Positions 1-64,000 of a stretch of 64,000 nucleotides of DNA are shown here, in pieces. Source of the stretch: Eledone cirrhosa (lineage: Eukaryota). The stretch is taken from assembly GCA_964016885.1 (NCBI GenBank), contig OZ024745.1:90334001-90398000 (forward strand), given 5' to 3'. A model generated the notes under the pieces. That model searched no databases. It was not told the origin of the DNA and saw only the letters and a list, made by a program, of their open reading frames with translations. Numbering within the stretch: position 1 is the stretch's first letter; each line of letters begins with the position of its first letter. Made by a program: the position numbers and the translations under genes.

Positions 1-50
1 CACGATCAAGGTAGGTGATCCTTTCTCACTTGCCCCGTTTCTCATCCAAC

Positions 51-1163
51 ATGGCCGTACTCAGAACAGGCAGTATAAATGCACGTGGCCTGGGGTCATC
101 TTGGAAGCAGGGTAACCTGCTCAACGACCTCAGGTCACTAAACATAGATGTGGTGGCCATCAGTGAAACCAGAATCTCCGAAGCACAAGTCTTCGCACCG
201 ATCTTCGGCGGCTACGATGTATACGCATCTCCCAGCCGTCCAGGATCGGGGGGAGGGGTTGCCGTCCTTTTTCGGAGAGGCTTGGATCTCGCCATACGGG
301 CCATCTTCCTAGACCCAGAATAGTATAAGTTGTCCACAATTTAAAATAGTCGACTACACAGACCACAAATTTGTGATCTGTGAAATCGACATAGACAGAC
401 TTCATAGACAAGGGCCTGGTTACTGGAAGCTGAACGCGTCTTTCCCTGCGCGCAAAGCTTACAGAGATCGGATTAGCGTATTAGTTAAACGGGCGTTGGC
501 GGGAGCGGTTGTCAACAACAGGTGGTGTTTCGCCCTGAAAAGGGCAATTAAAGTAGAGTCGATTATGTTTTGCAAAGGAGTAGTGTTAGAGGAAAATAGA
601 GTAGAGGGAGAGCTAGTCAAAAAGCTAGACGAGGCGTTTAGGACAGGCATCGCAACCGACGTGCTTACGGCGAGATTGGCACTCGACCAATTCTTCAACG
701 CAAAACACGAAGGCTACGTTGTCAGAGCTAGAGCGCGTGCTCTGAAACACGAGGGGACAAAAGCCGTCCAATGGGCTAACCCTAACCCTAACCCTAACCC
801 TAACCCTATCCTGGGCGTCGAAGAAGATCAGCTGTTTGCCCTCTTCCGGAGAACTTTCAATCCGGGACCTATGGATAACTTCCAAAAATCCCTGGCCTGG
901 CAGTGCTACCGGGGAGGGCTGCCGGTTTGAGATAAGCTCTACAGGCACGGAAGTGCCGCCAGCCGAGCCTGTCCGAGATGCGCGCAGAGCGACGAAACCG
1001 TCTTGCACGCACTCGTTCAGTTCCCGAGCATTGCTGACTTGTGGAGCTATGTCGAACAGTTGCTGTCGCGTGTAGGACTGATCCGGTTGTCGACTGAGTC
1101 CATTATGCAGAAGGTCTCGCCGTCTTCCTTCGAGGAGGAAGGGCAAGCGGTTTTCATCTGCCT
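51..1163 (+). mobile_element. Tx1/L1-clade non-LTR retrotransposon ORF2 remnant, internally deleted (APE N-terminus, linker, C-terminal CCHC region; RT missing)
   Basis: MAVLRTGSINARGL..DVVAISETR (APE motif I), YTDHKFV, GPGYWKLN, then FQKSLAWQCYRGGLPV. Collinear with the element at 53823-57197 but with deletions near 320 and near 776-808. Confidence 0.9.
776..808 (-). repeat. Interstitial telomeric repeat, (TTAGGG)5.5
   Basis: Plus strand reads ctaacc x5 + cta. Confidence 0.9.
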
Positions 1164-1176
1164 TTAAAAAAAAAAA

Positions 1177-2450
1177 ATGAAAGAATTGATAAGATTTGAA
1201 TACATTCGGAGAGTAAGGAGCGTATTAAAGTCACATCTGAACAGTAGGAATGCCATAAGTGCAGTAAGTTCCCGAGCTGTGTCTATTATTAGGTACAGTG
1301 CGGGAATTCTGAGATGGAATGTTGCTGAACAAAAAGAAATGGTAGGAAGACTAGGAAGCTATTGACTATCTACAACATGTTCCACAAGAGGAGTGATGTC
1401 GATAGATTCTACTTAAGGAGATCTGAAGGTGGAAGAGGTCTTATCAGCATAGAGGACTGTGTTCAGATGGAGAAAAACAACCTACACAAATACGTGTCTG
1501 ATAGTAAGGAGCCAATGCTCAGAATTGTACTGAAGGAGAGGATAATAGACCAGGGGATGTCCAAGGAGGAAATAACAACAAGGAGAAAGAGCAGCCTTCA
1601 TGAAAAATCCCTTCATAGTACCTTCTTTGAGAAAACTGAATTCAGAGATCCACAGACATGGAAATGGTTGAAAAGAGGAGACCTTAAAAGGGCTACAGAA
1701 GAAATGCTAATGGCTGCGCAAAAGCAGGCCCTCAAAACGAAGTGTCTGAAACACCATATTTACAAGGAGGAGGCTAGCCCACTGTGCAGGATCTGTGGAG
1801 AGAGCGAGGAGACTGTGGCCCACATTGTATCCGAGTGTAAACACCTAGCCCAGACTCACTATAAAGGCTGGAGACATGATGTGATGGGTAGGGTGATCCA
1901 CTGGCACCTATGCAAAGTAAACAATTTACCACATTCTGAGAAGTGGTATGAGCATAAGCCAGAGTCGGTGATAGAAAACGATCAGGTGAAGGGGCTGTGG
2001 GATTTTAGGATACAGACGGACAAGAAACTGGAACACAATAGACCTGACCTGGTGGTTTTGAACAAGGAAAAAAGATTGTGCCTGATTGTGGATGTGGCCT
2101 TCCCATTCGACACGAGAGTAAAAGAGAAGGAGAGGGAGAAAATTAACCGATACCAGGACTTAAAGTGGGAGGTAAAAAGAATTTGGAACAGCCATGAAAT
2201 CAAAGTGGTCCCGATTGTCATAGGCGCACTAGGTACTATCTGAAAAAGTGTCTATGGATGGTTAAAGAAAATTGGCCCCGCCCCGCTTTTTGGAACGCTT
2301 CAAAGGCATGCTTGCTGGGAACATCAAGAACCCTCCGATACGTCCTGAATATCTGAGGCTGCAGGTAGTGGCTTAATATTCATTTCAACAAACTTTCCAG
2401 TTAACTAACATCAATGACTGAGACTCAATGAACAATAATAATAATTATTA
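1177..2450 (+). mobile_element. 5'-truncated R4/Dong-clade non-LTR retrotransposon (RT thumb, CCHC finger, restriction-like endonuclease) with (TAA)n tail
   Basis: DVDRFYLRRSEGGRGL, CRICGESEETVAHIVSEC, RHD, HNRPDLVV..IVDVAFP..EREKINRYQDL, VVPIVIGALG. Ends in aataataataataa. Frameshift near 1362. Confidence 0.88.
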
Positions 2451-2454
2451 TTAT

Positions 2455-3895
2455 ATCTTTATTGGCCACAAGGGCTGACATCAAGAAAAACATTACAGAC
2501 GGCACAGGACGGTACTGGACGGTACTATGTGGGTTTTGTGCGTGTAAAGATATTTATTATTTATATAAGATACGAAAAAGAAAAAAGACATAGAAACATA
2601 TATATACATAAACAATAAAAATGAAAATTGAAACAATGAAATATTCCCCAATAGGGGGGGGGGGGGCCTCCGAGGGTTACTCGTGGCGAAAACCACACAA
2701 AAGACCACGGCCACACTGACCACCAGGGCAAGCGCCCTCTCTCAATTTGTTTCCCATTCCTCAAACTACAAGCGTATATTCAGAGCAGTCCCGTTCACTC
2801 GGACTATTCTCGCTACATTCACCCACCTTTCAACAAACTTACTAGAAGACAGCACTTGCCTCTCCACCCTGATTTTCCTCTTCAAGTGAAACTTGAAAAA
2901 GTTAATCAGGGATTCGCCGAAGAGGAAAGTGTCTGTCTTTAACTCTTTCAACCTTGTCCACCACAATCTCTTTCGCCATGGCCACCAGGCAGATGAAAAC
3001 CGCCTGCCCTTCCTCCTCGACAGCAACTGTTCGACATAGCTCCACAAGTCAGCAATGCTCAGGCACTGAGCGAATGTGTGCACGACGGTTTCGTCGCCCT
3101 GCGCGCATCCCGGACAGGCTCGGCTGACGGCACTTCCGTGCCTGTAGAGCTTATCTCGAACCGGCAGCGCTCCCCGGTAGCACTACCAGGCCAGGGATTT
3201 CTGGAAGTTATCCATAGGCCCTGGGCTGAAATTCTCCGAAGGAGAGAAAACAGGTGATTTTCTTCGACGCCCAGGATCTCTCCGAGAACGTCGTCGCTCT
3301 TCCCTTCCACTAGCCCTCTATAGAACGCCGAGGCGTATGTTCCACCGATACTGGTGCCCAGCTGGCAGAGGGCAGTGAGCGCCTGGAGACATTCCAGTTT
3401 CCAAGCGCTATCCCTCGGTCTTTTCCTGACCCAGGACTGCAGTTCCGTCAAGGAGACGAGCTGTAGGAAAACGTGCCTGGCGAACAGCGACCACACCTGT
3501 TCACCGTCAAGGAAGCACCAGAGGTGTCGCAGCCTCAGCGCATGTTTGCGCATCATCAGCCATGGCATGCCCAGTCCTCCACGAAACGGGTGTTGACAGC
3601 AGATGGGTCGTCTGACCATGGGAGCGCCTCCCTTCCACAAAAAGCGGAAGAGGAGGCGCTCCATTTTTGGTGAGAGTTGGGCCGGGGCAAGGGACGACGA
3701 TGAGGTGGTAGCAGATGACGGATGCGATGTACGCATTTGCCACCTCCACCCGGCCTTTCAGGGACAGCTTCCTCGCGGCCCATTTCTGGGTGAGGGAGGC
3801 CACCCTGCTCGTCACCTCGCTCCAGTTTTTCTCCATCTGGAGGTCCGGGCCGAACAGACCCCGAGCAATTTAACCGGTCCGTCCGTCCAACGAAG
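2455..3895 (-). mobile_element. 5'-truncated Tx1/L1-clade LINE (ORF2 C-terminus + 3' UTR), frameshifted
   Basis: KLSLKGRVEVAN, FRFLWKG, GGLGMPWL, FFKFHLKRKIRVER..FVERW. 3' UTR ends gtggccaataaaga on the minus strand. Confidence 0.9.
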
Positions 3896-3904
3896 CAAAT
3901 AAAT

Positions 3905-5010
<1,106 letters not shown>

Positions 5011-5249
5011 TAATTGTTTCTACTTTTGGCACAAGGCCAGCAATCACCCAGTAGATTACTGGTACTTTATTTTATCGACCCCTTAATAATAATAACAATA
5101 ATGGCTTCTGATTAATGCACAATGGGAAAGACGATTAAAACGACCCAGTACATTACTGCTACTTTATTCTATCGATCCCGTAAGGATGTATATCCTATAT
5201 ATATGTACATATATATTTGTACATATATATATATATATACATATATACA

Positions 5250-5298
<49 letters not shown>

Positions 5299-5429
5299 GT
5301 GAGGTTTTTTATACAAAATGAAAAATAACCGAGGTGTCCTACACGAGTGAAAGTATAAAGAAAATAAGATGAAATCGAAAATGCAACTGGAGTCTTATTT
5401 AAAAATATATATATATATTTATTTGGTTC

Positions 5430-5465
5430 CTTTACCGGTTTCGCAGTTCTTCAGCTTCTCAAAAG
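5430..5465 (-). ncRNA. Minimal type I hammerhead ribozyme motif, U3-A8 core variant
   Basis: Minus strand: CUU-UUGAGAA-GCugaagaacuGC-GAAA-CCGG-UA-AAG. Stem I CUU/AAG, palindromic ACCGGU stem III, GUA cleavage triplet. Confidence 0.55.
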
Positions 5466-6010
5466 TAGAGTTGAGATGGAGGGTCTGTGGTTTTTCTCAC
5501 ATCTGGTTGGTCTCTGAATGTTACTTGTTTTATATGGAAAAAGTGGCTCGAAATGCCAGGTTTTTCGAGAAGTAATTTGATTGGTTGGTCAATAATTATA
5601 ATAAATTTCGCGCCAGTTCGCGTTACAAAGTTCTTCAAACAAGGGGGGGGGTTGTCACAGGTTGTTTTTTCATATATGAGTGTTTGAATTTCTTTTTACT
5701 TAAAAAGGGGGGGAGGGCTCACGAAGGCTTTTTTTTTATAAACGTAATTTGATTGGTTATAAATGAAATTATGGCTGTCACGTGAACAAGTTTTCATAAA
5801 ATTTTCGCGCCCTTATTTGGAAATCCATTCTGTAGCATTTCTAGAGAATTTTATGACAAGTAAAAGATAATGGTCAAGAGAAATTGGATGGGAGAATTGT
5901 TCTGGTTCAGTGAATATGGTTAGTTCGCTGGAGTGTCAGAATTCAGATTTTCTATTGAATAAAGAAAGTAAAGATATGTATGTTTATTTGTGTGCTTGTG
6001 TGTGTGTGTG

Positions 6011-7184
<1,174 letters not shown>

Positions 7185-7189
7185 TTATT

Positions 7190-8180
7190 AAAATAACAGA
7201 TTAAAGTTTAAGCAAAGAATCGTATCTCGTACGTATATTTGATTGTATATGTTATGGCGTATATTTAATATATTCTGGTACATATGCTTTTGGTTATGTG
7301 TATACGTGAGTTTTGCGTCTGTGTGAGTATGCGGGTTCGTACGTATGTAGGGTGTGTGTATATGCGTACTTCGTGTTTTGGTTGACGTACGTCTCCGAAC
7401 ATATGTGTATTTACATGTAGGTATGTGTGTGCACTTGTTATATACGTATTTATTTATTTATATACGTTTATTTAATTATTTGTATACACGCACACACACA
7501 CACATATATGTGCGTGTATTTGTATACCTATGGCGAGTGTTTTCGCGTATGCTTGTGTATGTACGTATATGAATGTGTGTATGTATTTATTTAATTTCAA
7601 TTACCTGTGTATTTTATTTACTTTATTCTTAACTCTGAAGCCGAGAATCATTCAGATTCCTAGTTAGAATTTTAGTCTACGACTTCAGTTATACCAGTTA
7701 CGTGGTTTTCTCTTTGCGTGCAATTGTTCTCCACGGTCCACATATAACGTATTATCTTTTTTTTCGTTCATTGCCAGAGAACGTCTCTATGCACCACCTA
7801 ATAGAATATTAGTCTACGACTTCTTTTATACAATAAACTTGGTTTTGTCTTTGCGTGTAATTGTTTTTCACCGCTCCAAATAATGACGTATTATATTCGT
7901 TTTTTGCCGTTCTTTGCCAGGGAACGTTTCCAGGAACGAAAGTATCGTCTTCCTGTCTTCCTCCGGTTGCAACGGTTTTTGAAATATTCACTTTTGCGTT
8001 CACAGATTGACTTTGTTAGTTTCAGAAGATCCCGTTAAGGGTGAAAGCACCGATTCTTTGCTTAAACTTTAATCTGTTATTTTAATAAATATTTGCTCTA
8101 CGGTCCTTATATATTTGATATATATCTATATTTATCGAGCCCTCTTTGGATTTTAGTCTTCAAATTTATTATTATTACTA
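7190..8180 (+). mobile_element. Unclassified dispersed element (candidate non-autonomous PLE terminal repeat); copies at 10295-10590, 19510-19765, 22820-22910, 24940-25120, 31130-31735
   Basis: Recurrent tttcagaagatcccgttaagggtgaaagcagcgattctttgcttaaactttaatctg and gaagactaaaatccaaagagggctcgataa. Inverted copies of the end segments. Mostly embedded in (TA)n. Confidence 0.7.
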
Positions 8181-8490
8181 TATATATATAAGTTGATTTA
8201 ACTCACTCAATATGCAAATTAGGCTGCTCAGCCGTTAATTTTCATAAGGAAAGTATATACTTTCGAACGTTCAACCATCTGGCAGATGGGTAAACGGTGC
8301 TGATGATAGCTAACAAGCTTGAAACTAGTACATCGTTCCTGTGCCAGTGTTGAACAAAAAGGTGACGTGGTTGCCTTAACACCGTATGGCATAAATTCAG
8401 GCTGTTCAGTTTGTTTACAAACGAACAAAGCGGCGTTATAATAAGCGTCCGCTAAACTGATGCGTGCATGTATGTATGTGTACCTGTATG

Positions 8491-8523
<33 letters not shown>

Positions 8524-8855
8524 ATATGCATGCTACTGTATACATATATGTATGTACGTATACATACATACTTACATTTATATATATATATTTATATAGG
8601 TATACGTTGCTGATGATAGCTAACAAGCTTGAAACTAGTACAGCGTTCCTTTGTCAGTGTTGAACAAACGAGCAACGGTGGTTGCTAGACACTACGGCTT
8701 AATACGGGATGTTTGTTTACAAACACACCGAGCATTATAATAAATGTTCGGTGAATCCATACGTGCATATATATATGTGTGCATGTATGTATATATATAT
8801 ATATATATACATACTACTGTACGTCGGTATACATATATGTATGTACGTGTACATA

Positions 8856-8947
<92 letters not shown>

Positions 8948-9080
8948 TTAAACCATATTTATTCTATTATATATATTTCAAGGGTACCAGAACTTTGTTT
9001 TATAAATATCCAGGAAGGAGAGATCTTAACGGTTCCAGTTTTATAAATATCAAGGAGCGAGATCTTAACGGTTCAAGTTT

Positions 9081-9163
<83 letters not shown>

Positions 9164-9165
9164 GG

Positions 9166-9209
<44 letters not shown>

Positions 9210-9211
9210 CC

Positions 9212-9301
<90 letters not shown>

Positions 9302-9416
9302 CCTATATATATATATACATATATACACATATATATACATATATTTTTATATATATACATATATATATATATATACATATATACATATACATATATATAT
9401 ATATATATATATGAAC

Positions 9417-10188
9417 ATAGACATAGAATATTCGAAAATATTCTGTATGTTTATAATAAACATTTTGAAGACCTAATCGCTATAGAATAGAATACGTCAC
9501 GTATTACAATTAGATTCTCGATAAAAGCAAGGGAAGTAACCTACGCGTTTCATTCTTATTAGAAATCTTCAGGATCACATATCCAGTGCTTTTATCGAGA
9601 ATGACACAGCTAGAGACTTATAGAATACTTAGCTGTGTACAGGAACTGGTTTGAAAGAGCGGTTGCCGGTCCGGCAGAAATTAGAAATTGGATTAAATGC
9701 TCTGAAATAGCGATATATATGTGAAGATAGACATAGAATATTCGAAAATATTCTGTATGTTTATAATAAACATTTTGAAGACCTAATCGCTATAGAATAG
9801 AATACGTCACGTATTACAATTAGATTCTCGATAAAAGCAAGGAAAGTAACCTACGCGTTTCATTCTTATTAGAAATCTTCAGGATCACATATCCAGTGCT
9901 TTTATCGAGAATGACACAGCTAGAGACTTATAGAATACTTAGCTGTGTACAGGAACTGGTTTGAAAGAGCGGTTGCCGGTCCGGCAGAAATTAGAAATTG
10001 GATTAAATGCTCTGAAATAGTGATATATATGTGAAGATAGACATAGAATATTCGAAAATATTCTGTATGTTTATAATAAACATTTTGAAGACCTAATCGC
10101 TATAGAATAGAATACGTCACGTATTACAATTAGATTCTCGATAAAAGCAAGGGAAGTAACCTACGCGTTTCATTCTTATTAGAAATCT
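9417..10188. repeat. Tandem repeat, 310-bp unit, about 2.5 near-identical copies
   Basis: acatagaatattcgaaaatattctg at 9421, 9731 and 10041. Confidence 0.95.
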
Positions 10189-10589
10189 GCCTGCATTGAC
10201 TTCGCTTCTAACCAACTTTTAATTAATTCAGTGCAAAGATACCGCACGCCCTCCCAATAATTAATTATATACATATATATATATAATTATTAATAATAAT
10301 TGTGAAGACTAAAATCCAAAGAGGGCTCGATAAGGATAAATATATATAAAATATATAAGAATCCTAGAGCAAATATTGTTCTCATTGTTGACGTATTATC
10401 TTCGTTTTTTTCCGTTCATTGCCAGGGAACGTCTTCACGAACCAAAGTATCGTCTTCCTGTTTTCCTTCGGTTGCAACGTTTTTCGAAATATTTACTTCT
10501 GCGTTGACAGATTGATTTTCTTTTTAGTTTCAGAAGATCCCGTTAAGGGTGAAAGCAGCGATTCTTTGCTTAAACTTTAATCTATTATA

Positions 10590-10668
<79 letters not shown>

Positions 10669-10834
10669 GTGTACAAATATTTTTGCATACACAAAAATAA
10701 AATATAAACAAACTTATTCATTTCACGAAAGTACAGACGGCTTATCGTCATTGTTACTGCCGATATGCCACCCAAAACGTCCCAGCCTGGCCGCAAGATT
10801 AGATTTTCCAGAAGAAAAAATGTTACTAGAGCAA

Positions 10835-11019
10835 CAGAGAGACTAAGCTTCGCGATTACCATCAACAAAGCTCGTGGTCAAACACTAAAATGGCTGGCCT
10901 TCTCCCATGGTCAATTGTATGTAGGATACCCTATGGTGAGCTCGCCAAACAATCTCTTGATCTTTGCTCCGGAGGGCCGAACAAAAAATATTGTATACTC
11001 TGAGGCTCTAACACTGTAA
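10835..11019 (+). mobile_element. Helitron RepHel (PIF1-like helicase) C-terminal fragment
   Basis: RLSFAITINKARGQTL..FSHGQLYV..GRTKNIVYSEAL* matches helicase motifs V/VI and the typical Helitron C-terminus, with an internal deletion. Confidence 0.85.
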
Positions 11020-11134
11020 TTTATGTATTTTCTGTACTTGGAATTTCCATTATGGTTGTACAAATTATTGTAAAGTTTGTTAAAAAATGTGTTCTCTGTT
11101 CAGCCTTTATTGTTGTAACTATTGACTGGCCTCA

Positions 11135-11220
<86 letters not shown>

Positions 11221-11286
11221 TATATTACATGATTTTGTGTGTGTTAAAATATACAGAAAAACGATATGAAATTTTACTTTACTTAC

Positions 11287-12176
11287 AGCATTATGGTGAA
11301 GAGTCATCTTAAATTTCTCAAAGTACATGTATTCTTGAGCTTCCTCGGGATCCATATCGTGGTAACGATCTCTGGCTGCGTAGCCAAATGAATCAAACTC
11401 GCCATTAGGTTTGATTAATATTGTTGTTGGAGCCTTTTGGTTGTTGATACCCGGATCACCACCTTCCCATTTACGCATCATATGAATGCTCTCGGGATCA
11501 CGTGTAAAGCTAAAGGCATAGCCACTGAACATAGTGCCAAAATCAATAGCGACTATAACAAAATAATTTCCTGTGTCTCCAGCAATCGATACAGCAGGAC
11601 ATTCAGAACCGACCAATGAAAGGTTAGGATCATTGAAATCTCTGTGAATTGTCGTTGTTTTTGGATTGATCTCGGCACTTGATTGGCCATAGTAGTCTCC
11701 AAGAGGAGTGTCGGGTTGAAATTCTAAAGATTCTGTAGATACTCCCATGATTTCAATGGAGAGATTTTTCACGTTTTTTCTAGAAAAACCGAAATCGTCA
11801 CGTTTGTTTCTTGTATTCACTTCGCTTTCTGATAATTGTTTAGGCCTCTTCGAATTAACTTTTGACTCTGAGTACTGAATCTTAGAAGCAAGGTTGTAGT
11901 CAATAACTGAGCATCTTTCTACACTTGGTGAGAGATCTACTTTAATATCTGGACGAGGACTATCAATATCATAGACGTCTTCAGATTTTTTCTGATGCAC
12001 TTCACGTGTGACTGTATCCTGTTTAACACGCAATGTATTACGAACTTCTGGAGCGAAATCTCCAGAACGGTTTGCTTCCAAAACTACTTCTTTGCCACGA
12101 GGATCAATACCGTATTCTTGTAAAAGTTTGTGCTTCTGTTCACGGATGTTGTCAGTCGAAATTTTGAACTGCGTAT
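11287..12176 (-). CDS. HSPA12A: Internal coding exon of a heat shock 70 kDa protein 12A-like gene (long N-terminal extension + start of the actin-like ATPase domain)
   Basis: [70 protein letters not shown] is the HSPA12 signature. Acceptor ttttgtttcag|AT at 12176, donor GCT|gtaagt at 11287, open frame throughout. Confidence 0.92.
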
Positions 12177-13370
12177 CTGAAACAAAAAATAAAACTCTGG
12201 TTAATATCTTTGAAATGGGTAAGTGGTAAAAGAGTTACAACACCTCTGAGCTGTGAGATATATACCATCTGATAGTATCAATATATTCCAGCCAAGTACT
12301 GGAATCAATTCAATCAACTATATCCTTCCGCTGCAATTATAGCTTGCTGTGAATGTCTAAAACACAAATCAATATTTAATTCGTGGGTTTAGTTAATGTA
12401 GGTGGTAAATTAGCAGATTAACTACTTTGCAGTTTGAAGTTTGTTACGTCTATGTTCTCAATTTGCCTCAGTAGAAACATTGGCGATTTAATAAACTAGG
12501 ATCAATTCCAGCATTATATCCTACGTCTACAAAAGCTGTTTTTATTACTTTTCGTTGAATATGCTAAGCGCGGTAACGTAGTAAGTGGAAGCATTGCTAG
12601 CCGAGTCAGAAAGTCGGTTGTAATATTCAGTTAATAAAATCCTTAACGCTACTATGCTCTTGTGAAAGGCATTTGCAAAATACAATTTCATTTCCTTCCT
12701 AATTAGAAACTCTTTATCATAGTAAGACAGAGATATTTATTGCAGCAATTTTAGAAATGTCTAATGGTGATTTCCTCTCAGACTTTATAACCAAGGAATA
12801 ATTACTACTCCTACCACAACCTCTACATTTTCCGTTGCTACTTTTATTACTACGCATCAAGATTTCCCTCAATGTTAACGTTTTATTGTTATCTTGTTTA
12901 TTAGCAGTCTTAATTACCTAGTGTTACTTTTCACTGAACTACATTTATTACAGACATTTCATTTGCTTGTAATTATAAAGGCCAGTCGATGTCATAGATT
13001 TCAGTTTCTTACATTATCGATCTATCGGTTATATGTAATTAGGCAATGTTTCACTAACTCAATCAACTCATTAGATCGATGTGGGAGGAAGAAAAGGAGA
13101 ATTGTAGGAAACATTTGTCTATACATCAGAAGAGACACATTGGAGTCAGCAAAGATTGATCAAAAACAAAATTAGCTTATTATATAAGATTGAGAGCGAT
13201 GTTTGTGTGTATGTAAATCATTTGAGAATGTGAATAAGTAAGTTTTATTTTTAATGAGTTGTTTATGAGTCGTGAGAGCAATATATCCGTTTTCAACCGT
13301 TTTGATTGCTATAAATGTGTATATAAGTTTGCTTGTGCATATATAAAAGCTTGAACATATATGCATATGA

Positions 13371-15430
13371 TCAGTGGATTTTCTTAAAAGGGTATGTTTT
13401 CCTGATCAGGGATTTTATGGTAGTTCCTGGATTTTCTACCACCTTAATCTTTAAGTGGGTCTTTCTCAGGGGCTTTCTACACTGGTTAGCTAATTTCCCT
13501 CCAGGCGTAGCGTCCACGAACATGATACTCTGGTATCTCTGGTTGTCGTACCATGAAGTGGCTTTCCCTATCTTATGTTTAGTCCTATCTAAGCTATTCC
13601 ATGATTTTCTCCTGTATAATGGGAAAATTCCTTTCATGTCCATTTCTATGAGGGTCTTATACTTCTCCGTGGCTCCTTCGTATACTCTGATTCTGTCTCT
13701 TTGGTTGTAGCCAGAGAACTGCATGCGGTTGATGAAGTGTTGGATGTGTCTTTCCATTTCTGTTAGGTTGCACATGCGTGACACGTTCTTCATCCCTCGT
13801 ACCAATTCTGCGACCAGAATATTAAACTTAGCACTACTGGACATTGCTGAGTTTTTGAGTATCAGGTATTTGGAGGCCATGGGTTTAGCGTAGTGTGAGT
13901 GGAGAATTTGGGCCCTCTAGTCTATAGTGTTAATCCAGAGTTCCGTGTCTAATACAGGTAGGGTGTTTGAAACGGTAGTCGATAGTTACAGTTATACTCT
14001 GGTGTATGGAATTAGCTATCTGCTGGATGCTTTCCATTGTGCTACATTCTAAATCATACTTGTTAGTACTCTCTTGTGGGGGTGTCCTTATTACTATATT
14101 AATGTCGTCTACGTAACGAGAGGACATGATGAGGTCTATAGAACTCTCATCAAGGAGATCTTTGAGTCTCCTTTCCCACCATACCATAAAAAGGTTGGCA
14201 ACGTCACCAGCTATGCTGACGCCAATGGCTGCTCCCTCATTTGAGGTGTAGATCTTCTTATTGAATTTGAATATGTGGCCCTTTAGGGTAGTTTTAATAC
14301 TAGCCCCTATTGCATGTGCGACCATTTTTATTACCTGATCCTTGTTTTGGGAGGTTCGTATGGCTTTGGTCCACCCAATCCATCTTCCCATGGGAGTCAT
14401 TTTTGCCATTGAGGTTATGATGTGGGGTCTACCTCTTATGGGTCTACTGGGGCAGAAACGTCTAAGGTCATGGCTGTCAAGGTAGTCAGTGTCGTAGGTA
14501 AGTCTAAGTAGGAGGCCCAGTTCGTCTGTGTCGACGTCGCAGAACTCCACCTCACTCTCACTGATCATCTCCACACATTTTTCCACAGCAAAATCAATGT
14601 TAATGGATGGGTACACTGATACCACGTCCATACTGCCTATTATGCAGTTAGATAGGTTTTTGTTTTTGTTGCATTCATTGATTCTGCTGAGAAGGTCCTC
14701 TGTACTGTCACATACATCTGGGGGACATCTTTATTATGGAGCGTATAACCATTGAGAGGAATTAGGAGATTCTGTAGTTGCTAGCGATATTGATCCGCAT
14801 ACAGGTCTTGTTGGTTTCCTGTTGTCGGGTCGTCGACTGTCTTATGGTCTTTGCGGAGCCCATACAAGGGTGGTATGTCATTGTTAGACGCCTGGAAGTT
14901 GTTGGCAGTGCGCCTGCTTGACTTTAGGATGTCGGTCCACATCATCATGTGAGCGTTGAGGATCTTCTCTCTCCCCTCATGCATTTGCTGTGTAATTTCG
15001 CTCGTGTTGGTGATGTGGGCTTGCATAGCCTTGATGTAGTTCGGCATGCTGTCTATTGACATCCTACCAGACTTATACATAGTTAGACATACTACCTCAC
15101 CATCCCTTGTGCGCTGCTTGAGGCTAACAGTGCCTTCTACAGGTTTCCTTCCAAGTTATTGGACCTCTGGTCTTCTTTGTCTCTTAGTATATCGGTCTAC
15201 TATATGTCTAATCTTATTTCTAGCTATGGTGAACTGTGCCTCTGTCTCGTCATCTATTTGTTGTGGTATACACACCCTTTTATTAAAGGGTAATCTTGTA
15301 GGATACATATTACTCATCTGATATGATTTGTCAGCTGGATTGAAGAATAGTTTCTCTAAGAGGTTGTCATTATGTCTATCGTCATGGTTGTGTGTGTTGC
15401 TATTATTGTTATTATGGTTGTTGTTGTTCC
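13371..15430 (-). mobile_element. Penelope-like retroelement, Naiad-type RT and thumb, frameshifted
   Basis: IPPLYGLRKDHK, GSMDVVSVYPSI, EGAAIGVSIAGDVANLFMVWWE, SRYVDDI, SAMSSSAKFNILVAELVR, MQFSGY, MFVDATPGGKLA, KVVENPGTTIKSLI. Confidence 0.85.
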
Positions 15431-15469
15431 TACCATATAAATTAAATATTTATTTAATACAATAAATAT

Positions 15470-16640
15470 TTATGGGAACACTTTAATCAATGGGCAAGAA
15501 CAACAGACTCTACAGCTCCCGCCGAAATTTGCTATCTACAAAAAGATAAATCCAATCGAATGCAAAACGGAACCGGAAAAGTGTTTCACAAAAATACGTT
15601 GGAATGCGAAAATAAAGAACAACTATACGGACAATAACTCTGAGTATAGAAATAACAGCTATAATAGTAATAGTCATAACAATGACAATAGCAGGAGAGT
15701 GAGAAATAGTAATAATAATAGTGGTAGTAATATTAACGATAGACAGAACAACAACAACAACCACCATAATAATAATAGAAACATTAACGACAGACACAAC
15801 AACAACCACAGAAATAATAATTGTTTCTACTATTGGCACAAGGCCAGCAAATAACCAGTACATTACTGGTACTTTATTTTATCGACCCCGTAAGGATGAA
15901 AGGCAAAGTTAACCTCGGCGGGATTTGAACTCAGAATGGCAAGGGCCGTAACTCTATGCGTCAAAGCATGGCGTCCGACCCTCTACCGATACTGCTAATT
16001 CAGTAATAATGGAAATAATATGAGTAACAACAAGCACAGTACTAATAATAGAAATAATACGTGCAGCAACATTAATGATAGACACAACAACAACAAAACA
16101 AGAAACATAATAATAAAAGTAACAACCACAATGGTAGAAATAACAACAACAATAACAATAGAGAAAACAACAGCAATATATCTAACAATCATAACAACAA
16201 TACATCTAGCAATCATAACAATAATAATAATGTTAATGGTAGGAACAACAACAACCATAATAACAATAATAGCAGCACGCTGTACTAATAGGAAATGTAT
16301 TATATGTAAAGCAAACCCCCGGATAAAATGTAAAACTAGAAACGTAGTCTATAGCATAAGATGTACAGAGGGTACTTGAAGAAACATGACAACAACATAC
16401 ATAGGCGAGACAGCTCGTAGCATAGGTGAAATGATAGACCAACACTGGGAGGAACTAGAAGGACGAAAAAACGGTTCAGTACTATACGAACACGACAGAC
16501 AACAACACGACGGTAACATAGACAACATAGAAATTAAAATAATATCTAAACATAGAAATGACCCAGTAGATAGGCAAATCAGAGAGGCAAATGAAATAGA
16601 AGGCCAAAGCTAAAAAGAAAAATGAATGGAATAACAACAC
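15470..16640 (+). mobile_element. Naiad-type PLE pieces: N-terminal domain (15470-15620) and Zn-finger + GIY-YIG endonuclease (16278-16640), interrupted by low-complexity DNA and a SINE
   Basis: LQLPPKFAIY..EKCFTKIRW; CTNRKCIIC..CKTRNVVYSIRC..YIGETARS..QH..SVLYEH..H..RQIREANEI, then K-N-E-W-N in a shifted frame. Confidence 0.8.
15813..16000 (-). mobile_element. tRNA-derived Nin/Deu-domain SINE
   Basis: Reverse complement of gcagtatcggtagag..gagttcaaatccc (A/B boxes)..ctttcatccttacggggtcgataaaataaagtaccag..(att)n. Confidence 0.9.
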
Positions 16641-16832
16641 CCAAACAAACAATACTGACCTAAGAGAAATATAAATAAATAAATAAATACACAAGCACAA
16701 TAACAACAAACACATATAAACACACACTAGTAAACTAAGATAGAATACAATAACCAAAACACAGTCACCCAAACGCGAAAACACACCAAACACAATACAC
16801 ACACGCAAACGCATGCGTAGAGAAGACAAAAA

Positions 16833-16867
<35 letters not shown>

Positions 16868-16927
16868 ACAGATTAAATAAAGATGGCGTAGATATACAAT
16901 ACAACAGGAGGAACATAATAATAGCAC

Positions 16928-16965
16928 CACTGACGATGTTGCAGATGTGCAACGAAAGAACTTTG
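16928..16965 (+). ncRNA. Hammerhead ribozyme-like motif in the PLE 3' region; related copies at 42143-42185 and about 50634-50680
   Basis: ca-CUGACGA-u-GUUGCAgaugUGCAAC-GAAA-GAAC-UU-ug. Confidence 0.6.
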
Positions 16966-17210
16966 TTAGACTATATATATGTATTTGTGTCTATATTATA
17001 TCTGTATTTTTTTACCGTTGGTCAGTCAATGGTAAACATTGAGGACCGAATAAATTAACTGATATAAAAGATACAGAAGCGAAAACTAACCAAACAGTGA
17101 GTGTGTTCTGTTATTATTTCTGGCAATATTATTACAACAATATGACCCTCCCCAAGTATGACAATATTTGTTTCGACACCCGATTTCATATCAAAAACCT
17201 CGCAAAACAA

Positions 17211-17319
<109 letters not shown>

Positions 17320-17523
17320 TAATTGGAAATCAGTAAAATCGAATCTCTGGCAGTTTGCAAGTGAATTCGGCCTACTTATATGAAATGATGAGTTAGCAAA
17401 GCACTCGATAAGATAGGTCCTTAGAGTAATAACATACGTTTAAAAAGCTTGACAAATCGAACATTGTGGTAAGCTAAACTAACACACAATATATATACCA
17501 GAGCAACGATAGCACTAATCGGG

Positions 17524-17599
<76 letters not shown>

Positions 17600-17665
17600 C
17601 AAATAGTCTTATCGCTCTAAATGGGTGAATACAAGAAATGTAAATCTGAGTTTTTCGAATATTAA

Positions 17666-17857
17666 TAATTGTTTCTACTTTTGGCACAAGGCCACCAATT
17701 ATCCCAGTGTATTACTGGTACTTTATTTTATCGACCCCGTAAGGATGAAAAGCAAAGTTAACCTCGGCGGGATTTGAACTCAGACCATAAAGGGCCGTAA
17801 CTCTTTGCTGCAAAGCATGGTGTCCGACTCCCTACCGATATTGCCAATCCACCGCCC
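17666..17857 (-). mobile_element. Nin/Deu SINE with 18-bp TSD
   Basis: TSD ttttcgaatattaataat at 17652-17669 and 17858-17875. Confidence 0.92.
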
Positions 17858-17914
17858 TTTTCGAATATTAATAATAATATTCGATTCGTTTACATATATA
17901 TATTTATATATATA

Positions 17915-19490
17915 TAGGAAAATGTTCAAGACCCCGTCTGTAGAGCTCAAGCCATTTCGACGGCTATTTCTGGACTAAATTAGATTTTTAACGTGGTAAT
18001 AAATAGCTGATCTTTTCAAGGGATAATTCCTTATATGGGAAGATTGTAGTTGCCAAAAGGATTGGTCAAAATTTCTTGTAAACACAAATTTAATCTTTCA
18101 TGGCGGTGGGAGGTAGGTGGGGGTGGCTAAACTTGCCTGTAAAAAAATGAAGGAGTGGGTGGAGCCGGTCAAGCGTTGAAGGTGAATTCTATACAGCAAA
18201 TTCTAGGAGTGTGGATGAAAATAGGCTAGCTAGAAAGCAGACGAAAAAAGAATTCTGGAGGAATCTGAGAGTGAGAAGTTATAAAATTAAAAAGTTAATA
18301 AATTGAAATTAAAAAATTTTAAAATAATAAATAAAAATAATAATAATATTAAGAAATTAAATAATAAAAAATAATTGTTTCTACTTTTGGCACAAGGCCA
18401 GCAATTAACCCAGTGTATTACTGGTACTTTATTTTATCGACTCCGTAAGGATAAAAGGCAAAGTTAACCTCGGCGGGATTTGAACTCAGTCTGTAAAGGG
18501 ACGTAAGTGTGCTGCAAAGCATGGCGTCCGACCCTCTACCGATACTGGCAATAATAAAAAAAAAATAGAGTCTAAAACAGCTGCTATATTTTTAGCTGGT
18601 ATTGCGTTTTCGGCCAATGCTATATAGAATTTACTGGGGTGGGGATACTGAGGCTACAAAAGCCCGATGAGCTGCCTCAGGGTAAGCGAAAGAGGAAAAG
18701 GAAGAGGCGATAGAGTGGAAGCAAGTGAGAAGAAGAGATAAAGGGAAAAAAGAAAAGAAGTACATCTACCTATTTATGCTGAGCTTTCCCTTATCTTGTT
18801 CGGCAAGTGGGGAAGAGAAGGATGTTACAGCCATTGTCTACCCACCCGGGTCATGAGGGGGTTTGAGGGCCAGGTAAGTCCTACGCAATTGGTGTTTACA
18901 TGCGGTTACAAGTTCGTCTTTTTGTTTAGGAGTTGGTCCTTCGTAAATAGCATTTGTATTGTTTCCTCCGAGCATAAGTTACACGGACGGCGTGCTCCCG
19001 TGTAGGAGTTAGCCCTGGAAAGTAAGCTCCAAGTAAGATTGTATGTGATGTTATTATCTTGGAAGTCCCGGGTGTGGCCCGAAAGTGTAGTGGCATGTCG
19101 CCGGGCCGGGTTTCTGAACTCATGTCGGTGTTGGTAGAGCCGGGTCTTAAAGTCACAAGCGGTTAATCCTATACAGGCTTTGTTGGAGTTTTCCGTCCTC
19201 GCGTTGCATTGATAGATCACGTTACGTTCTCGGCATCTGTTGTTGGGGGGGGGGGGGGGGCACGAAGATCTATCAGGGCAGTTACACCTCCTGGTCGGCT
19301 CTCCACTAATGTCTAGGTTGTTTCTTCCATAGGAGTTGGGTTTCTTGTTGTTTGAGGAGGCGATGTTTTGTGCGAAGTTGGGTGTGGTGCTGTAGGACAG
19401 TTTGATAGTGTTTTTGTTGATTATGTTGTGGTAGCGGTGTTGTGGTGCGAAGTGATCTTCGAGGAGCCTAAAGAAGATTTTCCCGATTGG
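17915..19490 (-). mobile_element. 5'-truncated Penelope/Poseidon PLE: GIY-YIG C-terminus (18880-19490) + long 3' pLTR with hammerhead (17932-18022); SINE inserted at 18370-18552
   Basis: NTIKLSYSTTPN, VIYQC..CIGLTACDFKTRLYQH..TTLSGH..LTWSLL..CNLCSEE..LLNKKTNL. Confidence 0.88.
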
Positions 19491-19762
19491 TGAAATATAT
19501 ATATATATATACCATAAACGTGGTTTTGTCTTTGCGTGTAATTGTTTTCACCGCTCCAAATTATGACGTATTATCTTTGTCTTTATCCGTTCTTTGCCAG
19601 GGAACGTTTTCACGAACCAAAGTATCGTCTTCCTGTCTTCCTTCGGTTGCAACGTTTTTTGAAATATTTACTTCTGCGTTCACAGATTCATTTTTTAGTT
19701 TCAGAAGATCCCGTTAAGGGTGAAAGCAGCGATTCTTTGCTTAAACTTTAATCTGTTATTTT

Positions 19763-19842
<80 letters not shown>

Positions 19843-20089
19843 ACAGGATTAAACGAGTATTAAACTAGTTAGAGTAATCGATACTTTGTATAGTAAAGTG
19901 TGACTATATTAGAAGGCGTCGGGGCCCGAGGTCTGAGCTCTTGTTGTTTCGACAGCTAGTTCCAGACAATTTCTAATACATATATATGTGGCGGGGGTGT
20001 ATGTGTGTGTGTGGACGCCAGTCAGTTGTTTATCGAGTTTGTTTCGTAATCATGATACCCCGGGTTCAATCTCACTTCTTGTTATCTTG

Positions 20090-20330
20090 AGCAGATGTCT
20101 TTTACAATAGACTCGGATAACATTATGTCTTATGACACGGCCAAAGCTGAAAGGAAGCTGTGTGAGCGAACGAAATATCATCAACGTGTGCACATATGAT
20201 ACAATATATTTAAAGAAAGAAGTATAGGATTGACCACTAGACAAATTTCAAATACTAAACTGGAGCATCAGAGACTTTCAGATACCAAGAAATCGGGTGA
20301 AGGATTCCTAATTATATAATATAGAAAATA
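20090..20330 (-). mobile_element. Possible highly decayed Ty1/copia RT remnant
   Basis: Minus-strand peptides WYLKVSD and IICAHVDDISFA, in different frames, resemble the copia RT core. Confidence 0.35.
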
Positions 20331-21609
20331 GCTGTAGTAAGCAAGCCAGCTAAGGATGTAGGATCCTTAGTAAACATAATAGTGTAAAATTATGTACTAG
20401 ACTTCAGATCATATATAAATCCAGATTATATTCAGATACCTTATAAATCTGTCGTTGCAAATTCAGAAAAGTGTGCTCAGAACAAACGTACACGAGTATA
20501 AAGAAGTGACGAAAGTAAAAGATGATAACATATCCAAATATGTAGTCAATTTGGAAGATTGTAACGCCTAAAGGAGAATACAAAAACAAAAGGAAGAAAA
20601 CGCCATTGCGAGATTTATCAATGGGGTGTGGTAGACGGCATTTGTTAGTAGATTTTACTATTAAACAAGCCCTAGTGATTGGAAAAACCTGGCTTAAAAA
20701 TAAGAATGCTTAATGTATATGAGAATGTCTATGCTGTTAAACCAGAAATCTTGACAAGTCAATTACGCACAATTCAAGATGGTGAAGTTGTCAAAATAGC
20801 GGATATAGAAAGTGACCGTGGAAATTTTAGAGCAAATGTTGAAATAAACAAAACATTAGCAAAGCTCGAGATTATGAATAATGAAAAAAGAAAAAAGAAT
20901 AAACATTACAAAACACAAATATAACTATCCAATATATCTTAATTGATAAACGAGAGGAAGAAAAAGAGCTCGATGTAGAAATGTTATTTAATGGCATATC
21001 AAACAATGCAACGGCAATATCAAAAGAGTTGATAGCTATGCCAACAAGCAGAAGAGTAGATAAGACAGAGCTAAATAGACGAAAAAGCACATCAACTACA
21101 CAGAATAACAGTTGAAGAGAATGTATGTAGAATACTCAGAAATCATAAAGATAATTAGAAAACGAAAACGAAGACAAAGATGAAGAGATAAAATAAGAAA
21201 ATTATAGAAAAGGTTCTGGAGAGCAGAAAAAGTTCAAAAGATACTGAAAAGTAGAACAAAAACAGATTAACCAGACTGAGAAAAAGGAAAGATGGTTTAA
21301 CACATGATATATATATATATTACAGATATGTTCTGACTTTTATCAGGGCTATCAAATGGTAAATGAAATATCAATCAAAAGGAAATAGTACCAATTTTTT
21401 AAGAGAAACAGTAAAGGCATTGATGAGATTACAATTGACCTCTCCCCCTCTCACCCCTCCCCTCTCTTCTGCAACACCAGACCTCTTTCCGTCCCCTCCC
21501 CTTCCCATTCTTTTTCTTCTTTCTTTCTCTCTTTATTCTCTTTATTTTCCCATTCTTTCTTTCCATTTGTTTCCCTTTTGTTTTTGCTGTCATTATAGTT
21601 GTCATTATT

Positions 21610-22640
21610 TGGTTGATTGGCAGTATCGGTAGAGAGTCGGACGCTATGCTTTCCAGCATAGTTACGTCCCTTTACGATCTGAGTTCAAATCCCGCCGAGG
21701 TTCACTTTGCCTTTCATCCTTACGGGGTCGATAAAATAAAGTACCAGTAATGCACTGGGTAATTGCTGGCCTTGTGCCAAAAGTAGAAACAATTATTTGG
21801 TTGATTGGCACTATCGGTAGAGGGTCGGACGCCATGCTTTGACGCATAGAGTTACGGTCTTTGCCATTCTGAGTTCAAATCCCGCTGAGGTTAACTTTGC
21901 CTTTCATCCTAACGGGGTCGATAAAATAAAGTACCAGTAATGCAGAGGTAATTGGTGGCCTTGTGCCAAAAGTAGAAACAATTATTTGGGTGATTGGCAG
22001 TATCGGTAGAGGGTCGGACGCCATGCATTGCAGCAGAGTTACGTCCCTTTACGGACTGAGTTCAAATCCCGCCGAGGTTAACTTTGCCTTTCATCCTCAC
22101 AGGGTCGATAAAATAAAGTACCAGTAATGTACTGGGTTATTGCTGGCCTTGTGCCAAAAGTAGATACGATTATTATTATTACTAAGGGCAGTGGATTGGC
22201 AGTAACGGTAGAGGGCAGGACGCCATGCTTTGCAGCATAGAGTTACGACCTTTACGGTCTGAGTTCAAATCCCGCCGAGGTTAACTTTGTCTTTCATCCT
22301 TACGAGGTCGATAAAATAAAGTACCAGTAATGTACTGGGGTCGATTTAATCAGCTTTCCCCCTCTCCCCCAAATGACTGGCCTTGTGCCTATACTAGAAA
22401 TCATTATTATTATTATCATAGGCGGTGGATTGGCAGTAACGGTAGAGTGTCGGACGTCATGCTTTGCAGCATAGAGTTACGTTCCTTTACGGTCTGAGTT
22501 CAAATCCCGTCGAGGTTAACTTTGCCGTTCATCTTTACGGGGTCGATAAAATAAAGTACCAGTCACGCACTGGGTCGATTTAATCAACTCCCCCCCCCCC
22601 CACATTACTGGCCTTGTGTCTATATAAGAAACCATTATTA
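21610..22640 (+). mobile_element. Head-to-tail cluster of five Nin/Deu SINEs
   Basis: Five successive gattggcag..gagttcaaatccc..gtcgataaaataaagtaccag..gaaac(aatt) units. Confidence 0.92.
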
Positions 22641-22791
22641 TTGTTATCGTAGAAAATTGACCTACTAAAGCTAGGCAGAAAAATCAATAGTAAGGAAAAT
22701 AACAAAATTGTTCAATAACATCCTAGTAACAAATACCTATGGAAGGAAGTAAATATTATACTGCTATATAAAAAGGGAGGCAAGAAAGGCT

Positions 22792-22822
<31 letters not shown>

Positions 22823-22915
22823 ATAATAATAAATTTGAAGACTACGATCCAAAGAGGGCTCGATAAGGATAAATATATATCAAATATATAAGAACCGTAG
22901 AGCATATTTTATTTC

Positions 22916-23318
<403 letters not shown>

Positions 23319-24136
23319 TAAATTAAATAATTATGGCCTGAGAAGAAAACCAATATTATCTTAATTATTTCGGGAAGTGCTTGAGATAATTTAGAGATGT
23401 TCTGATGTTATTTATGACCTCACCAACGAAGTAGTGATGGAATAATAACGACCTGCTTAAGAGGTTACCTCTCATTGGTTGTCCACCTAAGCTGCTATGC
23501 ATTGTAAGATACTAGCAGAAAAACCACCCTTGGGCTGGTTTTTCTGCTAGCATGTGTAGTGTGTATATTGATATTGTACGCAAGTATATGATACATCAAA
23601 TAACATCGTAATTGACAATATACACAGAAATTGAACGAAGACTGCGTTACACTCTCTTATGTAATCAGTAACGACTCTTTGCTATGCATCATAGCAGCTG
23701 GCCTTTTTACACCTATTTCCAAGTTTGAGATTCCTACAATTTTATGAAACTTTTTATACACTCATCGCTCTAATTCAATTCAATCATGTTTACATATATT
23801 ACATGCAGCTTGGACCCTAGCATTGCAATTAGTTGTCGACTGGAAGCCACCATGATTTCGATGCCTTCTAGCAGTAACTCTCCTTCCAACGATACCAAGC
23901 ATCATTCCTGCTCCTAGGAAATATACGTGTCCTTTTGAATTTTTCTCTTGCTTTCCTATGGTGGCAGCTATAACCACTCTACCCTAGCTAAGAAGCAATT
24001 ATTTTCTTTTACTATTCTCGCTGAGAATCCGTTTTTTGTTCTTCGGTTTCTCTCACATATCCATAATGAAGTATTTTCTGTTTTCCGCTCAAGTTCATGA
24101 ATCACTGCCCTGTTCTCCTTCCTATGTCCAATACTA

Positions 24137-24430
24137 GGCGGTGAATTGGCAGTCATTAGAACGTCGGATAGAATGCTTTATAGTATTCGTTCTAGCTCTC
24201 TGCTCTCTGAGTTCAAATCCCACCGAGGTAAACTTTGCCTTTCATCCTTTCGGGGTCGATAAAAAATAGTACCAGTGTAATACTGGGGTCGATTCTTCCT
24301 CTCTCTGGAAGAAATCTGCTGTACTCAGGCCTGGAGAGGGATAGGCTCCGCCAGGCTTAAAATGTCCAAGAAACGCTGTATGTCAATACGGCGCCCCTAC
24401 GACTCTGTCAGGAGTTACGGGACCGTACCA
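24137..24430 (+). mobile_element. Second Nin-domain SINE subfamily with a distinct tail; other copies at 27842-28060 and 63545-63960
   Basis: ggcggtgaattggcag..tgagttcaaatcc..ctttcatcctttcggggtcgataaa, then tail ctggaagaaatctgct..ggcgccc..acgactct. Confidence 0.75.
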
Positions 24431-24886
24431 TACCAAGATATTGTAGGTAGGTCTAGCAACAAGCTTATAACGTCACTATATAGAGAGATAGGACGATAAC
24501 GGTGGGAGTTCGGCTCTTCCGTGTTCGGACACATGGCACCTGTCATGTGGATCATGTGATAATTTCATTTTCCCTGAGCATCGTTTGGCTTTTCTCCCTA
24601 ACTAGAACTCTGAAAGCTGCTACAATGAATCAACAGAGAAGTACAGAGACAAACAGACAGAAACTTATACAGACAGACACATCAAATATAAATAGACACC
24701 ACGACTATAACATTGACTATAATTTTTATCTTAATAACGGGATCTACTGAATTTCGTAGCATCCTGTACTTGTAAATCTTCATAACTTTTAAATCCTGCA
24801 ACCGTGATTATATATGCCACTGAAGTTTTGTAATAGTCTGCCATTTGTAAAAACTACGAGCCACTCTTGTAGGTCTTGCCAGCCCA

Positions 24887-24943
<57 letters not shown>

Positions 24944-25489
24944 ATAATAATAAATTTGAAGACTAAAATCCAAAGAGGGCTTGATAAGGATAAATATATA
25001 TATATAGTAATAATAATAAATGTGAAGACTAAAATCCGAAGAGGACTCGATGAGGATTAAACCTGTAAGCGTGAAAGCAGAGATTCTCTGCTTAAACTTT
25101 AATCTGTTTTTTATAATAAATATATATATATGTGTGTGTGTGTGAAGGAGAGAGAAAGAGGGAGAGTAGGGGAGAGAAAGACGGGGAAGAGGGAGAGTGG
25201 AGAAGGAGAGGAAGAGAGAGAAGACAAGAACGAACATGAATGATGTTAGTAAGAAAGAGAAGTCAATCATTCACATAAAGAAACAGGAAAACGAAGAGGT
25301 TGTAAGCGTTGTGTGTGTTCTCATGGGCGTACTTGAGGTTGTGGTGGGAGGAATGTGAAGTGTGTAAAAGAAGGTGGAGGTGGTTACATGATAGGGTATA
25401 TGCGGAAACTGGAGTAGACGACCAGCCCACCTAGTTAAGACGTTATACAAGTGTCTACGGGAAGTCCATTCTTATAGTTTTATTACTCA

Positions 25490-25830
25490 TCTACATCAAC
25501 AACACTAACAAGACTATTGTCATCATCATCGTCGTCATCATTGACACTAACAGTAGCAGCAACAGCAGTAACACTAACATTACCATCTTCTATTTCAACA
25601 TCAAATATTCTCACCAGTAAGTTGCAAACATCGGCATCATAATAATACTCATCATCACCATCATCAACATCATCATCATCAAGATCATTATCATCATCAG
25701 CATCACCATCAGTATCATCAGCATATTCATCATTATCAACATCATTTTCATCATCAACATCATCATCTGAATCAGCATCATCCTCAGTAGCATCAGCATC
25801 GCCATCATCAGCATCGCCATCATCATCATC
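25490..25830. repeat. Degenerate (CAT)n trinucleotide tract
   Basis: Directly visible. Confidence 0.9.
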
Positions 25831-26039
25831 ATATATATGTTGTAGTAGTAACAAGAACAAGGTTAATACTATCAACGGCAACAATAGAAATATGAGCCAA
25901 CGAAGTAGCGTCTTCTTGATCACTCAACCAAGAAATAGCAGTTAAATCCTCTCTCAAGACCGCATCCTACCATTTTAATAAATAAATTTGATCATTTAGT
26001 TTCCTGAAGAACTAGAAACAGAAAGTCCATGACTTTCTC

Positions 26040-26410
26040 TCTTCTTCTTTGCCCACTTATTTCTGAAAAGGTCCCGGGGGCAGAGTCGTCAAACACTCCT
26101 TCCAGCGGGTTCTGTCAGAAGCAACCGTCTCCAATAGATCCAGCAGGATCCCCAACCTTTTTGTTCGGGGTCTACCCCTAGATCTCCTGTCGGTTGATTT
26201 TGCTTGTAAAATCTGTCCAGCGATTCTTTTTTTGAGACATTCTAACAACATGCCCACAGTACTGGAGCTGTGATCTCTCAATTTGGAGAGGTAGCGGCTC
26301 TACCTGGAGTAGCTCTCTGATCTCCGAGAAATGTTACTCCAAAGACACTTCGGAGGAATCCCATTGCAGCCGCTTGTATTCGCGATCGTATTGTTTCGGT
26401 CATTACCCAA
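26040..26410 (-). mobile_element. RTE-clade LINE 3' fragment
   Basis: RRSRGRPRTK..A.DRTRW..LPP, followed by a (GAA)n tail. Confidence 0.65.
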
Positions 26411-26412
26411 GA

Positions 26413-26602
26413 TTAATTGTTTCTACTTTTGGCACAAGGCCAGCAATTATCCCAGTGTATTACTGCTACTTTATTTTATCGACCCCGTAAGGATGAAAGG
26501 CAAAGTAAACCTCGGTGGTATTTGAACTCAGACCATAAAGGGTCGTAACTCTTTGCTGCAAAGCATGGCGTCCGACCCTCTACCGATACTGCCAATCCAC
26601 CC
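26413..26602 (-). mobile_element. Nin/Deu SINE
   Basis: Matches the family consensus; caagattaat duplicated on both sides. Confidence 0.9.
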
Positions 26603-27134
26603 TCAAGATTAATGACCATAGGAAAGGATTGGATCTGCTCGACAAGGGGTGACCTAAGACTAAACAACTACAAAGACAAAAACAATAGCAACAGCAAACA
26701 GATAGTAATTCGAGTTATAGACACTATTACTACCATTGTTACTATTAGTACATCTACTACATCTACTACAACTACTACAACTACTATTGTTGTTGTTGTC
26801 GTCCCTACTGCTGTTGCTGTTGTTATGAAAGTAATATATGAACATGTAATTATAGAAAATTGGAATATTGAAATAGGTTTGATTTTTTTTATAAATATAT
26901 TTCGTAAAAAATATTATTGTTGATTACAAGTTCCCAGGGGACTAATCATTGCTAGAGACAAGGGTGTATCCCTAACTCGACGCAAAACAAATATATCAAT
27001 GGGCTTTGTCGAAAAACGCCGGTTATTTTGCTTTCGACTGATGTATATATCCCTCGCTGATATGTATGCATACAAGACCCACATACACACACACACACAC
27101 ACACACACCTGTATGTGTGTGCGTGCACGTGCGT

Positions 27135-27213
<79 letters not shown>

Positions 27214-28454
27214 GAGCATCTTCACAGTTTTCACCCACCAAATTCCAATCTCAAGCATTTGTAAACGCGATGATATAAGTAAAAGTCTTTGCCTCCAGGT
27301 GACATACAATGGGATCAAACCCGGAAGTGAGCGCTTACGAAACGAACTTGTTAAAAACAGTCTTTATTCATAAATTAACACCCCTACTGAACCTTGAAAG
27401 AACGCCTTATAACCACATGCATGCCGAGCATGTGGAAGGTTATTTCGTTTCCTTCTTCAGTAATATCATGTCACTAACTTTTCTTTGTTATCTGTGGCCT
27501 CAGTAACTAATAATCTAGGGAGAATGAATGCTTTCTTATGCTCCACTATATACATGAAGGGTGGAGTAACGAAGGATCCTCTACCTGGTCGCTTTCTCTG
27601 CTAGAAATAGAAGCAAAATCTTCGAATCACACCCTTCCGTATTAAAAAGATATACATTTGTCTTTAGTTCACTGCGTCGAGGAAAAATCGTGACTGCCTC
27701 CGCAGGAGCTCTATTAATTATACGTCTGATTGATCAGTGCTGTCTTGAGGCTAAACAACGTGGAGACTAAATATATTGCGACTGACCCGGTGACCTAACA
27801 CTAAGAGATATTTTTAATGTAGGTACTATGGGGAAAGAAGACGGCGAATTGGCAGAGTCGTTAGAACGTCGGATAGAGTGCTTTGCGATATTCGTTTCTG
27901 CTCTCTGAGTTTAAATCCCGCTGAGGTCAACTTTGCCTTTCATCCTTTCGAGGTCGATAAAAAATAAGTACCACTCTACTACTGGGATTGATTCTTGCTC
28001 TATATCTCTTCCTCACCTCCTCTCTTTTCTGGAAGAAATCTGCTTCGAGAGTTACGGGACTATGCATGCATGCATACTATAGAGGAGGGAGCAATCTCTC
28101 TAGAAACTGTTCCACTGCTCCCAGAAGGGTTATACGTCTATATCAATGATAACAAACCTGTGACATTCGATGAACTTTGAAATATCTTCGTTTAATATCA
28201 GATTTAAAAACCCTTATTTGTGAATGTTTGTCTATAACTAAAATACTCGTACATGTAAGTATAAATAGAAGGGTTATTTTTAATAATTAAATATCCTACA
28301 CGAAGAGCTAGAACGATTCACCATCATCGATCTAGGTAGAGGAAATGCTGAGAGCGATGAGATGACAAAATTGACACAAATAGCATTTAACTTCTTTTTC
28401 TCTAGTTTCAGATTTCAAATCCGCTTGTTAATGTTGTTGCTACTACCTCTTTTT

Positions 28455-28645
28455 TGGTGGTTTGGCAGTATCGGTAGAGCGTCAGACACCATGCTTTGCA
28501 GCATAGAGTTATGTTCCTTTACGTTCTGAGTTCAAATCTCGCCGAGGTTAACTTTGTCTTTCATCCTTACGGGGTTGATAAAATAAAGTACCAGTAATGC
28601 ACTGGGATAATTGCTGGCCTTGTGCCAAAAGTAGAAACAATTATA
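28455..28645 (+). mobile_element. Nin/Deu SINE
   Basis: Matches the family consensus. Confidence 0.9.
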
Positions 28646-28982
28646 TTCTCCAACCATATTCTACCTATTACTACATTATTTAACGCGAACTTCATTTTTC
28701 AAGTCGACAAGGTGTGACATGAGGGAATTTTAGGTATTATTTCTAACAAGTTAAGCTGCGACGTAGAAGCTCGTTTGTCGAGTTTGTTCACATCCAGGCG
28801 GTGTCGTTTTTGTCTTTCATCCCTCGGGGATCGATAAAAACGATTATCAGTTATATCATGATGATCTTCACGAAAACTGTCGCCTACAAATATCGATTGA
28901 AGGGAGGGGGGATGGCTAATAAACCAATAGTTAATATTGATATCACAATGGATTTTACAACAGCAGGAGCAGTGTTAGCACT

Positions 28983-30410
<1,428 letters not shown>

Positions 30411-30639
30411 AGTGGGAGTAGTTCTGTTATTAGTGATAACAACGAGACTGGTAGTGATAGTATAGTTATGGTGGAGAAGACAGTGTGGTTAGATAATAGA
30501 ATGATCGGCTTAGGTGATGTTGTGGTGTTCATGTAGTAGATGGTATGGGTAGAAGTATTTTAAGACTTCAACCATTGATGATGTTGATGGTAGAATAGTA
30601 TGGTTGTAAGAAGAGGCTGGTCTTATATTTTTATTGAGG

Positions 30640-30966
30640 CCCCACTCAGTCACGAATGACCATGGTTTTGCACCTAGAAAGTTTACCTGCGATGCACAAG
30701 CCCGGACAAGGTTGTTTTAGGAAGACCAGCAGTCGCCCATGCATACCAGCTTCCTCTCCCACACCACCGATGATGTCCAAAGGAAAGGCTATGGCCGATA
30801 CAGCTTGGCATCAGTTACCTCGCAACTCATTTCTACAGCTGAGTAAACTGGAGCAACGCGAAATAAAGTGTCTTGCTCAAGGACAAAACGCATCACCCGG
30901 TCCGAGAAGCGAACTCACAACTTCTCAATTACAAGCCCAATGCTCTAACCACTAAACCATGCACTT
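30640..30966 (-). mobile_element. tRNA-head SINE with CORE-like central domain
   Basis: Minus strand: gcatggtttagtggttagagc..gagttcg..tgtccttgagcaagacacttta..ctcagctgtagaaatg. Confidence 0.7.
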
Positions 30967-31755
30967 TATTAGATTAACCTTAAGAGAAAAAGTTTTCACC
31001 TGACGGAATAGTGTAGGTAGTGTTGTTGTTGGTGGTATTGTTGTTGTTGTTGGTGGTGGTGGTGGTTTAAATAGCGCTAATGAATCACTCGGTCGAATTC
31101 CTTAACCTAGAGAATTATCAATTATCAGAGCGCTGAGTTGTATGCCTTATGATATATATACGTAGTTTTGTATACCCATGGTAAGGTTTTGCGTATGCTT
31201 GTGTATGTACGTATCTGTTTGCGTGTATGTATTTATTTGTTTCTATTACTTCTGTATTGTATTTATTTACTTTGTTCTTAACTCTGTAGCGGAGATTCAT
31301 TTGGTCTCCTAGTTAGAATTTTAGTCTACGATTTCTGCTATACCATTTACGTGGTTTTGTCTTTGCGTGCTATTGTTCTCCACGCTCCACATATGACTTA
31401 TTATCTTCGTTTTTTCGTTCATTGCCAGAGAACGTCTCTATGCACCACCTAAGAGAACATTAGTCTACGACCTCTTTTATACCATAAACGTGGTTTTGTC
31501 TTTGCGCGTAATTGTTTTTCACCGCTCCTATTAATGACGTATTTTTCGTTTTTTCCCGTTCTTTGCCAGCGAACGTTACCACGAACCAAAGTATCGTCTT
31601 CCTGTCTTCCTCCGGTTGCAATGTTTTTTGAAATATCCAGTTCTGCGTTTACAGATTGACTTTGTTAGTTTCAGAAGATCCCGTTAAGGGTGAAAGCAGC
31701 GATTCTTTGCTTAAACTTTAATCTGTTATTTTAATGAATATATATATATATCTAT

Positions 31756-32413
31756 CTAAGGCGGGTAAAATTCCCGAGATCCATGGACGAGTTCTCTCCA
31801 GCGGTCTCTGTCCCTCATTATCGCTGCCATATCCTGCATCTCCAACAGACCAGTGTCTGTCCTTAGGGCATCAACATATGTTAACCTTGGTCTTCCTCTT
31901 CTAGTGTGTCCATGTAGGGGCTCCCAAAGGAGCACTGAGTGCAATGTCAACTCTGGATGTCGGTGAGCATGTCCAGCCAACCTCAGTCTTCTCTGTGTCA
32001 CTTTTGAGCTGACTTTTGGGATGCTCCCATACAGCTCTGAGTTTTTCATCCTCAGTGTATACTGATTAATGTTCAGAGCCATCCTCAGCATTCTCGTGTA
32101 GCACCCATCCACCATCTGAGTGAGTCTCTTGGTCAGTGTCCAAGTCTCAGACCCATACAGCAGCACAGACTCCACTACAGCAATGAAGAGGCGGATTTTC
32201 AGATCTCTACGAAGGTCCGACTTCCACACCGATCTCAAGCTGTGACACGCCGCCCAGGCCTTGCTCTTCCTCTCAACCACATCATCTTCCGTATTCCCAA
32301 TCTTTGCTCCCAAATACAGGAAGTCCTCAACCAATTCCAGCGGCTTCCCGCCTACATTAGTGATCCCCTCTGGCTTCTCAACATTCTCTACCAGATATTT
32401 TGTTTTAGTCTCA

Positions 32414-32418
<5 letters not shown>
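31756..32418 (-). mobile_element. 5'-truncated RTE-clade LINE (RT C-terminus) inserted in (TA)n
   Basis: NETKTKY, VEDFLYLG, KIRLFIAVVESVLLYGSETWTL, RRLRLAGH, RGRPRLTY, DRDRWR. Uninterrupted frame, (TA)n on both flanks. Confidence 0.9.
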
Positions 32419-32448
<30 letters not shown>

Positions 32449-32527
32449 CGAAGGAATTGTGGTAAGGAGCTAGATGGACCATAACGCACCAAAGTATTCA
32501 ATACTTAGGGTAGTAGAGTGGATAATA

Positions 32528-34639
32528 GGAACAAGTATGACCCCGATGGCAGAACTCAAGCCGTTTCGACGGCTATTTCTGGATTAAATAAGAATTTTTA
32601 GCCTGGGAAATAAATAGCCAAACCTCTCAAGGGGAATTTCCTTATATGAGAAGATAGTAATTGTCAAGATGATTGGTTAAAATTTGTTATAAAGACAGAT
32701 AAATCTATCGTGGCATTTGGTGAGAGGTAGGGGTGGCTGAACTTTCCGGTAAAACAAAGAGGGAATGGGGAAAGCCAGTCAGGCGTTGAAAGTGAAATCT
32801 ATACAGCAGATTCTAAGGATAGTGTATAAAAGGTCTAAAAATTGTACTGGAGAAAGGATGGGGGGTTAAAGAATAGGTAGGTCGAAAGGGAGTAAAATAA
32901 AACTATTTATAAAAATAAATATATAAAGACAATATTGATAGTGAGAAATGAAAAAAACAAAAACAGCTGCTAAAAATTAGTAGGTATTGCTAAGCTATAG
33001 AAAATTTTAATAGGTAGAGAATGGGAAAAAAACGAGATTGTAGTTGGTCGTGAAAACAATTTTTAAAGCCGGCTCTACAGGGGTCTAACACCGCTGCAAT
33101 AAATAGTTAGTAAAGCGTAATCAGCCAATGCTATCTTACGATGACAGGTTAATAAGTTGAGAACAAAAACACTAAATAAGGAATTTAGAAATTATAGAAA
33201 TGGAGTAGTAACAAAAAAGAAACAATTACGGGGTCTAACACATCTGCTATAAAAAGCGTAATAGGCCAATTCTATCTTAAAATTACGGGGGAGGGGGTAC
33301 TGAGGCTACAGAGGACCAATGGGCTGCATCAGGGTAGGCGAAAGGTGAAAGACAGACGAGGAAGTAGATCGGGGGTGGAAGGAATAAGATGAGATGGGGG
33401 GTAGAAGGGAACGTAGAGGAAAAGAAAAAAGGTTACTTCTACCTATGTAAGCAGGGGTTGCCCCTTACAAAATCGGCAAGTGGGGGGTATCAGCCCTTGT
33501 CTACCCACCTGGATCGTTATCGTTATGGGGTTTGAGGGCGAGGTACGTCCTACGCAATCTGTGTTTGCATGCGGTTACCAGTTCGTCTTTCTTGTTTAGG
33601 AGTTGGTCCTTAGAAAACAACATTTGTAATGTTTCCTCCGAGCATAAGCTACATGGACGGCCTCCTCCCTTGTAAGAGTTAGCTCTGGACAGTAAGCTCC
33701 AAGTGAGATTGTAGGCTATATTATTATCTTTGAGGTCCCAGATGTGGCCCGAAAGTGTAGTGGCATGTCGCCGGACCGAGTTTCGGAAAGTAAGCCGATC
33801 TCCTTCCCCGTCTGTCTTTCACCTTTCACCTACCCCGATGCTGCCCATTGGTCCTCTGTAGCCTCATACCCCTTCCCCCGTAATTTTAAGATAGAATGGG
33901 CCTATTACGCTTTTTATAGCAGATGTGTTAGACCCCGTAATTGTTTCTTTTTTGTTACTACTCTATTTCTATAATTTCTAAATTCCTTATTGAGTATTTT
34001 TGTTCTCAGCTTATTAACCTGTCATCGTAAGATAGCATTGGCTGATTACGCTTTACTAACTATTTATTGCAGCGGTGTTAGACCCCCTGTAAAGCCGGCT
34101 TTAAAAATTGTTTTCACTACCAACTACAATCTCGTTTTTTCCCATTCTCTACCTATTAAAATTTTCTATAGCTTAGCAATACCTACTAATTTTTAGCAGC
34201 TGTTTTTGTTTTTTTCATTTCTCACTATCAATATTGTCTTTATATATTTATTTTTATAAATAGTTTTATTTTACTCCCTTTCGACCTACCTATTCTTTAA
34301 CCCCCATCCTTTTCTCCAGTACAATTTTTAGACCTTTTATACACTATCCTTAGGATATGCTGTATAGATTTCACTTTCAACGCCTGACTGGCTTTCCCCA
34401 CTCCCTCTTTGTTCTACCGGAAAGTTCAGCCACCCCTACCTCTCACCAAATGACATGATATATTTATCTGTCTTTATAACAAATTTTAACCAATCATCTT
34501 GACAATTACTATCTTCTCATATAAGGAAATTCCCCTTGAGAGGTTTGGCTATTTATTTCCCAGGCTAAAAATTCTTATTTAATCCAGAAATAGCCGTCGA
34601 AACGGCTTGAGCTCTGCCGTCGGGGTCATACTTGTTCCC
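32528..34639 (-). mobile_element. Penelope insertion with inverted pLTR: GIY-YIG tail (33545-33790, minus) + pLTR, and an inverted ~845-bp pLTR copy (33795-34639)
   Basis: 32528-33372 is the reverse complement of 33795-34639. Homologous to 17915-19110. RPCSLCSEETLQMLFS on the minus strand. Confidence 0.9.
34532..34625 (+). ncRNA. Hammerhead ribozyme motif (U3-A8 variant) in the pLTR; mirror copy at 32541-32634 (minus)
   Basis: CCCC-UUGAGAG-[GGCUAUUU..AAAUAGCC]-GAAA-CGGC..GCCG-UC-GGGG. Confidence 0.6.
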
Positions 34640-34777
34640 ATATATATATATATATATATATATTACTCTTTTACTCTTTTACCTGTTCCAGCCATCCAGC
34701 TGAGGCCATGCTGGGGCACCGCATATATATATATCAATGATATTAATAAGTGGAAACTATATTTATAAAACCATATT

Positions 34778-34838
34778 TATTCTATTATATATATTTCAAG
34801 GGTACCAAAACTTTGGTACGCTCTCATCAGATAAAATA
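34778..34838 (-). ncRNA. Minimal type I hammerhead ribozyme, canonical core
   Basis: Minus strand: UAUUUUAU-CUGAUGA-GAGCGUACCAAAguUUUGGUACCCUU-GAAA-UAUAUA-UA-AUAGAAUA. 8-bp stem I, long stem II, palindromic stem III. A deleted copy lies at 8945-9000. Confidence 0.8.
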
Positions 34839-35221
34839 CAAAGTTTGTTTTATAAATATTGACATATCCAGGAATGAGACCTTAACGGTTCAAGTTTTAC
34901 CTGGATAGTAAAAGGAAAAATGGGAAAAGAGGAAAAAACAAATATTTCAAATTATTTAGATGAATATGCAAATGAAGTTGAGGCATAGGGCTGAAAAAAC
35001 GTTATTTTTAGACGCTAGGTAGATTTAAATAATTATTAGGATATATGTATGTAGAGGAAGAAGAAAGAGAAAGAAAGAAAAGCTTGTATTTATATTACTA
35101 TAATGCACGTGAATTTAAAAAGATTGAAATGAATTAACAGTTTGTTGGAGTGGTGGAATATGATTCCAGAATTAAATATATATATATTTGTTGAATTACC
35201 AACAAATTAAATATCCCTTTG

Positions 35222-35269
<48 letters not shown>

Positions 35270-35821
35270 AAGGAATTTGTAGTTTACTTGAAGCATTGCA
35301 TATGGTATAAAGAATTCGATGTTTGAAAGCTACGACAATGCATGTTTAGACGGAGAGTAATTGAATCGTAAGAAACAGGGCTTGTTTCTTACCTTAATTT
35401 ATTCATATGTCCTGATATTTCGAGATTAATATGTCTTCTTCCGATGTAAATAAAGGAAATATGGAACTGAGGAGAAAATGCAATGGGTTGATTGACAGGG
35501 ATGTTGTTTGCAAAGCAACTTGCTTGGAGAGTATAAGATAGATAAAATTCATATGAAATAGCAATAATCGACAGTCAATCGGCAAGAACCCAGACCTCAT
35601 CAAATTGGACCGATGAAACAATGTTTCCATTGGTTTTTCCCAAAAATATAAAATTATAATATCTAACAAATTTCAGTCTATAATTATATATTTCATAGAT
35701 GTAGTTCCTTCTAAATTCAACAAAGGTTGAGAACGTTTTCAACTTCATGATAAAACATTTTATTGTTGAGGCGAAAATTAGCAGCAATAAGTGAAGAGTC
35801 ATGATATGAAACCTACACAAG

Positions 35822-36248
35822 TAACAATTGTTTCTAGTTTTGGCACAAGGTCAGCAATTACCCCCAGTGCATTACTGGTACTTTATTTTATCGACCTCGT
35901 AAAGATGAAAGGCAAAGTTAACCTCAGCGGGATTTGAACTCAGATCATAAAGGGCCGTAACTCTATGCTGAAAAACATGGCATCCGATCCTCTACTGATA
36001 CCGCCAATCCATCACTCTACACAAATAATAATGGTTTCTTATATAGGCACAAGGCCAGCAATTTTGGAGGTGGGGAATGTCGATTAAATCGACCCCAATG
36101 CGTGACTGCTACTTTATTTTATCGACCCCATAAGGATGAAAGGCAAAGTTAACCTCGATGGGATTTGAACTCAGAGCGTAAAGGGCCGTAACTCTATGGC
36201 GCAAAGCATATTGTCCGATCATCTACCAATACTGCCCATCTACCGCCC
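35822..36248 (-). mobile_element. Two tandem Nin/Deu SINEs
   Basis: Consensus matches; tacacaa(g/a)taa(c/t)aat occurs three times, at the flanks and the junction. Confidence 0.9.
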
Positions 36249-37419
36249 TTACACAAGTAATAATCAAATGACTTAGAAATATTTTATATACGCATTATAT
36301 ATATTAGTTAGTAACATTTTAATTATGATATTACATTGATGTAAATGTGATTTTATTTTCATCTTAAGTCTCTCTTGCAGCTGACATTTCGTATAAAGAA
36401 ATTAATATTTATATATATTAATGTATATTTTGATAATCAATTTGAATATATATTTAAACACTTTAAATGCAGCTAAATCATTTTCGTATCTCCTTCTATA
36501 ATGTTCAATAAATATGGGCAAACCATGAGGTTAAGCGGAGAATATTTGTAGAAACAAAATGTACGTTGATTGAATGACCGTCCAAGCTAACAAAAATGTA
36601 CAATGCTGTTTCGAGAAATGAACCCCCTGAGAATGATTTTCCATTAGTAATCGTTGGCGATATTGTAAATATCTACTGAAAATTGTTACTAAATTGTATC
36701 TTACTAACACACATACATACACACACATTTTCACAAACTCATAAACGTATGTACAAACACAATCTAATGGTGCCCATTATATTTCAAAGCAATAATATGA
36801 AACAAAAAGATCACCAACAGGAATATATGACAAACTGAAAAATGAAGTAAATCCAGACAGCTTACACATGAAAAGCTTGTTAAATACGAATTCTATACTT
36901 TTAGAGACAAAATCTCCCTGATAATTTGATTTGACTTATACCAGACATTTTTCAACAACCATTAAAGTATTAAACTTCAGATTTCCATATCTAAGTTTGA
37001 ACAGAAGAAAATACTCGGTACTGTTGTTTGTGACAATTAATGTTCAGATATGACTAAGCTGCAGTCAAGTTAATAAGCTATGGTGGTGGTAGTGGTGTTA
37101 CAGTTAGAAGCAATAGATGACAGTCGATCATATGCCAAAGAAAAGCTTAGATAGTTGGAGAGCAAGTTTTGACCAGTTGCTCCCATCGTCGTGAAATTGT
37201 CAGTTTGCCCATATCAGAATCGACTCAATGTCCAGCGACGACAACAACACCGGCAGTATAAAGAAACCGACGAAGTCCGAACCTCAAAAGCATGGAGTTG
37301 ATGACATGGTGCTAGGAATAAACTGGCGATCCAGCAGAAAGAGAAATCCACCGAATCGACTAGAAAGGACAGAACAGACAACTTCGACATCACTATGGGC
37401 TCAAGCGACTCTGCGCAAA

Positions 37420-39560
37420 TCACCGATTTAGTTGGAATCTACCTATTACATAACATCAGAGCTGAAATCCAATCCTTGCAAGGCGGAATATATAGGGACG
37501 ACGCCCTATTTGCAGTCCACAATTGCACTAATTGAGGCATTGACTTGCTCAAAAAACAATTACATAGATTTTTTTTAAATAACGGTCTCTCTATCACCAT
37601 CGAACCGAACCCTAAGGTAGTAAACTTCCTGGACGTTACCCTAGATCTTAACAATAACTTATATTACCCTGATCATAAACCAGGTGAAATACTTACATAT
37701 ATTATCCCGCACTCTAACCATCCACCGGCAGTTATCAGAGCAGTCACCAAATCTATCTCGTATAGGATCTCCATGCTATCCGCAAATGAGGAGATATTTA
37801 TGAACTATGCGGCATATTATAATAAGGCCCTTTCTGAATCTGGTTATGAACAGTCCATTTACTACGTACCTAAATGCCATAACACAGCACTTCACCACAA
37901 CCATAATAAACTTAACACTAGAACTAGAAATACTTTAGTATGTAGCCAGATACGCCGGAATTTTAGCAGTAACAGCACCTATACAGGGAACCATAATGGT
38001 GGCAGAAGCCTACTTCCCATTCCTAGTAGCAGACTCAGAATCAACCCTAGAATAGGAATGAGCAATGGGATGACAAATAACAAACGCCCAGGTAATAATA
38101 ACCCTATGAAAGCCTCTACTAACTCCACTAGAACCCCTAGAAGGAATAGGCCTAGAAATATCACCTGGCTTAACCCCCCATTCTCATCTAATTTAGCCAC
38201 TAATATCCCTAAACGCTTCTTCTCTATCCTATCTAAACACACACACACCCCCCAACCATAGATATTACAAACTCTTTAATAAAAATAACATTAAAATCTC
38301 ATTCTCCACAACACCTAACCTTGCTAGCCACATCGCATTCAGTAACCATCATAAACTAAGACAGTATAACTCCCACACCGCGGTAACCCCCCCCCCCCCC
38401 CTCAAATACACCACGCCACTACACCAATACTTACTCTAGTAGCATACCTCCCCCATCTAATCCTTCTAGCACACACCAGCCGCATAGTTTAAACAACCCT
38501 ACCCTCACTAACCGCAGCAGTAACTGCAACTGCCGTTACCCTAATGCATGCCCACTAAACGGACAATGCCTTACAACCAATATAGTCTATAGGTGCACAG
38601 TTAAAACAGCATCACATACCAGCTCCTATATTGGCTCTACCTCCAACCCTTTTAAGGTACGCTATAACGCGCACTCATTTTCCTTCCGAGACTCTATCAA
38701 TAGATGTTCAACATCTCTAGCTAGGCTCCTTAAATGAACCAACATTGAACACTCACTAACATGGGATATCTTGGCTAGATCCCAAGCGACCTCTACCGAT
38801 TAACGATAGAAACGAGATAACTATTAGCTTTCAACATCGAAGGGCAAATTCCTTCGCCAACAGAATATTCGACCCAACATAGTAATCTAATCTCACTTTT
38901 AATTATAGCTAACATGTTAAATATTTAACCCAGACTTAGATAATTATAAGTTACCTCCCCTACACTGTCTCTCACTTAAGCTCATTAGCACTTCTTAGCT
39001 ATAAATCACCTACAATTTCTAAATTCTCAAGGAGTTACTTCCCTTGAAACCCGTCTCTAATTAGTAAGGTAAATATGTCCTTAGGTGGCCATCTTGTTAC
39101 GCATAGGCAGATCTCGCTTAATACAGCCTCGACAGAAGAATAATGCTTGCCTATAGCAGACAATAGATAGACCCAGGACACTGTCGTGAAATACCAATAT
39201 ATGGAACATTACATTCATGTAACCATCTTTCTTTACCTTACTTTATATTCCTTATTCCATTGTACCTTTATCAATATTTACATTATTTCTTTTGAAGTTC
39301 TGAAGAGCAGCTCCATAATTTTTACCTAAGTTAATTATCTTCATCTGAACCAGATCAATAATGATCTATAATCATTTGATCCAGAAACATTATATGGAGT
39401 AGCGAAACAATTGTAAACGGACATTATTATCATTATTATTATTATTATTCCTTAGATTAAACTATAATTACACTCCTTATTCCTTACATTAAACTGCAAC
39501 TATGTTGACACTCTTTAAATAACGTCTTCCTTGTGAAATTTGTGGTCTTGTTTTGCTTAA
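37420..39560 (+). mobile_element. 5'-truncated Penelope/Poseidon PLE (RT core, thumb, GIY-YIG, 3' pLTR), frameshifted
   Basis: GGIYRDDAL, VVNFLDVTLDL, HSNHPP, RISMLS, RNITWLNPPFS, CNCRYPNACPLNGQCL..IVYRC..YIGST..FKVRY..H. Confidence 0.9.
39297..39418 (+). ncRNA. Type I hammerhead ribozyme with long stem II insertion, sense to the upstream PLE
   Basis: GUU-CUGAAGA-GCaGCUCCAUA...UAUGGAGUaGC-GAAA-CAAUUG-UA-AAC; predicted cleavage after GUA at 39415. Confidence 0.85.
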
Positions 39561-39708
39561 CTAATGAATATTTCCAGCTCTGTGCACCTAATCTCTGCAT
39601 GAACCCAGCCATCTAGCTGCCTTCCACTACATATTGCACATTGAGCACATGCCTTTACGCTTTTGGCTTCTAAAAATCTCTTTAAGATTGGTTTACTCTT
39701 GAACCGTG

Positions 39709-39747
<39 letters not shown>

Positions 39748-40311
39748 ATACATACATACATATATGCATATGTAGAAGATCTACATGACAAGTGCAATGT
39801 GTTCGACCACGGAAGAACCGAACTTCCACCATCATCGCCTCCATCTCTCTCGCCCTCCCCATCTCTCTGTATTGTGAGCAAGTGGGGTCCCATGTACCTG
39901 CCGCCCCACAGCCCCGGCGGACAGAATGGAGAAGGTGTTTCCCCGGAGGATGGTAAGGGAGATGCGCTGCCCATATAAAAACACTTAACGCTCAATATGT
40001 CAACCGTATATGTCCGAAATTAAGATGATTCCAAATATAGGGTGAAACAATTTTTGTAATATTGATACGAGATTAACCTTATCTTGGGAAGAAGGGCAGC
40101 TTAAATATATTATATTTTAATTTAATAACATCTGAAAACATGAGTACAAATATATTAATAAAATCAGGGTATCTGTATCAAATAAGATTTTGAATGATTT
40201 TCTAGCATAAACTTTTCATGTAAATAACAAAATATCACACTTGAAAGTGAATTGAGCATTCTATGATTGAGAAGTATTTCGTACAGCTGGTTAGTTCTTC
40301 AATGTGTAACT

Positions 40312-40528
40312 AATGGTTTCTTATTTAGGCACAATGCCAGCAATTCCAGGGGAGGGGATAGTCGAATATATCGACCGCAGTACGTGACTGGTACTTTATT
40401 TTATCGACCCCGTAAGGATGAAAGGCAAAGTTAACCTTGGCGGAATTTGAACTCAGATCATTAAGGGCCGTAACTCTATGCTGCAAAGCATGGCGTCCGA
40501 CCCTCTACCGATACTGCCAATCCACCGT
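40312..40528 (-). mobile_element. Nin/Deu SINE with TSD
   Basis: tcaatgtgtaactaatgg on both sides. Confidence 0.9.
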
Positions 40529-41257
40529 CCTTTCTCAATGTGTAACTAATGGAAAACAATTCCAGTGTCAAGTTACCCTGCGATTGACTGGCGTCATGTC
40601 CAGGGGGAGTGTTGTATTCTCAGTCGCTTCCCACTACGAAACCGGGATAAGCACCGGCCTGATGAACCGGCCTTAAGACAGACTTTACACTAGACTAGAC
40701 TCGACTAGACCTAGACTTTTTAATAAGAGTCAATAGAAGATTAATCTCCACACATCTTCAACACCGTGAAACAGTATCAATGAAAAACCACGTTTAAAAT
40801 CAGATAGTTCAATTGTAATCGAATCTACGAGGGATCCCTATGGAGTCGATCGATCTACTAAAAATAGTAACCCAATCTTCTTATTGTCTTATAAAAGAAA
40901 GGTCATATAGAACAATGTAGTTATAAATACAAAAGAAAATTGGTATGATGGTGGCTGAAACATTCCTAATTATAGATCCGCTAGATCAGGGCTGACCTGG
41001 AGTTAAACATTAGCAATATTTCAAAGTGATGTGTGAAACTTATTTTAGATGTTGTTATCTTGTGAAAAGAAAGAAGGAAAGAAAGAAGAAAAGAAAGGAA
41101 AAAGGAAAGAAACAAAGAAACGAAAAAGAGAAAAAAGAAAACAAAAAAGAAAGAGCAAAACTTAAAGAAAGAAACAAATCATTATCTTCTATGTTCAAAT
41201 ATAAAAAAGGTATCAGGTTGATAAGAGTGATTTATTTCCTACGTTGGCTCAAGTATA

Positions 41258-41304
<47 letters not shown>

Positions 41305-41339
41305 ATGTGTGTATGTGTGTGTATGTATGTGTATATATA

Positions 41340-41376
<37 letters not shown>

Positions 41377-41811
41377 CTCCCTTCGGATAATCCACGTGAC
41401 TACTGGTAGTGTTTACTACTAGTTCTTACAACCGGCGGCAGCAGAACGAAAACTTGTTGACGAAGTAAATTCCACTGTTCTATCTTCCAAAGACCAATTA
41501 ACTTGCAGGCCCCTGCAATTGGATTTTGTTGATTTCGGATTTACAGAAACCTAGTGGAGATGTTATATAATATTATGTAATAGATCTACGATGGTCCAGG
41601 TAACTGTCAAACATTTCCCTGGGTCGGTTTTTTCGTTGTTCTGGTCCTAGTGGCTCGCATTTCGGTCGCTGTCTTCAATTTGCATAGCTGTCTAAACGTA
41701 ATGTTATAACTCTAAGGTAACATTCCTTCTTGAGTGCTTTTGGCTGCACTTCCCGACTGCATTCGTTAGCTTGCCCGCAACCAGAGCTTCGATTATGCTG
41801 TACTACCTTGT

Positions 41812-41884
<73 letters not shown>

Positions 41885-41997
41885 AGTGGGTGTAACATTT
41901 GATACAGATCGAACCTTGAGCTGATCAGTGACGAAACGCGCGTCACCTATCAATAAATGCAATGAAGGAGTAATCAATCGTCCTTGTTATCCTTTCA

Positions 41998-42108
<111 letters not shown>

Positions 42109-42309
42109 CATTGAAGTTTGGGTTTTTATTTATAAAAACCCAGTCACTGAGGGGGTCACAGAATGTTTGACGAATGAGCTTTGACAATATATAAACAACC
42201 ATCCGGTTATCGAACCAACCAACCGGAAATTTATAATAAATTGAAGTGAAAACCAACAGGTGCATGTGTTTTTATTGGCAACATGACCCTCCCAAAGTGT
42301 AAATATATA

Positions 42310-42432
42310 CAGGGTGTACCAAAAGTCGCAAAAGATAGGAAAACTAATTACATTTTTAAGTTTCCATATTTTTTTTTAACAGATTTACAGATACCTTGAT
42401 ATCCTATGTATCGCCAGTTTTGGTCCACCCTG
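42310..42432. mobile_element. Tc1/mariner-type MITE
   Basis: TA-cagggtgtaccaaaa ... ttttggtccaccctg-TA. Confidence 0.75.
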
Positions 42433-42748
42433 TATATATATCAGAAGGCAAAATCAGATACTGAGTCGTTTAGGCTTGTCGCAAGAACAGATTATTGAAA
42501 CCCATGTGTGGATTCAGCCGTTCTAGAGTATCGCTACTCTACGTAACTATATTCTGTTGTCTACAGAATAAAATGTAATTGAAATTATTAATTTATAAAC
42601 GGTAACATAACAGCTATTAGCAATATTGTTACTTTTAAACTTGCTAACAAGCACTCACATGTATATGTTAATGCTAGCAGTAGTACCCGGCTTTGTTCGA
42701 GTGCCAAATATGTACGAATATAATATGCTGTTATTATTGTTGAACTGA

Positions 42749-42940
42749 CGGCGGTGGATTGGCAGTATCGGTAGAGGGTCGGACGCCATGCTTTCCAGCA
42801 TATTTACGTCCCTTTACGATCTGAGTTCAAATCCCGCCGAGGTTGACTTTGCCTTTCATCCTTACGGGGTCGATTAAATAAAGTACCAGTAATGAACTGG
42901 GTAATTGCTGGCCTTGTGCCTAAAGTAGAAACAATTATTG
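42749..42940 (+). mobile_element. Nin/Deu SINE with 16-bp TSD
   Basis: attattgttgaactga at 42733-42748 and 42934-42949. Confidence 0.92.
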
Positions 42941-43114
42941 TTGAACTGAAATGACCTAATTAATAGCAAGTTTTTGTTGAGGTCTTTACTTTATTTATTA
43001 TTTCTTTACTCGTTTTATGTAAATCCTCATTTGTGTATTTTCTATTGTCCTCGACGTTTTCGACCCCAGTAACCAATAAATAAATAATAATAATAATAAT
43101 TACTATTATCATTA

Positions 43115-44062
43115 TGGTGGATAGGCAATATCGGTGCAGCGTCGGACAATATACTTTGTGGCATAAAGTTACGGCCCTTTACGATCTGAATTCAAATTCT
43201 GCCGAGGTTGACTTTGCCTTTCATCCTTACGGATCATCGATAAAATAAAGTATCAATAATGCACTGGGGTCGATTTAATTGATTTTACACCTACCCCAAA
43301 AATTGCTGGTCTTGTGCCAAATGTAGAAACAATTATTATATTGGCAGTATCGGTAGAGGGTCGGACGCCATGCTTTCACGCATAGAGTTACGGCCCTTGC
43401 CATTCTGAGTTCAAATCCTGTCGAGGTTAACTTTATATTTCATCCTTACGGGGTCGATAAAATAAGTACCAGTAATGCACTGGGGTAATTGCTAGCCTTG
43501 TGCCAAAAGTAGAAACAATTATTAGTTGGATGTCTCAGCCATTGTTGTTATTTAACCGGAAAATTTGGCCTAACGAACATCAAGCCGCTACCTGCAGCCT
43601 CAGATATTTAGGACGTATCGGAGGGACCTTGCTGTTCCCAGTAGGCCTGCCATCTGGAGTGTTCCAAAAAAGAGGGGTGGGGTGATGTTCTTTAACCAGC
43701 CTTGAAAGCTCTTCGAGATAGTACCTAGTGCTTCTATGGGGATGGGGACGACCTTGATCTCATGTCAGTTCCAAATCCTTTTCAGTTCCCACTTTAAATC
43801 CTGGTTCCGGTTGATTTTCTCCTTCTTTTCTTGCACTCTTGTATCAAAGGGGCAAGTTTTGTTATTATTAGTATTGTAATTATTATTATTTAGAGTCGGA
43901 CGCCATGTTTTGAAGCATAGAGTTACGCCCCTTTACGGTCTGAGTTCAAATCCCGCTACGGTTAGCTTTGCTTTTCATCCTTACGGGGTCGATAAAATAA
44001 AGCACCAGCAATGCACTGGGATGATTGCTGGCCTTGTGCCAAAAGTAGAAACAATTATTATT
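43115..44062 (+). mobile_element. Three Nin/Deu SINEs (43115-43525, 43890-44062) around a minus-strand R4/Dong 3' fragment (about 43525-43858)
   Basis: The fragment is homologous to 2100-2430 (CPFDTRVQEK..DLKWELKRIWN..ALGTI) and has (TAA)n-like DNA at its 5' side. Confidence 0.85.
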
Positions 44063-44482
44063 TAGCACTAATGTATCACGGAAGGCTTGCTGTTTGAAGC
44101 TACATGCCACATTTCTAGTAATGACGGCTGTTAATTCCCAATAAGCTATTTTTTTATCTATATGTAGATCTCATGCGGTAAAAATGATATTTGTTTCTGT
44201 AGAAATATATTAAGACATTGCTGATGACCGGTATCAACAGGTTGAAAAAAAACTAGGCGTTAGTCCACTTTTTATTATTTCAGCTGCAATAATTTCATTG
44301 GACAGCAATCCATAAATAGAATTGTTTCGTTTAATTATTTGATTATTTGGTTGAAAATGAGCAGGGCTTTGAGAGATTTTGGCTACTTGAGAATACATCC
44401 TGTCTACGCCTACAAGTAGGCTATGTTTGCCCTAATTCCATGTCACGTATTTATACTTTCTTGGAAAAATAGAACATATGAT

Positions 44483-44672
44483 ATAATTGTTTCTACTTTT
44501 GGCACAAGGCCAGCAATTATCCCAGTGTATTACTGGTACTTTATTTTATCGGCCCCGTAAGGATGAAAGGCAAAGTTAACCTCGGCGGGATTTGAACTCA
44601 GACCATAAAGGGCCGTAACTCTTTTCTGCAAAACATGGCGTCCGACTTTCTACCAATACTGTCAATCCACCT
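44483..44672 (-). mobile_element. Nin/Deu SINE
   Basis: Matches the family consensus; tgatataat flanks both sides. Confidence 0.9.
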
Positions 44673-44897
44673 GCGTGATATAATAAAGATCTATTACGTG
44701 ACATTTTTTTTTTTTTTTTTTGAAGGAGTGGAAGTCGACTTATGTTCGAATACGACCACATTTTAGAAACTGGTGACATGTTTTTAAAAGAAGCAACGAC
44801 GAAAGGTTCAGCTGTGTGGGAAACTTGGGGCATCAAGAGTGCTACTTTCTATGTTATACTTACCGTGTGCTCTCACGAGAAAACAGCAGAAGTAGTG

Positions 44898-45280
44898 GAT
44901 ATCCTGACCAGCGTAATACCATCACATGACATCCTGACCGCCACAATCACATCACATGACATCCCAACCGCCACAATCACATCACATGACATCCTGACCG
45001 CCGCAATCACAGCACATGACATCCTGACCCCCACAATCACAGCACATGACATCCCAACCGCCGCAATCATACCACATGACATCCCAACCGCCACAATCAC
45101 ATCACATCACATGACATCCCAACCGCCGCAATCACATCACATGACATCCCGACCACCACAATCACATCACATGACATCCTCACCGCCACAATCATATCAC
45201 ATGACATCCGACCACCCCAATCACATCACATGACATCCCGACCACTCCAATCACATCACATCCCGACCACCGCAATCACA
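44898..45280. repeat. Minisatellite, about 30-bp unit (atcacatgacatccYRaccgccRcaatcac), about 12-13 copies
   Basis: Directly visible. Confidence 0.92.
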
Positions 45281-45346
45281 TTGACCAATTTTGAAGTATT
45301 TATTATGTTTTTGGTTCTAAATCCTTCTTTATGCGTGAAATTGATA

Positions 45347-45706
45347 ACAATGAACGAAGGTTGTACAGAACTTCCTTCACTTTTCAAACAGACAATGAAC
45401 GAAGGTTGTACAGAACTTCCTTCACTTTTCAAACAGACAATGAACGAAGGTTGTACAGAACTTCCTTCACTTTTCAAACAGACAATGAACGAAGGTTGTA
45501 CAGAACTTCCTTCACTTTTCAAACAGACAATGAACGAAGGTTGTACAGAACTTCCTTCACTTTTCAAACAGACAATGAACGAAGGTTGTACAGAACTTCC
45601 TTCAATTTTCAAACAGACAATGAACGAAGGTTGTACAGAACTTCCTTCACTTTTCAAACAGACAATGAACGAAGGTTGTACAGAACTTCCTTCACTTTTC
45701 AAACAG
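45347..45706. repeat. Minisatellite, 45-bp unit x8, nearly perfect
   Basis: acaatgaacgaaggttgtacagaacttccttcacttttcaaacag x8, with one C>A change at about 45605 and no spacers. Confidence 0.97.
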
Positions 45707-47244
45707 AACAGCATTACTCCCGGTGAACCCATAAAAGCCGGGACAACTAGAAACTGAGCGAGCTTATGCTTTAATAAATATGACATGATCTCTTCGATGT
45801 TAATAGATATAATAAATAATTAGATATTTAAAACATATGACTCAGTATGACTGGGGTGGTGGTGTTTTTAATAGCATAGAAACAGATTACAGAAAATGAT
45901 CCCTCTTGATATGATTGGAAATCAATCCAAAACAACGTTCTCTTCAAAAATTCATTATATCTATAATCAATTTAAATGAACCGAATTAAGAACTCTTCAT
46001 AGAAACACAATGATACATCAAGATCGTCGTCATTATCATCATCATCATTGTCGTAGTTGTTAATGTTATTGTAGATTTTATTATTCCGATATTAAATTCC
46101 TCTAAGATCGACTTGTTTCATTTCCGAGGTTGATAAGATAAATACAAAATGAATCCTGAAATCGATTTACATGGCTGAATATCTCCCTCAAATTATGTCA
46201 CTTTGATCCTATGGTAAAGATCAATGTGTAACATATAAAGTTATTGTTAGGATGGTGAAGTTTGTGAATGAGAGAATCGATACATTTATTGTGCTGTTTT
46301 GATGTACGATTGGGGGGGGGGGCGTTTCATTTTTAATTACTTGAACAAAGGACGTCTGGAGAGGGATAGGCTCCCCCAGGGTTTATAATGCCCAAGAGGT
46401 GCCAAGAAATGCCCATGAAATCCATCAGGAGTTACAGGCTTGGTTGGATTCAGACCTTGGGGGACTCGGGGCACTTCAGGTTTGGGAGGCCCCTCATTCA
46501 CAAAAAATTAGAATACACCCACCCCCACCCCCTCACACACACTCACGCACAATTTTACATATCAAAGTTAGCTTGGCGCAAGTAATGGGAATTGAAATGT
46601 TATACATACAGGTATTAAATTAAATATTCTAACCATCCTAAAACTAAAAAGCTCAGCTGAGGACACAAATAAATCGCTATGGTTGTCGCTGGTGAGGGGC
46701 CCCACTGCAGGGGACCCGGAGACATTCCCCCCCCCCCCATTAAATCCGGCCCTAGTTACGGGACTAAAGAAAGAACTAACAAAGGAAGGAAAATACCACC
46801 AATTAATTGTTTCACGTCTTCCAGGTTTGACGGATAAAGTTAAAGAGGTTACCTTCATGGCCTGGAGGGTTCCATCAAGGTGAACTCCACGGAAATCACC
46901 GAAGGACCAGGGTGTGTTGATAAATAGGGCCACGAATTAAGTCTAGCATCTAACAACAGTCTCCCCGATAGGTTTCTACAGTTTCTGTCTATCAAACTTC
47001 CCCTAGAAGGATTTGGTTGGAAAAGATCAAAGTGTTTATTCGATTAACATAAAGGTTTACCTTTCCTTTTTGGATCAGAAGAGACATGCATTCATCTCCT
47101 AGTCTTTCTGGGGACATACCTTTTAGAGTACAGTGGGTCATGTCATTATCACATACTGTATTTTGTGTCTCTTATATCAATTCTATTCTTAGTTTCATGG
47201 ATTCATCTCCTTGTCTTTTTGAGGATATACTTTCTAGAGTACAG

Positions 47245-47450
47245 TGGCAGTATCGGTAAAGGGTCGGACACCATGCTTTGCAGCATAGAGTTACAGCCCT
47301 TTATGATCTGAGTTCAAATCCCGCCGAGGTTAACTGCCTTTCATCCTTACGAGGTCGATGAAGTAAAGTACCAGTCACGCAATGGGGTCGATTTCATTGA
47401 CTTCCCCTCCCACAAAATTGCTGGCCTTGTGCCTAAATCAGAACCCATTA
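47245..47450 (+). mobile_element. Nin/Deu SINE within a local duplication (about 47080-47200 vs 47200-47245/47447-47500)
   Basis: Consensus match; tagagtacagtgg and atactgtattt..gtgtctcttatatcaattctattct are each repeated. Confidence 0.85.
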
Positions 47451-48034
47451 CCATATACTGTATTTAGTGTCTCTTATATCAATTCTATTCTCAGTTTCTA
47501 AGTAAAAACGTCTGCATATTAATATATAAATATAGTCTCATATTTGCTAATGACAGAAGACACAGACTTAGACAGAGTAACAAGAAAGGATGTGGTCAAT
47601 TGCTTCTTTATCTTGACTACATAGACTACAGTTGTTTTTGTCATATTATTTTGATAGTTTAGTCAAGAGTGTTTGAGCTACTATAGATTCTGATATTGGT
47701 TCATTTCCTTAATGTCAGAGCTTTGATATCCACATTTTTTCATTAGGAAATGTTAGCGTATTTACGTTATATTTTGTCCAGTAATCTTTTGTTGTTGTTA
47801 TCTTATCCTTATGTACGAATAAACTATTTTCGGTATAATCAGATTTTAGTTCCTACAAAATTGTTGTTTTCATATATTACAGAGAAATGCTTTGTATTTT
47901 TTGTTTGTTTTTTTTTCTTTTGTTTTGTTTGTTTTTTTTTGGGGGGGGTTGGGGTTTTTTTTTCATGCTGCATTATACAAAACAAATCTATATTTAATTG
48001 CTATCAAGCTCCATTCTCCATATTCGCATGAAGA

Positions 48035-48122
<88 letters not shown>

Positions 48123-48355
48123 GTATATATATACATATATATGTATATATATATATGTACATATATATGTATATATATATATATGTGTGTGTGTGTATAT
48201 ATATATATACATATATATGTGTGTGTATCTATATCTATATATATATGTATAAATATATATGTATATATATATATATATGTATATATGTGTATATATATGT
48301 GTATATATATATATGTGTGTGTGTGTGTAACTATATATATATATATATATGTGTG

Positions 48356-48452
<97 letters not shown>

Positions 48453-48723
48453 TTATATATATATATGTGTGTGTGTGTAACTATAAATATATTCATTTCA
48501 GTATTGTGTACTCTTTTCTCTCAGTCCACCACATACAAATACATATATCTGTGGTCGACTCAATTACCAACCAATAAAACAAAGCTACTCTCCTAACATA
48601 CACTCTACATAAATAATACATTTTAGTAAAACATTATTCACAACAATCCACGCAACACATATTCTATATAATCACCAACCACCATTATAACACAACTCAA
48701 CTCTAAACATTATAGTCACACAT

Positions 48724-48898
48724 ATCGGTAGAGGGTCGGACGCCATGCTTTGACGCATAGAGTTACGGCCCTTTCCATTCTGAGTTCAAATCCCGCCGAG
48801 GTTAACTTTGCCTTTCATCCTTACGGAGTCGATAAAATAAAGTACCAGTAATGCACTGAGGTAATTGCTGGTCTTGTGTCAAAAGTAGAAACAATTAT
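48724..48898 (+). mobile_element. Nin/Deu SINE with 15-bp TSD
   Basis: attatagtcacacat at 48709-48723 and 48894-48908. Confidence 0.92.
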
Positions 48899-49249
48899 AG
48901 TCACACATCCAATAAAATCACACGGGTCATATTGTACATATTATATACACAAGAAACAGACAAAACACTAAAATAGTACTAGAAGCAATACAACTCAGCA
49001 GACGTGATATACAATCACTATACTATACTCCGAAAAGTCAATGTTGTCCATATCTCAAGAATATTGAAATGCAACAGGCGGTGATATCGAAAGATTGAAG
49101 GAATCTATTGAAAACTTGATAATAAAACAAGCGTTTTTAATGGCATTTTTTGCTACTGAAGCAAAGATGTTAGCCTAAACCATGTTATTTACCTCTTACG
49201 ATACTCCAGAATGCAATGTACTGCTCCATCCCGAATGTATACAATTGAC

Positions 49250-50068
49250 AATGATTTCTAGTATAGGCACAAGGCCAAACATGTGGGGAGCGGGCAAAGT
49301 CGATTAAATCGACTCCAGTGCATTACAAGTATTTTATTTTATCGACCCTGCAAGAATGGAAGGCAAAGCTAACTTCGGCGAGATTTGAACTCAGAACGTA
49401 AAGGGCCATAACTCTATGCTACAAAGCATGGTGTCCGACGCTCTACCGATACTGCCAATCCATAATAATAATTGTTTCTACTTTAGGCACAAGGCCAGCA
49501 ATTAACCAGTACATTACTGGTACTTTATTTTATCGACCCCGTAAGGATGAAAGGCAAAGTTAACCTCGGCGGGATTTGAACTCAGACTGTAAAGGGACGT
49601 AACTATGCTAGAAAGCATGGCGTCCAATCCTCTACCGATACTGCCAATGATTTCTAGTATAGGCACAAGTCCAGCAATTTGGGGAGAGGGGAAAGTCGAT
49701 TAAATCGACTCCAGTGCATTACAGGTATTTTATTTTATCGACCCCGTTAGGATGAAAGGCAAAGCTAACCTCGGCGGGATTTGAACTCAGAACGTAAAGG
49801 GTCATAACTCTATGCCGTAAAGCATATTGTCCGACGCTCTACCGATTCTGCCAAACCATAATGATTTCTAGTATAGGCACAAGGCCGACAATTTTGGGGT
49901 GAGGAAAGTCGATTAAATCGACCCCAATGCATTACTGGTACTTTATTTTATCGACCCCGTAAGGATGAAAGGCAAAGCTAACCTCAGCGGGATTTGAACT
50001 CGTCCCTTTGGACGTAATTATGCTGGAAAGCATGGCGTCCGACCCTACCGATACTGCCAATCCACCAT
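49250..50068 (-). mobile_element. Head-to-tail cluster of four Nin/Deu SINEs
   Basis: Four successive reverse-complement units. Confidence 0.92.
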
Positions 50069-50287
50069 TCATGAGATGGCTCTATTTTCTTAGAAAAGAG
50101 TATATTGAAATTAAATAACATTGCATGACTGGTACTTATTTCAAAGATATTAGAAGGATTAAAGTCAAAAACGAAACCGGAGACATTTGAGCACAGAAGG
50201 CAGAATTATATACATACGCATATATATATGTGTGTGTTTAGTCAGTGATTCTATCATTCTCTCACACTCTCTCTCCCTCTCTCTCTC

Positions 50288-50361
<74 letters not shown>

Positions 50362-50369
50362 GCTATCTA

Positions 50370-50538
50370 TACAAGGTGTTCCAAAAATGGTATATACACT
50401 TCAACAGCATTCTAATAAATATATGTATACATTTTTGGGGTGGCACGTTGTATATATATATGTATATATATGTGTGTGTGTGTGTGTGAGTGTGTGTGTG
50501 TGTGTGTATCGCAAAATATTTAGTCAGTCATTCTGGCA

Positions 50539-50595
<57 letters not shown>

Positions 50596-50864
50596 TCTCG
50601 CTATATATATATATATATATATTTGTTTTGCAAGGTTGATGATGCTGCAGATGTGCAACGAAAGAACTTTGTTAGACCATATATCTATATTTATATCTGC
50701 ATTTTTAACCGTTTGTCAGTCAATGATAAACATTGATTGCCAAATGAATTAACTATAACTATGGAGATATAAAAGATACAGAAGGAAAAACCAACCAAAC
50801 AGTGAGTGTGTTCTGTTATTATTTCTGGCAATATTATTACAACAATATGACCCTTCCCAAGTAT

Positions 50865-50910
<46 letters not shown>

Positions 50911-50986
50911 GATGTCCCAAAAATGTATACACACATCAACAGCATTGTAATAAATATGTGTATATATTTTGGGGTGACACTCTGTA
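50370..50986. mobile_element. Two short Tc1-like MITEs (about 50370-50451 and 50907-50986)
   Basis: TA-caRgRtgtYccaaaaatg..tttttggggtgRcac..tg-TA with a shared internal caacagcatt.taataaatat. Confidence 0.6.
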
Positions 50987-51210
50987 TATATATGTGTGTG
51001 TGTGTTTTGATATTGTAATTATAAGATATACATTATTACACACGATAGAACAAACGACAAAATATTTTGCGATATATAGTAATGTCTTTTAAACGTCTGC
51101 CTTAGAATGGTGTTGATTGTGTATATCTGTGTGTCATATATATATGTGTGTGTGTATCTATACATATATATATATTTATATATATATATATAATTAGATA
51201 TACATATAAT

Positions 51211-51262
<52 letters not shown>

Positions 51263-51376
51263 TATATATATCTAATTATATATATATATATAATTATATA
51301 TATATCTAATTATATATATATATATATATATATATCTAATTATATATATATATATATAATTATATATATATCTAAT

Positions 51377-51412
<36 letters not shown>

Positions 51413-51426
51413 ATTATATATATATA

Positions 51427-51515
<89 letters not shown>

Positions 51516-51774
51516 AGTTAATTAAACAAATAAGTCAATCGATACATGGAGACATATATTCATAAATACATAGATACATATATATATGTACAACATATAT
51601 ATACACATAGAGACAGACACACATATACTCATACATGCACACATACATACATACACCCACATTCATAAATACATATGTATACACATACAAACACACATAC
51701 ACACACATTCATAAATACATATGTATACACATACAAACACACATGCATACAAACACACATGCATACAAACACAC

Positions 51775-51860
<86 letters not shown>

Positions 51861-52228
51861 CTCAGACACAGACAAAAGCTATAGGTAAGCAAATCTTACC
51901 TCCATTGTAAGTTTCGAGTAAAATTTGGTAAGACCTGAGACACCCCGAACAGAAAGTGACTAATGGCAGTTCAGTTGGTTATATATATATGTCATTATAT
52001 GTCTGGAGAAGTGATGAAGTACAGGAAGTGGTATAATGGTGGCTGGAGTGGATGATCAACTTGTAGAGAGGAAGAGAGAGAGAGAATTGTAGATGAACTG
52101 AGAGACAGAGAGAGGGGGGAAGTTCAGATAGATAAGTGGAGAGAGAGAAAAAAGGGTTAGGTGGAAATAGAGAGTGTTTATGTGAGAAATACACAAGAAG
52201 ACAGTGGCGTGAGATGAAGCAGAGTATA

Positions 52229-52288
<60 letters not shown>

Positions 52289-52302
52289 GAGAGAGAAAGA
52301 GA

Positions 52303-52335
<33 letters not shown>

Positions 52336-52932
52336 CCCAGGCAGAGTATGAGATTAGGGGGACGAAATGGTAAAATGATGTAAAAGAAACAAGCAACGAT
52401 GTATGAGGACGAAAAGATGGCAGGGAAAAGGAACTGACCTAGAGAAAAGAAGGGTGTTGAATGATATTGAACGAATGAATGGGGGAAATTGTGTGAAAAA
52501 CAGGAGAGTGTTTGGGGCAGAAGACATGAGGTTTGGGGAGATCTTTGGAAGAGATGGAGAAGAAATAAGAGGGTGACAATAAGCGAACTTAGAGGGAAGG
52601 GCGAAAGAGGGAGAGAGGGAGAGAGAGAGAGGGAGAGAGAACCAAATAGAGTAAAGGGATACAGAGAGAGGGGGGACCTAAAAGATTGGCTGGTAGTGGC
52701 TGGAAGATATTGTCAGAAGGAAAAGAGAAAAATATTTTTGGAAAGGGTGTTTCGTGAGAAATAGATAATCTAATTATTATGGAATAAGTGTACACTGCTT
52801 AGATTTGATAACTGAGAGAAACAGAAGGGTGGAAGAGACAAAGAATGAAAGAAGAGAGAATTAGCATATGAGGTGGATGAGACAAGGAGAAGCAAGAAGG
52901 AGAGAAAATGGTGAACATATTTTCTGTATATG

Positions 52933-53206
52933 TACAGGAGGAAGTGCTGAAAAGTTCCTGGCTTTGGGCAAAACAAAATACAAGAAGATCAGTTGAAAGA
53001 AATTACAGGAAGATCAGTTAAAAGAAAATACAGGAGGATCAGTTAGTTATGATTTTATTCAATATATTCCTCTCTCAGATTCACACACTTATTGCAGCGA
53101 TGGGAAGAGCTGTTACCATTATATGGGAAGTAGTTCCCATGTAATGGTAACAGCTCTTCCCTTTCGTGATACGCTTTAAGCCAGGAACTTTTCAGCAACC
53201 ACTCGA
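52933..53206. mobile_element. Mariner-type MITE with an internal 60-bp palindrome
   Basis: TIRs gtgctgaaaagttcctggctt / aagccaggaacttttcagca; hairpin at 53102-53161. Confidence 0.8.
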
Positions 53207-53822
53207 ACATATTTGAGAGCATGGGTAGCCGTTTAGATAGTCTTCAGACAAGATATTAAAATGGGTATTTGATTTAGTATTTAGCAGCTGAACATTGTAA
53301 GCGAAATATACTCTCGAATCTTCTGCTCTGATTGATTGCTAGATTTGAAGAACTTTACTAATATATAAACAAGAGAAGACGTGACATATGTAGTTGTGAG
53401 TGAACTGAAGATAAAATGGAACTCAATGTGGTGAAAATAGTGATATTTCAGTTGTTTAACCAATGTGTTTTCTTTAAGCATTTTGTCATTTTAAAATAAG
53501 TTTAGAACAGAAATTAGTTATTTTTACTCCAAATTCTCAAGTGTGTTATGTAATATATGTATATGTCCATAGATATATAGATATGTTTCTTTATTAGCCA
53601 CAGGGGCACAAAAGAAGGGGACAAATACAAAGGGGGAAGTTTAGATACAATAAAAACGTATAAAATGTTATCACAAATGCAATTTAAAAAGTTAGTCGAT
53701 TTTCCCCAATAGAGGGAGACAGTTCATATGGGTAACACATACCGCCGAAAAAATGTGCAACCCTCATCTCCAGGAGTACGAAGAGTTTGTACTCCTTTCC
53801 TCTCCTCCTCCTTTTCCTCAAC

Positions 53823-56800
53823 CTACAGGCTGATATAGAGAGAAGGCCCATTCACTCGGGCCATTCTCGCCACTTTCACCCACCTTTCATAAAACTTGCT
53901 GGGGTACAGCACCTCTCTCTCCATCCTGATTCTTCTTCCAAAGTGGTATTTGAAAAAAAGAATCAGTTGTTGGCCGGAGAGAAAGGTGTCTGACCTCAGC
54001 CCTTTCAACCTTGTCCACCATACAACCTCTTTCGCCATAGCTATCACACAAAGGAAAACCGCCTCTCCTTCGGTTTTGAAGGAGGGTGGCGGTTTGATCA
54101 TGACAATGGACTCGGTGGTCAACCGGATTGGTCCCACCCGCGACAATAGTCGTTCTACATAGCCCCACAGGTCAGTGACGCCCGGGCAGTGTATGAATGC
54201 GTGCGCGACGGTTTCTTCGTCTCGCACGCACCTCGGACATATCTTTTTTGCAGGGTCCCTGCCCGGGCGCCCTTGTCTGTAGAGCTTGTCTCGAACTGGT
54301 AGAGCTCCTCGGTAGCACTGCCAGGCCAGGGACTTTTGGAAGTTTTCCATCGGTCCCGGGCGGAAGGTCCTACCGAACAGACTGGCTAGTTCATCTTCCT
54401 CTGCGCCTAGAGTTTCACCGAGCGCGTCGTCGCACTTGCTGCGGATCAACCCTCTATAGAATGACGAAGTAGAGTCTCCACTGATCGCCGGGTCCGCCTG
54501 CCAGAGGGCTGTGAGCGCCTGAGCACATTTGATGTGCCAGTCGCCCATTTTCCTCGGTCTTTGCTTGACCCAGGACTGCAGCTCGGTCAGCGAGACGAGT
54601 CGTGGGAAGGCTCGCCTCACGAACGGGGCCCACACCGGTTGTCCGGTGAGGAATACGTAGAGTTGCCGCAGCCTGAGCGCGTGTTTGCGCATCGTCAACC
54701 ACGGAATCCCCAGCCCTCCGTTAGAAGGGTGTTGGCAGCAGATGGATCTTCTCACCAAAGGAGCGTTTTGGCTGGACAAGGCACGACGGTCAAGCGGTAG
54801 TAGATGGCGGACGCTATAAAAGTGTTCGCCACCTCCGCTCGACCTTTCAAGGATAGTTTGCACTCGGCCGACTTCTGGGTGAGTGCAAACACCTTGGCCG
54901 TCACTTCGTTCCAGTTCTTCGTCACCTGGAGGTCCGGACCAAACCAGACCCCGAGCAGCTTTACCGGTCCTTCCGTCCAGCGTCCGACGACGCCATCGGA
55001 AGGCATCGGTTTGCCTTTCCACGATCCGAGTTGCAAACCGATGGACTTGTCCCGGTTCAGCTTCGCTCCTGTGAAACTTTCGTATTCCTTCAGTAAGGTG
55101 CCGACTTCCTCGATTTGCGAGGCGCTCGACACCATTACTGTAACGTCGTCGGCGTAGGCCGACGCCGCTTTCCCAGTCCCGGTTCCAGAGGGATGCCCTG
55201 CAATAGCTCCAACTTCCGCAGTAGTGGCTCGAGAGTCAGTACGTACAGAAAGGAGGAGAGAGGGCATCCCTGTCGAATGGATCGCGTAATATGGAACGGC
55301 TCCGAGAGGTAGCCGTTCACCTTGACCCTTCAGTAGATGTTGCTGTTGTGCATTGCAGCAATCCAGCCCCTGAACACGGGTCCGAAGCCTGCCGCCTCGA
55401 ACACCGCATCCAGGTAACGATGGTCAACCCTATCGAAAGCCTTAGACTGAACCAAGTTGATCAGGGCCCCACCGAAGCCGGGTTTACACCCTACCCTCTC
55501 TATGATGTATCGCATGAGGTGGAGGTTGTCGTGTATGGACCTGGTCGGGATTGCGCATGTCTGCGCTTCTCCTACCAGGTTCTCAACGACAAGCGCCAGC
55601 CTCTTTGCCAACACCTTGGCCAAAATCTGTAACTCTGTGTTTAGCAGAGTTATGGGCCGGAAGTTGCATATGTCATCCCCCTTATTCTCGTCCTTCCTGA
55701 CTAGTGTGACCACGCCCCCGGTTACAGAACTGGGAATTCTATCGTTCTGTTGCCAGTTGCAGTAGACCGCTTCCAGGAGACCGGAGAATAAGTCCGGCAT
55801 TGCTACGTAAAATTCGTAGGGTATACCGTCGAGACCTGGAGATTTGCGTTTGCCGCATTGGCTCAGCGCGTCCCCTATCTCAGCGGCTGAAATCGGCTTT
55901 TCGCAGAACTTTGCCTCGCTGTCCGAGAGTCGCGGTAGGCCGTCGAGGTATGGACCGAAATCCATAGCTCCTCCCGGCGCGCCGCCCCGCCCGAACAGTT
56001 GAGCAAAGTGCCGCTGAAAGGCCGCACATATCTGCTTCGGCTCACGTATCACGCGTCCGTTTTGGTCCTTCAAAGACCGAATCGTGGACTTGTTGCCACT
56101 TTTTGCCTCCGTCACTCGGGCCCAGCTAACAGCTTTGGCTCCCTCGTTTCCCAGAGTACGTATTTTGCTTGTGACAACGCAGCCCTCGTGCTTTGCGTCG
56201 AAGAACTGGTCCAATGCCGTTCTCGTTGCTAGCACGCTGGCTACGTTGCCACTTCTAATTGCCTCTTCTACTTTATCTACCAGTTCCTTCTATCTAACGC
56301 TAATTCTTTACTAAAAACTAACGAGTCTAATCTAACTGCCCTCTTGAGAGAGTACCACCATCTGTTGTTGACAATGGCCCCCGTCAAGTGCTTCTTAACT
56401 AAAGTGCTAATCCGTCTACTGTAGGCTTTGCATGTGGGTAACGACAAGTTCAGCTTCCAGTAGCCGGGTACCTGTCTATGGGTTTTGTCAAGGTTGACTA
56501 AGCAGGTCACTAATTTGTGATCTGAATAGGCAACCATAAACATTTGTGGACAGCTTAACATGTCCCTATCCTTCTTTCTAACTAGAACCCTATCTAGGTA
56601 CGATCTAGATGTTCCGCTGCGATTAGTCCACGTCCACAGTGGCACAGTCGGAAAATCTAGTCGATATCTATCGGCCAGGTCAAATCGGTCGATTAACTGT
56701 TTGAGGCTGTTACACCCCCCTTTATCGGGACATACTCCCACATAGTGCCAACGTGCATCTAGGATTCCATTCCAGTCCCCCACTAAAAGCAAGGAGCGGG

Positions 56801-57197
56801 ACGTTCCCAGAAAAGTCTCTAGACGCTTGAAGAAGTCTGGCCGCGGAGTCCGCGATGGGGCATATGCGGCCACGAGCCTGAAGGCTCCACCTTCACTACC
56901 GTCAACGTCTAGGACCACCAGTCGACCCTCCAGGTCCAGATGTATCGTCTGTGTTACGAGGCCCAGGTGTTTCCTCGGCAAAACGACAACCCCTCCCCCA
57001 CCTCCCGGCTGACTTAGAGATGCGTAGATCTCATAGTCATCGAAGATGGGAGCCAGCTGTCGCTCGCTGTGAATCCTGGACTCGCAGATGGTCATTACAT
57101 CCACACTGTGCGACCTGAGGTCGTTTAGGAGTTTGCCTTGTTTCCAGGGCATCCCCAGGCCGCGTACATTGACACATCCAACTCTTATATTGGCCAT
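53823..57197 (-). pseudogene. Tx1 ORF2 (APE endonuclease + reverse transcriptase + CCHC), several frameshifts
   Basis: NVRGL, GDWN, SYLDRVL, SDHK, KSPGLDG, NFRPITLLN, SKAFDRVDH, RQGCPLS, AYADD, CPRC..ETVAHAFIHC. Confidence 0.95.
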
Positions 57198-57470
57198 GTT
57201 GGTGCTGAAAAGTTAAAAGAAGAGGAAAAGAAATCACTCACCTCTTCGTCGCCTGGGGACCAGGCTGCACGATTTCCATCAGAGTGTTAGATGGGTTGTC
57301 TGGGTGGCGGGGTTCCGGCGGGGTGGGGACGGAGATATTTGGTGGGGAGGGCTGTCTGAGGTGGGTGTGTCTGGGGTGGAGAAATATTTTAAAAGGACGC
57401 GGTTAATTGGTTTAACACAAGGATTACCCACGTCCTTGGGAAAGTTTTAGGGACCCTAATCATCTTTAAA

Positions 57471-59155
57471 TTAAGTTTGTCTACACAGTTCGAAAAAGTC
57501 TTCGGTTTTCACCGAAGGGTCGTTGGAGATAACCTCCATTAAAGTTTTGTTTTCACTGTTTATGTATGTGTAATGTTTTTGTTGTGTTGTGTTGGTTATT
57601 GTCTGTTGTTCTTGTGTGGTGTGAGCTTTCGTTTTGTTGTAGGTGTTTGTGTTTGGAGTGATGTCGTGGTTTTGTTTTCGGGACGGGGGGGTTTGTAATG
57701 TTTGTAATGTTTGTGTTGTTTTTGTTGGTGGTTGTATGTTTGTAGTGATGTTTGTTGTTTTGTTGCTCTTGTGGTGTCTTTTCTTCTTTCTTTTCGAACG
57801 GAGAGGCTCTCCCTCATCGTCACTTGGTGATGATGAGGGGGCCTCGTCCGTTGTGGTGTCTGTGTTATTTGGAAGGGGGTATGCTTTGAGGAGCTGTTGT
57901 GTTTTGGGGTGTTTTGCAGTGGTTTTAGGTGGAGTAGGGTTGGGTGGGACTGTGCTTGCAGTTTGTTTTGTTGTTCTTGTTTTGGTTATGTTTGCGTGTT
58001 GTTGTTGTTGTTGTTGTTGCGGTGGTGGTTGTGTTGTTGTTTTGGGTGTTGGCAGTAGTGCCTCTTTTTTTTTGTAGTTAGCTGAGGACAGTAAGCCTTC
58101 AGGTGACCACTGCTTAAACAGTGGTAAAATGAAGGCCACCTACCCTCAACAGAAATGTTTATGTGTGAAATCCCATCCAGAGGCACACGTTGGGGTATTT
58201 TAGCTATCCGTTCTGGTCTCATTTGGACCAGAACTTCCAGGCTTGTACCATTGAATGTGCCTCTGGAGGACTTTCCCACTGAAATGATGGTGTCTTCATC
58301 GAAATCGATGAAGCCAGTCAAAATCCACCAGACGTTTACATTTGGTGCAATGTTCGAAATTTTTATCTTCTGGGTTCTTTTTCCCATGTATGTGGGGAAA
58401 AAGGTGTAAAGCGGGGACGCAATCGGTGACACAGAATAATTTTGTGCCGTCAATTGGTCTTTCAACAACACCGAAATGCTTCCAAAAAGTTTACGTTTTT
58501 GGATGAAGGCAATATCCTTCATGGAATTTTTCAGAACCAGTTCAATGTGGTTTTGGGATAATTGGACTGGTTTTTTCGACACATTTGTTTTTAGGATAGT
58601 TTCTCTACGTAACTGTTGAGGAGAAGTGATGCTGAAAGCACCACTCTCACCAAAGGTTACATACTGCTTTGTATCACCTAACAATTCCCTAGCATTGGAA
58701 ATGTCAAGGTATGTAAACAGTTCCGTCTTTTGGACGGTTTTTGCGAAGGAAATCTTTTCCTTGTTTGTGGAGTTGTTCGTGTTGCTGTTGTTGTTGTTGG
58801 TGTTGTTGTTGTTATCATTGTTGCTGTTGCTGTTGTTGTTGTTCTTGTTGTTGTTGTTATTGTTGTTGTTCTGGTTGGTGTTGTTCACATTTTTCATCTT
58901 ATTGGTGTTGTTGTTGGTTTTTTCGTGTGTAGTTGAGTCAATTGTTTCAATTTCTGCATTTTCTGTGTTTGTTGGTGTCTGTTGTCGGCTGTTATTTTCA
59001 TCTTTTGTTGTGTGAATATTCATTTCTTTACGAAACGAAGTATTGTTGTTGTTCGTCTCCATAGATACTTCTATGGAAATAGAGGGAGATATAACGCTTA
59101 TATCTGTCTCTTTCCTTCTCTTCTCGCAGTCTAGCGTTCGTTGTAAGTCACACAT
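57471..59155 (-). pseudogene. Tx1 ORF1 (gag-like, Asn-rich N-terminus, degenerate CCHC knuckle), frameshifted
   Basis: SFAKTV..PTYMGKRT.., YHCLSSGHLKAYCP; lies immediately upstream of ORF2. Confidence 0.85.
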
Positions 59156-59381
59156 TGTTAAAGTTAGGAAAATTTTTAAAACTTGTCAATTCTTTAAAAT
59201 TAAATTTCCGCCCCTGTGGGGCGAAAACTGAGATTACCACCCAGCTGACAATTCAGCCTGGGTGTTAATCTATCAAACAATATAAAATTTTACACAATGA
59301 ATTCTGTCTTTGTATGGAAAATTTTACAAAAAACTTACCAGCGATCTACCGCACGTCCGATAGAGAGAGATAGATAGATAT

Positions 59382-60930
59382 ATTTCTTTATTTGCCACAA
59401 GGGCGCACAAGAAAAGGGGATAATACAAAGACATGCCGGGGATTTTACATACATTCATGTAAAAAAATATAAAAACAAACAATTACAACAATCGAAATCC
59501 CCAATAGGGGGGAGGCGCCACAAATGGGTTGTTTAATACCCCGTCGATAGAACAACCCTCAACTGCAGGAGCGTGTTGTGCAAGTGCTCCTTTCTTCCTT
59601 TTGCTCTCTTCTTCAACCTACAGGCTTATAAACAGAGAAGGCCCAATCACTCGGGCCATTTTCGCTTCATTCACCCACCTTTCAGAAAATTTACTGGGGT
59701 GCAGTGCCTCTCTCTCCACTCTGATTCTCCTTCTAAAGTGATACTTAAAGAAGGAAATCAATTGTTGTCCGGAGAGAAAGGCATCTGTCCTCAGTCCTCT
59801 CAATCTCGTCCACCATATAACTTCTTTCACCATAGCCACCGTACAGAGGAAAACCGCCTCTCTTTCGTTTTTGAAAGAGGCTGGCGGTTTGATCCTTACT
59901 ATGTACTCGGCAGTCAACTGGATTTGCCCCATACGCGACAGCAATTGTTCTACATAGTTCCACAGGTCGGTTACGCCCGGGCAGTGTACAATTGCGTGCA
60001 GGACTGTTTCAATGTCCTGCGCGCATCTTGGATACGTCCTCTTGAAAGGATCCCTGCCGAGGCGTCCGTGCCTGTAGATCTTGTCACGAACCGGTAGAGC
60101 TCCTCGGTAGCACTGCCAAGCCAGGGACCTCTGGAAGTTGTCCATAGGTCCCGGGCGGAAAGTCCTACCAAACAGACTGGTGAGGTCATCGTCTTCGACG
60201 CCCAGTGTCTCTCCGAGCACGTCATCGCCCTTGTAACGTACAATCCCTCTATAGAATGTCGAAGTGGAGTCTCCACTGATTGCTGCGCCCGCTTGCCAGA
60301 GGACTGTGAGCGCCTGAGCGCATTCAATTTTCCAGGCGCCCATCGTTTTCGGTCTTTTCTTGACCCAGGACTGCAGCTCCGTCAGCGAGACGAGCTGTGG
60401 GAAAGCCTGTCTCACAAACGGTGCCCACACCGGTTGGAGTCGGGGAGGAATACCTGGAGATGCCGCAGCCTCAGACACGGCATTCCCAGCCCTCCGTTGG
60501 AAGGGTGCTGACAGCAGACGGATCTCCTCACCAGCGGAGCCTGCTTCTTCCACAGAAACTGGAAGAGCATGCGTTCCATCTTGGCGTGGTGTTCACGGGG
60601 ACAAGGCACGACAGTCAAGCGGTAGTAGATGACAGACGCTATGAAAGTGTTCGCCACCTCCGCTCGACCTTTCAAGGACAGTTTGCACTCTGCCCACTTC
60701 TGGGTGAGTACAAACACCTTGGCCGTGACCTCGTTCAGTTTTTCTCCACCTGGAGGTCTGGACCGAACCAGGGGTGAGTTAATTCTAAATCCACCTTTCT
60801 CTTCGAAAGTTACAAATTTTCTCCCTTGCTGGAGCATATCTCTTGCATTGGAGATGTCAAGATTTATAAAATCTTGTTTTTTGTTCACTGTTTCAGCGAA
60901 AGACATTTTCTTTTTTTTGTGTGGTGTTGC

Positions 60931-60967
<37 letters not shown>

Positions 60968-61512
60968 ATCGTTGTTAGTCTCGGTGTTGGAAATCTCAGT
61001 TCCTTGACGAGGTGAAACATTGTGTAGATGTATCTGTGGAGTTGTTGATGTCTTTTTCATGTGTATGTATGTTAATAGGTTTAATTTCTGTGTTTTCATG
61101 TGAGTTAGTGTTATTTTTCTCCGCTTCGACGGTAGAAATTGTACAATTTTCGAGTGGTAACATTTTTTCCTCTTTGTTGACAGTCGTATCTATGACGACG
61201 TCCATAGTAGCAGAAGCAGATATAACGTTGAAATCTGCCTCTTTCTCTCTCTTTTCTCTATTGACGTTCTCCAGCGTTCCCTTTGTGTTATTCGTGTTTT
61301 ATAGTTTGCAAAATTTGATATTTTAAAACAATTTTTAAATTAAATTTTCACCCCTAAAGGGGCGAAAACTGAGATTACCACCCAGCTGACAATTCAGCTT
61401 GGGGTTTAATCTACGAAATAATATGTTTTTTCAAACAATTTGTTCTGCTTTTCGTATATAAATTTTTAAAAAATCTTACCGGCGATGTTTCACACGTCAG
61501 ACAGAAAGAGAG
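59382..61512 (-). mobile_element. Internally deleted Tx1 element of a second subfamily (5' UTR + ORF1 start fused at about 60770 to the ORF2 C-terminus + 3' UTR)
   Basis: MSFAETV..FVTFEEKGGFRINSP is joined to tggttcggtcc (WFGP)..KLSLKGRAEVAN..FSERW. Confidence 0.92.
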
Positions 61513-61525
61513 ATAGATAGATAGA

Positions 61526-61833
61526 TTTCTTTATTTGCCACAAGGGCGCACAAGAAAAGGGGATAATACAAAGACATGCCGGGGATTTTACATACAGTCG
61601 TGTAAAAATTATAAAAACAAACAATTACAACAATCGAAATCCCCAATAGGGGGGGGAAGCACCACAAATGGGTTGTTTAATACCCCGTCGATAGAACAAC
61701 CCTCAACTGCAGGAGCGTGTTGTGCAAGTGCTCCTTTCTTCCTTTTGCTCTCTTCTGCAACCTACAGGCTTATAAACAGAGAAGGCTCAATCACTCGGGC
61801 CATTTTCGCTTCATTCACCCACCTTTCAGTAAA
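61526..61833 (-). mobile_element. 5'-truncated Tx1 3' end (same subfamily as 59382-61512)
   Basis: Nearly identical to 59383-59690. Confidence 0.92.
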
Positions 61834-61845
61834 GATAGATAGATG

Positions 61846-61877
<32 letters not shown>

Positions 61878-61878
61878 T

Positions 61879-62255
61879 GTTTCTTTATTAGCCACATGGG
61901 TACAAAAGAAGGGGACAAATACAAAGGGGGGAAGTTTAGATACAATAAAAACGTGTAAAATGTTATCACAAATGCAATTTAAAAAGTTAGTCGATTTTCC
62001 CCAATAGGCGGAGACAGTTCATATGGGTAACACATACCCCCGAAAAAATGTGCAACCCTCAACTCCAAGAGTACGAAGAGTTTGTACTCCTTTCATCTCC
62101 TCCTCATTTTCCTCAACCTACAGGCTGATATAGAGAGAAGGCCCATTCACTTGGGCCATTCTCGCCACTTTCACCCACCTTTCATAAAGCTTGCTGGGGT
62201 ACAGCACCTCTCTCTCTATCCTGATTCTTCTTCCAAAGTGGTATTTGAAAAAAAG
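61879..62255 (-). mobile_element. 5'-truncated Tx1 3' end (same subfamily as 53585-59370)
   Basis: Nearly identical to 53585-53960. Confidence 0.92.
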
Positions 62256-63697
62256 ATAGATAGATAGATAGATAGATCGATAGATATTTGCATAGTAATT
62301 ATATTCATATTCAACTTGGCATACTATGTATGCCAATTTGAACATTTATGCTTAAATTATTAAATATCTCGTGAAGACGTTTAGACCAAGTTTAATTGTT
62401 GTTTATAAGAGTTTTTTTAGAATAGTTATATACAAAATTATAGCGAATTTTCTTTATATATCTGTTGGGGAAACTAGTCTTGATGGGAATAAGACGAGTC
62501 TACGAACACTCATAAGCTCAATGCTATTGATGCTATGTGGTTTAAATTGACTTATAGAATTGTATTATGGTCAAAAGTCCATACTGCGGAAAAAAAGTTC
62601 TTTCACTTAACGGAAACACTTCCTGATAGAAAGCTGTCGGTTTGCTCTCAAATTATTCTATTCGGCAGTTACCCTAGTTTCGTAGAAGCAATCTATAATT
62701 AAGTTACAGTCAGATACTTTTGAGGTATATTATTCACTTTGCACCAAATGATAGTATCCAATTTGTTGTTTACTTCACAGTTAATTATAGTATAAAAGTA
62801 TTTGCGGCTATTGATCGTGTTTCAGAGATGGGTCGATCATTTTAGTGGTATGTTTAAATTAGTTTATCTGTCACTGTCTCCGCTAATTGCCGCTGAACGA
62901 TACAATCAACAGAGTACAGCAGACATATTCAATATCTATAAATCAGAAGTTAACTTATCCAGTCTGGTAACTTTTTGTTAACTATAGCAATGTCTAACAA
63001 AAACACATTGTTTAACTGCCAACAATATTTAAATGTATTCAGGTTTTTTTAGGTGCAAAATCTAAAAATGGTCATAGTTTTGCCAAAATTAGCTGTAGTC
63101 TTTGTGATATTAGATATTCCTCAAATATTGTTTTTACTCCAATATAACCTATAGTTGAAGAGGGATTATATGGATCACATTACTCGTCAAAATTGTATTT
63201 TATGAATTTATACAATCTAAGTTTTAATATAATCTTATCTTTAATTTATGGTGAATATACTTTATAAAATTAAAATAAATTTGTCACCACTCTATATGGA
63301 ATTTGGTAAACAAATTCACCGATTGCTTCAAATACAATTATAAATCGTTCCCTGCACCGAGTGAAGTTGAAAGCAGCTTTATTTGATGTAAACTCATCAA
63401 AGATACAAATTTTACAATTTTTATTAACAATATTGAACCTTTAACTTCAATGCAGTAATTTGCCGAGTTAACAACAATGAAGATAACCACAAAACAAATA
63501 TAGAGTTTCTACTAAAGATATTCGATACATTTAAAGATTTTTATGCAGAGTCGTTAGAAGGTCAGATAAAATGCTTTGCGGTATTCGTTCCCGCTCTCTA
63601 TTCACCGAGGTCACCTTTGCCTTTCATCCATTTGACGTCGATAAAAAAGTACTAGTCAGGTACTGGGATCGATTTTTCTTCTATATCTCTTTCTCAC

Positions 63698-63818
<121 letters not shown>

Positions 63819-64000
63819 CTCTCCTCTCTCCTTCTCTGGAAGAAATCTACTGTATTTAGACCAGAAGAGGAGATGGGATCCTCCAGGTTGTAAAATTGCC
63901 CTAGAAACGGCGTATGTCTATATGGCGCCCTTACGACTCTCTCCGAAGTTAGAGAACCATACATATATACCAATGTATAGTATAAAAGCATAATTTCTCG

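Follow-up and report, generated by a model that had tools for sequence, protein, structure and literature searches.

Stacked Tx1-type LINE copies in a GATA microsatellite and a probable (TATC)n target preference of their families

KNOWN ELEMENTS WITH MICROSATELLITE TARGETS

Several families of the Tx1 type insert into pyrimidine-rich microsatellites. The teleost families Kibi and Koshi reside in (TC)n and (TTC)n, respectively, and crocodilian Tx1 families occur in (TTCC)n or (TTTC)n (PMC4494074). LINE families A and B, described below, share with all of these the APE-RT non-LTR organization of the Tx1 type and a pyrimidine-rich microsatellite as the target. Tx1L of Xenopus laevis, whose endonuclease in vitro nicks almost solely its target, provides a model of a specific APE nick and resembles A and B as a Tx1-type element with sequence-specific insertion. 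The target of Tx1L is the Tx1D transposon, however, and its endonuclease was assayed in vitro (PMC1950540), whereas A and B are known here from sequence. Waldo (ACAY), Mino (AC), and Dong (TAA) (PMC3812793) as well as Togen, with a (TG)n target (PMC4640811), have simple-repeat insertion in common with A and B but belong to different clades, and TATC/GATA is listed as the target for none of them in the relevant sections of these papers. The TAA of Dong is of the same repeat class as the (ATT)n flanking family C, a sister of A and B. How APE-type elements target microsatellites is poorly understood, according to a 2013 review (PMC3812793). No element targeting TATC/GATA was found in the literature searched, the scope of which ended short of Repbase and of further Tx1 targets in the figures and supplements of PMC4494074. 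Tx1 elements that insert into microsatellites are of a kind already known, and (TATC)n is a real, new target variant that adds to the Tx1 target list.

STRUCTURE OF THE ARRAY

The window, a stretch of 64 kb, contains four Tx1-type LINE copies in the order A'-B'-B-A, all on the minus strand, as established by direct reading and self-BLAST. Element A (53584 to ~59362) is full length and ends with AATAAA plus 6 nucleotides without poly(A). It is flanked at its 3' end by a degenerate (TATC)n tract (53570-53583), which matches the tract 5' of A except for 1 base in 13 and is likely, from this resemblance, the downstream copy of the target-site duplication of A. Between B and A lie (TATC)3 and a short (TC)n (59363-59380, minus strand), appearing on the plus strand as a GAGA run and (GATA)3. 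Element B (59381 to ~61505) retains both ends and has an internal deletion of ~3.7 kb at 60775/60776 that joins the start of ORF1 to the C-terminal part of the reverse transcriptase (RT). A (TATC)3 tract (61512-61523) separates B from B' (61524-61833), a 5'-truncated B copy of 310 bp with 96.4% identity to B, and (TATC)11 with one substitution (61834-61877) separates B' from A' (61878-62254), a 5'-truncated A copy of 377 bp with 96.3% identity to A. Upstream of the truncated end of A' stands (TATC)8 (62255-62286), followed by non-element DNA; all of these tracts are likewise given for the minus strand. Across subfamilies, A' is 71% identical to B, and B' is 69% identical to A. A scan of the whole window for the GATA pattern gives, beyond the four perfect tracts of the array, one further, imperfect match at 30217.

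An earlier sequence-only reading had described four same-strand insertions from two diverged subfamilies, with A full length, B deleted, and B' and A' 5' truncated, and this description holds. Its junction coordinates are accurate within a few bases, (GATA)n separates and flanks all four copies as proposed, and the outermost tract indeed sits at the truncated 5' end of A' with no element beyond it.

CODING CONTENT AND CLADE PLACEMENT

ORF2 of element A (53823-57197, minus strand) carries at least 3 frameshifts and one stop and encodes an N-terminal APE endonuclease (57197-56430), an RT, and a C-terminal zinc-binding region (zf-RVT), which is the layout of the L1 group. The corresponding Pfam matches are PF03372 (E 1.8e-13), PF00078 (E 4e-9), and PF13966 (E 1.7e-6). 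The catalytic positions of the APE align with those of human L1, and the closest PDB matches of ORF2 are to human L1 ORF2p. ORF1 of A (57471-59185, minus strand) is frameshifted and without a Pfam match in the window. Its CCHC knuckle is degenerate in A and intact in other copies; the form C-x2-C-x4-H-x4-C is present in many copies, and zf-CCHC clusters are matched in the Atlas at 0.92. A Gag-like CCHC knuckle in ORF1 is a feature of the Tx1 clade. The marks of target-primed reverse transcription known from the L1 group, namely, variable 5' truncation, a fixed 3' end, target-site duplications, and the absence of LTRs, are present as well.

Of six database-named fish TX1/YTX2/pol-like proteins, five give 213 to 250 bits with the RT of B and the sixth, Q76IM7, gives 159 bits; within the pol-like set, the next-lowest score after Q76IM7 is 221 bits. 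Outside the Tx1 type, in a test of scores only, human L1 reaches 129 to 131 bits and R2 reaches 45 to 64 bits. In a quick RT tree, whose rows include neither L1 nor Xenopus Tx1L and whose base is open, A and B fall with further subfamilies in one TATC clade (SH-aLRT, 99), and the A/B/C group and the database-named fish Tx1-type proteins form separate clades (SH-aLRT, 100 each). By the scores, the RT of B is closer to Tx1 than to L1, and A and B appear to be of the Tx1 type, as judged from these scores and the quick tree with database-named proteins in place of Repbase references. An Atlas match to "Transposon TX1" at 0.88 serves as a lead only, and none of the closest homologues retrieved in a cluster look-up carried a name. 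Q76IM4, Q76IM5, Q76IM7, and a Danio pol-like protein are, we assume, Kibi/Koshi. Families A and B differ from Kibi and Koshi in their target, which is (TATC)n rather than (TC)n or (TTC)n, in their invertebrate-type host genome, and in an RT that stands apart from the database-named fish proteins presumed to represent those families.

GENOME-WIDE FLANKS

Genome copies were picked with 3' UTR queries lacking the tract, and the 40 best-scoring matches each for A and B were taken, a choice that under-samples old copies. Left out of these 80 were 3 window copies, 1 segmental duplicate, and 10 copies whose 5' ends stayed ambiguous; in the final classes, L049 counts as solitary and L006, L014, and L169 count as stacked. 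A 5' tract was scored as a TATC run of at least 8 nucleotides within 25 nucleotides of the 5' end.

Among the matches listed, (TATC)n adjoins the break on its upstream side in 23 of 39 solitary copies with a truncated 5' end (A, 14/20; B, 9/19), compared with 0.31% of 79,800 random windows from 20 arbitrary 10-kb stretches (binomial p 5e-48). The opposite-strand repeat occurs at none of these 39 5' ends, and a control window 75 to 100 nucleotides upstream holds the repeat in 2 of the 39. In the same matches, the tract is present 5' of 15/18 stacked truncated copies and 9/9 full-length B copies, and 26 of 29 A 5' ends have the repeat within 40 nucleotides. At the 3' side, TATC extends over at least 8 nucleotides in 58/76 and at least 6 nucleotides in 68/76 of the listed matches. 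The register is fixed there, with every one of the first seven bases, TATCTAT, matched in 66 to 73 of 73 listed copies; poly(A) tails are found at 0 of these 73 junctions. Strong enrichment at both ends in a fixed 3' register is what the sequence-only reading had expected of targeting, and the outcomes it had named as contrary, (TATC)n at the 3' end only or random flanks, are not observed. PMC4494074 regards a Tx1 family as target specific when one sequence type makes up >20% of flanks; the share of (TATC)n lies above this value at the 5' end (23/39) and the 3' end (58/76).

Imperfect targets reveal target-site duplications of 9 to 17 bp. In a set of 42 copies fixed before the final class changes, 8 have informative duplications, versus 2.4% of 1,722 mismatched pairs (p 7e-6), and 34 have none. 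The 5' tract is absent from 16 of the 39 listed solitary truncated copies, some of which look like the products of later insertions or deletions. Off-target insertions occur, among them L039, with an informative duplication and no TATC tail. The preference is not absolute, and a TATCTAT-like core seems sufficient. A few A and B ends adjoin (TC)n (L063 and L060).

INSERTION MECHANISM AND ALTERNATIVE EXPLANATIONS

The array most probably arose when two Tx1-type LINE families with a genome-wide preference for (TATC)n/(GATA)n inserted on four separate occasions, a preference likely due to their APE endonuclease nicking the GATA strand, from which reverse transcription is primed. Recognition of (TATC)n by the APE endonuclease is inferred from the sequences; the first nick would fall at GATA/GATA or GAT/AGAT, with one base ambiguous. 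Every insertion would duplicate 9 to 17 bp of the target and thereby leave a fresh tract on either side, which slippage could lengthen and by which copies would pile up head to tail. L1 endonuclease work indicates that integration is shaped by factors beyond nicking (PMC1950540).

The most serious alternative, although an unlikely one, accepts the targeting as real and ascribes it mainly to RNA-DNA pairing, in which (UAUC)n of the transcript anneals to the nicked GATA strand and picks the priming site. Transcripts are generally cleaved 10 to 30 nucleotides after AAUAAA. Since the element ends just 6 nucleotides past AATAAA, cleavage of its transcripts would fall within the flanking tract and leave (UAUC)n on them. 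The lack of poly(A) in 73 junctions, the fixed 3' register, the higher frequency of TATC at the 3' side (68/76 at 6 nucleotides or more) than at the 5' side among the matches listed, and APE hairpin loops that barely differ between target classes are consistent with pairing. The final bases of L039 and L018, however, join a non-TATC target directly, with a target-site duplication and without added repeat or poly(A). Pairing may act jointly with endonuclease targeting and contribute to it.

It is very improbable that (TATC)n is merely a 3' tail of the templated kind seen in many CR1 and RTE elements, with the array tracts being the tails of neighbours. The repeat is on nearly all 3' ends, and some solitary copies have it there alone, but the 23 of 39 solitary truncated copies mentioned above carry it upstream of scattered breaks with no element 3' end within 500 nucleotides, and off-target copies lack a tail, which largely refutes this explanation. 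Equally improbable is local tandem duplication or mis-assembly of the array. Tandem copies with identical truncation points do exist at L019, L020, and L021, and no contig spans the array: X2-X4 contigs, from one sample that is possibly the source of the assembly, match 53070-53598 and 62318-63600 with zero differences, and none bridges the array by 31 letters. Yet the order A'-B'-B-A does not form a repeat unit, the four 5' ends all differ, and mixed arrays occur on many contigs. A'/A and B'/B are ~96% alike, copies elsewhere are equally close or closer, and A' is absent from the 40 best matches to the 3' UTR of A (98%). Segmental duplication, raised in the sequence-only reading as a possible refutation, fails on the finding that copies on other chromosomes are at least as close to A and B as A' and B' are. 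No empty allele was recovered among contigs and reads placed on the array, where other copies swamped the signal, and orthologous cover of the right flank was absent from X1 and from two RAD runs. X1, which bears another organism label, contains A-like sequence and joints of element interiors to a GATA tract; with a short side of just 24 letters, these are a weak hint and were not counted.

Least probable of all is random insertion with mere retention or passive accumulation of copies in microsatellite-rich regions. The genome is microsatellite rich, and copies of Drosophila Waldo-A/B have been suggested to accumulate passively (PMC3812793), but this process fails to give the strand specificity (23 versus 0 of 39), the base-exact register, or the TATC/ATT split of sister families in one genome; it is ruled out by orientation and register.

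SISTER FAMILY C AND THE TATC/ATT SPLIT

Targeting by the lineage itself agrees with the flanks of sister family C, which shows ~70% DNA identity to the TATC families and is flanked by (ATT)n. With one locus unscored, its 3' flanks are ATT in 21/28 and TATC in 0/28; its 5' flanks are ATT in 8/21 and TATC in 0/21, the count of 8/21 being rough because two duplicate pairs are among the 21, as are some ends at which just the alignment stops. ATT is found at 0/80 3' flanks of A and B among the matches listed. As C is flanked by ATT and never by TATC, the target follows the lineage. The endonucleases of the TATC and ATT branches are ~60% identical, and their hairpin loops differ at merely two positions. 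With two sister lineages this close, living in one genome and differing in target, the determinants of targeting become testable.

A broader reading, for which the chances are slightly below even, is that these families belong to an undescribed Tx1-type LINE radiation, independent of fish Kibi/Koshi and split into (TATC)n- and (ATT)n-specific branches, in which the TATC branch creates the sites where it lands and shapes the GATA microsatellites of the genome. If this is true, the TATC/ATT pair is a natural experiment in target switching by APE retrotransposons. GATA microsatellite markers in this genome call for caution, since they frequently border the ends of high-copy LINEs. Of 16 GATA tracts in 200 kb of arbitrary DNA, 4 come immediately after the 3' end of an element, and 3 of these 4 belong to a single array.

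Structure and origin of the array

Four Tx1-type LINE copies lie on the minus strand at window positions 53584-62254, and sequence reading, ORFs and self-BLAST confirm the claim of the sequence-only reading that all four share one orientation and are joined by GATA repeats. The order in element direction is tract, A', tract, B', tract, B, tract, A and degenerate tract, the tract being (TATC)n on the element strand and (GATA)n on the plus strand. A' and B' comprise 377 bp and 310 bp, B retains both ends with ∼3.7 kb deleted, and A is full length at 5.8 kb. In A, ORF1 includes a CCHC knuckle, and ORF2 encodes APE, RT and zf-RVT; both ORFs are broken in this copy, and the APE catalytic positions line up with those of human L1.

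The array is not a local duplication, an origin that the same reading had named as counting against its claim. A' is 96.3% identical to A and B' 96.4% to B, and copies on other contigs are equally close or closer; furthermore, no two of the four 5' ends coincide, and the order A'-B'-B-A contains no repeat unit. Mis-assembly is unlikely, a grade set no lower because reads do not bridge the array span. Elsewhere in the assembly, tandem copies at loci L019, L020 and L021 share identical 5' truncation points, indicating that local duplication or repeated use of a template does enlarge some arrays. An inverted segmental duplication is seen at L171 and L172 (contig C2), where two nearly identical B copies with matching flanks face opposite ways a few kilobases apart.

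Flanking repeats across the genome

Searches of the 3.0-Gb assembly with the A and B 3' UTRs, tract excluded, gave 1,106 and 245 candidates, respectively. The best 40 of each were scored, and all 80 copies were inspected, 40 of them in longer stretches. Apart from 3 own copies, 1 duplicate and 10 copies lacking a resolved 5' end, these comprise 9 full-length copies, 18 truncated copies that follow another element and 39 that are truncated and solitary. Among these best 40 A and best 40 B copies, the 5' end has a TATC run (≥8 nt) no more than 25 nt away in 9/9 full-length copies, 15/18 copies truncated behind another element and 23/39 solitary truncated copies, the other 16 being without a tract. 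The genomic background of such runs is 0.31%. In the same 39 solitary copies, the opposite-strand repeat occurs at no 5' end, and a control window 75 to 100 nt upstream contains TATC in two. When the A 5' end was searched separately, the repeat lay within 40 nt in 26/29 cases. The proposed (TATC)n targeting is thus borne out by the flanks: targeting by a Tx1-type lineage is real, genome-wide, and strand and register specific.

Arrays that mix A, B and other subfamilies are common; one, L151, lies inside an arbitrarily chosen control stretch. TATC junctions also mark one or more additional subfamily clades, with several kinds of 3' UTR, at L151, L162, L178 and array neighbors. The Kibi-type target, pure (TC)n, borders single A/B ends (5' flank of L063, 3' flank of L060), and a short TC run is frequent at full-length 5' ends.

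Junctions and probable insertion mechanism

Element 3' ends read AATAAAGAAA and then a dinucleotide typical of the family (CA, TA or TC). The seven positions beyond it fit TATCTAT, each matching in 66 to 73 of 73 copies, as expected from the predicted fixed register, with the match decaying further out; poly(A) is found at none of these 73 junctions. Target-site duplications are readable where the target is imperfect, in 8/42 copies compared to 2.4% of mismatched pairs, and measure 9 to 17 bp, with one ambiguous case of 23 bp. An obligatory templated tail as the source of (TATC)n is argued against by L039, an off-target insertion with a 9-bp duplication and no TATC tail. At L006 and L014, the duplication extends into the downstream element's 5' end (at L014, ∼90 bp around an A copy, spanning the tract as well as the 5' terminus of another Tx1-type element), which shows that these copies inserted upstream of older elements.

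Most likely, the APE domain would first nick the GATA strand, and the register suggests a putative site at GATA/GATA or GAT/AGAT. The RT would then start copying the RNA at the fixed 3' end of the transcript; cleavage of the second strand 9 to 17 bp away would duplicate the target, providing two new landing sites per insertion. The available text on Tx1L-EN gives a precedent for the nick in its in vitro specificity and describes further factors contributing to integration specificity (PMC1950540). The main rival explanation is that read-through UAUC repeats pair with the primer, so that RNA pairing picks the site; the few bases that follow AATAAA and the lack of poly(A) suggest it. On sequence alone, APE nicking and UAUC pairing look the same, and the two may act together.

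Relationships and the sister family C

The B RT region scores 213 to 250 bits against five fish proteins named TX1, YTX2 or pol-like in the database and 221 or 159 bits against two Takifugu proteins, compared to 129 to 131 bits against human L1 and 45 to 64 against R2. A quick tree with 67 rows, SH-aLRT support only, no L1 row and an open base groups 16 rows from A, B and a third subfamily in a single clade (support of 99), with 3' ends comprising 13 TATC, one off-target copy and two unread. Five family C rows form another clade (support of 100), and A/B and C are jointly sister to unnamed 1,150-aa proteins, apart from the fish group. L196 is a Tx1-type copy outside both the TATC and ATT clades.

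Family C (window copy at 2452-3890, minus strand; loci L091-L120 and L181-L198) shows 68 to 72% DNA identity with A/B over 1.5 kb. Of 2,055 candidates, the best 40 were scored and 30 loci were read. Among these best 40, ATT runs are found at 21/28 3' ends and, by rough count, 8/21 5' ends, against a background of 0.58%, and TATC at 0/28 and 0/21. Conversely, ATT is found at 0/80 3' ends of the best 40 A and best 40 B copies. The target therefore follows lineage. Family C also builds ATT-separated arrays of its own, e.g., L194. At the APE hairpin, most A and B copies have NRSGTS, whereas NRIGSS is the usual sequence in C, a difference that appears to track the target as a correlation over two groups only. 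Family C copies often lie where a SINE or RTE element has its ATT tail; the window copy occupies the tail of an RTE-like element (∼1170-2445) in antisense orientation.

Microsatellite-targeting Tx1 elements are already known, with the targets TC, TTC and TTCC/TTTC (PMC4494074); non-LTR elements of other clades target ACAY, AC and TAA (PMC3812793) and TG (PMC4640811). For Octopus vulgaris, a repeat annotation records 13 L1-Tx1 families with recent activity, and its accessible text does not contain the word "target" (PMC13282606); the accessible parts of PMC8869645, PMC13586686 and PMC10294476 add nothing further. No TATC/GATA target was found in the literature searched, as far as its text was available; sources outside that scope, Repbase among them, may list one. 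Within the text covered, (TATC)n is a new target for a kind of element already known. A specialist would expect the finding in kind yet find it useful, chiefly for the TATC/ATT sister pair.

Other features of the window

A SINE frequent in the window presumably resembles octopus SINEs. Self-BLAST shows an 850-bp inverted repeat pair (32525-33372 and 33795-34641, 96.7% identical), probably a DNA transposon. Telomeric (CCCTAA) sequence, five and a half units long, occupies 776-808 between two distant Tx1-type ORF2 parts with the RT deleted, which suggests that telomeric repeat was added when a break was repaired.
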